Source of the DNA: Candidatus Saccharibacteria bacterium CG_4_10_14_0_2_um_filter_52_9
GTDB lineage: Bacteria > Patescibacteriota > Saccharimonadia > Saccharimonadales > UBA4665
Assembly (NCBI GenBank): GCA_002792275.1
Contig: PFOA01000041.1
Coordinates: 1 to 34,773 of the forward strand
DNA: 34,773 nt
Direction of reading: 5' to 3'
Shown: in pieces, positions 1 to 34,773 of the stretch
Position numbering within the stretch: position 1 is the first letter of the stretch
Layout: the number at the start of each line of letters is the position of its first letter
Made by a program: the position numbers and the translations under genes
The notes under the pieces: model-generated
Seen by the model: the letters and a program-made list of their open reading frames with translations, nothing else
Told to the model about the DNA's origin: nothing
Databases searched by the model: none

Positions 1-271
1 GAAAGCGGAAGGTATAGCCGGTAACCTGGCCGATGCCCGACAACAGCAGAATTACCAGAGCGGCGGCGGCTACCATGCCAGAGCCTCTTACCAGGTACCA
101 GGGCCACGATGATTTGGCGCGCTCGGTAAATTTTTGGGCCACCGTCGGGCCGGGGATGGTCTGAACGACGATATTGCTCGAACCGCCCTCTGCCAGTGCT
201 GGCTGGGCAAAAAACAAGTCGCCGGCCAGCACCGCCAACAGCATGGCCGTTAATAACACTAGCCTACGCAT
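1..271 (-). CDS. Membrane protein, N-terminal part only (runs off the window edge). Signal-peptide-like N-terminus followed by a ferric-reductase/MsrQ-like first TM helix.
   Basis: Not in the ORF track. Minus-strand ATG at 269-271 gives MRRLVLLTAMLLAVLAGDLFFAQPALAEGG...KSSWPWYLVRGSGMVAAAALVILLLSGI. The ATG overlaps the apbE stop (ATGCGTAG). Family resemblance rests on the motif only. Confidence 0.45.
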   Translation of the reverse strand, partial: MRRLVLLTAMLLAVLAGDLFFAQPALAEGGSSNIVVQTIPGPTVAQKFTERAKSSWPWYLVRGSGMVAAAALVILLLSGIGQVTGYTFRF

Positions 272-1268
272 GGGCTTTGGCCTCCAGCTGATGGCTGGCC
301 TGAATTGCCGGGCCGAATCGTGTTTCGAACCGCTGTCCGTCGGCGTCAACACACTGCAGTAGCGCCGCCTTAACACCGTGCTGGCGCAAGTATGGTACTG
401 CTTTTTCAGACCCCAATAAAACGGCACAGGAGGCCAGTACATCGACCTGTAAGGCCACGGGGGCGTAAACAGTCGCCAGCTGTACATCGGTTTCGGACGG
501 CTTCAAGGTGCGAGGATCAATAATATGGTGCCATTTACTGCCCTTTTTAATGCCATGGCGCACGCCGGTGCCCGAAGTTGCGACTGCAAACTGGCGCCGA
601 GAACCCTTAACCGACCACGGGCTAAGCTTGGCGAGATTAGCGGCACTTTGGATATCAACTTTAAAGGGCTGGCCGGCCACGTCATGACCGGCGGCTACAA
701 TGTCGCCACCCAGTGAAATCCAAAAGCCCTGCACCCAGTCGGGCATCGCTCGAGCTAGCTGATCGGCCAGATAACCCTTGCCACAGCCGCCGAAGTCCAG
801 GGCACTGTTGGGCGGTATGGCGGCGGTTATCTGGTTAATCTTCAGGTCGCGCACCCTGGCCACCTGCCGATCGGAGTAGTCGTCGTGCCGGTCATTTTTG
901 TAGTGCTCTACGAATGATCTGGTGTAACCGGCTTTCTGCAGTGCCGGTAGTATGAACGGGCTGAACAGCCCCTCGGTTTGCTCGCCGAGCTGTTTTGCCG
1001 CCAACAGCATGTTCCTGAATTCCGGCGTCACCGCCATTTGCATGCCGGCCGAGCGATTGAACACCGACAGCTCGCTCATTGGCAGAAAGCGGCTGAAGCG
1101 ACGTTCAAAAACATAGATATCGCGCCATAAACTCTGGAATAGTTCGGTTACCTGCTGCTCTTCGGCTGTACTGACCACCGTGAGCGTGACGTCACTGCCC
1201 AGTGCCAGATTGGTTTCGGCCCGTTGCTTTAATTGCACGTCGTTACCCCGCTGGCGGTGGTGGTACAC
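264..1268 (-). CDS. apbE: FAD:protein FMN transferase (ApbE family), with no recognisable signal peptide
   Basis: 334-aa ORF with ApbE-like blocks (ALGSDVTLTVV near the N-terminus, DFGGCGKGYLADQ, HHIIDPRT). GTG start at 1268 overlaps the upstream gene by 40 nt; an alternative GTG at 1238 would cut the overlap to 10 nt. Confidence 0.8.
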   Translation of the reverse strand: MYHHRQRGNDVQLKQRAETNLALGSDVTLTVVSTAEEQQVTELFQSLWRDIYVFERRFSRFLPMSELSVFNRSAGMQMAVTPEFRNMLLAAKQLGEQTEGLFSPFILPALQKAGYTRSFVEHYKNDRHDDYSDRQVARVRDLKINQITAAIPPNSALDFGGCGKGYLADQLARAMPDWVQGFWISLGGDIVAAGHDVAGQPFKVDIQSAANLAKLSPWSVKGSRRQFAVATSGTGVRHGIKKGSKWHHIIDPRTLKPSETDVQLATVYAPVALQVDVLASCAVLLGSEKAVPYLRQHGVKAALLQCVDADGQRFETRFGPAIQASHQLEAKAHA

Positions 1269-2317
1269 CGGGGGGCGGCGACCGGTGTGGGCTTAGGTGC
1301 CGTACTTGTAGAGACAGTGGTAGTGGTGGGCTGACTGGCGGTAGCTACGGCGGCGGCCGAGGACGGAGCAGTATTGGCTGTTTCCGGCAGACTGTTCACC
1401 AGGGAGTCCAGATCGGCCTGGCGTGAATTCGTAAGACTGCTGGCAGTTACGTTGTTGGTAGCGCTGGCGCTGGTTGCCGGCAGGGTTTTTAGCAGATCGG
1501 CTACCATGACTACAAAACTGCCGATGGCCAGACTGGCGGCTCCCAAAAAGTAGATGTTAAACGGCCAACTGCGGATTTTGCCGGTCTGGTGGTTTGGCCC
1601 CTGGCTGAAGGCTTCGGTCATAACACGGTGGCCGTCAACGCCTTGAGCATGCAACAGTTTGTTCATTGCTCGCATGAACGGTTGTGGGCCACAAATAAAA
1701 TAGGTTGGCCGGCGAACCAGGCCGGCGCTGGCCTTAGCGATAATGTCGGCGTTGATCCGGCCACTAGCCACTCTTTCGCCAGCCAGCTTATCAACCGGCT
1801 CTTGGCTGATGACAAAAACGGCCCTGAAATTAGAATTCTGACGCTCCAGCTCACGTAATTCGTCGCCAAACGGCACGTCATCCTGACTGGCACAGCTAAA
1901 AAGCAGGGTCACCCGATTGGCCAGACGGGTTGCGGCGGCGTATCGAATCATACTCATGAAAGGTGTTATGCCGATGCCACCGGCCAGCAACACCACCTCC
2001 GGCTCGCTGGCCGGATCAAACACAAAACCACCAAACGGCCCCCTTACCTTTACGACATCGCCGGGCTGGGCGCCGGCCAGTGCCCGGGTAAAACGGCCTT
2101 TGGTGCGCATGCTGAACTGTAAAATATCCGGATTGGTCGGCGAGCTGACTATTGAGAAGCAGCGTGCTGCTGTTGGCCGGCGGCGGCGGAAAAAACTGAT
2201 GGCCGCGTATTGCCCGGGCTGAAAATCAAAAGGCCGACTGGGTTCGGTATTTTTGAGCGTTACCAGCAACGTGGTTGGCGTTAATTGCTGATTATTTGTA
2301 ACGGAATAGGTATGCAT
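1229..2317 (-). CDS. FNR-like FAD/NAD(P)-binding oxidoreductase with a C-terminal TM helix and a Ser/Thr/Ala/Pro-rich tail
   Basis: RCFSIVSSP (RxYS-type flavin motif), GGIGITPF (NAD-binding), one hydrophobic helix (FNIYFLGAASLAIGSFVVMVADLL), then a low-complexity tail ending PRCTTTASGVTTCN. ATG lies 1 nt after the VIT1 stop. Confidence 0.75.
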   Translation of the reverse strand: MHTYSVTNNQQLTPTTLLVTLKNTEPSRPFDFQPGQYAAISFFRRRRPTAARCFSIVSSPTNPDILQFSMRTKGRFTRALAGAQPGDVVKVRGPFGGFVFDPASEPEVVLLAGGIGITPFMSMIRYAAATRLANRVTLLFSCASQDDVPFGDELRELERQNSNFRAVFVISQEPVDKLAGERVASGRINADIIAKASAGLVRRPTYFICGPQPFMRAMNKLLHAQGVDGHRVMTEAFSQGPNHQTGKIRSWPFNIYFLGAASLAIGSFVVMVADLLKTLPATSASATNNVTASSLTNSRQADLDSLVNSLPETANTAPSSAAAVATASQPTTTTVSTSTAPKPTPVAAPRCTTTASGVTTCN

Positions 2318-2318
2318 A

Positions 2319-3023
2319 TTATAGCGCCGGCCCGATCAGATGACCGATAAACGCCGTAATAGCCATGGCCAGGCCGCCACCGATAAAGACGCGTGAGGCG
2401 GCGCGCAACTTGTGGCCGCCGCCTATGTAGGCACCAATGGCTCCGGAAATCGCCAGCGCCACCAGCGAAGCCACTACAATGCTCCAGCTGTGACCGGAGC
2501 CGGTGACTAATATAGTTGCCAGGATCGGCACCACGGCGCCAAATGAGAAGGCTACGGCCGAGGCCAGCGAGGCTTGCAGGGGATTAGCCAGGGCTTCGTG
2601 ATCGATTCCCAGTTCGTCGCGGGCGTGAGCGGCCACGGCATCGTGATCGTGCAACTGCTGAGCCACCTGTAGCGCCAGCTGGGGCTTGAGACCCCTGCTT
2701 TCATAAATCTGGGCCAACTCTTGAAGCTCTTCATCCGGATTGTCGGCCAAAGATCGGGTCTCAATGGCGATGTCGGCACGTTCCGAATCTCTTTGCGAGC
2801 TTACCGACACGTACTCGCCAACTGCCATAGACAGCGCCCCGGCCGCCAGGCCGGCGATTCCGGCCGTTAGCACCGCCGAACGGCTGGTAGAAGCCGCCGA
2901 AACACCTATCATCAGGCTGGAGGTGGAAACAATGCCATCATTAACGCCCAGCACGGCCGCCCTCAGCCAATTGGAACGATGAGATTTGTGCTGATCTTCG
3001 GGATGCGGGGTCACCTGAGCCAT
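2319..3023 (-). CDS. VIT1/CCC1-family iron/manganese transporter
   Basis: NWLRAAVLGVNDGIVSTSSLMIGV motif, a central acidic soluble segment and C-terminal TM helices typical of the VIT family. Confidence 0.8.
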   Translation of the reverse strand: MAQVTPHPEDQHKSHRSNWLRAAVLGVNDGIVSTSSLMIGVSAASTSRSAVLTAGIAGLAAGALSMAVGEYVSVSSQRDSERADIAIETRSLADNPDEELQELAQIYESRGLKPQLALQVAQQLHDHDAVAAHARDELGIDHEALANPLQASLASAVAFSFGAVVPILATILVTGSGHSWSIVVASLVALAISGAIGAYIGGGHKLRAASRVFIGGGLAMAITAFIGHLIGPAL

Positions 3024-3029
3024 GGCCCT

Positions 3030-3035
3030 ATTATA
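3030..3035 (-). promoter_or_regulatory. -10 box TATAAT, 6 nt upstream of the VIT1 ATG (leaderless-type promoter)
   Basis: Minus strand reads TATAAT-agggcc-ATG with no SD. A TTGACA is present but only 10 nt upstream, which is a non-canonical spacing. Confidence 0.4.
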
Positions 3036-3089
3036 CTCGGCAGGATGTCAAGCTGTAGTTAAATCGCTATCTGATTTTTGGCATAAGGG

Positions 3090-4199
3090 GTGCACTGGCG
3101 CGGTAATCAAGAAAAACAGCCAGAAGCACAGAATCTGGGCATTGTGCTGTTTGCCCTGATCTTTAATGTTATTTTCCTGGCGGTTAGCGCATCACGCAAG
3201 CGATCGTACGGCGCCTACCGAGCCCTGGCAATCTGCCAGCTGGGTCTCGATATCTTTATTATGAGCTGTGCCGTTCACTATAACGGCGGCATCGAAAACA
3301 GCGTCGTAATGCTCTACATCATCCCGATAATTATGTCCGGTACCCTGCTTGGGCGGCGGGCCATCTATGCTACCGGTCTGTCGGCCGCACTGGCCTACGA
3401 CCTGCTGCTAATCCTGGACTACAAAGGTATTGTTGTGTCGCAGGGTATTATTGCCCCTCAGCTTCATGCCAACACCAACTACCTGGTGCAAACTCTGCTT
3501 TTTGTGCCGGCCATGTTACTGACAATTACGGCCATCATCGATTTTGTAGCCCGCTTTATTCGTGAACGCACCGAGCTGTCGATTGAACTGCGGGTTTTAT
3601 CAGCCCAGAGAGCCGAAACCGATGCCATTATTAAAACCATGGGAGCCGCCCTGGTGGCTGTTGATATGCAGACTACCATAAAGATGGTCAACGACAATTT
3701 TGAGGAGCTAACCGGCTGGGAGCGCAAAGAAGTTATTGGCGCCAACCTTGATGACATACTGCCGCTGTTAGACGAAAACGGTCGACGGGTAAAGGCCGAG
3801 GAACATCCCTTGCTACAGATGCTGAATGCCCCGCCAGAGCGCCAGACCCCCGAGGTTAAACATATGAGTAAGTACTATTTCTCCCGGAAGGATGGCAGCC
3901 TCTTCCCTTTTATAAGTTCTTTTTCATTGATCAGGCTACACGGCCGGACCATTGGCGGCACCAACGTTTTTGAAGACGCCACCTCTACCAAAAAAATTCA
4001 ACAGCTCAAGACTAACTTTGTGACCCTGGCGTCGCACCAGCTAAAAACACCGGTCGGCGAGATACAAGGCTACGTTGAGAATATGATCCAGGGCATTACC
4101 GGCCCGCTGACTGACAAACAGCGCCAGTACCTGCTAACTATCGATGAGATAACCATACACTGCATCAAACCGAGCAACCTAAAGTCATTTTACTGGTAG
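3090..4199 (+). CDS. Membrane sensor histidine kinase (TM region + PAS + HisKA), C-terminally truncated with no HATPase_c domain
   Basis: N-terminal hydrophobic helices, a PAS-like block (VNDNFEELTGWERKEVIGANLDDILP) and an H-box (LASHQLKTPVGEIQGYVENM). The ORF stops about 40 aa after the H-box. GTG start is uncertain. Confidence 0.65.
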   Translation: MHWRGNQEKQPEAQNLGIVLFALIFNVIFLAVSASRKRSYGAYRALAICQLGLDIFIMSCAVHYNGGIENSVVMLYIIPIIMSGTLLGRRAIYATGLSAALAYDLLLILDYKGIVVSQGIIAPQLHANTNYLVQTLLFVPAMLLTITAIIDFVARFIRERTELSIELRVLSAQRAETDAIIKTMGAALVAVDMQTTIKMVNDNFEELTGWERKEVIGANLDDILPLLDENGRRVKAEEHPLLQMLNAPPERQTPEVKHMSKYYFSRKDGSLFPFISSFSLIRLHGRTIGGTNVFEDATSTKKIQQLKTNFVTLASHQLKTPVGEIQGYVENMIQGITGPLTDKQRQYLLTIDEITIHCIKPSNLKSFYW

Positions 4200-4324
4200 A
4201 CGACGAGTTGCCGTTCCGGCAGATTTACAAAGACGCCCTGCGTGGCGAAAGTAATTACCAAGTGGTGGAAGCCGAAGACGGCGAAGAAGCCCTGGCGGCG
4301 GTCAAACAACAGCCGCCACGCTGA
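4148..4324 (+). pseudogene. Response-regulator receiver-domain fragment (about the first 45 aa, no start codon)
   Basis: A frame different from the kinase reads ...KVILLVDDELPFRQIYKDALRGESNYQVVEAEDGEEALAAVKQQPPR*. This is a typical REC N-terminus, cut before the DxxxxD/MP region. Confidence 0.55.
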
Positions 4325-4473
4325 CCGCCTGGGGATCCGGATCATATGCCACCTACTTCCCGGCCGACGCCGTGGTTGGCAAATCAGCCAATAACTACGT
4401 TGTGTCATTCACCTTCAATAGTTCCGGCAAAATTAGCGGCGTCTTTATGGCGATTGACGCTTCCTCGCTCTAA
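4255..4473 (+). pseudogene. Possible C-terminal remnant of an unrelated gene
   Basis: Open frame without a start codon ending ...TLTAWGSGSYATYFPADAVVGKSANNYVVSFTFNSSGKISGVFMAIDASSL*. Not assignable to a family. Confidence 0.3.
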
Positions 4474-5123
4474 GAGCCGAGAATACTGACCGAGCGGGCA
4501 ATCACCAGCGCCAGCGTAAATACCGATACCAATGACTGAGAGGCCATCAGTGCCTTAGCCTGCTGGCTTAGCGGCCGGGTTTCGGCCGGGGCAAAGTTGA
4601 CGGCGTTGGTAATGGCCAGGAATAAATAATCGCCGAATTGGGGTTGCCAACCCGGAAATTCAGCGGCCAGATCCTGCTGGGTGAACTGAAAATCTTTGTC
4701 GTGCTTGGACCAGCGGCGGCCGGTAAGGCCGGGGCTGTCTATCTCCCAATACCAAAGCGCGTAAACAATGATGTTGGTAATAAAAATGGCAATGGCCGAT
4801 ACCAACAACTGTTCGCCACCGGTAGGAATGTGATTAACAATCAGCGAATGCAGTACGAATATCAGGGCGCTGATGTTGGCCAGCGAAATCAGAGCCAGTA
4901 GCACTACCGACATAAGGTGGTGCAGATTGTGTAGCCGCGAGTGCCGGACCCGGGCAGTAAAGCCCAGCAGAACCGCCAGAGCCAGCTCGATCACCACGAT
5001 CACAAACTGTGATCCGGGCAACAGCTCACTGCTGACCTTTAAGGCCACAAACTGCAAGGCGATAGCCACCAGAAGAGCCGCTTGAACCTGAATCAGTTCG
5101 GTCTTGGAAATGCGTTGCAACAT
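4470..5123 (-). CDS. Integral membrane protein, DUF1345-like
   Basis: 217 aa with multiple TM helices. The WYWEIDSPG...FGDYLFLAITNAVNFAPAE arrangement resembles DUF1345. Confidence 0.5.
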   Translation of the reverse strand: MLQRISKTELIQVQAALLVAIALQFVALKVSSELLPGSQFVIVVIELALAVLLGFTARVRHSRLHNLHHLMSVVLLALISLANISALIFVLHSLIVNHIPTGGEQLLVSAIAIFITNIIVYALWYWEIDSPGLTGRRWSKHDKDFQFTQQDLAAEFPGWQPQFGDYLFLAITNAVNFAPAETRPLSQQAKALMASQSLVSVFTLALVIARSVSILGS

Positions 5124-5158
5124 ATTGCCCTTAGTGTACCTTGCCCGGCCAAACCGGT

Positions 5159-5761
5159 CTATACAAGTGCTAGATCAACTGCGGGTTTGAGTGTTTCGGG
5201 GTTGATGACATAGATGAAAAGAAATTTGCGCTTTGGCATTATTATTCGCGAGCGTAGGGTTGGTTTGATAACAATCAGGTTTTTGCGGAACGATAAATCC
5301 TGGATGAGACCTTTGACGCTGCCAAAACTAACATTCCCCTGATCATACTGGCCGGTGCGATCATTAAACCAGTATGATTCTACCGGTTTGAACGGCTTGT
5401 CGATAATCGTAACTTTTACTTTTTTACCGATGTAGTCCTTTTTGTCGGCCTGTTCGGTTTCGGCCAGTTGCTGTTCTGCAAAGGCGTCTATTTGGGCGGC
5501 CTGAGCCTTTTTGAGGTGGGCGTCCAGGCTGGCGCGGGCAATTTCGGTCTGAACATCGGGTGCAATGTCCTGAGGTGTAACGTAGACAGCGTTGCTTTGG
5601 GCAGAGACCTGGTTCAGGGTTTGCATGGTTTGCTGTTCGGTTTGGCGGGCCACGTATTTAGCCGTCTGAGCGGTAGCAATATTGTTGATAGCCGACTCAA
5701 AATCGGCCACCAGGGCGCCGCCGGTACGAGCCGGTTCCTTTGATTTACGAAATAAGGGCAT
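5159..5761 (-). CDS. Hypothetical protein (Q/A-rich helical N-terminal half, basic beta-rich C-terminal half)
   Basis: 200-aa ORF with coherent composition. No family recognised. Confidence 0.5.
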   Translation of the reverse strand: MPLFRKSKEPARTGGALVADFESAINNIATAQTAKYVARQTEQQTMQTLNQVSAQSNAVYVTPQDIAPDVQTEIARASLDAHLKKAQAAQIDAFAEQQLAETEQADKKDYIGKKVKVTIIDKPFKPVESYWFNDRTGQYDQGNVSFGSVKGLIQDLSFRKNLIVIKPTLRSRIIMPKRKFLFIYVINPETLKPAVDLALV

Positions 5762-5823
5762 GTATTAACGTTAGCATACGGATGAGAGGTGTATTATAAT
5801 CACTAGCGTAATTAATAACACAA

Positions 5824-6597
5824 ATGACTCTCAAAAAACTCAATAGCCACGGCTTGGCACATTATGTAGCTCCTTTGTTGGTAATGGTCGGCGTTGGCCT
5901 GATCGGAGTCTACCTTATTGTTGCGGGTCACGCCGCTACCAGCAACCGCCTGGTCGACGTGTCTTATCCTCAGTGCAAGCCTAAAGATCTCAAGACGTTT
6001 GGCGGCGACCTGGGTATTGTAGGCGTCAATCATGGCAAGGTGATGACAAAGAACCCTTGCTTTAAGAAACAGGCTCTGCGTTTTAGCCGGGTAGCCGTTT
6101 ATGTCAACAGCGGTTATAACGGAGAGCGCGCCAGTGGCCCCTGCAAGCAAAAGACCGGTGACTGTTACGCCTTTAATTATGGCTACAAGGCCGGTCAATA
6201 TGACATAAAATACGCGGTCTCCCGGGGGGGTCAAGCGTTAGTTAGTTTTGGTTCGTGGTGGATCGACGTCGAACCCGCCAATACCTGGTCTTCGGATAAA
6301 GGTCGAAATGTACAGTTCCTAAAGGGTATGATGTCTGCTTTGACGGACGCTGGCGTGGGCACGGTTGGCTTTTATTCCACTCCGTATTTTTGGGGTGTGG
6401 CAACCGGCGGCTGGATTAATAATCATCCGGCATGGGTGCCGACTATGGCGCCCCGTTCCACCGCAGATGATACCGCCTTATCGAAGTACTGCAAGCAGGA
6501 ATTTACGGGCGCCCGAGTCTGGATGGTGCAATACACCGATGATCTGGACAGCAATGTGGCCTGTTTTGACGGGGTACGCGATAAGCTGGTTAAGTGA
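5824..6597 (+). CDS. Membrane-anchored/secreted protein with a glycoside-hydrolase-like (GH25 / Rv2525c DUF1906-like) domain
   Basis: N-terminal TM anchor. VDVSYPQC near the start of the domain and WWIDVEPANTW resemble the DUF1906/GH25-like fold. Confidence 0.45.
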   Translation: MTLKKLNSHGLAHYVAPLLVMVGVGLIGVYLIVAGHAATSNRLVDVSYPQCKPKDLKTFGGDLGIVGVNHGKVMTKNPCFKKQALRFSRVAVYVNSGYNGERASGPCKQKTGDCYAFNYGYKAGQYDIKYAVSRGGQALVSFGSWWIDVEPANTWSSDKGRNVQFLKGMMSALTDAGVGTVGFYSTPYFWGVATGGWINNHPAWVPTMAPRSTADDTALSKYCKQEFTGARVWMVQYTDDLDSNVACFDGVRDKLVK

Positions 6598-6618
6598 GTT
6601 GTAGTAAAATGGTTTGGA

Positions 6619-7566
6619 ATGAGTAAACCCCAGGTTATTATCAGCGGCAGTATCGCCATCGATCGGATCATGAACTTTACTGGGCGTTACCGCGATCTTA
6701 TCAAGCCCGACAAACTGCACGTTTTATCCTTGGCTCCCCTGCTGGATAAGTTAGAAAATTCGCAAGGCGGCGTGGGTGCAAATATCGCCTACAATCTAGC
6801 TTTGCTAGGCGAAGAACCCGTACTTTTGGGCTCAGTTGGCAGTGACGCGGCCGATTATATAAAACTGCTGGAGTCGGTCGGCGTGGATGCTTCGGACGTT
6901 CATATCAGCAAACTGCCAACAGCTTCGTTCAATGTGATCACCGACAGCGAGGGTAGCCAGGTGGGCGGTTTTTATCCGGGTGCCATGGCCGATAGCCAGT
7001 CTTTGAGCTTTAAGCCCTGGCAGGGCCAGTCGGCTTTGGCGGTCATCTCGGCTCATGACCCCAAGGCTATGAATCGCCAGGTAGAAGAATGCCAGACTTT
7101 AGCCGTACCTTATGCTTATGATCCCGGCCAGCAAACCGTTGATCCGACCACCGATCTCAAAAAGGGTATTGGCGGCGCGCTAGTAGTGGTAGCTAACGAT
7201 TACGAGATCGGTAGCCTGTGCGATCGGCTGGAAATCAGCGTTGATGACCTGAAAAATCAAGTGCCGGTACTGATCACAACTCTGGGCACCAACGGCTCAC
7301 TGATAGAGGGTACGGCGGTGGCCAAACCCCTGCAGGTCGGCATTGCCAAGCCGCGCGAAGTGGTTGATCCCACCGGTGCCGGTGACGCCTACCGGGCTGG
7401 CTTTTTGTACGGCTATTTGCGACAATGGGATCTGGAAAAGTGCGGGAAATTGGGTGCGGTGGTTGCTTCGTTCGTAGTTGAAAAGCATGGCACGCAGGTC
7501 AAGTTTTCTACCGGCGATGTCGTCGGGCGTTATAAAGATAATTTTAATGAGGAGATCGAACTTTAA
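6619..7566 (+). CDS. PfkB-family kinase, probably an adenosine/nucleoside kinase
   Basis: [16 protein letters not shown] PfkB signature and [15 protein letters not shown]. The stop lies 1 nt before ahcY, which suggests adenosine removal after SAH hydrolysis. Confidence 0.8.
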
Positions 7567-7567
7567 T

Positions 7568-8866
<1,299 letters not shown>

Positions 8867-8868
8867 AT

Positions 8869-9181
8869 ATGAATCGGCAAGAAGTTGAATCGGCAATTGA
8901 CACGCTCGGCGATAAACACCACCTATGTTTTGACTGTTAAAAAGCAGGGTGACGTAAGAAGTCTAGCAACCCAAATTACAGACGATCTATCCGGACAGAA
9001 TGTGCTTTTAGTGGAAGATATTTTGGAAACCGGTAAAAGTTTACAAACAGCACTCAAATATCTGAAATCCAAGGGAGCGAACGTTCGCACTGCCGCTATA
9101 TATGTTCTGCCCGATTCAGAAGTAAAACCCGATTTTTATCTGAGCGAAGAAACTGGTGCGATTATATTTCCGTGGGACTAG
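8869..9181 (+). pseudogene. Type I phosphoribosyltransferase, frameshifted/truncated (PRPP motif kept, N-terminal PPi-loop region missing)
   Basis: ATG 8869 opens a 23-codon frame (MNRQEVESAIDTLGDKHHLCFDC*). A second frame from TTG 8885 carries NVLLVEDILETGKSL (PRPP-binding) and the ...IIFPWD C-terminus. Total length is about 100 aa versus about 150 expected. Locally AT-richer than the flanks. Confidence 0.55.
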
Positions 9182-9546
9182 CTCAGCCACCCCCTTATTG
9201 TAGTCTCATCATTTAACATAGCTTTTAATAGACCCTCTGTGTTTTTAAAAGTCTGGTTCGGACGGTGATAATGACTGAGTATCACTTTTAAGCGTTCACC
9301 ATAGTAATCCTCATCGGGGATATCGAGCAGGTGGGCCTCCACCCGGCGGACGTTATCGCCCATAGTGGTGGGCGTACCCACAAAAATCAGCGCCGGGTGG
9401 TGCTTATACCCTGCCAGATCGGCAAAACCAAAATAGACACCGTCTTGCAGATCGGTCTCGATGGCTAGGTTGGCGGTAGGGTAACCGAGTTTACGGCCAT
9501 TACCTTGGAATTGAACAACGATGCCGCTGAGTGTGGCTGGTTTCAT
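9178..9546 (-). CDS. Stand-alone riboflavin kinase (RibF C-terminal-domain type)
   Basis: GIVVQFQGNGRKLGYPTANL, VEAHLLD...YGERLKV and RPNQTFKNTEGL blocks. No FAD synthetase domain. Confidence 0.75.
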   Translation of the reverse strand: MKPATLSGIVVQFQGNGRKLGYPTANLAIETDLQDGVYFGFADLAGYKHHPALIFVGTPTTMGDNVRRVEAHLLDIPDEDYYGERLKVILSHYHRPNQTFKNTEGLLKAMLNDETTIRGWLS

Positions 9547-9630
9547 AGTTATATTATACGTGGCTTCCCGTTACTGCATACTCGTTAGGCTTAGAGTATG
9601 CACTGGGTATGTAGTGATAAGATAGTTGAT

Positions 9631-10248
9631 ATGCCCCACCGCAAACTTAAACCGCAACCGACCCTAAGCCATGAGCTCAAACAGTGGCTAAAGGCCGAAA
9701 ACGACAAGACCTTGGCGGCTTTTAACGATGTCTTTGCCGAAAAGTCGTTTGCCATCACTTTTCTGCTGTTGCTGGCCCTGCCGGCACTGCCGATTCCCAC
9801 CGGTGGCGTAACCCATGTTACCGAACTCATAGCCATGTTACTCAGTCTGGAGCTTATAATCGGCCGCAAAACCATCTGGCTACCCAAGCGCTGGCTGAAA
9901 ACCGATATGGGCAAAGTGATGCAGGGCAAGGCGGCTCAGAAGCTGATTGGTGTTATAACCTGGTTTGAGCGCCTGTCGCGCCGGCGCTGGAGTGGCTTTT
10001 TGGTGTTACGACCAGTGGTTTCTGTAACCGCTCTGCTGATTCTGATCTTCACCGTGGCGGCCTTTGTGGCGCCGCCGTTCTCCGGGCTGGACACCCTGCC
10101 GGCACTCGGCGTGGTGGTAATGTCACTGGGGATTATCCTGGAGGACGCACTGGTTGTTTTTGCCGGGATATTGATCGGCTCTGGCGGTATAGCAGTAGAG
10201 ATTGCTGCCGGCACAGCGCTATACAGCGGTCTGACGCACTTTTTCTAG
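9631..10248 (+). CDS. ExoD-family (exopolysaccharide synthesis) membrane protein
   Basis: FAITFLLLLALPALPIPTGGVTHV...GRKTIWLPKRW matches the ExoD family signature region. ATG 9631 is preferred over the track start at 9598. Confidence 0.7.
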   Translation: MPHRKLKPQPTLSHELKQWLKAENDKTLAAFNDVFAEKSFAITFLLLLALPALPIPTGGVTHVTELIAMLLSLELIIGRKTIWLPKRWLKTDMGKVMQGKAAQKLIGVITWFERLSRRRWSGFLVLRPVVSVTALLILIFTVAAFVAPPFSGLDTLPALGVVVMSLGIILEDALVVFAGILIGSGGIAVEIAAGTALYSGLTHFF

Positions 10249-10877
10249 TTCGAAAGCTGGCTGTCGGGGAGTGACATGAACAGCCGGGTATCGGCTACGG
10301 TTTCGCCGTTAGCGGTTGGACGCTCGCCGGCCTCTTGGTCAACGTCTACAAAACCGATTTTGTGATAAACGTGAACTGCTCCGCCATTGGACTGCCAGGT
10401 TTCCAGCCACATATTTCTGGCGCCGTACAACGATGCCGAACCCAGCACGATTAGGCGGGCGAAAGGCGTTGCCAAGCCCTGCCCCTGGCCGATTTCACCG
10501 ATGCGAAGCGCGAAAGTCGTTTCGCCGCCGGGTACATGCAAGCTGGTACCTGAACCCACCCAGCCGTAACCGGCCAATTGCAGACCGCCGGCATTGCGCT
10601 TAAATAGCAGGAAAGTAGCCCGCTCTTTGGACAGCCAGTCTTTTGTGGCCTCCTGGCTGGCAAAGCGCTTGCCGGAATCATTGGGGCAATACTCACGAAT
10701 CGCCAGTTCTAGCGCCATATTTATAATCGCCTCAGCGTACTCCGGTGTCAGGCCAAAGTGGATCTCGTAGCCCTGCTCGGCTAAACGCTCAATATCCTGG
10801 CGGGCAGTCTCGCTCAACTGATCGGGCGACAGCGGACGCGCGATATCCGAAAAGCTACTCGGGAAAGCGTGGCTCAT
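10245..10877 (-). CDS. GNAT-family N-acetyltransferase
   Basis: GNAT motif A-like IGEIGQGQGLATPF. The ATG overlaps the glmM stop (ATGA). Confidence 0.7.
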   Translation of the reverse strand: MSHAFPSSFSDIARPLSPDQLSETARQDIERLAEQGYEIHFGLTPEYAEAIINMALELAIREYCPNDSGKRFASQEATKDWLSKERATFLLFKRNAGGLQLAGYGWVGSGTSLHVPGGETTFALRIGEIGQGQGLATPFARLIVLGSASLYGARNMWLETWQSNGGAVHVYHKIGFVDVDQEAGERPTANGETVADTRLFMSLPDSQLSN

Positions 10878-12169
10878 AACAGCTCCTCGAGTTTGGCGGC
10901 GATCTGTTCGGCCAGAGTCTGGGCATCCGGGGCTTCAACCATAACACGAGCCAGTGGTTCGGTACCCGATGGCCGAATCAGTAAGCGGCCATTGTCTCCC
11001 AATTGATTAACTTGTTCAGTAATGAAGGCCTGCACTTCTGGCGACGCCAGACGCGACTTGTCGGTCAGCTTAATATTTACCAGTGCCTGGGGCAGGATCG
11101 GTATGTCATCAAACCACTGAGCCAGGCTGTGTCCCGAGGCGGCCACAGCCTTGACGGTTTGAACGGCGGCCAGCATGCCATCACCGGTGGCTAACAGATC
11201 GGGCAGGATTATGTGTCCGGCCTGCTCGCCGCCCAGATGATAGCCGGTTTTACCGAGTTCTTCCAGTACGTAGCGGTCGCCGACATCGGAACGTTCCACT
11301 TCTACACCATGGTCGCGCAGGGCATTCTCTACCCCCAGATTGGTCATAACGGTTACCACCACACCCTTGAGATTGCCGCAGACTGCCAGGATGTACATGA
11401 TGTGATCGCCAGTAAGTAGGCGGCCTTGGCCATCAATCAACATTACCCGATCGGCGTCACCGTCCAGAGCGATGCCCATATCGAGTTTATCGGCCACTAC
11501 CCTGGCCGCTAAGGCCTTGGTATTGGTGGCTCCACAGCTCTCGTTGATGTTTTGGCCGTCCGGAGCATCGGATAATGACGTTACTGTGGCACCCAGGCGC
11601 GTAAACACCCGCTCGGCCAGGCCGGAACCGGCACCGTTGGCGCTATCAATCGCCAGATTAACACCATCAAGTTTGAGCCCGTCGGCACTTGCCACCAAGA
11701 AGTTTTCATAATCACCGACTAATTGGTCGTTATCGTCTGCCAGCCCGCCGTCGCGCTCGGGGCAGCCATCGACAATTAACTTGTTAAGGGTGGCCTCGGT
11801 GGCATCATTTAATTTACCTCCTTTGGCAGTAAACACCTTAACGCCGTTGTACTGGCGCGGATTGTGGCTGGCGGTCACCATAACGCCGACTACGAATTCA
11901 TCGCCCTGACGAGTCAGATAAGCTAAACCGGGGGTTGGCAGAACGCCGGCGAATGTCACATGAACGCCGGCCTTGTTGAGCCCTTCGGTAAGAGCTTTTA
12001 TCAGTCCGGCCGAGGATTCCCGCGGGTCACAACCCATAACTACGCGCTGACCGGGCTCGGCAAAATGTGTGCCCACGGCCATGCCGATGCGCACCGCCCC
12101 GTCATGATCCAGCGGATAGTCTCCGGCCAGGCCGCGAACACCATCGGTACCGAATAAATCTCTACTCAT
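10874..12169 (-). CDS. glmM: Phosphoglucosamine mutase (alpha-D-phosphohexomutase family)
   Basis: GVMVTASHNPRQYNGVK (active-site Ser), ALDGDADRV (Mg site), GEQAGH. The ATG overlaps the aclA stop (ATGA). Confidence 0.85.
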   Translation of the reverse strand: MSRDLFGTDGVRGLAGDYPLDHDGAVRIGMAVGTHFAEPGQRVVMGCDPRESSAGLIKALTEGLNKAGVHVTFAGVLPTPGLAYLTRQGDEFVVGVMVTASHNPRQYNGVKVFTAKGGKLNDATEATLNKLIVDGCPERDGGLADDNDQLVGDYENFLVASADGLKLDGVNLAIDSANGAGSGLAERVFTRLGATVTSLSDAPDGQNINESCGATNTKALAARVVADKLDMGIALDGDADRVMLIDGQGRLLTGDHIMYILAVCGNLKGVVVTVMTNLGVENALRDHGVEVERSDVGDRYVLEELGKTGYHLGGEQAGHIILPDLLATGDGMLAAVQTVKAVAASGHSLAQWFDDIPILPQALVNIKLTDKSRLASPEVQAFITEQVNQLGDNGRLLIRPSGTEPLARVMVEAPDAQTLAEQIAAKLEELL

Positions 12170-13950
12170 GAAGGTATATAGGTGATGTCGTCTTCGCCCA
12201 GGCGCAACAACCCCTCATCGTGGCGGCGCTGATCCAGGTAATGAGCCATTAAACCGGCTGACCGGCTCAATATAAAGATAGCGTTAAAAAATTCTATGTC
12301 GACCAGTTCACGAAGTTTATCCGGGCTGTAGTCCAGCTCTGACTCTAGTATATCGAGCAGCATGGCGGCGATAGTTCCATCGACATTGAGGATCAGGTTA
12401 GCCTTTTTAGAGGTTGTAACTGCTTCGACTCCCTGGGCAAATTTTAGATAGCGGTCACCGTTACTATTGTTAGAAAACTGCTCTGTTAAGGCCTTGACCC
12501 GGGGGTCGGGCGTGTCAATCCGGTATTTTTTATGTCCGATGCCGGGAATGATGCCGCCATTGGCGGTGAACCCGGCTACGAAGGCTTTTGGCTCGGTGTC
12601 ACTGCCTGCGCCTTCCAGCCAGGCGTCGGCGGCGGCGTTAACAGCGCCGCCAAACCGCGGACCGATGGTCAGTAGGCCGGCCGTTAAACTGGAGGCCAGA
12701 TCCTTACCGGCCCGGGCGGCTACTATGGTATTCACGGCTCCCGAAACGTAAGGACCGTGATCCGCTAGCAAGCGTAGGATATAATCACTGAATTCGATGA
12801 CTTTTGGTGAGGTAATCTGCTGTCCGAGCAGTAAGGAGATGTCCAGTCCGGCCAGACTATTCTCATTTACAACGCTCAACAACTCTTTGCCTAACAGGTG
12901 CACGCCGCCGTTAATATCACCTGAAATACGACTGACAATCATAGCTTTACTCCTTTGTTTAATTGGCCGATGTGGTTTGGCCTGATGGCTACCGGTTTCG
13001 GCCTGGGCTGATAAATCGGTAGCCAGTTCACCGAATACATCCATTACCTTGGCGCCGGCTGTCCGCAAAGCCTCCTTTTTGGCTTGGGCACTCTCGCTTT
13101 GGTTAGCGGCCATGGCTTTAGCATGTCCAAATTGCGGCGGCTGATCGAATAACCCGGCGACGGTTCCGGCTATATAGGCGATGACCGGCTTAGTGACCTT
13201 GCCGCTCTTCATGAGGTCGGCTAGGATATACTCGTCGTCGCCGCCCAGTTCGCCAAAGTAGACAATCTGCCTGGTTCGCTGATCGCTTTCGGCCAGCAGA
13301 AAGGCCTGGGCAGGTGTGGTGATCGGATTGCGATCGCCGCCGAGCGCCAGCGCAAAAGAAACCCCCAAGCCGGCCCCGGTAACAGTGTGTATCAGCTCGT
13401 TCACCATGCCGCCCGAGGTAGAGATTACCGCCGTGTCGCCGCCAGAGAAGATATTGGCGGCCACCAGTTGCGGATATTGCGTGCCGCCGATGGCGCCAAG
13501 TTTCATGACCCCAGGAACCAGCAACCCAACCGACGCCGGCCCGGCCACAAGCACATCGTGTTGCTCGGCCAAGGCCGCAACCTGCAGGGCGTGAACCTCG
13601 GGAACCTGCTCGGCAAAGATATTGGCGACCTGTAAATTAGGCAGTAGTTCAAACGTTTCTGTCATGCTGGCCAGCACACGCCGCGCCGACTGTACGTTTA
13701 ATAGACCGGTGGCTTGTTGGCGCAGTTGTTCCGGTACTTTGGCAAGTTTGGCGTAGACCGGCACCATAATTTCATCATGCCCCCAAAAAAACCGCTCCTG
13801 TTTACGGCCAGCGCTGACAATGGCCACTAAATTGGGTGCGCTATGACCCAGACAATAATTGTAATCGAGCATCGACTGGATGATCCCCGGATGCGACCCT
13901 AAACTTATAATGACCGGTTCCAGGTTTTGCAGATCCAGCTCTTTACTCAT
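12166..13950 (-). CDS. aclA: ATP-citrate lyase alpha (large) subunit: CoA-binding, CoA-ligase and citrate-synthase-like domains
   Basis: FWGHDEIMVPVY, QFGHAKA (phospho-His loop), LLADHGPYVSGAVNTIVAARAGKDL, GIGHKKYR, TTSKKANLILNVDG, HYLDQRR. Collinear with the C-terminal two thirds of ACLY. ATG 13950 has GGAGG upstream and overlaps the aclB stop. Confidence 0.9.
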   Translation of the reverse strand: MSKELDLQNLEPVIISLGSHPGIIQSMLDYNYCLGHSAPNLVAIVSAGRKQERFFWGHDEIMVPVYAKLAKVPEQLRQQATGLLNVQSARRVLASMTETFELLPNLQVANIFAEQVPEVHALQVAALAEQHDVLVAGPASVGLLVPGVMKLGAIGGTQYPQLVAANIFSGGDTAVISTSGGMVNELIHTVTGAGLGVSFALALGGDRNPITTPAQAFLLAESDQRTRQIVYFGELGGDDEYILADLMKSGKVTKPVIAYIAGTVAGLFDQPPQFGHAKAMAANQSESAQAKKEALRTAGAKVMDVFGELATDLSAQAETGSHQAKPHRPIKQRSKAMIVSRISGDINGGVHLLGKELLSVVNENSLAGLDISLLLGQQITSPKVIEFSDYILRLLADHGPYVSGAVNTIVAARAGKDLASSLTAGLLTIGPRFGGAVNAAADAWLEGAGSDTEPKAFVAGFTANGGIIPGIGHKKYRIDTPDPRVKALTEQFSNNSNGDRYLKFAQGVEAVTTSKKANLILNVDGTIAAMLLDILESELDYSPDKLRELVDIEFFNAIFILSRSAGLMAHYLDQRRHDEGLLRLGEDDITYIPS

Positions 13951-15133
13951 GATCCACCTCCTGCAGAGCCTCTTTAACGGCATCCGTTAACGGTACGTCC
14001 GGATCATGCACAGCACCTAGCAGACCGTGTTTAGCTAAGGCGACTTCCATGTTGGCCAAGCCGGCTTCCTGGTTTGGGCCGCCGCGGCGGACAAAAATTT
14101 TGACACCGGCGGCCTGTAATTTATCGGCGACTTCGTCGATGGCCTTGATGACACCGGCGAAGGTTTTATTAACATCTGTAAAATTAGCCACCGCGCCACC
14201 GATAAACAGCACCTTGCGAGAGGCCTGGGACTTCAGAAGTAACTGCAGTAACTGCTTGGTGTATATATAGGTTTCCTCGGCGTTGGGATTGCCGCTGTAC
14301 TCACCATAGTTGGCAAGTTGTTTGCCGTAGCCCTGGTTGTAAACTTCGTCGGCCACCACCACGCTGGCACCGCCGCCGGACAACAGTAAGAATATGCTGC
14401 CATTCGGTTCCAGCACGCTAAGTTTAAGCGAGGCCGGAGAATTGTCATCCAGCTCTTTAACAACCGCCTCTTCGGGAGTTTGATCGTGTCCGCTGTGGCT
14501 ACGGAAATCATCTATCTGCCAACTATCCACAAAAAAGGCCGCCGCATCATCGACCTCAACGGCCGAGTCCAGGATTTGTAAGCCATTCTCACTGGCCAAA
14601 TAAGGGTTGATCTCCATAAAGGCAAAGTAATTATCCAGGAACGCCTGGGTCAGCTGTTGCAATTGCCGGCTGTTAATAGCCGTTTTCTGGGCTAACTGTT
14701 CCCAATCAGTCGCATCATTGACGCGAACTTGCTGAAGGCTGCTGGCTTGCTTTTCGATATCAACCCCGCCGCTGGCCGAAAACTGGAGCATTACTCCCAG
14801 CCGATCAGACATAAAACTTATATAACGCTCGTCGCCCGGAGCATGTTCGGCCATCGGTTCTACAATCAGCCACTGATAGCCTTTAGACTTCAGCTGTTCG
14901 GCGGCCTCGACCAGATCGGCGGCTTTGACATTGAGCGCCACCAGCCCCTGATTAAAGCGACCTTTAACACCTTGATCCACTTTTAGGGCGAAAGTGCCGC
15001 CTGCCTCAATGGCTGACTGTAGTTGGGCAGGTAAGGGCGCCTCGATATCGACAGACCAGCCCTTGTAAGGCAGTTCGAGGGCTTTAGAAATAATGGTTTT
15101 GGCCCGGTATTCTGACAACTTCTGGCGCGGCAT
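13943..15133 (-). CDS. aclB: ATP-citrate lyase beta (small) subunit: ATP-grasp and citrate-binding domains
   Basis: SLKLSVLEPNGSIFLLLSGGGASVVVAD, LANYGEYSGNP, IGGAVANFTDV, FVRRGGPNQEAGL. Collinear with the ACLY N-terminus. ATG 15133 (MPRQKLSEY...) is preferred over 15145 because an extended -10 box lies 7 nt upstream. Confidence 0.9.
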   Translation of the reverse strand: MPRQKLSEYRAKTIISKALELPYKGWSVDIEAPLPAQLQSAIEAGGTFALKVDQGVKGRFNQGLVALNVKAADLVEAAEQLKSKGYQWLIVEPMAEHAPGDERYISFMSDRLGVMLQFSASGGVDIEKQASSLQQVRVNDATDWEQLAQKTAINSRQLQQLTQAFLDNYFAFMEINPYLASENGLQILDSAVEVDDAAAFFVDSWQIDDFRSHSGHDQTPEEAVVKELDDNSPASLKLSVLEPNGSIFLLLSGGGASVVVADEVYNQGYGKQLANYGEYSGNPNAEETYIYTKQLLQLLLKSQASRKVLFIGGAVANFTDVNKTFAGVIKAIDEVADKLQAAGVKIFVRRGGPNQEAGLANMEVALAKHGLLGAVHDPDVPLTDAVKEALQEVDHE

Positions 15134-15140
15134 ATCTACC

Positions 15141-15149
15141 ATCATACCA
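15141..15149 (-). promoter_or_regulatory. Extended -10 (TGgTATGAT), 7 nt upstream of the aclB ATG
   Basis: Minus strand reads TGgTATGAT-ggtagat-ATG with no SD. Confidence 0.4.
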
Positions 15150-15187
15150 AAGCACGTTTAAAAGCGCTTCAGTTTACAGGGCTAGGC

Positions 15188-15385
15188 TTAGTCCTGTAAG
15201 GTCTCTGGCGGATTATCAGGATCAAACTTATCTAATGGGCGGTCAAGAGCATGTCTACGTTCAACCTGTGGTATAGACCCAGGAGCCGCTTGGATAGCAC
15301 CTTCTAAGGCTTTACTGCCAACAGACTGAGGGTCTGTGACGATCGGCTCTCCGTTAGCGGCACTATTTGGATCTTGTTCAGGCAT
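15188..15385 (-). CDS. Small acidic hypothetical protein (65 aa)
   Basis: ATG 15385 is preceded by AGGAG at 6-nt spacing. TGtTACAAT lies further upstream. No family recognised. Confidence 0.4.
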   Translation of the reverse strand: MPEQDPNSAANGEPIVTDPQSVGSKALEGAIQAAPGSIPQVERRHALDRPLDKFDPDNPPETLQD

Positions 15386-15517
15386 AACTTGCTCCTGTTT
15401 AGGTAGTAAATTGTAACATGCATACATCGACTGCTTCGGTGTCTCGGGCAACAGGTTGTTGCCTTGCTTGCCTCAGGGGTATATACTTCCAGACACCTAA
15501 GGAGCGTGATAATTCCT

Positions 15518-16216
15518 ATGCCGCAAGTTGTCCAATCGGAGAAACTTAAGGCTCTTTTCCAGTCCGGTCGGCTACTGCAATACCAGAAGCACGAGGTGAT
15601 TCTCCGAGCCGGCGATGAGCCGCAAGGCGTTTACCTGATTGAATCCGGGCTGGTCAAGATTTATTCGCTGACCAAACAGGGCGACGAGCACGTGACACAC
15701 TTTTTCGGGCCGGGCGACTTTTTTCCGATGATCTGGATCTTTCGCGGCCATATGCGTGAGGTTTATTATGGAGCGCTGTCGCCGGTTACAATTCGGGTGG
15801 TGACAAAAAAGGCCTTTATGGATCTGGTTAACGATGACCGCGACATCACTTTTGAGCTTCTGGAGGAGATGGTGAAACGCTACCTGCGCTATGCCGGGCG
15901 GATCGATAATCTGCTCTATTCCGACGCCCGGGAGCGCTGTGCCTACCGACTACTGTCCCTGGCCAACCGCTTTGGTAGCAGAACCGACGCCGGCCTGGTT
16001 ATTAATGCCAATATCACCCACGAGGACATGGCTCACTCAATAAACATGACCCGCGAGACGTTCGGGCGAGCCTTTAGCCGTTTTCAGAAGAAGGATGTCA
16101 TCGCTTACGATGATCAACACCGCCTGGTAATCAAAGATCTTGGTGCGCTGATCCATATTATCGGCCGCGAGGAAACCGAAACTCAGTGGCCCGACCTGCT
16201 AAAATATAGTGGTTAA
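15518..16216 (+). CDS. Crp/Fnr-family transcriptional regulator
   Basis: cNMP-binding-like beta-roll (GDEPQGVYLIESGLVKIY...GPGDFF) plus a C-terminal HTH (THEDMAHSINMTRETFGRAFSRF). AAGGAG lies upstream of ATG 15518. No N-terminal Cys cluster. Confidence 0.8.
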   Translation: MPQVVQSEKLKALFQSGRLLQYQKHEVILRAGDEPQGVYLIESGLVKIYSLTKQGDEHVTHFFGPGDFFPMIWIFRGHMREVYYGALSPVTIRVVTKKAFMDLVNDDRDITFELLEEMVKRYLRYAGRIDNLLYSDARERCAYRLLSLANRFGSRTDAGLVINANITHEDMAHSINMTRETFGRAFSRFQKKDVIAYDDQHRLVIKDLGALIHIIGREETETQWPDLLKYSG

Positions 16217-16228
16217 CCAGGAGGGCAG

Positions 16229-16828
16229 ATGTTCACACTACCGGATTTAGATTATAGCTACGATGTTTTTGGCAAATACATCAGTAAAGACATCATGGAG
16301 TTGCACCACAGCAAGCACCATCAAACCTATGTCGATAAACTGAATGGGGCTATCGAACAGGCTCCCGAGTTGGCCGGCGAGAGCCTGGAAGAACTTATCA
16401 GCAATCTGGACAACGTGCCCGAGGCGGTGCGCGGCGTAGTCCGCAACCACGGCGGCGGCCATTACAACCATAGTCTGTTCTGGAAGTTCATGTCGCCCGA
16501 CGGCGGCACAGAGCCCGGAGGCACCTTAGGCGACGCCCTCAAGGCCAAATACGGCGATTTTCAGGGCTTTATGGATGCCTTTGGCGATAAGGCGCTGGGC
16601 GTCTTTGGTAGCGGCTGGGTCTGGCTGCAACCCGATCTGTCGATTGTTACCACGCCCAATCAGGATTCACCGCTCAACAGCGGCGGCTCTGCGCCCCTGC
16701 TCGGCCTCGACGTCTGGGAACACGCCTACTACCTAGATTACACCTACAAACGCGCCGACTACATCAAGGCCTGGTGGCACATCGTCAACTGGCACGAAGC
16801 CCAGTCCCGCTACAAAACCGCCAGCTGA
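16229..16828 (+). CDS. sodA: Fe/Mn superoxide dismutase
   Basis: LPDLDYSYD...MELHHSKHHQTYV and DVWEHAYYLDY motifs. AGGAGG RBS. Starts 12 nt after the crp-like gene. Confidence 0.92.
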   Translation: MFTLPDLDYSYDVFGKYISKDIMELHHSKHHQTYVDKLNGAIEQAPELAGESLEELISNLDNVPEAVRGVVRNHGGGHYNHSLFWKFMSPDGGTEPGGTLGDALKAKYGDFQGFMDAFGDKALGVFGSGWVWLQPDLSIVTTPNQDSPLNSGGSAPLLGLDVWEHAYYLDYTYKRADYIKAWWHIVNWHEAQSRYKTAS

Positions 16829-16847
16829 CATTTATTTAGAAAACTAC

Positions 16848-16876
16848 TCGACATAATTACAACATTATGCTATGAT
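16848..16876 (+). promoter_or_regulatory. Sigma-70-like promoter candidate (TCGACA-17 nt-TATGAT) upstream of the two-component operon
   Basis: -35 at 16848-16853, 17-nt spacer, -10 at 16871-16876. Confidence 0.4.
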
Positions 16877-16922
16877 TGCGGAAAATCAAGATTTAATGAT
16901 TTTTTAATGTTGGTGCGTGATA

Positions 16923-17645
16923 ATGAGCGTTATGCAGTTACCGAAAGTCCTTTTAGTCGAAGATGACCGTCGCATCGCCACTGCCCTGGCGCAGGCGCTA
17001 CAGAGTAATTACAACGTAGACATGGCCGCCAGCGGCAAACTGGCCATCTACAAGTGTGACAACAACGATTACGACATTATTATGCTCGATCTCAATCTGC
17101 CCGACTTGTCGGGCTTTATTATTTGTCAGCAATTGCGCGAACGGGGCCTAACGGCCCCTATTTTAATTGTCAGCGGCGAGACCAAGGTACTCACCAAAAT
17201 CAATCTGCTGGACGCCGGTGCCAACGATTACCTGACCAAGCCCTTTAGTCTGGGCGAGCTAAAGGCTCGCCTGCGAGCATTGTTACGAGATACCAGCCGG
17301 CCATCCGTCCTGCTGGCCACCACCCGCCTGTGTGTCAGCGGCATTGTGCTGGATCGTACCAGCCGCAGTGTCATGCGCAACGGTGTTGAGATCAAGCTAC
17401 GGCGCAAGGAATTCGTCCTGCTGGAATGCCTGATGGAGCATGCCGGCAGTGTGGTAACCCGCGAGTCTCTACTGCGATCCGTCTGGCACACCACCGACAC
17501 CTACTGGACCAATACGGTTGATGTACACATAAAACATCTGCGCGACAAGCTCGACCGGCCGTTCGACCAAACCCTGATTCGTACCGTTCACGGTCTGGGC
17601 TACAAACTCGAAGCCCTCCAGCCGCTTATGGCGGTGGAGCTTTAG
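16923..17645 (+). CDS. OmpR-family response regulator (REC + winged helix)
   Basis: KVLLVEDDRR, IMLDLNLPDLSG, DYLTKPF, and a C-terminal trans_reg_C block (VDVHIKHLRDKL...IRTVHGLGYKL). Start is ambiguous among 16917, 16923 and 16932. Confidence 0.85.
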   Translation: MSVMQLPKVLLVEDDRRIATALAQALQSNYNVDMAASGKLAIYKCDNNDYDIIMLDLNLPDLSGFIICQQLRERGLTAPILIVSGETKVLTKINLLDAGANDYLTKPFSLGELKARLRALLRDTSRPSVLLATTRLCVSGIVLDRTSRSVMRNGVEIKLRRKEFVLLECLMEHAGSVVTRESLLRSVWHTTDTYWTNTVDVHIKHLRDKLDRPFDQTLIRTVHGLGYKLEALQPLMAVEL

Positions 17646-17652
17646 GCCTATC

Positions 17653-18360
17653 ATGGCGGCGCCGGCAATCAGTGGCGAAGCCGGACTTCAAGAATTGCAG
17701 CGTTTTGCCGAGCTCGGGCGGCTGAGCGCCAGCCTACTACATGAAATCAGCAATCCCCTGACGGCCGCCCTGTTACATCTCGATCAATTCAGCGATCAAA
17801 CTTCACCGGCTATCAAACAGGTTCGCCGTAATATTTATGCCTTGCGTCGTTACGTTGAAGCCGCCCGCCAACAGGTCAGGCAGGAAAGCCGGCTCTCGGC
17901 CTTTGCCATCACTCCTCAATTTGAGCAATTGAAACAGGTGGTGCGCCCACTGGCCCGCAAGGCCGCCGTACAACTGGTTTTCGAGACTATTCCTTCCTGC
18001 CGGCTGTACGGCGATCCGGTAAAGTTCCAGCAACTGCTGGCCAATCTGATTATTAACGCTATCGACGCCTACGAAGATGACCTCTGTAGCGGACTGGCGC
18101 GGCCGGTTCGTGTCAGAGTCAGCCGCACCCCTCACTACCTCACCATCAAAGTAATTGACTGGGGTAAGGGCATCACCGCCGACCAACTTAGCCAGCTGTT
18201 TAAGCCTTTTTACACCACCAAAACCCGGGCGGCTTACGGCCTGGGCATCGGTCTGACTATTGTGGAACGTTTTGTTACCGTAGACTTCGACGGCTCGATT
18301 ACCGTTACCAGTTCGCGGCGGCACGGCACCCAGTTTACGATCAGATTCCCGTTGCATTAA
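17653..18360 (+). CDS. Short soluble histidine kinase (HisKA-like + HATPase_c, no TM or sensor domain)
   Basis: H-box LLHEISNPLTAA, N-box LLANLIINAIDA, G-boxes DWGKGI and GLGIGL. Confidence 0.75.
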   Translation: MAAPAISGEAGLQELQRFAELGRLSASLLHEISNPLTAALLHLDQFSDQTSPAIKQVRRNIYALRRYVEAARQQVRQESRLSAFAITPQFEQLKQVVRPLARKAAVQLVFETIPSCRLYGDPVKFQQLLANLIINAIDAYEDDLCSGLARPVRVRVSRTPHYLTIKVIDWGKGITADQLSQLFKPFYTTKTRAAYGLGIGLTIVERFVTVDFDGSITVTSSRRHGTQFTIRFPLH

Positions 18361-18544
18361 TGTCGGCTGGTCGTATCTGATCATTACGCTTGTGAAAATA
18401 ATTACAGCCACTGTCGCTAACAGTGTTATAGTTGCCAAATAATCATGGCACCGCCAGGGGGAGTACAGTTTGACACAATACGTTACAAGTCAGAATAACC
18501 TTGAGGGGTAAACTCGTAACCTATTAATTGTCCTACCCCTGTCA

Positions 18545-18829
18545 GTGATTACCGTTTTCTGTTTTGGTTTCGTGATGATGCATCCCTCGCCGAACCTCAA
18601 TAAAACCGCCGCCTCCAGCACTACACCTGTCATCCCCGAAACTACAGATCCACATTCTCAATTAACAGCCTTGCCAATGGCCGAGCAAGCTTCCCTCACA
18701 AAATTAGATGCTATTCCAGCCAGCAACCCGGCGTCAGCACAAAATCTTATGAATAATCTGTCGTTAAATAACGGCTCGATCGACTTGTTCTCTAGTAACA
18801 AAAAGCACAGCCTCGCGACCGCTAATTGA
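18545..18829 (+). CDS. Small hypothetical protein with a hydrophobic N-terminus
   Basis: 94-aa ORF (GTG start, uncertain) followed by a plus-strand hairpin and T-tract. Its 3' end overlaps the trmD 3' end. Confidence 0.3.
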   Translation: MITVFCFGFVMMHPSPNLNKTAASSTTPVIPETTDPHSQLTALPMAEQASLTKLDAIPASNPASAQNLMNNLSLNNGSIDLFSSNKKHSLATAN

Positions 18830-18846
18830 GCGGTTTTTGTTTTTTA
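18817..18846 (+). terminator. Rho-independent terminator candidate for the plus strand
   Basis: accgct-aattg-agcggt (6-bp stem) followed by ttttgtttttt. It lies within the last codons of trmD on the opposite strand. Confidence 0.45.
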
Positions 18847-19475
18847 GCCCGCCAAGCCTGGATTTCGGCGTGGTGGCCGCTAAGCAAAACCCGGGGAACC
18901 TTGTGGCCACGAAAGTCCTCGGGCCGCGTATATTGGGGGAATTCAATAGTCTGATCATCGGCTTGGAATGATTCGATCTCGGTGGAGGTTTCGCCGCCCA
19001 GTACACCGGGCAGTAGGCGCACCACTGAATCAATCACTATCATGGCCGGCAATTCGCCGCCGGTTAACACATAGTTACCTATGCTGAAACTCTCGTCGAC
19101 CCATTCCGTGATCCGTTCGTCGTAGCCTTCGTAACGGGGACAGACAATAATCAGCCCCTGCTGGCCGGCGGCTAACCGCTTGGCGTCGGACTGCTTGTAG
19201 GTTTTGCCCCTTGGTGTTGGCAGTAAGACGCGGGCGTCGGGATCATTCTGCTTGGCCTGCTCGATAGCCGCTACCACCGGCTCGGGTTTGAGTAACATGC
19301 CGTCGCCGCCGCCATAAGGTGTGTCATCGACTTGCTTGCGCGGTCCGAGACCAAAGTCGCGCAGGTTGATAAACTCATAGCTTACGATCTCCCTATCCTG
19401 GGCTTTCCAGAGCATGCTATTGCCAAGCACGCCTTTGAACATCTCCGGAAATAGGGTAATAATCTGTAGCTTCAT
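18822..19475 (-). CDS. trmD: tRNA (guanine37-N1)-methyltransferase
   Basis: MKLQIITLFPEMF..., YVLTGGELPAMIVIDSVVRLLPGVLG. ATG 19475 is preferred over the track start at 19544. Confidence 0.92.
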   Translation of the reverse strand: MKLQIITLFPEMFKGVLGNSMLWKAQDREIVSYEFINLRDFGLGPRKQVDDTPYGGGDGMLLKPEPVVAAIEQAKQNDPDARVLLPTPRGKTYKQSDAKRLAAGQQGLIIVCPRYEGYDERITEWVDESFSIGNYVLTGGELPAMIVIDSVVRLLPGVLGGETSTEIESFQADDQTIEFPQYTRPEDFRGHKVPRVLLSGHHAEIQAWRAKKQKPLN

Positions 19476-19481
19476 CGCTGT

Positions 19482-19490
19482 ATTGTACCA
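19482..19490 (-). promoter_or_regulatory. Extended -10 (TGgTACAAT), 6 nt upstream of the trmD ATG
   Basis: Minus strand reads TGgTACAAT-acagcg-ATG with no SD. Confidence 0.45.
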
Positions 19491-19525
19491 AAAAACCAAA
19501 ACAACCCCCGGTGTGGAGGTTGTTT
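19490..19525 (-). terminator. Rho-independent terminator candidate ending the rpsP-KH unit
   Basis: Minus strand has aaaacaacc-(11-nt loop)-ggttgtttt, a 9-bp stem, followed by ggttttt. Confidence 0.5.
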
Positions 19526-19616
19526 TGTCACATAAAGCTCCCATCTACTCTACGATGGCTCGCAGAGCTTTTGATTTTTGTTTTATCCGCCTAAGCGATA
19601 GCCGCTACTATAACGG

Positions 19617-20153
19617 TTAGATATCCAGGTCGTCAAGATCTGCCAGTTCGGCACGGGTTTGCGCCAGGCGATCGCTGGCCTGGTCTTCGTCGTGGGCTTC
19701 AGTCGGCGCGGTCGGTTCTTCGGGTTCGGGTTCTTCGGCAACCGGCTCGGGTTGCTCTTGGGCAACATTGTCGGGAGCCTCTTCACTGGCAACTTCGCTG
19801 GCCGGTTCTTCTGTAGAAACATCTTCCGTTGGGGCATCCGCCGGAGTATCGTCGCGTGGAGCCGGAGCGGCACCGTCATCACCGTTGTCGCGGCCGGGCG
19901 CACCAACACCATTGTCGATAATCTTTAGGTTATAACGAGCGTCGTTCTTGGTGCCCAGAGCGCGCAACAGAGTGCGTAGTGATTGAGCAGTGGCACCACG
20001 CTTGCCGATAACCCGACCAAGGTCTTCGGGATCAACAGTTAGCTCCAGTAAGACGCCCTTTTCATCTATTCGGCGGTCTATATGGACGGCGTCGGGTTTT
20101 CCAACCAGTGATTTTACTACGTATTCGATAAATTGCTGGTCGATCTCACTCAT
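19617..20153 (-). CDS. KH-domain RNA-binding protein (YlqC/UPF0109-like) with a long acidic Pro/Glu/Ala-rich C-terminal extension
   Basis: VVKSLVGKPDAVHIDRR...LGRVIGKRGATAQSLRTLL KH core. GAGGAG RBS. Conserved position downstream of rpsP. Confidence 0.8.
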   Translation of the reverse strand: MSEIDQQFIEYVVKSLVGKPDAVHIDRRIDEKGVLLELTVDPEDLGRVIGKRGATAQSLRTLLRALGTKNDARYNLKIIDNGVGAPGRDNGDDGAAPAPRDDTPADAPTEDVSTEEPASEVASEEAPDNVAQEQPEPVAEEPEPEEPTAPTEAHDEDQASDRLAQTRAELADLDDLDI

Positions 20154-20236
20154 GTGGCAGACTCCTCAGTTAGGTTTGGTTGTAGTAATACAATTATAGC
20201 AGGAAGAATTGTGGTTGTTGTGAAATTTCTCGCCGC

Positions 20237-20677
20237 TTAAGCGGTTTTGGCTTCGTCTTCGGCCGCAGGTTCTTCGGGTGGAGTTTCCTCCTCAGCAGGA
20301 GTAGCTTCGGCCGGTACAGCCTCTTCTACGGGCGCGGCTTCCTCGGCCGGGACCTCCGGAGCTGGGGGCATGGTACTGCGGCGCTTGTCGGCGTTACGAA
20401 CAGTACGCTCTTTGTTGGCCGGCACCTCTACCCAATCAGGTAGTTTGACGCCTTCGGCTTTTAATAAACGGGTGACGCGGTTAGAGGGCTGTGAACCATG
20501 ATCCAGATAGAATTGAGCCTTTTCCTTATCAACAACTACGGCCTTGCTGTGCGGATCGTAACTACCGAGCTGGGCAACGATTTTACCGCTGGTAGGTGTG
20601 CGGCGCGAATCCTGCACTACCATACGGAACATGGCGTGGCCTTTGCGGCCGGTTCGTTGCATGCGGATAGCTAACAT
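20237..20677 (-). CDS. rpsP: 30S ribosomal protein S16 with an Ala/Glu/Pro-rich C-terminal extension
   Basis: MLAIRMQRTGRKGHAMFRMVVQDSR...LGSYDP. Confidence 0.92.
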   Translation of the reverse strand: MLAIRMQRTGRKGHAMFRMVVQDSRRTPTSGKIVAQLGSYDPHSKAVVVDKEKAQFYLDHGSQPSNRVTRLLKAEGVKLPDWVEVPANKERTVRNADKRRSTMPPAPEVPAEEAAPVEEAVPAEATPAEEETPPEEPAAEDEAKTA

Positions 20678-20735
20678 ATATCTACGAAACTCTTTTCTTT
20701 CTCAAAACTTAACAATTAGTAAAGCAATTCCCTGT

Positions 20736-20764
20736 ATTTTACAGATAATCATCCCTGTTGTCAA
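20736..20764 (-). promoter_or_regulatory. Canonical sigma-70 promoter for rpsP (TTGACA-17 nt-TAAAAT)
   Basis: -35 TTGACA at 20759-20764 (overlaps the rnc stop), 17-nt spacer, -10 TAAAAT at 20736-20741. Confidence 0.6.
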
Positions 20765-21477
20765 ACCCCGGGCTCTGCTTCGCCCTGTTGGTAGAAAGCC
20801 AGAGCCGCTTCGGCGGCTTTTTGTTGGGCGGCCTGCTTGCTGGGGCCTTCGCCCTGGCCGCGCAGGTTGTTGTTGACATAAACGCCGACGGTGAACAGTT
20901 TATCGTGGTCGGGGCCGTCTTCATTCATCACTTTGTACACCGGTGTGGCGGCTTCCTGGCTCTGAGCCAGTTCCTGCAAATTTGATTTGGCATCCATCCA
21001 GGAGCCGGTTGAGAGGATATCCTCAAAGGTGCTCAGAATGCTTTCGGTAATAAAAACTTTGGCGGCTTCGTAACCCTGGTCTATGTAGAGGGCGCCGACC
21101 ACGGCTTCAAAACTGTTTGCCAAAATCTGAACCCGGGCCCGCTCGGTTCCACGTTTTTCACCGCGGCTGAGGCGAAGTAACGGTTCAAAGCCGAACTTGG
21201 CAGCAGCGGCGCCGATGCTTTCGGTGCGTACCAGACTGCTGCGCCAGTTGGTTAACACGCCCTCTGGATCGTCATAAGTATTATATAGGTATTCGGTAAC
21301 TACGAGCTCGAGCACAGCGTCACCCAGGAACTCCAGGCGCTCGTTATGGGCTTTGACCGACTTTTTATGCTCGTTGAGGTAAGACCGGTGGGTGAAGGCC
21401 GTCAGCAACAAGTCCCAATCGTTAAAAGTGACGTGAAGCTTGTCTTTGGCAAAGGCCTGATAAGCGCTGGTGTCCAT
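20761..21477 (-). CDS. rnc: Ribonuclease III
   Basis: ERLEFLGDAVLELVV signature plus a C-terminal dsRBD (GPDHDKLFTV...GEGPSKQAAQQKAAEAAL). Confidence 0.92.
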   Translation of the reverse strand: MDTSAYQAFAKDKLHVTFNDWDLLLTAFTHRSYLNEHKKSVKAHNERLEFLGDAVLELVVTEYLYNTYDDPEGVLTNWRSSLVRTESIGAAAAKFGFEPLLRLSRGEKRGTERARVQILANSFEAVVGALYIDQGYEAAKVFITESILSTFEDILSTGSWMDAKSNLQELAQSQEAATPVYKVMNEDGPDHDKLFTVGVYVNNNLRGQGEGPSKQAAQQKAAEAALAFYQQGEAEPGV

Positions 21478-21480
21478 AGC

Positions 21481-21981
21481 CTACAGCTTACCTTCGCGGA
21501 TCTTTTTCATGCTAACCAGAATGAGCTTGCCGATATCATCATAAGCAATCTTGTCTACAGCTTCGGCCGCCGGTAGCCATTTGATATCGTTCAGCCAATC
21601 TTCGGGATGGAGCTTGTCGGTGTCGCCCAAGCCTTCGACCAGGTAGATGTGCATGGTCATCAGCACCAGCGTGTGGTTGCGACGGTAGCGGAAGTTGACC
21701 TTGCCCAGCCAGCTGTTAACCTTCATCTCTTTGAGGCCGGTTTCTTCGCGGATTTCGCGCTCGGCGGTTTGCTTGGGTTCTTCGCCCGGCTCAACATGGC
21801 CTTTGGGAATAGTCCAGCGGTTTTTGGCATCCTGCATCAGCAGAATCTCGACGGCGTCAGTTTTGGTGTTGCGCCGAAAGACAATGCCTCCCGAGGTTGT
21901 CTCGCGCACCACCTCGTCGATCACCGGCCGACGCTTAAAGGCCAGTTTTTTGATACCTTGGATCGGTTTGGGTCGTTGCAT
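21481..21981 (-). CDS. NUDIX hydrolase
   Basis: Nudix box GHVEPGEEPKQTAEREIREETGL. Confidence 0.8.
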   Translation of the reverse strand: MQRPKPIQGIKKLAFKRRPVIDEVVRETTSGGIVFRRNTKTDAVEILLMQDAKNRWTIPKGHVEPGEEPKQTAEREIREETGLKEMKVNSWLGKVNFRYRRNHTLVLMTMHIYLVEGLGDTDKLHPEDWLNDIKWLPAAEAVDKIAYDDIGKLILVSMKKIREGKL

Positions 21982-21983
21982 GA

Positions 21984-22514
21984 TTATTTCTTCTTGGGTG
22001 ATTTAGCTACCTTGGTAGCGTCAGCTGTGGGTTTCTTGACTTTGGCGGCCGGTTTTTTGGCCTTGGCGGGCTTTGCTTCTTCGGGGTCGCCGTCGCGTTG
22101 GCGTAACAGAGTGCCGAGCACGCCGTTGACGAACTTGGAGGAATTATCGCCGCCGAAGGCTTTAGCCAGCTCAACGGCTTCGTTAATCACCACTTTGGGC
22201 GGCACATCGGCTTCGTTCTCCAGCTCGTACAGGCCGATCCTGAGCACCAGGCGATCCATGCGGGCGATCTGATCAATTGGCCATTCCGGCGCCACCGGTT
22301 GCAGTTTGGCGTCCAGGGCGGCTGATTGCTTGGTGACGCCCAGCACCAGCTTGTTCACAAACTCGACATCATCGAGCATGTTTTCGTAACGGACAATGTT
22401 GCGGTTCAAGACCTCCGACAGATTAAAGCCGACATCTTCCGAGTCCTGACGCATCTCTTGTTCGTAGAGCGTTTGGAGGGCGATGATGCGACCGAGGTGT
22501 CGATTGGAGGCCAT
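21984..22514 (-). CDS. nusB: Transcription antitermination factor NusB with a Lys/Ala-rich C-terminal tail
   Basis: RIIALQTLYEQEM..., ARMDRLVLRIGLYEL, VINEAVELAKAFG blocks. Confidence 0.85.
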   Translation of the reverse strand: MASNRHLGRIIALQTLYEQEMRQDSEDVGFNLSEVLNRNIVRYENMLDDVEFVNKLVLGVTKQSAALDAKLQPVAPEWPIDQIARMDRLVLRIGLYELENEADVPPKVVINEAVELAKAFGGDNSSKFVNGVLGTLLRQRDGDPEEAKPAKAKKPAAKVKKPTADATKVAKSPKKK

Positions 22515-22543
22515 ATTGTTAAATTCCTAGGGGGAGCTGTGTC

Positions 22544-22687
22544 TTAGACGACTTTAGCAGATTCGCGCTTGGTGGTGCGGATTTTGACGGGTGACTTACC
22601 GTTGACCTTGCGGGCCAACTTGAGTACCAGGTGACTGCGGCGGGTGCCGGTCTTACGCGGGCTGGTTCGCTTTTTGGGTTTACCCAT
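22544..22687 (-). CDS. rpmF: 50S ribosomal protein L32
   Basis: Not in the ORF track (47 aa): MGKPKKRTSPRKTGTRRSHLVLKLARKVNGKSPVKIRTTKRESAKVV. Shows the L32-type KKRTS...RRSH motif, with AAGGA upstream. Confidence 0.8.
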   Translation of the reverse strand: MGKPKKRTSPRKTGTRRSHLVLKLARKVNGKSPVKIRTTKRESAKVV

Positions 22688-22784
22688 GCGGGACTATCCT
22701 TTAACTTTAGTTAACAATCTTAGGTCTATTTTACCCAATTTTCCGCCTTTTCTCAAGGGCGTGTACTGGATCACCACATTCCGA

Positions 22785-22838
22785 TTTGGAGCTTTTAGCT
22801 TTGTAACAAAAAAATGTTACAAAGCTAAAAGCTCCAAA
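22785..22838. repeat. Perfect 24-bp inverted repeat with a 6-nt A loop (long hairpin) between leuS and rpmF
   Basis: tttggagcttttagctttgtaaca-aaaaaa-tgttacaaagctaaaagctccaaa, read directly from the sequence. Confidence 0.85.
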
Positions 22839-22866
22839 AAGAGACTAGCAAAGAGATCGACTAGAT

Positions 22867-25344
22867 CTAAACAACGAAGTTAACGAGTTTGCCTGGTACG
22901 TAAATTGTTTTTCGAATCGTTTGATCCTTGAGGTGACTAGCAACTTTTTCATTGGCCTTGGCTGATTTGACGACGGTGTCTTCATCGGCGCCGGTCGGAA
23001 CCTGAACTTCGCCGCGTAGTTTGCCGTTAACCTGAACCGCAATCGTCACTTTATCTTGAATCAGGTATTTCTCATCATGTTTTGGCCAGCTGTCGTGATG
23101 AACGCTGGCTGAATGGCCCAGCAGGTGCCACAGTTCGTCGCTCATGTGGGGAGCCAGCGGCGCGATGCAGGCCACCAAGCCTTCCAGAGCCTTTTGCCAG
23201 ACCTCGCTTTTGCCAAAATGCTTGGTCTTCAGCTTGTAGAAATCATTCGTGGCGGTCATGGTGGCGGCGATTGCCGTGTTGTAGCGGTTGTGCTCCAAAC
23301 CCTCAGTCATTTTCTTAATCATGGCATGTAAAGCGCGGTTAATTTCGGCCTGGGTCTCTTGCGGCACATCGGCTGAAGGCTGATCAATATATTCGTTCAC
23401 CAGGTTCCAGACACGACTCAGCCAGCGATGCGTACCCGGCACGCCCTGGGGATCCCATTTAGTCCATAATTCCAGGGGCGCCGCAAACATCATGTAGGTT
23501 CTTAAGGCGTCAGCGCCGTAGCCCTGGGCGATGATTTCCAGCGGGTCAACGCCATTACCCTTGCTCTTGGAGAACATACGTCCGTCGCTGGCTGTCACCT
23601 TGCCGTTGAATAGGAATTGCTTGAACGGCTCGGCTTCCTTTACCAGACCCAGTTTCTTGAAGAAACGGGCGATAAAGCGGGCATACAGCAGATGCGCCGT
23701 GGCATGGTCGGCACCGTTATAAAAGTCGATCGGTTCCCATTTTTGGACAAGCTGTTTATCGAATATCTCGTGCAGATTGCGCGGATCGAAGTAGCGGTAC
23801 ATGTACCAGCTACTGTCGATGTAAGTGTCCAGGGTGTCGGTTTCGCGCTCCGCCGGGCCGCCGCACTTGGGGCACTCAACTGTCAGCCAGTCCTTGGCGC
23901 GCGCCAAAGCACTGCGGCCGTCGCCGCTGGGCGCGTAATCATCCAGTTCGGGCAGTATCACCGGCAAATCTTTTTCGGGCACTAGCACCGCGCCGCACTT
24001 GGGGCAATCGATTATGGGAATCGGCGCTCCCCAGTAACGCTGGCGGCTAACACTCCAGTCACGCATCTTATAATTAACTTTTGGCTTGGCTTGGCCCGCC
24101 TTATGGACTTGATCAAAGATTTTATCTCCGGCTTCTTTATTGCTCAAGCCATCAAAGCCCTGGCCGCTGTTAACTTGTTTGCCGGCGCCTGTCCAGACAT
24201 CAAGAGAATTTAAGTCTTCGTATTCTTTAGCGACAGCCGTGGTCAGCACCACCGGCAGTTTATGTTGGAGGGCGAATTCGCGGTCGCGCAGATCGTGGCC
24301 GGGCATACCCATGACCACGCCGGTTCCGTAGCCACCCAGTACGTAACTCGCCACATAAATCGGCACAAGCTGATCGTTAAAGGGATTCTTGGCATACTTA
24401 CCGGTAAAGACACCTGTCTTGGTCTTATTTTCCTGGCGTTCGACTTCACCCAGCAGGGCTGACTCTTCACGATACTTATTAACTTCCGCCTTGTGTTCGG
24501 CGGTTGTCAGGTCGTCAAGCAAAGGCGATTCCGGGGCAATAACGATAAACATAACACCGGGCAGGGTGTCTTTACGGGTGGTGAAGGTTTCGAAACTGGC
24601 CCTTTCCGTTCTGCCTTCTTGATCACAGACTTGCCAGCTGATTTCGGCGCCTTCACTGCGGCCGATCCAGTTCTTTTGAGCCAGTTTGACACTTTCGCTC
24701 CAGTCCAGGTCATCGATGGCGTCGAGCAGTTCGTCGGCATAGTCGGTAATCTTAAAGAACCATTGTTTGACTTCTTTTTTCTGAACCAGCGGATCGTCGG
24801 GACCGTCGTGACGCCAACATTTGCCGTCAATCACCTGCTCGTTGGCCAGCACCGTCTGGCACTGCTCGCAGAACCACTGCATGCGCGAGTCCTGATAGGC
24901 CAGGCCGTGCTTATGCATTTGCACAAAGATCCACTGCGACCATTTGTAGTATTCGGGTAGATGGGTGGATATTTCCTTTTCCCAGTCGTTGCTCCAGCCC
25001 ATGGCTTTATACTGTTTGTGATAATCCGGGATGATAGTGGCCATGCTCTCCTGCGGCGACACGCCGGCCTTGATGGCGTAGTTCTCGGCGGGCAGGCCAA
25101 AGGCATCCCAGCCGACCGGATGATAACTTTCGTAGCCCTGCTGTCGCTTAAAGCGCGCCTTAACATCACTGATGGTGTAGTTCATGGCGTGGCCAATATG
25201 AATACCCGCCCCGCTGGGGTAGTTGAACATACTCATGGCAATGTATTTGGGCTTGTCGCTCTTTAGGTCGGCGGTGTAGGTACCTTCACTGTCCCAGATC
25301 TTCTGCCACTTGGGTTCTATGTCTTTAGGATTGTATCTCTGCAT
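22867..25344 (-). CDS. leuS: Leucyl-tRNA synthetase
   Basis: 825 aa. HIGH region (GIHIGHAMNY), KMSKS-like FSKSKGNG, and the conserved MQRYNPKDIEPKWQKIW N-terminus. Confidence 0.97.
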   Translation of the reverse strand: MQRYNPKDIEPKWQKIWDSEGTYTADLKSDKPKYIAMSMFNYPSGAGIHIGHAMNYTISDVKARFKRQQGYESYHPVGWDAFGLPAENYAIKAGVSPQESMATIIPDYHKQYKAMGWSNDWEKEISTHLPEYYKWSQWIFVQMHKHGLAYQDSRMQWFCEQCQTVLANEQVIDGKCWRHDGPDDPLVQKKEVKQWFFKITDYADELLDAIDDLDWSESVKLAQKNWIGRSEGAEISWQVCDQEGRTERASFETFTTRKDTLPGVMFIVIAPESPLLDDLTTAEHKAEVNKYREESALLGEVERQENKTKTGVFTGKYAKNPFNDQLVPIYVASYVLGGYGTGVVMGMPGHDLRDREFALQHKLPVVLTTAVAKEYEDLNSLDVWTGAGKQVNSGQGFDGLSNKEAGDKIFDQVHKAGQAKPKVNYKMRDWSVSRQRYWGAPIPIIDCPKCGAVLVPEKDLPVILPELDDYAPSGDGRSALARAKDWLTVECPKCGGPAERETDTLDTYIDSSWYMYRYFDPRNLHEIFDKQLVQKWEPIDFYNGADHATAHLLYARFIARFFKKLGLVKEAEPFKQFLFNGKVTASDGRMFSKSKGNGVDPLEIIAQGYGADALRTYMMFAAPLELWTKWDPQGVPGTHRWLSRVWNLVNEYIDQPSADVPQETQAEINRALHAMIKKMTEGLEHNRYNTAIAATMTATNDFYKLKTKHFGKSEVWQKALEGLVACIAPLAPHMSDELWHLLGHSASVHHDSWPKHDEKYLIQDKVTIAVQVNGKLRGEVQVPTGADEDTVVKSAKANEKVASHLKDQTIRKTIYVPGKLVNFVV

Positions 25345-25354
25345 AACAGATTAC

Positions 25355-25363
25355 ATTGTAGCA
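25355..25363 (-). promoter_or_regulatory. Extended -10 (TGcTACAAT), 10 nt upstream of the leuS ATG
   Basis: Lies within the 29-nt guaA-leuS spacer. No SD. Confidence 0.4.
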
Positions 25364-25373
25364 AACATATCTG

Positions 25374-27236
25374 TTATTCCCACTCGGTGGTGGCGGGGGG
25401 TTTGTTGGTGAGGTCGAGAAAGACCTGTGAGATCCCGGGAACTTCTTTGATAATACGGTTGGTTATTTTCTGAAGGAATTCTTCTGGCAGGCCGCGGCCT
25501 GGGAGCATGGCTTGGACGGTCATGAAGGTACTGGTGGTGACCGGGCGGAGAACTATGGAGCGCTCGCCTGTTTTGTTGAATGATAGTGGAATCAATACTA
25601 CTGGGAACTGCTTAATTTTACCGAGCAGGTCGGCGCTGCGCATTTCTTCAAAAACTATTTTGTCAGCGTGGCGGAGTTGTTGGCGGACGTCGGCTGTTAG
25701 CAGTGTCTTTGTGACGATAGGTACACGGAGTGTATCACCGCTCAAAGAGTAGACTACCCGGTTGATGGTTTCGCGGAAGTGAGCCGGTAAGTCAGCTCCG
25801 GGTTTTGCCAGTTGGTTGGTATTTAAGTCGGCGTGGAATATAGCTGCAACGGATAAGTGCGAGCGTTCATCACCGCCAACACCGACGCTGCGGATTGGCA
25901 GCAAATGAACTTTGGTGCCGGGGGTATGCTTGTCGATAAATTCCTGCGCGGCTGCTTGTTCGGCTGCTGGTTCGTGCACTTCGTCTGATTCGGCGGCGCA
26001 GATGATGCGGATCGCCAGGCCGGGGCCCGGGAATGGCTGACGCTCTACCAGCTCTTCGGGCAGGCCCAGGTGGCGGCCCAGCTCGCGGACTTCGTCTTTG
26101 AACAGGTCGTCGATCGGCTCTAACAGCAGGCCGGCGGCTTTGAGCTCCTGCACTTCTTTGACCTGGTTGTGGTGGGTTTTGATGGTCATGGTGTGGCTGT
26201 CGCCAGTACTGTGGCCGGACTCGATGCGGTCGGCGGCGTTGGTTCCCTGCAGTAGCAGTGCCTCTGTTAATTTGAGGTCGGCCACCAGGCGGTTCTGGAT
26301 ATCTACAAAGACTTTACCAATGATTTTGCGCTTCTCCTCAGGATCGGTGACCTGAGCCAATGGTTCCTCGAATTCTTTAACGGCGTCGATTTTTTTGACA
26401 GGCAGTCCGGCGGCTTGGAGAGCTTCGATCACCAGGTCGTCTTCGTCGCGCATGAAACCGTTGTCGATGTAAAAGGCGTGCAGTTTTTGTTTGGGGACAA
26501 CTCCGGCAGCCAGGGTTGCCGCCACGCTGGAGTCTACGCCGCCGCTGACAAAGGCGATGACATCGCGGCCACTTGCTAATTTGGCGATGTCTTTCTGTTT
26601 GCCGGCAACGAGTTCTTCCAGCCGCTTTTCGCGAAAGTCCTCGTTGGCTGTCAATCCGGCGATTCCCAATAGAAAGTTCTTAAACAGCTGGTAACCCTCC
26701 GGCGTGTCGTCGAAGACTTCGGGGTGGAACTGCACACCCAGCTTGTTATCTTTAGCTAACGAAGAGTAGGAAACCGAGCCGTCGCTGAGTTTGTGGGAGC
26801 CGAGGATCACAAAACCTTCCGGTACGGTTTTAACAAAGTCACCATGCGTGAAAAGTCCTGTGAAATCTTTCTTGATGCCTTTGAAGAGAGAATGTGAGTT
26901 ATCGATTTGGGTCAGCACGCGGCCGTCTTCGCGGATGGCGTTCTTGGCGACTTCACCGCCATGAGCCACCACCATGGCCTGCATGCCGTAGCAGATGCCG
27001 AGCAGGGGCAGTGGGCTGTTCCAGATTTCGGGATCGGGCTGGGGCGCGGCCTCGGCATGTGAGCTGGCCGGACTGCCGGAAATAATAATGGCGCCGTAAG
27101 CGCCTTCGATTTTGCCAAGATTGGTGTTGAGGGGCAGAACATCGGCCGGAATTCCCTGGCGCTCAACGGCTTTGCGGACGAGATCGACGTATTGTCCGCC
27201 AGCGTCGAGAATGGCAACCCGATTCTGCTTTATCAT
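25374..27236 (-). CDS. guaA: GMP synthase (glutamine-hydrolysing), long eukaryote-like form (620 aa)
   Basis: GATase (ILDAGGQY, GICYGMQ, FHPEV), ATP-PPase SGGVDSS, C-terminal KPPATTEWE. About 100 aa longer than the E. coli type. Confidence 0.95.
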   Translation of the reverse strand: MIKQNRVAILDAGGQYVDLVRKAVERQGIPADVLPLNTNLGKIEGAYGAIIISGSPASSHAEAAPQPDPEIWNSPLPLLGICYGMQAMVVAHGGEVAKNAIREDGRVLTQIDNSHSLFKGIKKDFTGLFTHGDFVKTVPEGFVILGSHKLSDGSVSYSSLAKDNKLGVQFHPEVFDDTPEGYQLFKNFLLGIAGLTANEDFREKRLEELVAGKQKDIAKLASGRDVIAFVSGGVDSSVAATLAAGVVPKQKLHAFYIDNGFMRDEDDLVIEALQAAGLPVKKIDAVKEFEEPLAQVTDPEEKRKIIGKVFVDIQNRLVADLKLTEALLLQGTNAADRIESGHSTGDSHTMTIKTHHNQVKEVQELKAAGLLLEPIDDLFKDEVRELGRHLGLPEELVERQPFPGPGLAIRIICAAESDEVHEPAAEQAAAQEFIDKHTPGTKVHLLPIRSVGVGGDERSHLSVAAIFHADLNTNQLAKPGADLPAHFRETINRVVYSLSGDTLRVPIVTKTLLTADVRQQLRHADKIVFEEMRSADLLGKIKQFPVVLIPLSFNKTGERSIVLRPVTTSTFMTVQAMLPGRGLPEEFLQKITNRIIKEVPGISQVFLDLTNKPPATTEWE

Positions 27237-27241
27237 AATTA

Positions 27242-27250
27242 ATTATAGCA
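27242..27250 (-). promoter_or_regulatory. Extended -10 (TGcTATAAT), 5 nt upstream of the guaA ATG
   Basis: Minus strand reads TGcTATAAT-taatt-ATG with no SD. Confidence 0.45.
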
Positions 27251-27255
27251 CAGGG

Positions 27256-27783
27256 TCATCTGTTAGGCGGGAATCCTACAAAGTTAAAATGCCACCATTC
27301 ATACGGCCAGACAACAAAGCCGGCTTCCTTCATAAACTCTTTGAGGAGTTTGCGATTCATCTGCTGTTGCCAGCTCAAGCCTTCGGCGCCATCGTGGGCT
27401 TCGGAGCCGAAACGATCAAAACCGGTGGCCATGTCTAAGAGATTGCCATTCTTATCGGCTAGTGTTACATCAACCGCCAAGCCCTTGGGGTGCATGGATT
27501 TATCCGGATCCAGTACATAGTTATCTGGCCCTTTATGGAAGGCTACCAATTTATTATGTGCCTCAACTGGTCGGTGGGCATCCCACACAACCAGAAAAAG
27601 TCCCGGTTTGATCATTAGCTGAGCCGCATAGGCCAAGGCATAGGCCGCCGGCTCTAAGAGCTTAGCCACAGTGTCTTCGCCGGTGTATAGAACCTCGCCC
27701 GTAAAGTTATCGGACGTGGCATATTTGAGGTCGACAATAGTGCCTTCGGGCAGTAAAGGCGTGAGCTCTCGAAGTTGTTTCAT
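27256..27783 (-). CDS. D-alanyl-D-alanine dipeptidase (VanX/DdpX, peptidase M15D)
   Basis: SMHPKGLAVDVTL (SxHxxGxAxD zinc motif) and YEWWHFNF (catalytic Glu and His ligand). Confidence 0.8.
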   Translation of the reverse strand: MKQLRELTPLLPEGTIVDLKYATSDNFTGEVLYTGEDTVAKLLEPAAYALAYAAQLMIKPGLFLVVWDAHRPVEAHNKLVAFHKGPDNYVLDPDKSMHPKGLAVDVTLADKNGNLLDMATGFDRFGSEAHDGAEGLSWQQQMNRKLLKEFMKEAGFVVWPYEWWHFNFVGFPPNR

Positions 27784-27786
27784 GGT

Positions 27787-28962
27787 TCAGAACTGTTGAA
27801 GATAGTTGGTGCTGAAGGTGGTCGTTAAGGCCTGGCGCTGGGTGTGGCGTTCTTTGGCGTAGCCTACTAGCTTTTGGACTAACTCGACGTTGCTGACGCC
27901 GGCGCGGTTCCAGTTGTGGGCGTAGAGGTCGCCGGGCAAAGGGTTAATCTCGTTAAAGTAGATGCGCTTGGTTTTTTCATCGATCAGCATGTCTACCCGG
28001 GCAACGCCGCTACAGCCAAAGGCTTTGTAGATCGCCACACCGATAGCCTCGGCCCTGACGTAGACTTCCTCTGGTACTTCGGCTGGGATCTTGCTGTAGC
28101 CCTGGGCGCCTTTGGAACCCTTAGACCCGCCCTTGCCTTTGCCCTTTTTGCCGCCCTGCAGATACTTGGTGTCAAAATCAAAGAAATCCTCGGGCTTGGT
28201 CATTGGCTGTTCCAGCATGGCCGGTTTTGGCCGGTCGTTACCCATAATCGGCAAGGTGACTTCAATCAAGTTAGGAATGGCCTCCTCGACTATTACGCGG
28301 TCGTCATAGTGGGCGGCGACTTCCAGGCCGTGGCGCAGTTCGGTGTCGTTCCTGACCTGGCTGATACCGATGCTCGAGCCCAGGTGAGCCGGCTTAACAA
28401 ATAATGGGTAGCCTAGGGTTTTCACGATGTTTTTCACAGCTTCGCCGGGCTGGCGCTCCAGCTCGGCTTTGGTGAAGGTCATAAACTTGGAAACCGGAAT
28501 GTCATTGGCGGTAGCGACTTCTTTGGCCAGGACTTTGTCCATGGCAATGGCGCTGGCGCTCAGTCCACAACCCACATAAGGAATGCCGGCCATATCCAGC
28601 AGACCCATCAGGGCGCCATCTTCGCCGTAAGTACCGTGCATGGCCGGAAAAGCGATGTCAATCCGGCGCGTTTGCTTGCGGCCGGCAATGCCGCTGGCCT
28701 TAACCAGGGTCATGCCACCGTCGAACTGAACGCTAGTGGGCTGGGTGCGATGCAGGTAATCCTGGATACCGCCCGAGGTAAACAGTTTGATGTCCTTGAG
28801 TTTTTCGTCCCAGTACCAGGCACCGTCTTTGGCTATATAGACTGCCTCTACCCGGTATTTTTTAGTTAATTCCAGGGGCTTAATAATGCTGGCCAGCGCC
28901 GTTACGATCGATACGTCATGCTCGGCCGATCGTCCGCCGAAAATTACTGCGATTGTTTCCAT
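27787..28962 (-). CDS. ddl: D-alanine--D-alanine ligase with a Gly/Lys-rich insertion in the omega-loop
   Basis: IAVIFGGRSAEHDVS N-terminus, ATP-grasp blocks (YPLFVKPAHLGSSIGIS, FFDFDTKY, EINPLPG). 391 aa. Confidence 0.92.
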   Translation of the reverse strand: METIAVIFGGRSAEHDVSIVTALASIIKPLELTKKYRVEAVYIAKDGAWYWDEKLKDIKLFTSGGIQDYLHRTQPTSVQFDGGMTLVKASGIAGRKQTRRIDIAFPAMHGTYGEDGALMGLLDMAGIPYVGCGLSASAIAMDKVLAKEVATANDIPVSKFMTFTKAELERQPGEAVKNIVKTLGYPLFVKPAHLGSSIGISQVRNDTELRHGLEVAAHYDDRVIVEEAIPNLIEVTLPIMGNDRPKPAMLEQPMTKPEDFFDFDTKYLQGGKKGKGKGGSKGSKGAQGYSKIPAEVPEEVYVRAEAIGVAIYKAFGCSGVARVDMLIDEKTKRIYFNEINPLPGDLYAHNWNRAGVSNVELVQKLVGYAKERHTQRQALTTTFSTNYLQQF

Positions 28963-29066
28963 GCAATTAGTATATGCAATTCATTACTACAATTACAAGA
29001 ATCACAAGTCGCTCGTGCTTGCATTTACCCCTTAATGCCCCCTATGATAGTAAGACTTTAAAGGTA

Positions 29067-29480
29067 ATGAATATGAAGAACGGGCAACCGGAAGTAGTTA
29101 TGTACGAAGGCCTAGTCGTCAGCGAGCCCATGGCGGCTGCGAGGCTGGTTGCTCAGGAATTCAAATTTGTCACGCTTGGATTCGATTACCCGCATCATGC
29201 CGCCAAAGCACTCAGCACCGACACCGACGCGGTTGTCACCATCCTCAATCCGTTTGATCTTAATGCCCCCGAGATAAGCCCTGACATTGTGGACTTTTTA
29301 GAAAAGGTGCATGAGTTAAAAGTCCCCGTGGCTTACCTCTCCGACCACCTTGATGCAGAAGATCAAAGTAGGCCCGAGAACGGTGATATTGTTATACCTT
29401 GGGAAAGTCAATTGAATGTGGGGCTTAGCCTTCGTCCCTGGCTGGGCAATATTGCCAGCAAGGCCCGCGCCCGGTTTTAG
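29067..29480 (+). CDS. Hypothetical cytoplasmic protein
   Basis: ATG 29067/29073 is preferred over the track start at 28974. No family recognised. Convergent with, and overlapping, the Mur-ligase stop. Confidence 0.5.
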   Translation: MNMKNGQPEVVMYEGLVVSEPMAAARLVAQEFKFVTLGFDYPHHAAKALSTDTDAVVTILNPFDLNAPEISPDIVDFLEKVHELKVPVAYLSDHLDAEDQSRPENGDIVIPWESQLNVGLSLRPWLGNIASKARARF

Positions 29481-30916
29481 GCGTAGTTGTCGGTCCAGTC
29501 GTTTTGCATGACCACCAGATCGCCGCTAGCCACGAAATGTTGCAGATTGGTGTAGAACTCCAGGGGATTGGTTTCGATCTGTAATTCGCCCTTGAACCTG
29601 CCTGCTTTCAGGCCTCTTTGGATAAAGTCGGTAACGGAATTTTGCATCAACACCACCAGATCGGGTTTGGCTGAGGCGATCAGCTTGCCGGCCTTGAGGT
29701 GGACGGCCTCGGTTTCTTCGCCTTGGTCTACCAGGCCGGGGGTAACGTAGATTTTGCGCTTGGCCTCCACGGCTTTGAGTAGCTCGGTGCCGGCACGCAG
29801 GCCCTCCAGGTTGCCGTTGTAGGTATCATCCACAATCCAGGCACCGCCCAGCTGGTAGGGCTGCATACGATGCTCAAAAGGCTCGGTTTTGGCAATGCCG
29901 GCCTTAACCTGGTCGTGGGTCAGCCCAAGTTCAATAGCCAGAGCGGCCGCCAGAGCCAGAAAACCAACCTGATGCTTGCCCACCAGACCGCTATGCAGTT
30001 TAAGCGAGTCTTTGCCCTTTTTCATAACAAAGCCGGTGCCATCGAGGCCGGTTTTGATGCGGGAAATCTTCCAGCCCAAGGCCGTTTTGCCGCTAAAGCG
30101 CTGGTAAGACTTTTTAATAAAGGGCTGGCTGTCCGGCGACTCGTCATTCACGTAAACCTGTTTGCCCTTGAGCTTGCCGGCAACCGAAAAAATATCCTGG
30201 CCGGCGGCCTGCAGGGTTTTGTAGCGATCCAGGTGAGCCGGCACCACACCGGTGATAACGGCGTGGGTGGGATGGGTCAGCCGGGTAAAGCGAGCCACGT
30301 CGCCGGGAGCGCCTTCGCCGTATTCAATAATCAACACATCTTCTTTGCCGGTCAGATTCTTGGCAAAGTTGGCATGGCTGATGCTGACATTTTTATTGGC
30401 CGGCGTGGCGGCAACGTCTAGCCCCTCGCCCAGCACGGTGTTCAGGATTTCTTTCATGGTGGTTTTGCCATAACTGCCGGCCACGGCGATTTTAACAGCG
30501 CCGTGCGCGGCAAAAACCCGCTCCGCGGCGGCAATTTGCTGTTGTTCGGCCGGCGCGCTGATAAACCAGCGGCCCAAAACCAGTGGTATAACCGCCAGAT
30601 GCGCCCAGATAATCGGGTAGCTCAGCATAAGTGCCGCTCCAAACAGCACACCGCCGGTCAAATCGCTGTACAAGCCCAGGTAAATCAGCCAGACTCCGGC
30701 CGCAATCTGCAGTAAGATGCCCAGGCGCAAAGCCAGCAGTAATAAACGGGCGGCCTTGGTTCTGTCTAGATCGCGGCGCTGGTTAACGGCCGTGAAGTTT
30801 TTGGTGCGCCAGACCCACTTTAGGTAAGGCTTTACCTGGTACTCGGTACTCTGCAACATATACACCAGCACTGTGGGGTAGCTCAGCAGGTAGATGCTGG
30901 CCAGCTCGTGGATCAT
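29477..30916 (-). CDS. Mur-ligase-family protein (MurF-like central and C-terminal domains) with an N-terminal multi-TM domain in place of the UDP-binding domain
   Basis: About 125 N-terminal residues with 3-4 hydrophobic helices. Then P-loop AVAGSYGKTTMKE and DDTYNGNLEG (the DxYNANP-type motif of MurF). The ATG overlaps the hydrolase stop (ATGA). Confidence 0.75.
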   Translation of the reverse strand: MIHELASIYLLSYPTVLVYMLQSTEYQVKPYLKWVWRTKNFTAVNQRRDLDRTKAARLLLLALRLGILLQIAAGVWLIYLGLYSDLTGGVLFGAALMLSYPIIWAHLAVIPLVLGRWFISAPAEQQQIAAAERVFAAHGAVKIAVAGSYGKTTMKEILNTVLGEGLDVAATPANKNVSISHANFAKNLTGKEDVLIIEYGEGAPGDVARFTRLTHPTHAVITGVVPAHLDRYKTLQAAGQDIFSVAGKLKGKQVYVNDESPDSQPFIKKSYQRFSGKTALGWKISRIKTGLDGTGFVMKKGKDSLKLHSGLVGKHQVGFLALAAALAIELGLTHDQVKAGIAKTEPFEHRMQPYQLGGAWIVDDTYNGNLEGLRAGTELLKAVEAKRKIYVTPGLVDQGEETEAVHLKAGKLIASAKPDLVVLMQNSVTDFIQRGLKAGRFKGELQIETNPLEFYTNLQHFVASGDLVVMQNDWTDNYA

Positions 30917-31665
30917 GCCAGAAACTCCTTTATCAAAGCAAATACTTTTTCGGGTTGGTCCAAATGAACGAAGTGTTCGGAGTCGGCAATAATTTCCAGG
31001 CGCGAATTTTTAATAAGTTTGTGGTAAATCTGGCCGTCGCTGACCGGAACGGCTTTATCGTCGGCGGCGTAGATCAACAACGTCGGAACAGTAATGGTGG
31101 CGGCAGAGCGCTGTACATCCTGGCGCACAGTCTTTTTAAAGGTTTCCTGAAGCTGAGGAGCAACCAACATGTCCGAACCGGCTACGCCGTATAGGCTTTT
31201 GCGCAGACCCTGCCGGTAGCGCTCGGGCATCCACAGTGTGGCCACACTGCCGGTCTTGGCCAACACTTTCAGCACAGCTCGTTTAACCTTACTGCCGGTG
31301 CGCACACCCGAAGCCGCCAACAACACCAGTTTTTGCGGCTCAAGAGCCTGCAAGGCAATCGCCCGTACCGCCAGCGCTCCGCCGTTGCTGTGACCAACCA
31401 CTGCATAGGGCTGTCCAAGTTCCAATTTAGCCAAAAACGCGGCCACAAATTGCCCGTAATTATCAAGATTCCAGACCTCTTTAGGCGCCTGGGTAGCGCC
31501 AAAGCCAGGCAGATCCAGCGCGACAACCTGATGTTGCTTAGCCAGCTGGCCGGCCAGGTCTTTCAGCCCCTTAGCGCTGTCGCCCCAGCCGTGCAGTAAT
31601 AAGACCAATTTGCCCTTACCCTGAAGTTCGTAACTGGTCAGGAGATCATCAACAACAATTTGCAT
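30913..31665 (-). CDS. Alpha/beta-fold hydrolase
   Basis: LLLHGWGDS (oxyanion region), GHSNGG nucleophile elbow, C-terminal ...SEHFVHLDQPEKV. ATG 31665 is preferred because the track ORF extension runs through tRNA-Leu. Confidence 0.8.
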   Translation of the reverse strand: MQIVVDDLLTSYELQGKGKLVLLLHGWGDSAKGLKDLAGQLAKQHQVVALDLPGFGATQAPKEVWNLDNYGQFVAAFLAKLELGQPYAVVGHSNGGALAVRAIALQALEPQKLVLLAASGVRTGSKVKRAVLKVLAKTGSVATLWMPERYRQGLRKSLYGVAGSDMLVAPQLQETFKKTVRQDVQRSAATITVPTLLIYAADDKAVPVSDGQIYHKLIKNSRLEIIADSEHFVHLDQPEKVFALIKEFLA

Positions 31666-31697
31666 GTGCTTATTATAACTGAGTAAGGGACAAATTT

Positions 31698-31784
31698 TGG
31701 TGCGCGGGGTGGGAATCGAACCCACACGCCCTTTCGGGCACGACATTTTAAGTGTCGCTTGGCTACCAGTTACAACACCCGCGC
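31698..31784 (-). tRNA. tRNA-Leu (anticodon UAA), class II with a long variable arm, CCA encoded
   Basis: Folded by hand. Acceptor GCGCGGG/CCCGCGC, anticodon stem CGACA/TGTCG with loop CTTAAAA, variable arm TGCCCGAAAGGGCGT, T-arm GTGGG-TTCGATT-CCCAC, 3' ACCA. Confidence 0.9.
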
Positions 31785-32261
31785 TAAATGAACCTTCTTA
31801 TTTTTACCACGATGAGTGGGCTGAAGGCTATGGCAATTTGGGCAAAGTATGCGTAAATTTTCCAATCGGTTATCCTGTTTGTTGCCATTTATATGGTCAA
31901 GCTCGACCGGTATACGACCATCGACAGACAACTTTGCCCAGCCGCACAGTTCGCAAATGGGTGACTTCAGCCCTTTTGCAAACAATTTATGCTTGAGCTT
32001 ATAGCTTTGCACGCTACTGCCTGCAACCAACAGTTTCTCCAAAGGTACCGTTGATTTGAGCTGATACTTTGTTCCCGCATTCCAACCCTTACCCGTAAAA
32101 TGCTCGGTGCTCAATGCCAGTTCGTTGATACGACGTTTGACTTGGTCATAGTTGCCGCCCGCCGGTATCAGCCTTAGTTTCATCAGCACGCTACGATAAC
32201 TCTTTAGCATTGCAACGGCTTCGATCAGTTCACTATCCGTCCAGGAGCGCTTTGCACACAT
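31770..32261 (-). CDS. HNH endonuclease (homing-endonuclease-like)
   Basis: CELCGW...ELDHINGNKQDNRLENLRILCPNCHS HNH motif. The N-terminal WTDSELIEAV...GGNYDQVKRRINEL module is typical of free-standing HNH genes. AT-richer than its neighbours. Confidence 0.8.
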   Translation of the reverse strand: MCAKRSWTDSELIEAVAMLKSYRSVLMKLRLIPAGGNYDQVKRRINELALSTEHFTGKGWNAGTKYQLKSTVPLEKLLVAGSSVQSYKLKHKLFAKGLKSPICELCGWAKLSVDGRIPVELDHINGNKQDNRLENLRILCPNCHSLQPTHRGKNKKVHLARVL

Positions 32262-32312
32262 GATACAAGTGTACCATATACAATGTGTACCGGTTCCTGG
32301 TAATACAAATTA

Positions 32313-32386
32313 TGGAGGCACCTACGGGAATTGCACCCGTGTACGCGGTTTTGCAGACCGCTGCGTAACTACTCCGCCAAGGCGCC
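32313..32386 (-). tRNA. tRNA-Cys (anticodon GCA), CCA encoded, with an atypical T-loop
   Basis: Acceptor GGCGCCT/AGGTGCC, anticodon stem GCGGT/ACCGC with loop CTGCAAA, T-arm ACGGG-TGCAATT-CCCGT, 3' TCCA. Confidence 0.8.
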
Positions 32387-32446
32387 ATGCGGGAACAGGG
32401 CTATTATAGCCCATGGCGCTGGTGTTACGAAGTTGAACCTATTCTG

Positions 32447-32842
32447 CTAACGGTGGCGAAAGAATTGCGTCGTGCAACTTGTCTCGCGCGGATTCGCCGT
32501 CTCGACCTTCGCCGGTAATACGCAGATGGCCAGCCTTTGGGGGTCAATGCCCAGCTCCTTGGCGCGATCTAGCGGGCTGAGAGCACCGAAATCGGCTTCA
32601 CGAGGATCTTTTTCTCCATGAGGCACGCCTGTAATCTGCGTCGCCAGAAACTCTAGCGGATCTTCGGCTGGTAGTTTACTGCCGGCGCGAATGTTCACAA
32701 CCTCTGCGCCCTCTTCATAATCCTCCGGGGTACTACCACCAAGACCTGTAATCCCCCCGAGCCGACGTGTTCTTTCTATTCCAAGGCTTAGCCAAGCGCG
32801 AACTACATTTCCATTTGATCTATCATCAATTGTTTCACTCAT
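32447..32842 (-). CDS. Hypothetical protein (131 aa)
   Basis: Strong AGGAGG RBS 5 nt upstream of the ATG. No family recognised. Confidence 0.55.
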   Translation of the reverse strand: MSETIDDRSNGNVVRAWLSLGIERTRRLGGITGLGGSTPEDYEEGAEVVNIRAGSKLPAEDPLEFLATQITGVPHGEKDPREADFGALSPLDRAKELGIDPQRLAICVLPAKVETANPRETSCTTQFFRHR

Positions 32843-32912
32843 GCACGCCTCCTGTTTAGTAAGCCCTAACTCTACAGCTGTTAGACTGGTAGGACAGTAA
32901 TATATACCACTT

Positions 32913-33710
32913 ATGGCATTTACCCACTTCTCTCATAACGGCGCAATTTTGCCGATCGACCAGGCGGTCATTCCTCTGAGCAGTGTTGAATATTCCTACG
33001 GCTTCGGGGTTTACGAAACGATCCGGGTTTCCAAAGGCAAGATACATTTCCTGGAAGAACACTGCCAGCGCCTGATGGAGTCAGCCCGGATTCTGACGCT
33101 ACAGCATATTTTCACGAATGAATTTGTCGCCGATAGCGTCAAAGAGCTGGTAAAAAAGCTGGCCGCGGAAACCTGTAACATCAAGCTACTATTGGTTGGC
33201 GGCCCGACCAAAGAATCAGCCAACCTGTACATAATGGCTCTGAATCCGCTGTTCCCGGATCGCAAACTCTACAAAACCGGCGTGCATTGCATTACCGTTG
33301 AGTACCAGCGCGACTACCCGCACGCCAAAAGCCTGAACATGCTGCCCAGCTACCTGGCCTACCGCCAGGCCAAGTCAGCCGGCGCCTACGATGCCCTGTT
33401 AATCAATCGCCAAGGCAACATCACCGAAGGCACCCGCACCAACTTTTTGGCGCTAAAAGACAAAACCATTGTCTCGCCGCCCACAGCCGACATTCTGCTC
33501 GGTGTCGCCCGAGGCAAAGTTCTACAAGCCGCCAAAACCAGCGGCTTCAAAATCATTGAACAAGATATCAAGCCGGCAGACCTGGCTGGCTTTGACGCCG
33601 CCTTCCTCACCAGCACCTCATCAAAAATCATGCCTATTCGCAGTATCGACAACCACCAGTGGCCAGCCATTCCCGAAAATCTTAAGCAACTAATGTCTGC
33701 CTTCAACTAA
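32913..33710 (+). CDS. Class IV (fold type IV PLP) aminotransferase, D-amino-acid/branched-chain type
   Basis: YGFGVYETIRV, HAKSLNML (PLP-Lys context similar to the D-amino-acid transaminase IKSLNLL), EGTRTNFLALKD, LLGVARGKVL. Confidence 0.85.
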   Translation: MAFTHFSHNGAILPIDQAVIPLSSVEYSYGFGVYETIRVSKGKIHFLEEHCQRLMESARILTLQHIFTNEFVADSVKELVKKLAAETCNIKLLLVGGPTKESANLYIMALNPLFPDRKLYKTGVHCITVEYQRDYPHAKSLNMLPSYLAYRQAKSAGAYDALLINRQGNITEGTRTNFLALKDKTIVSPPTADILLGVARGKVLQAAKTSGFKIIEQDIKPADLAGFDAAFLTSTSSKIMPIRSIDNHQWPAIPENLKQLMSAFN

Positions 33711-33735
33711 AAACACCCCTTCTGGGATGTTTTTT
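33711..33735 (+). terminator. Rho-independent terminator candidate
   Basis: aaacacccc-ttct-gggatgttt stem (one mismatch) followed by a T-tract, immediately after the aminotransferase stop. Confidence 0.55.
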
Positions 33736-33830
33736 ATGCCCGCGGATCTTGCCCGCATGCCGGCACACTTTTAGTCTACGCCGCTCTCCATACTTAAACA
33801 GCGATAATTGTCACGTAATCCCGGATTTTG

Positions 33831-33858
33831 TAGACAAAAACGTTGTCGGTGCTACAAT
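33831..33858 (+). promoter_or_regulatory. Promoter candidate TAGACA-16 nt-TGcTACAAT
   Basis: -35 at 33831-33836, extended -10 ending at 33858. An AAGGAAGG RBS lies 7 nt before ATG 33887. Confidence 0.5.
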
Positions 33859-33886
33859 GAGGGTGACTAATAAGGAAGGTGTTACC

Positions 33887-34606
33887 ATGGCAACTGACCA
33901 AGCTCCCGAACCGACACAAACAAAGCCGGGCACGTCCAAAAGAAAATCTCTTAAACTAGCCGGCATGGTGGCGGCAGGGCTATTTGTACTGCTTCTGGTG
34001 ATCGGGCTTTTTGCCAATCCAGTAGCTAAGTATTCAACCTCCGACCTGGTTAGCGAAACCAAAGACAACATCAGCTATTCCCGGCCCAAGCAATGGGTAG
34101 ATGCCTCAAAGGTAGAAAAACTAAAGAAAGACTTTGGTTTGAGCTCAGGAAACGCATCAGTATTTAGCGATAAGATCGTACAAGATAAAAATGGTAACTC
34201 GCAAATCCCAACGGCCTTCGTGCTGTTCGGTAAAGCCAGCGATGCCTCAACTGACGTAACAGTCTTCAAAGATCCGGCCGTCAGGTCGCAATTTGAAAAA
34301 ACCATGGACACCTCGCTAACCCAGGATAGCTTTAAGTCCAACGAGTGTCGGTCGGTTAACGGTTTTTCCAAAAACTTTAACTACGACTATATTGGCTTCC
34401 CCGTTTCGGTAGCCCTTAAATTCAACTGCCAACTTTCTGACACCGAAAAAAAGAATCTTAAGTCCGACTCCATTGAAGTACGCATGGCCATAATCGTCGC
34501 CAAGAATGGCAATACTTACCTGTACGCCCTGTTTGCCAGCGACAAATCATGGGCCAAGAACGAACCCGTCTACCTGCAAATGATGAAAGACCTACACGGC
34601 AACTAG
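33887..34606 (+). CDS. Membrane-anchored extracytoplasmic hypothetical protein
   Basis: MATDQ... start with RBS. One TM helix (LAGMVAAGLFVLLLVIGLF) followed by a soluble beta-rich domain. No confident family. Confidence 0.6.
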   Translation: MATDQAPEPTQTKPGTSKRKSLKLAGMVAAGLFVLLLVIGLFANPVAKYSTSDLVSETKDNISYSRPKQWVDASKVEKLKKDFGLSSGNASVFSDKIVQDKNGNSQIPTAFVLFGKASDASTDVTVFKDPAVRSQFEKTMDTSLTQDSFKSNECRSVNGFSKNFNYDYIGFPVSVALKFNCQLSDTEKKNLKSDSIEVRMAIIVAKNGNTYLYALFASDKSWAKNEPVYLQMMKDLHGN

Positions 34607-34773
34607 GCTCTCACGTCGCTGGCGACCCGAAAGCCAATGTTGGTGTTGGTATTCGTCGGCGTATTGTTCAGATTTAACGTGAATGCCCCGGCATTCGTGC
34701 CATTGTTCCAATTGCCGCCGCGGAGTTGCCTTTGCAGGTGCCACAGGATTTTCTCGGCGTGCAGGTCGTGGCG
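34603..34773 (-). CDS. C-terminal 56 aa of an FGE-sulfatase / C-type-lectin-fold protein (5' part lies beyond the window). Asn/Thr-rich segment resembling a DGR variable region.
   Basis: Not in the ORF track. The minus strand reads ...LRGGNWNNGTNAGAFTLNLNNTPTNTNTNIGFRVASDVRA*. The RGGxW...GFR frame is typical of the FGE/CLec fold. The stop shares a CTAG with the convergent gene. Confidence 0.5.
   Translation of the reverse strand, partial: RHDLHAEKILWHLQRQLRGGNWNNGTNAGAFTLNLNNTPTNTNTNIGFRVASDVRA

Follow-up and report, generated by a model that had tools for sequence, protein, structure and literature searches.

ATP-citrate lyase (ACL) classically marks the Arnon-Buchanan cycle, and in eukaryotes the cytosolic enzyme, ACLY, converts exported citrate to acetyl-CoA for acetylation and biosynthesis. 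The prokaryotic two-subunit ACLs and human ACLY share with the present enzyme one domain order (ATP-grasp, citrate-binding, CoA-binding/ligase with a phospho-His loop, and citryl-CoA lyase module), and Chlorobium limicola (AclB/AclA) and M. concilii (Methanothrix/Methanosaeta; ACLY-A/B) have the same two-gene aclB-aclA architecture as the DNA described here, a stretch of 34,773 nt (the window) from a member of the Saccharimonadales (Patescibacteria/CPR). Unlike the hosts of the Chlorobium, M. concilii and human enzymes, this organism is a roughly 1-Mb CPR bacterium belonging to a class in which the TCA cycle is missing; the Saccharimonadia, with genomes of about 1 Mb, reportedly possess neither a complete TCA cycle nor phospholipid synthesis (PMC9530719). 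A 2025 survey recorded aclAB in Saccharimonadia and classed the genes under the reductive TCA cycle (PMC12577380).

The small subunit is encoded by aclB (13943..15145, minus strand; 400 aa), whose ATP-grasp plus citrate-binding product matches Citrate_bind (3.1e-59), the ACL ATP-grasp domain and Citrate_synth_N (8e-22) in Pfam, and the large subunit by aclA (12166..13950, minus strand; 594 aa), with Ligase_CoA and a C-terminal Citrate_synt domain. AclB aligns with M. concilii ACLY-A (6e-62) and human ACLY (2e-53) and keeps the motifs GGGASV, ANYGEYSG, IGGA(V/I)ANFTDV and VRRGGPN found in them, while residues 15-592 of AclA align with 440/502-1094 of human ACLY (1.4e-102), the match to M. concilii ACLY-B being 8.5e-99; the motifs kept in AclA are QFGHAKA (QFGHAGA in ACLY), ADHGP, GIGH, NVDG and HYLDQ(R/K)R. 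Both subunits align over their full length with solved ACL structures, catalytic motifs included, and both score higher against the archaeal and human enzymes than against those of Chlorobium (335-347 versus 238 bits for AclA, 185-213 versus 140 bits for AclB). A total of 3093 AclA homologues was found, the nearest in Saccharimonadales. The earlier identification of a complete two-subunit ACL with motifs of the ACLY/Chlorobium type is borne out by the domains, alignments and motifs; as judged from sequence, aclB and aclA are a complete ATP-citrate lyase, and one that looks catalytically competent.

The two genes belong to a set of four minus-strand ORFs, in the order aclB-aclA-glmM-GNAT, that span 10245-15145 and overlap by 8, 4 and 4 nt respectively. 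The aclB stop and aclA start share ATGAGTAA (13943..13950, minus strand), with a Shine-Dalgarno-like GGAGGTG located 5′ of the overlap; the aclA stop and glmM start share ATGA (12166..12169, minus strand), as do the glmM stop and GNAT start (10874..10877, minus strand), where GAGGAG lies on the 5′ side. The aclA start was taken as the ATG overlapping the aclB stop, which gives 594 residues, the mechanical ORF running to 13983; the first ATG of aclB puts the end of that gene at 15145, so that the 15149 given in the sequence-only reading overshoots by 4 nt. The four-gene unit proposed there otherwise stands, all three overlaps reading as claimed, and from them we infer that the genes are translationally coupled. 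The sole sizeable non-coding sequence upstream of the operon (15146..15463, minus strand) is presumed to be its promoter region; a promoter scan of this stretch gave an outcome no different from chance, and a small ORF within it (15188-15451) has no Pfam match. Beyond it lies a divergent gene for a Crp/Fnr-family regulator, identified as Crp, that faces the operon (15464-16216, plus strand).

The product of glmM (10874..12169, minus strand; 431 aa) is a phosphoglucosamine mutase with all four PGM/PMM (PGM_PMM) domains, a TASHNP phosphoserine motif and a TIGR01455 score of 435.9 bits, slightly below the cutoff of 447.55. The fourth gene (10245..10877, minus strand; 210 aa) encodes an acetyltransferase of an uncharacterised family, which we regard as a conserved partner of GlmM, and its AlphaFold model (pLDDT 96.6) has the GNAT fold. 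The acetyl-CoA motif GQGQGLATPF is invariant across the family, and a conserved N-terminal stretch some 95 residues long (GYEVHxGLTPE...IREYCPNDSGxRF) further distinguishes it. Profile matches are weak (Acetyltransf_3 in Pfam at 5.5e-4, below cutoff; best NCBIfam matches at E ~1e-4, far under the cutoffs), those to PDB profiles are restricted to the generic acetyl-CoA region, and Foldseek returns mixed GNATs at TM ~0.55-0.65. Such generic, sub-cutoff matches in NCBIfam, PDB profiles and Foldseek place the protein with none of RimI, SpeG, the aminoglycoside acetyltransferases or other characterised families.

We consider it probable, from the genomic associations described below, that aclB-aclA-glmM-GNAT is an operon for the supply and use of acetyl-CoA in amino-sugar synthesis. 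ACL would convert citrate of environmental or host origin, together with ATP and CoA, to acetyl-CoA and oxaloacetate; GlmM would convert GlcN-6-P to GlcN-1-P; and the GNAT, produced in step with GlmM, would spend acetyl-CoA on N-acetylating glucosamine phosphate. The simplest substrate would be GlcN-1-P, giving GlcNAc-1-P, the alternative being GlcN-6-P, acetylated ahead of the mutase step, and the acetylated product would pass to UDP-GlcNAc, UDP-MurNAc and peptidoglycan. No citrate transporter was identified within the window. The window does encode Ddl, a MurF-like ligase and a D-Ala-D-Ala dipeptidase, and the organism therefore makes peptidoglycan. GNA1, the eukaryotic GlcN-6-P N-acetyltransferase, shares its superfamily fold and cofactor with this GNAT, and the two would belong to one pathway, but neither sequence nor structure ties the protein specifically to GNA1 or any other known sugar acetyltransferase, and its family has the N-terminal region of its own noted above; homology of the kind implied by the earlier description 'GNA1-like' is unsupported, GNA1 being absent among the 60 listed PDB profile matches and the top 50 Foldseek matches. 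The reaction proposed (acetyl-CoA + GlcN-1-P to GlcNAc-1-P) is identical to that of the C-terminal domain of GlmU, although the folds are unrelated (alpha/beta here, a left-handed beta-helix in GlmU). A normal bifunctional GlmU, if present, would make a GlcN-1-P-acetylating GNAT redundant; no GlmU-like ORF was found in the window or across some 1.9 Mb of related loci.

The pairing of GlmM with the GNAT is conserved. Wherever upstream sequence could be read for a GNAT of at least 46 % identity (41 pairs), the gene immediately before it on the same strand is glmM; the two genes overlap by 4 nt in 30 of the 41 and by 1 nt in four. Going beyond anything proposed from the sequence alone, there are at least eight clusters of natural fusion proteins containing full-length GlmM and the GNAT: P0345 (621 aa) is 50 % identical to GlmM over all 431 residues and continues with the GNAT at 455-604, P0360 has 617 aa, and P0390-P0392, P0394, P0403 and P0405 have 600-655 aa. 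Two contigs, each from a different sample, carry the fusion as an uninterrupted ORF, and Tdh-Kbl lies directly 3′ of both fusion genes. GlmU likewise joins consecutive pathway steps physically, although it couples the acetyltransferase to the following enzyme (uridylyltransferase) and not, as here, to the preceding mutase.

These fusions bear on an unlikely but serious alternative, in which ACL supplies acetyl-CoA generally while the GNAT modifies proteins, either in a housekeeping role (RimI/RimJ/RimL-like) or as a regulator acetylating GlmM; the GNAT would then share an operon with glmM for co-expression only, and the synteny with acetyl-CoA genes would reflect a variable metabolic hotspot bounded by sodA and ahcY. 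The best of the weak GNAT profile matches are indeed to RimI, RimJ/L-type Acetyltransf_3 and SpeG, many of the family's proteins carry the JGI name 'RimI-like' or 'RimJ/RimL family', and the protein acetyltransferases NatD and HP0935 are among the top Foldseek matches; these matches to characterised families, however, fall far short of curated cutoffs and extend no further than the generic acetyl-CoA-binding half. A fusion of the GNAT to riboflavin kinase (P0174) also exists, and fusion to a neighbouring gene is therefore possible without a common pathway, but co-expression alone can hardly explain at least eight clusters of fusions to full-length GlmM together with a 4-nt overlap that persists down to 46 % identity.

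About 140 related loci were compared. In all 13 species genomes whose AclA shows 65 % identity or more, glmM lies no further than three genes from aclBA, the arrangement taking four different forms, and the GNAT is kept too wherever the contig extends to it, so that the linkage claimed for this operon holds in its relatives. Within 5 kb upstream of glmM-GNAT we found ACL at 18 loci, phosphoketolase with acetate-CoA ligase (Acs) at five, Pta paralogues at four and Tdh-Kbl at two, NCBIfam supporting the names of Acs (816 bits, cutoff 729), Kbl (552, cutoff 460) and phosphoketolase (924, cutoff 777). Two loci have no acetyl-CoA module in this interval; in one, L067, aclBA is directly downstream of glmM-GNAT, and only the other, L118, lacks such a module from the locus altogether. 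The flanking genes sodA, ribK and ahcY are conserved and those between them vary, and the region could be a simple variable hotspot that gathers central-carbon genes, which counts against our reading. Yet the four unrelated enzyme systems in this slot have only the production of acetyl-CoA or acetyl-phosphate in common, and the best explanation of their exchange, which the earlier reading had not considered, is that ACL is one among several interchangeable acetyl-CoA sources placed beside glmM-GNAT by evolution.

Further evidence not anticipated earlier, and also at odds with a hotspot, comes from other Patescibacteria clades without sodA-ahcY involvement, where aclBA independently adjoins glmS (directly downstream, seven loci), murB (at +1 or +2, 18 loci) or ddl (directly upstream, four loci), the GlmS, MurB and Ddl neighbours all clearing equivalog cutoffs. 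At L050 the GNAT alone is directly downstream of aclBA, and Tdh-Kbl or Xfp-Acs flanks aclBA at eight loci. A gene of hexosamine, peptidoglycan or acetyl-CoA type immediately adjoins aclBA at 34 of the 72 loci with both flanks, although loci inside one clade are not phylogenetically independent and the independent juxtapositions number roughly 5-7, not 34.

It is decidedly improbable, in our view, that the GNAT acetylates some other envelope-linked small amine (a UDP-amino sugar, lipid-linked GlcN, a polyamine or an antibiotic), with ACL and the other modules still supplying acetyl-CoA. By TM-score the GNAT comes nearest to SpeG and PaiA, which acetylate polyamines (TM ~0.6-0.65), but it shares less than 22 % identity with SpeG, and the likeness is confined to the cofactor-binding region. 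Clade B aclBA lies in polysaccharide clusters, beside an Acyl_transf_3 O-acyltransferase and glycosyltransferases, and distant GNAT relatives (31-38 % identity, 22-24 of 26 invariant residues kept) are found away from glmM with uninformative neighbours; against this, the fusion partner is specifically GlmM, whose sole known products are glucosamine phosphates. That ACL marks a reductive TCA cycle (autotrophy), as its classical role and the 2025 listing would have it, or works backwards as an ATP-yielding citrate synthase, is very hard to credit in a class of about 1 Mb genomes reported without a full TCA cycle, which also counters at class level the concern that such a cycle would make ACL ordinary, and with neighbours of aclBA that are cell-wall and acetyl-CoA genes, no TCA-cycle enzyme being present among the annotated conserved neighbour families at 83 loci.

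In the literature a functional link between ACL, glmM and a GNAT was found nowhere described. The proposal that acetyl-CoA from ACL is channelled into amino-sugar N-acetylation is supported, at the level of sequence and gene order, by the conserved GlmM-GNAT pair, its fusions, the exchange of acetyl-CoA modules and the placing of aclBA beside glmS, murB or ddl. The role would be that established for eukaryotic cytosolic ACLY, in which citrate from elsewhere provides acetyl-CoA where it cannot otherwise be made, although here a two-subunit bacterial enzyme would act on extracellular citrate, and the main sink would be amino-sugar N-acetylation in place of lipids or histones. Few other uses of acetyl-CoA are expected in this organism, because its class lacks the TCA cycle and lipid synthesis. 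In contrast to classical ACL genes, those described here are co-operonic with glmM and a GNAT, and the comparison of related loci suggests that this ACL feeds the synthesis of N-acetylated cell-wall sugars and not CO2 fixation.

The four genes of the operon lie on the minus strand and each overlaps the next. The aclB gene (13943-15145) is followed by aclA (12166-13950, with a mechanical ORF extending as far as 13983), glmM (10874-12169) and the gene for the 210-aa GNAT acetyltransferase (10245-10877). The aclB/aclA junction is an 8-nt overlap, ATGAGTAA, with GGAGGTG just before it, and the aclA/glmM and glmM/GNAT junctions both read ATGA, the latter with GAGGAG just before it. The three start/stop overlaps are exactly as claimed in the sequence-only reading, and they suggest that the four genes are translationally coupled. 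A promoter and terminator scan of positions 9500-16300 was uninformative, giving the same counts as shuffled sequence. The G+C content of the operon (0.54-0.57) is in line with the remainder of the window, and there is no anomaly across the four genes that would point to a recent transfer. Between aclB and a divergent gene for a Crp-family regulator there is a small ORF with no family match (15188-15451), of 87 aa if started at a TTG and about 66 aa if started at the first ATG, which may encode a leader peptide or be spurious. At the other end, ribK (9178-9546) is parted from the GNAT gene by a convergent gene for an ExoD-family membrane protein (9598-10248), whose 3′ end shares 4 nt with the GNAT stop.

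On domain and motif content, AclB and AclA are confirmed as a complete two-subunit ATP-citrate lyase (ACL), a regular member of that family, and the motif-for-motif correspondence proposed earlier holds for both subunits. AclB matches PF16114 (Citrate_bind) with 199.9 bits (cutoff 26.8, E-value 3e-59), while its ATP-grasp match to PF24948 (78.2 bits) is under the cutoff of 83. It is similar to Methanothrix concilii ACLY-A (6e-62), human ACLY (2e-53) and Chlorobium AclB (1e-39), and its alignment to 6hxi_A and human ACLY keeps the motifs, with GGGASV, ANYGEYSG, IGGAxANFTDV and VRRGGPN conserved. AclA contains a CoA-ligase domain (PF00549 Ligase_CoA, 53.4 bits) and a C-terminal citryl-CoA lyase (citrate-synthase-like) module (PF00285, 81.8 bits), and aligns over nearly its full length with human ACLY (440/502-1094, 1.4e-102) and M. 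concilii ACLY-B (8.5e-99). Its phospho-histidine loop, QFGHAKA, pairs with QFGHAGA of human ACLY, the histidine of which is numbered His760; the AclA histidine (H276) is invariant in 19 relatives, as are the ADHGP, GIGH, NVDG and HYLDQRR motifs that match human ACLY residues 836-1034. The enzyme encoded by 12166-15145 is more similar to archaeal and eukaryotic ACL than to the Chlorobium enzyme, with AclA scoring 335-347 bits against the M. concilii and human proteins in the PDB versus 238 against Chlorobium limicola, and AclB 185-213 bits (M. concilii and human ACLY) versus 140 (C. limicola). These bit scores hint that the patescibacterial ACL differs in evolutionary origin from the classical bacterial enzymes of the reductive TCA cycle.

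The product of glmM is very probably GlmM, to judge from its sequence: all four PGM/PMM domains and TASHNP are present, and its TIGR01455 score (435.9 bits) is just short of the 447.55 cutoff, with the next-best model at 292 bits. The GNAT is a real GNAT-superfamily protein of an uncharacterised family. Its Pfam and NCBIfam matches are all sub-threshold (Acetyltransf_3, 21.1 against a cutoff of 25.4), but an AlphaFold model built with 63 homologues (pLDDT 96.6) has the GNAT fold, and the QGQGLA acetyl-CoA-binding motif (Q/R-x-x-G-x-G/A) is invariant across the family. Five basic residues (R71, R86, R125, K173 and R198) and four tryptophans are invariant as well. Foldseek searches with this model gave 359 PDB matches at E<=1e-3, and the top 50 listed are all GNAT acetyltransferases, of mixed kinds (a lasso-peptide acetyltransferase, NatD, SpeG, PaiA and PA4794; TM 0.5-0.65, 12-22 % identity). 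A profile of the family matched PDB sequences in the cofactor-binding half only, with SpeG the best (3e-6). GNA1 is absent both from the 60 listed PDB profile matches (E<=1) and from the top 50 Foldseek matches, and the GNA1-like character suggested earlier for the GNAT is thus not borne out as homology, these matches holding no sequence or structural similarity specific to GNA1. Set against NCBIfam cutoffs of 173 and 86.4, the two RimI models reach 21.1 and 18.4 bits, and the spermidine acetyltransferase (SpeG) model reaches 16.7 bits against 218; these values are far below what membership would give, and the robust placement in RimI or another such family that the sequence-only reading had considered was not found. 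Assignment of a substrate by homology was abandoned, as NCBIfam, Pfam, the PDB profile search and Foldseek all returned generic GNAT similarity only. Because its modelled fold differs from the left-handed beta-helix (hexapeptide repeat) of the GlmU acetyltransferase domain, and because it lacks specific similarity to GNA1, the protein stands outside both families, although it would fill the same role as GNA1 if the assignment is right. With no such helix in the GNAT, and no match to Escherichia coli GlmU in the window, a function shared with GlmU would be possible only as a non-homologous replacement.

The GNAT gene is closely tied to glmM. A metagenome scan that took the GNAT alignment as its seed gave 48 loci. 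Across these and the genome loci together, all GNATs that are at least 46 % identical and have readable upstream sequence are directly preceded by a same-strand glmM (41 pairs), the junction being a 4-nt overlap in 30, a 1-nt overlap in four and a gap of 0-31 nt in seven. When 1.84 billion representative proteins were searched exhaustively with HMMER, 318 GNAT-family members were recovered at E<=1e-10, and in several of them the GNAT makes up the C-terminal part of a chain of more than 600 aa. P0345 and P0360 are such proteins and represent full-length GlmM-GNAT fusions: residues 1-429 of P0345 are 50 % identical to all 431 residues of the window GlmM, and P0360 is 44 % identical to it. In P0266 and P0389 a more distant PGM/PMM-family mutase is joined to the GNAT. 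A follow-up search added six further fusion clusters of 600-655 aa, whose closest unfused GlmM relatives are from Saccharimonadales, and the fusion ORFs are unbroken on contigs of two separate samples. One relative (P0174, 329 aa) has its GNAT in frame with the downstream riboflavin kinase, the single fusion of this kind, which shows that neighbouring genes can be fused by accident; P0132, which joins the C-terminus of GlmM to a GNAT, was for that reason first discounted as evidence, and the full-length fusions are the stronger evidence. Since the fusions are repeated, divergent and full-length, and since the overlap is conserved, there is good evidence at the sequence level that GlmM and the GNAT work together. 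Less probably, the GNAT is a protein or polyamine acetyltransferase sharing an operon with glmM for expression only; its weak RimI and SpeG-like matches and the existence of family members without glmM linkage speak for these two possibilities, which even taken together we regard as unlikely. The distant, unlinked GNATs (L122, L127 and L129) have neighbours that mostly belong to no Pfam family, the others being a beta-lactamase-fold protein, a GDSL lipase and an NmrA-like protein, and no common pattern was found among the neighbours at these three loci.

The most informative result concerns the segment upstream of the pair. Relatives share a conserved frame, sodA ... glmM-GNAT-(exoD)-ribK-ahcY, and the content between sodA and glmM varies. 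This slot holds ACL in 18 loci, phosphoketolase (Xfp) with acetate-CoA ligase (Acs) in five, two or three phosphotransacetylase (Pta) paralogues in four, and L-threonine dehydrogenase with glycine C-acetyltransferase (Tdh-Kbl) in two. Two loci have no such module upstream; in one of them (L067) aclBA is directly downstream of the pair, and the other (L118) is the sole locus without any acetyl-CoA module. Locus L091 has Xfp-Acs 5 kb downstream, and Tdh-Kbl immediately follows both GlmM-GNAT fusion genes. The NCBIfam assignments are above cutoff for Acs (816 bits, cutoff 729), Kbl (552, cutoff 460) and phosphoketolase (924, cutoff 777); Tdh and Pta are the best NCBIfam matches for their proteins yet fall below cutoff. 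Some of these modules also flank aclBA directly, namely Tdh-Kbl in five loci (L001, L048, L053, L063 and L072) and Xfp-Acs or Acs in three (L034, L052 and L056). The four enzyme systems of the slot are mutually unrelated and have as their sole common property the yield of acetyl-CoA or its precursor acetyl-phosphate, and the only acetyl-CoA-consuming enzyme encoded beside them is the GNAT.

Several slot proteins have unusual features of their own. The phosphoketolase (927 aa; L081:4153-6936, also L089, L108, L034 and L091) has a C-terminal extension of about 130 aa that resembles the CoA-binding domain of the alpha subunits of ADP-forming acetate-CoA ligases (CoA_binding_2; NCBIfam residues 793-894). 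A gene for an AMP-forming acetate-CoA ligase always follows, often overlapping, and the extended enzyme could be a device tying acetyl-phosphate formation to CoA chemistry. The two or three tandem Pta-like paralogues (L083:5533-8568, also L084, L088 and L100) are on alternating strands and all score under the Pta equivalog cutoffs; one of 424 aa gives two separate matches to the Pta model, which suggests that it is internally duplicated. In the 46 % identity clade a 472-aa protein (L116:6146-7564) with no Pfam or NCBIfam match is encoded between Tdh-Kbl and glmM-GNAT.

The closest homologues of AclA and the GNAT (60-80 % identity) come, where the source is named, from Candidatus Saccharimonadales or Patescibacteria. 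With the AclA alignment as query, a scan of a genome collection detected ACL in 143 species genomes; the 80 fetched represent Saccharimonadales/Saccharimonadia, Levyibacteriota, Woesebacteria and Magasanikbacteria. By ORF census aclB and aclA are adjacent in 77 of 82 AclA loci, the exceptions being contig ends or ORF-calling artefacts. In each of the 13 genomes with an AclA at least 65 % identical to that of the window, glmM is at most three genes away from aclBA, and four arrangements occur: aclBA-glmM-GNAT; aclBA-tdh-kbl-glmM (L001); glmM-GNAT on the opposite strand, upstream (L007) or downstream (L011) of aclBA; and, in the more distant L067, glmM-GNAT-aclBA. The linkage that had been proposed as a conserved feature thus stands for near relatives, but it is absent from more distant clades.

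All ORFs of 83 loci were clustered and the recurrent neighbours annotated. In the clade of 59-63 % identity GlmS (TIGR01135, 745 bits, cutoff 418) is encoded directly downstream of aclA in seven loci, with six others having it no more than about 6 kb away, and an Acyl_transf_3 O-acyltransferase is often directly upstream. An NTP_transferase often found near aclBA-glmS (clade B) was rejected as a GlcNAc-1-P uridylyltransferase, its best match being mannose-1-phosphate guanylyltransferase. In the clade of about 50 % identity (Levyibacteriota and relatives) 18 loci have MurB (TIGR00179, 190 bits, cutoff 144.5) at position +1 or +2, and four have Ddl (494 bits, cutoff 457) directly upstream of aclB; L050 has aclB-aclA-GNAT without glmM. 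A hexosamine or peptidoglycan-precursor gene adjoins aclBA in 34 of the 72 loci with both flanks readable and lies within two genes of it in 41, and such genes stand beside ACL in 22 of 59 distinct flank arrangements. The loci are not phylogenetically independent, and by a conservative count there are five to seven independent juxtapositions, a number that would be far above chance for a pathway taking up about 2 % of a 1000-gene genome. We note that many MAGs bearing the title 'uncultured Gammaproteobacteria' have an ACL of Patescibacteria type (L031, L032, L036, L038-L040, L042, L043, L047, L050, L052, L054 and others) in a gene order (VanW, solute-binding protein, unknown, GreA, aclB, aclA, murB, class-I LysRS) identical to that of Levyibacteriota-titled MAGs, and their label is probably wrong.

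The rest of the window is devoted to housekeeping (LeuRS, GuaA, RNase III, NusB, TrmD, S16, AhcY, SodA and two tRNAs), with a class-IV aminotransferase and, among peptidoglycan functions, Ddl, a MurF-like ligase and a D-Ala-D-Ala dipeptidase. Within the 34.8 kb there is no gene resembling GlmU or GlmS and none of the TCA cycle, and when E. coli GlmU served as tblastn query against the window and every fetched locus (about 1.9 Mb together), the only match was a generic hexapeptide acetyltransferase that belongs to a polysaccharide cluster of L058. Our literature search gave nothing usable on glmU or glmS in Saccharibacteria or CPR, and supplementary tables that list aclA/aclB under the Arnon-Buchanan cycle, in three of 11 MAGs of the best-represented group, hold no glmU data (PMC12577380). 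The UDP-GlcNAc pathway is evidently variable in the group, since TM7x, an oral Saccharibacterium, reportedly has no capacity at all to synthesize UDP-GlcNAc (PMC10768705).

Other features of the window deserve mention. The VanX-like D-Ala-D-Ala dipeptidase (Peptidase_M15) is encoded directly downstream of a Ddl of unusual length (391 aa; 27256-28962 for the two) that passes subfamily-level Ddl models only; VanW-like proteins recur near aclBA in Levyibacteriota loci, and together these may reflect an unusual peptidoglycan stem-peptide chemistry. A flavin redox cluster of ApbE flavin transferase, an FMN_bind protein and an oxidoreductase is kept a few genes from ribK (264-2317; L081:15540-18276; L083:15978-18687). 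The oxidoreductase of the relatives (about 504 aa) has an RnfD/NqrB-like membrane domain and an NAD-binding domain, whereas that of the window (362 aa) has the FAD/NAD-binding part only. In the segment 31698-32386 an HNH endonuclease ORF (31770-32261) lies between tRNA-Leu(TAA) and tRNA-Cys(GCA), and the true start of the alpha/beta-hydrolase ORF (30913-31746) is probably further downstream, since the tRNA-Leu gene overlaps its annotated 5′ end.

Most likely, the operon supplies GlcNAc-1-P, a scheme resting on the identities of the proteins, the gene overlaps, the GlmM-GNAT pairing and fusions, the displacement of modules, and the adjacency of ACL to glmS, murB and ddl. The four genes would be co-transcribed, and ACL, running in the cleavage direction, would convert citrate imported from outside the cell, with ATP and CoA, to acetyl-CoA and oxaloacetate. 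GlmM would make GlcN-1-P, and the GNAT, produced in step with it, would acetylate this glucosamine phosphate to GlcNAc-1-P, leading to UDP-GlcNAc, UDP-MurNAc and peptidoglycan. By analogy, the operon would resemble eukaryotic cytosolic ACLY as a supply of acetyl-CoA from citrate and, if the GNAT is correctly assigned, the GlmU acetyltransferase domain and GNA1 in role. A reductive TCA role for ACL, under which a 2025 survey files the aclAB of Saccharimonadia (PMC12577380), finds no support from context: the annotated conserved neighbour families of aclBA in the 83 loci include no enzyme of the cycle, and the class is reported to lack a full TCA cycle, as well as phospholipid synthesis (PMC9530719). 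Energy-yielding catabolism of citrate through ACL is unlikely, since by the known stoichiometry the ATP spent on cleavage would be regained at best through Pta-AckA.

The literature searched notes only the presence of aclAB in Saccharimonadia, and we did not find the amino-sugar link of ACL, the GlmM-GNAT pair and fusions, or interchangeable acetyl-CoA modules described in it. Metagenome surveys routinely take ACL to mark autotrophy by way of the reductive TCA cycle. Here, as in at least 143 Patescibacteria species genomes, its function is most likely a different one, and metagenome counts of ACL for autotrophy would therefore mislead. Should the GNAT prove to be a glucosamine-phosphate N-acetyltransferase, it would take over, as a non-homologous replacement, part of the role of GlmU, an enzyme that is considered essential and nearly universal among bacteria and that is being pursued as a drug target; the natural GlmM-GNAT fusions are ready-made constructs for a simple enzymatic test. 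As a tentative generalization, which we put at somewhat short of even, a GlmM-coupled or fused GNAT may replace the GlmU beta-helix acetyltransferase domain in environmental Saccharimonadales, with acetyl-CoA drawn from a dedicated, interchangeable module (ACL here) and the wall then dependent on external citrate, threonine or pentose phosphates, a route undescribed in bacteria. If true, this would show what ultra-small, host-dependent bacteria need acetyl-CoA for and would point to the metabolites (citrate, threonine and sugar phosphates) that they need for building their walls, knowledge that would be useful both for the cultivation of CPR bacteria and for a grasp of their dependence on hosts.

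Follow-up and report, generated by a model that had tools for sequence, protein, structure and literature searches.

The Mur ligases MurC to MurF are typically soluble, three-domain cytoplasmic enzymes that act on UDP-linked precursors. MurT, the ligase subunit of MurT/GatD, has the Mur ligase fold without the UDP-binding domain 1; it activates the stem-peptide carboxylate on a membrane-bound substrate, is not itself membrane-integral, and is characterized by PF08353 as its C-terminal domain and by its partner, the glutaminase GatD. Other Mur-ligase variants, such as the MurE-MurF and further Mur fusions, are thought to favor the channeling of precursors to the membrane steps, and are complete soluble three-domain enzymes (PMC10214165); the word "transmembrane" does not occur in that paper, and none of its ten mentions of "membrane" refers to a membrane-inserted Mur ligase. 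In cultured Southlakia, the dcw cluster lacks murE and murF, the single MurF (426 a.a.) is essential by Tn-seq and lacks domain 1 according to its annotated Pfam/ECOD layout, the MurE likewise lacks domain 1, and a separate MurT/GatD pair is present (PMC10633639). Ten genomes of the class ABY1 each have one K01929 (murF) match (PMC11809585 Table S6), and CPR genomes retain the full UDP-precursor pathway and MraY (PMC10633639, PMC11809585). In the literature searched, a membrane-bound or domain-1-less MurF is nowhere described for CPR, Saccharibacteria or TM7. The form of this known enzyme reported here, which we call type A, is thus apparently undescribed in that literature.

We analyzed a contig of 34,773 nucleotides (the window; PFOA01000041.1, assembly GCA_002792275.1) from Candidatus Saccharibacteria bacterium CG_4_10_14_0_2_um_filter_52_9. 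The type A ligase gene and its neighbors are as follows.

31698-31784, minus strand: tRNA-Leu(UAA), found with ARAGORN, bounding the hydrolase-ligase-ddl unit on its upstream side
30913-31665, minus strand: alpha/beta-fold serine hydrolase, 250 a.a. counted from M28 (Pfam Abhydrolase_1/6, Hydrolase_4)
29477-30916, minus strand: type A membrane-anchored MurF-like ligase, 479 a.a. plus stop (ORF, Pfam, NCBIfam)
27787-28962, minus strand: D-alanine-D-alanine ligase (Ddl), 391 a.a. (Pfam Dala_Dala_lig_N and _C; NCBIfam NF002528)
27256-27783, minus strand: DdpX/VanX-type D-Ala-D-Ala dipeptidase (Pfam Peptidase_M15, 1e-29), a lineage-variable neighbor

Since the first 27 codons of the hydrolase ORF overlap the tRNA-Leu gene, the true start of the hydrolase is probably M28, at position 31665. 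Among 50 orthologues of this protein, conservation is 100% for S93, D203, H231 and G26-W27 and 94% for H25. The hydrolase stop and the ligase start overlap in an ATGA, as noted in the initial annotation, and the ligase gene is preceded by an AAGGAG, with 9 nt between the end of its GGAG core and the ATG. The spacing given there was also accurate, as ddl, whose product reaches 305.7 bits with NF002528 (cut-off, 262), begins 514 nt downstream of the ligase gene, and the VanX-like gene (PRK10178, 137.7 bits, under the NCBIfam cut-off of 176) and a class IV aminotransferase gene lie where they had been placed. The 514-nt gap gave no match in Rfam. A 168-a.a. ORF on its opposite strand has no relative in the 88 loci compared and no Pfam or PHROG match, and is probably spurious.

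The ligase itself can be divided into five parts.

30758-30916, minus strand: cytosolic N-segment of three short helices, residues 1-53 (AlphaFold2, conservation)
30563-30757, minus strand: membrane hairpin, residues 54-118 (hydropathy, model helices, K+R distribution)
30506-30562, minus strand: basic helix leading from the second transmembrane helix (TM2) into the ligase domain, residues 119-137 (model, K+R)
29882-30505, minus strand: central ATP-binding Mur ligase domain, residues 138-345 (PF08245; alignment with E. coli MurF starts at E. coli residue 97)
29480-29881, minus strand: C-terminal Mur ligase domain, residues 346-479 (PF02875, conservation, motif census)

Both motifs from which a retained MurF-like ATPase domain and C-terminal domain had been recognized were found (AVAGSYGKTTMKE, residues 144-156; DDTYNGNLEG, residues 363-372), and the profile searches agree: Mur_ligase_M (PF08245) matched residues 145-326 (7e-18), and Mur_ligase_C (PF02875) matched residues 349-469 with 27.4 bits against a gathering score of 28.4. 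The top NCBIfam match was murF (TIGR01143; cut-off, 288.6 bits), with a score of 163.9 bits and a match limited to profile positions 65-375 of 418. MurF was by far the best Mur family, with murC and murD reaching 47.9 and 36.4 bits, respectively; the MurT scores were negligible, PF08353 was not matched in Pfam, and the locus has no GatD partner. The best matches in sequence and in fold were solved MurF structures. Since the type A family profile covers only residues 97-388 of E. coli MurF (1gg4), and Foldseek aligned about 360 columns of the type A model with the solved MurF structures, domain 1 of MurF has no counterpart in the type A ligase. The protein is MurF-derived, and its ancestry and architecture are established by these comparisons.

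Type A shares with canonical MurF (EC 6.3.2.10) the central ATPase domain, including the P-loop and the Glu and His that bind Mg, as well as the C-terminal domain with HR and DDxYNxN and the genomic link to ddl. In a conservation set of 110 cluster representatives, 27-64% identical to the query, the P-loop G147-S-Y-G-K-T152, N176, E198 and H228 of the central domain are 97-100% conserved. The C-terminal domain contains H349-R350 and DDTYNGN at 363-369, of which R350, D363, D364, Y366 and N367 are conserved to the same 97-100%, and H406 belongs to the same conserved catalytic set. MurF conserves a lysine that in MurD and MurE is carbamylated; type A sequences have I, T, V or K in the aligned column, which lies in a poorly conserved region where the alignment is uncertain. 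Unlike canonical MurF, type A has a cytosolic segment and a membrane hairpin in the place of domain 1, is encoded apart from any dcw cluster, falls short of the curated score, and has an obligatory alpha/beta hydrolase partner. Two canonical motifs are also exchanged: the window protein has TPGLVDQG (392-399) instead of GDMxELG and a terminal QNDWTDNY (471-478) instead of KGSR. In the motif census, TPGLVxQG and QNDW substituted the canonical motifs in 117 of 120 close and 114 of 117 distant type A sequences.

The initial annotation had described the N-terminal region as 3-4 hydrophobic helices rather than domain 1. The absence of domain 1 was confirmed, whereas the helices are more aptly seen as three short cytosolic ones followed by a two-helix membrane hairpin. 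As far as residue 137, the AlphaFold2 model (pLDDT 88.3) consists entirely of helices, at 2-9, 13-23, 28-37, 54-83, 89-107 and 110-137, and hydropathy shows two strong stretches, at about 54-84 and 89-120 (above 1.4 over windows 53-86 and 80-121). The predicted hairpin accordingly comprises TM1 at about 54-83, an outside loop at 84-88 and TM2 at about 89-118. Hydrophobic segments occur at the same place in nearly all type A representatives, and the mean number of K+R per sequence across the family is 7.7 in the N-segment, 0.2 in the loop and 6.0 in residues 116-140. With so few basic residues in the loop and so many on its flanks, the topology is predicted to be N-in/C-in and the ligase domains cytoplasmic. 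In the N-segment, the family is marked by the motif Y-(M/L)-L-Q-x-x-E-Y together with R47 and T53; Q22 is conserved in 99%, Y26 in 96%, R47 in 87% and T53 in 99% of the 110 diverse cluster representatives. No Pfam family matched this module, even at E ≤ 10. The topology signal and the protein-level conservation of the N-terminal region, which extends across hundreds of relatives, are established features of the family.

An objection to this architecture is that initiation might occur further downstream, so that the hydrophobic N-terminus is a gene-calling artefact and is never made. Some relatives in the databases are indeed called at about 350 a.a., without the N-terminus, but these calls share 90%-identity clusters with full-length calls of 474-485 a.a., and in the clearest case the two come from the same contig. 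We had considered the shorter relatives as membrane-less type A proteins and rejected this, most of them being alternative starts of full-length genes. The N-terminus is conserved on the protein level down to 27% overall identity and is homologous to that of a paralogue described below (hhalign E = 5.6e-15), and the internal start codons lie within TM2 or the P-loop region. Together with the Shine-Dalgarno sequence and the ATGA overlap, both located at M1, these observations favor M1 as the start and make a downstream start highly implausible.

We next define the family by the N-module motif with two TM helices, GSYGKT, TPGLVxQG, QNDWxDxY, a hydrolase gene upstream and ddl downstream; the window protein and its neighborhood carry every one of these features. 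This architecture forms about 500 clusters at 50% identity in many Patescibacteria lineages, and full-length relatives occur in 270 GTDB species, the best 80 being 54-72% identical. Carriers include CPR2, Pacebacteria, Magasanikbacteria, Gribaldobacteria, Doudnabacteria, Gottesmanbacteria and Nomurabacteria. Type A is the common CPR form, often annotated as MurF by NCBI/JGI. The established operon order is alpha/beta serine hydrolase, type A, (alanine racemase) and Ddl. The hydrolase lies directly upstream of type A in 87 of the 88 loci and ddl downstream on the same strand in all 88, and the coupling extends to distant CPR (for the hydrolase, CPR2, Magasanikbacteria and Doudnabacteria), where alanine racemase is often found between type A and ddl or within about 5 kb (L085, L086, L088). 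The TM-Mur ligase is thus widespread in Patescibacteria and constantly accompanied by the hydrolase and ddl, in line with the coupling first noted in the window. The hydrolase is therefore an obligatory partner of type A, without a role in the canonical MurF reaction. The initial annotation had also proposed the VanX-type dipeptidase and the class IV aminotransferase as possible parts of the module; we rejected both, as the former is near type A in only 6 of the 88 loci and the latter in 15, with varying positions and strands. A tblastn search with E. coli MurC-F, MraY, MurG, FtsW, FtsI and RsmH detected neither dcw genes nor a three-domain MurF in the approximately 1.3 Mb flanking 83 type A loci (10-kb flanks).

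A second MurF-derived protein without domain 1, type B, is a membrane paralogue of about 542 a.a. (e.g., L077, 7599-9227) that was seen only in Saccharimonadia. The N-terminal membrane modules of the two types are homologous (hhalign probability 98.4%), and both genes occupy the same chromosomal locus, upstream of leuS. They share only 24% identity, and type B, unlike type A, has a central-domain insertion and a C-terminal extension and retains the canonical GxMxELG and KGSQ; E. coli MurF and type B both keep GDMxELG and KGSR/KGSQ. Where present in Saccharimonadales, type B was at the type A locus in 10 of 10 informative loci, on which its fixed position rests (a metagenome scan with type B gave 5 loci), and it was missing from 59 of 65 informative type A loci. 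Three loci have type B without type A, and the hydrolase is absent from all three; type B alone is thus not coupled to the hydrolase, unlike type A. Both types are kept at seven loci. The two look interchangeable, in that either can be the sole type at the locus, and their retention side by side in some genomes hints that they are not fully redundant. A membrane-less type B protein of 424 a.a. (L095, 8007-9281) has a Pfam layout that matches the Southlakia MurF, SEML1_0599, whose annotated domain layout leaves no room for a membrane module.

What, then, does type A do? With confidence little better than even, we favor the reading that it is the Patescibacteria-type housekeeping MurF, a membrane-anchored enzyme that attaches D-Ala-D-Ala to UDP-MurNAc-tripeptide. 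We infer four points from the data above: which dipeptide serves as donor, which acceptor receives it, that the enzyme has a housekeeping role, and that its product is handed on to MraY. The enzyme would take D-Ala-D-Ala from the adjacent Ddl and add it to the MurNAc-tripeptide cell-wall precursor by ATP-dependent acyl-phosphate chemistry in the two Mur ligase domains that it has kept, the central and the C-terminal one, both predicted to face the cytoplasm. The conserved module, a basic helical segment followed by the two-helix membrane hairpin, takes the place of the UDP-binding domain 1, with the second hairpin helix continuing directly into the ligase domain. The acceptor would remain UDP-MurNAc-tripeptide, with conserved juxtamembrane residues assuming part of the acceptor contact of domain 1, and the membrane module would keep the active site at the inner membrane face, so that the pentapeptide may be produced beside MraY. 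Against the MurF assignment stand the score far under the curated cut-off, the replaced GDMxELG and KGSR motifs, the hydrolase partner, the retention of both types in some genomes and, with the uncertainty of its alignment, the variable lysine column.

The same diverged C-terminal-domain motifs and sub-cut-off HMM score would fit an accessory ligase, with the true MurF encoded elsewhere in the genome; type A and the hydrolase might then add another dipeptide, or else a depsipeptide; they might also recycle stem peptides, remodel them, or modify some other polymer of the envelope. The presence of the hydrolase with type A in nearly all loci and its absence from the three loci with type B alone, the retention of both types at seven loci and the VanX-like dipeptidase nearby in the window point in this direction. 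We nevertheless regard it as quite unlikely, given that type A is conserved in tiny CPR genomes and tied to ddl and alr, that each ABY1 genome has a single K01929 match, that the position of type B is fixed and most type A loci do not have it, that no canonical three-domain MurF appeared in the 1.3 Mb of flanking sequence, and that VanX is rarely linked to type A. The window genome itself probably has no other murF, because type A is the common CPR form and ABY1 and Southlakia have single MurF genes; for the same reasons, a side module beside a canonical dcw murF is unlikely.

A further possibility retains the ligation and changes the acceptor: MraY would act first, and type A would then complete the pentapeptide on lipid I/II at the inner leaflet, with Q22, Y26, R47 and T53 binding the pyrophosphate-sugar head group. 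The total loss of domain 1, the conservation of the module in sequence, unlike that of a generic anchor, and the continuous TM2-ligase helix, which in the model should keep the acceptor side near the membrane, would all suit such a substrate; a precedent is MurT, the Mur-ligase-fold "lipid II isoglutaminyl synthase", and the Southlakia MurE likewise lacks domain 1. This reading is possible but unlikely. CPR genomes retain the UDP-precursor pathway together with MraY, the anchor is accounted for just as well by simple tethering close to MraY, and the membrane-less, domain-1-less type B layout matches that of the sole, essential MurF of Southlakia, so membrane insertion is not required for the essential function in the clade. 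The Southlakia enzyme, which by its annotated layout has neither domain 1 nor a membrane module, also weakens the earlier argument that the loss of domain 1 implies a substrate other than a UDP-linked one. In its general form, in which a membrane-integral, domain-1-less MurF acts with a serine hydrolase on lipid I/II tripeptide across Patescibacteria and MraY precedes MurF, the proposal is doubtful.

Taken together, the MurF of an entire superphylum appears to have lost the UDP-binding domain, and in most lineages it is embedded in the membrane and linked to a conserved serine hydrolase. In the modest reading, that of the tethered housekeeping MurF, nature would offer a case in which the last cytoplasmic step is tethered to those at the membrane, a matter of interest for the long-discussed "Mur complex" and for channeling, and MurF would be able to do without domain 1. 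In the bolder reading, the steps follow another order: if true, a lipid-linked acceptor would change the textbook sequence of peptidoglycan synthesis across a very large radiation of bacteria, and MurE might use a lipid-linked substrate as well, if domain-1-less MurE is general. The curated MurF models miss type A proteins, which PGAP often labels only as "Mur ligase family protein", and calls of pathway completeness in CPR may be affected. The hydrolase-MurF-Ddl triad is a clear target in the genetically tractable Saccharibacteria systems.

The window encodes one member of a membrane-anchored MurF-like ligase family lacking MurF domain 1, here called type A:

29477..30916, (-) strand, type A ligase ORF, 479 residues

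The ATPase motif AVAGSYGKTTMKE and the C-terminal motif DDTYNGNLEG, both quoted in the initial annotation, are present at residues 144-156 and 363-372, respectively. Pfam places the Mur ligase middle domain at residues 145-326 (7e-18) and the C-terminal Mur ligase domain at residues 349-469, the latter slightly below the gathering score. Among the NCBIfam models, MurF TIGR01143 was clearly the top match, with 163.9 bits versus 47.9 for murC and 36.4 for murD, but the match spans only profile positions 65-375 of 418 and is far short of the curated cut-off of 288.6 bits. When a profile built from 42 close relatives was used for a structure search, the first matches were solved MurF structures (E. 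coli 1GG4: E = 7e-31, query 137-422 aligned to MurF 97-388). In the AlphaFold2 model (mean pLDDT 88.3, pTM 0.78), residues 1-137 are all-helical, with short helices at 2-9, 13-23 and 28-37 and long ones at 54-83, 89-107 and 110-137; the remainder has a normal Mur ligase fold. Foldseek aligned the protein with MurF structures over only ~360 columns. Therefore, domain 1 is missing and the N-terminus does not represent a degenerate version of it, in agreement with the proposal that membrane helices take its place. The proposed number of 3-4 hydrophobic helices was too high: the N-terminus is indeed helical, but its first three helices are short and hydropathy shows only two strong hydrophobic stretches, ~54-84 (TM1) and ~89-120 (TM2). 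Across 110 diverse type A members, the mean number of K+R is 7.7 on the N-terminal side of TM1, 0.2 in the short connecting loop and 6.0 beyond TM2, which predicts an N-in/C-in hairpin with cytoplasmic catalytic domains. At residues 231-245 (~30182-30226), a stretch of uncertain alignment, the column matched to the lysine carbamylated in E. coli MurD/MurE (the AKAKGEIF lysine in MurF) is not conserved: the window ligase has I242 there, and other type A members have K, T or V.

Translation from M1 is supported by an upstream AAGGAG, whose GGAG core ends 9 nt before the ATG, by the ATGA overlap of this ATG with the upstream stop codon, by the conservation of the N-terminus at the protein level among relatives, and by the location of the internal start codons within TM2 or the P-loop region. 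These features argue against a start downstream of the hydrophobic region, which had been raised as a possible objection.

Type A is a large, old family and no curiosity, with thousands of relatives in the protein database. The closest 120, all from Saccharimonadia, show 67-74% identity along the full length; they measure 460-486 aa, with 116 falling within 477-486 aa. Among GTDB species representatives, 270 species encode relatives; the best 80 of these are 54-72% identical to the window ligase and, apart from one MAG with the label Bacillota, belong to Saccharibacteria or to unclassified Patescibacteria. Nearly all their alignments run from residue 1-10 to 478-479 (in one locus the sequence is cut off at residue 18). 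HMMER, run in full against 1.84 billion cluster representatives, yielded 527 clusters at E <= 1e-30. The top 150 are 27-64% identical to the query, with nearly all alignments starting at query ~1-20, and the top representatives have in common an N-terminal Y-(M/L)-L-Q-x-x-E-Y motif, between one and three hydrophobic segments at ~45-125 and the P-loop GSYGKT at ~140. In 110 full-length representatives, Q22 (99%), Y26 (96%), R47 (87%) and T53 (99%) are conserved at the level of the catalytic residues (P-loop, N176, E198, H228, R350, D363, D364, Y366, N367 and H406). No Pfam family matched this N-module, the cytosolic helical segment plus membrane hairpin. A search with a distant relative, P0233, named proteins from CPR2, Pacebacteria, Magasanikbacteria, Gribaldobacteria and Doudnabacteria, many carrying the NCBI or JGI name MurF, and a cluster look-up added Gottesmanbacteria and Nomurabacteria. 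In the same look-up, ~350-aa entries that could pass for shorter proteins proved to be mostly alternative start calls of full-length genes.

We compared 88 loci, 82 from Saccharimonadales and 6 from distant Patescibacteria (CPR).

Genes around type A in the 88 loci
alpha/beta hydrolase: 87/88, immediately upstream on the same strand (the remaining locus is cut off at this gene)
ddl: 88/88, downstream and on the same strand
leuS: 61/88, farther downstream
class IV aminotransferase: 15/88, positions and strands vary
VanX-type dipeptidase: 6/88, near the ligase

These counts, together with the order hydrolase, type A ligase, (alanine racemase), Ddl in distant CPR, define hydrolase, type A ligase and Ddl as the conserved unit. 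The proposed coupling to the hydrolase thus holds across these loci; of the suggested D-Ala-D-Ala module, ddl belongs to the conserved unit, but VanX and the aminotransferase are local additions. In the hydrolase, G26-W27, S93, D203 and H231 are kept in 100% of 50 orthologues and H25 in 94%; among solved structures, the enzyme comes closest to generic esterases and C-C hydrolases. Since the first 27 codons (31665-31746) of its 277-aa ORF overlap tRNA-Leu(UAA) (31698-31784, (-)) and read GRVGSIPTPRT, typical of tRNA T-arm read-through, the start is probably M28 (31665), which fits the orthologue length of 247-263 aa. The ligase-ddl gap is 514 nt in the window (28963-29476) versus ~30-60 nt in most related loci. 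An ORF there (28974-29480, (+), 168 aa) is probably not a gene, because none of the 88 loci contains a relative and Pfam, PHROG and Rfam gave no match.

Several further features were observed in these loci. A promoter-like site (28998-28969, (-)) lies directly upstream of ddl, and the 391-aa Ddl (27787-28962, (-)) carries a Gly/Lys-rich insertion, GGKKGKGKGGSKGSKGAQGYSK, at residues ~266-290, similar to GGKKGKNHAKAGGKLGSQGAQGYSR in the orthologue of locus L077. Just upstream of the operon, between tRNA-Leu and tRNA-Cys (32313-32386), is a phage-type HNH endonuclease (31770-32261, (-); PHROG 10822, 1.7e-42), probably a mobile insertion since only 4/88 loci have a relative close to the operon. 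In distant CPR loci (L084 1-1282; L086 1-829; L089 2885-4402), MurA (EPSP_synthase domain) carries an HTH_3 DNA-binding domain fused to its N-terminus and is encoded ~5-7 kb upstream of the operon. Elsewhere in the window, two adjoining genes (12166-15145, (-)) encode ATP-citrate lyase-type domains: Citrate_bind plus ATP-grasp, and CoA-ligase plus the citrate synthase C-terminal domain.

In six Saccharimonadales loci, a second MurF-like gene, type B, lies just upstream of the hydrolase.

Type B examples
L077 7599-9227
L090 10001-11644
L091 10001-11626
L095 8007-9281, membrane-less, 424 aa

Type B (~542 aa) is also a large family in Saccharimonadia and is 24% identical to type A, with a homologous membrane module (hhalign probability 98.4%, E = 5.6e-15). 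Like E. coli MurF, it retains GxMxELG and KGSQ, which are replaced in type A by TPGLVxQG and a terminal QNDWxDxY. In 10/10 informative loci type B occupies the same chromosomal place, upstream of leuS; the order is B-hydrolase-A-ddl-leuS in 7/10, and B-(reversed short ddl)-leuS or B-leuS, with neither A nor the hydrolase, in 3/10. Type B is missing from the window and from 59/65 type A loci with enough upstream sequence, so that A plus B, A alone and B alone each occur.

The membrane-less type B of L095 (Pfam M 30-234, C from 257) matches the layout of SEML1_0599 of the cultured Saccharibacterium Southlakia epibionticum ML1, a 426-aa protein with M at 29-239 and C from 259; its gene is two genes away from leuS, and tRNA-Phe lies 85 bp upstream of it (PMC10633639). 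SEML1_0599 is the only MurF among the six Mur-ligase-fold proteins of Southlakia (PMC10633639 tables) and is scored as essential by Tn-seq (PMC10633639). The annotated MurE of ML1 (SEML1_0049, ~400 aa, Mur_ligase_M from residue 22) begins directly with the central domain and appears to lack domain 1 as well; MurC and MurD retain it (PMC10633639). The dcw cluster (rsmH-...-PBP2-mraY-ftsW-murG) contains neither murE nor murF (PMC10633639), and no Ddl Pfam domain is listed for the genome (PMC10633639 supplement). Ten ABY1-class genomes each have exactly one match to K01929 (murF) (PMC11809585 Table S6).

As judged from sequence, type A descends from MurF and should work like it. It is a distinct MurF variant rather than a plain member, because domain 1 is missing, the curated score is not reached and two motifs are replaced. 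The literature searched contained no description of a membrane-inserted or domain-1-less MurF in CPR bacteria; in a survey of Mur fusions, "transmembrane" is absent and 0/10 mentions of "membrane" concern a membrane-inserted Mur ligase. The sequences themselves are already abundant in databases, where they routinely go under the name MurF or "Mur ligase family protein".

The observation in the initial annotation is thus confirmed, and its interpretation is partly supported. A lipid-linked acceptor is a serious alternative: at the membrane interface the sequence of the N-module is conserved, the helix of TM2 runs on into the ligase, and with MurT, which lacks domain 1, there is already a Mur-fold enzyme that acts on lipid II. 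Against this, the essential Southlakia MurF, by its annotated layout, lacks domain 1 and, with tRNA-Phe so close upstream, has no room for a membrane module, so both features are dispensable for the essential function in this clade. We favour UDP-MurNAc-tripeptide as the acceptor, with type A tethered beside MraY. The diverged C-terminal motifs, the retention of both A and B in some loci and the hydrolase partner, which has no place in the canonical MurF reaction, keep alive the less likely reading of type A as an accessory enzyme. In the simplest reading, type A in the window would be the organism's housekeeping D-Ala-D-Ala-adding enzyme, given its operon with Ddl and alanine racemase, its intact catalytic core, the single MurF-like gene in small genomes where counts exist, and the apparent interchangeability of A and B at one locus. 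By the same reading, MurF across the Patescibacteria superphylum lacks domain 1 and usually carries a membrane module.
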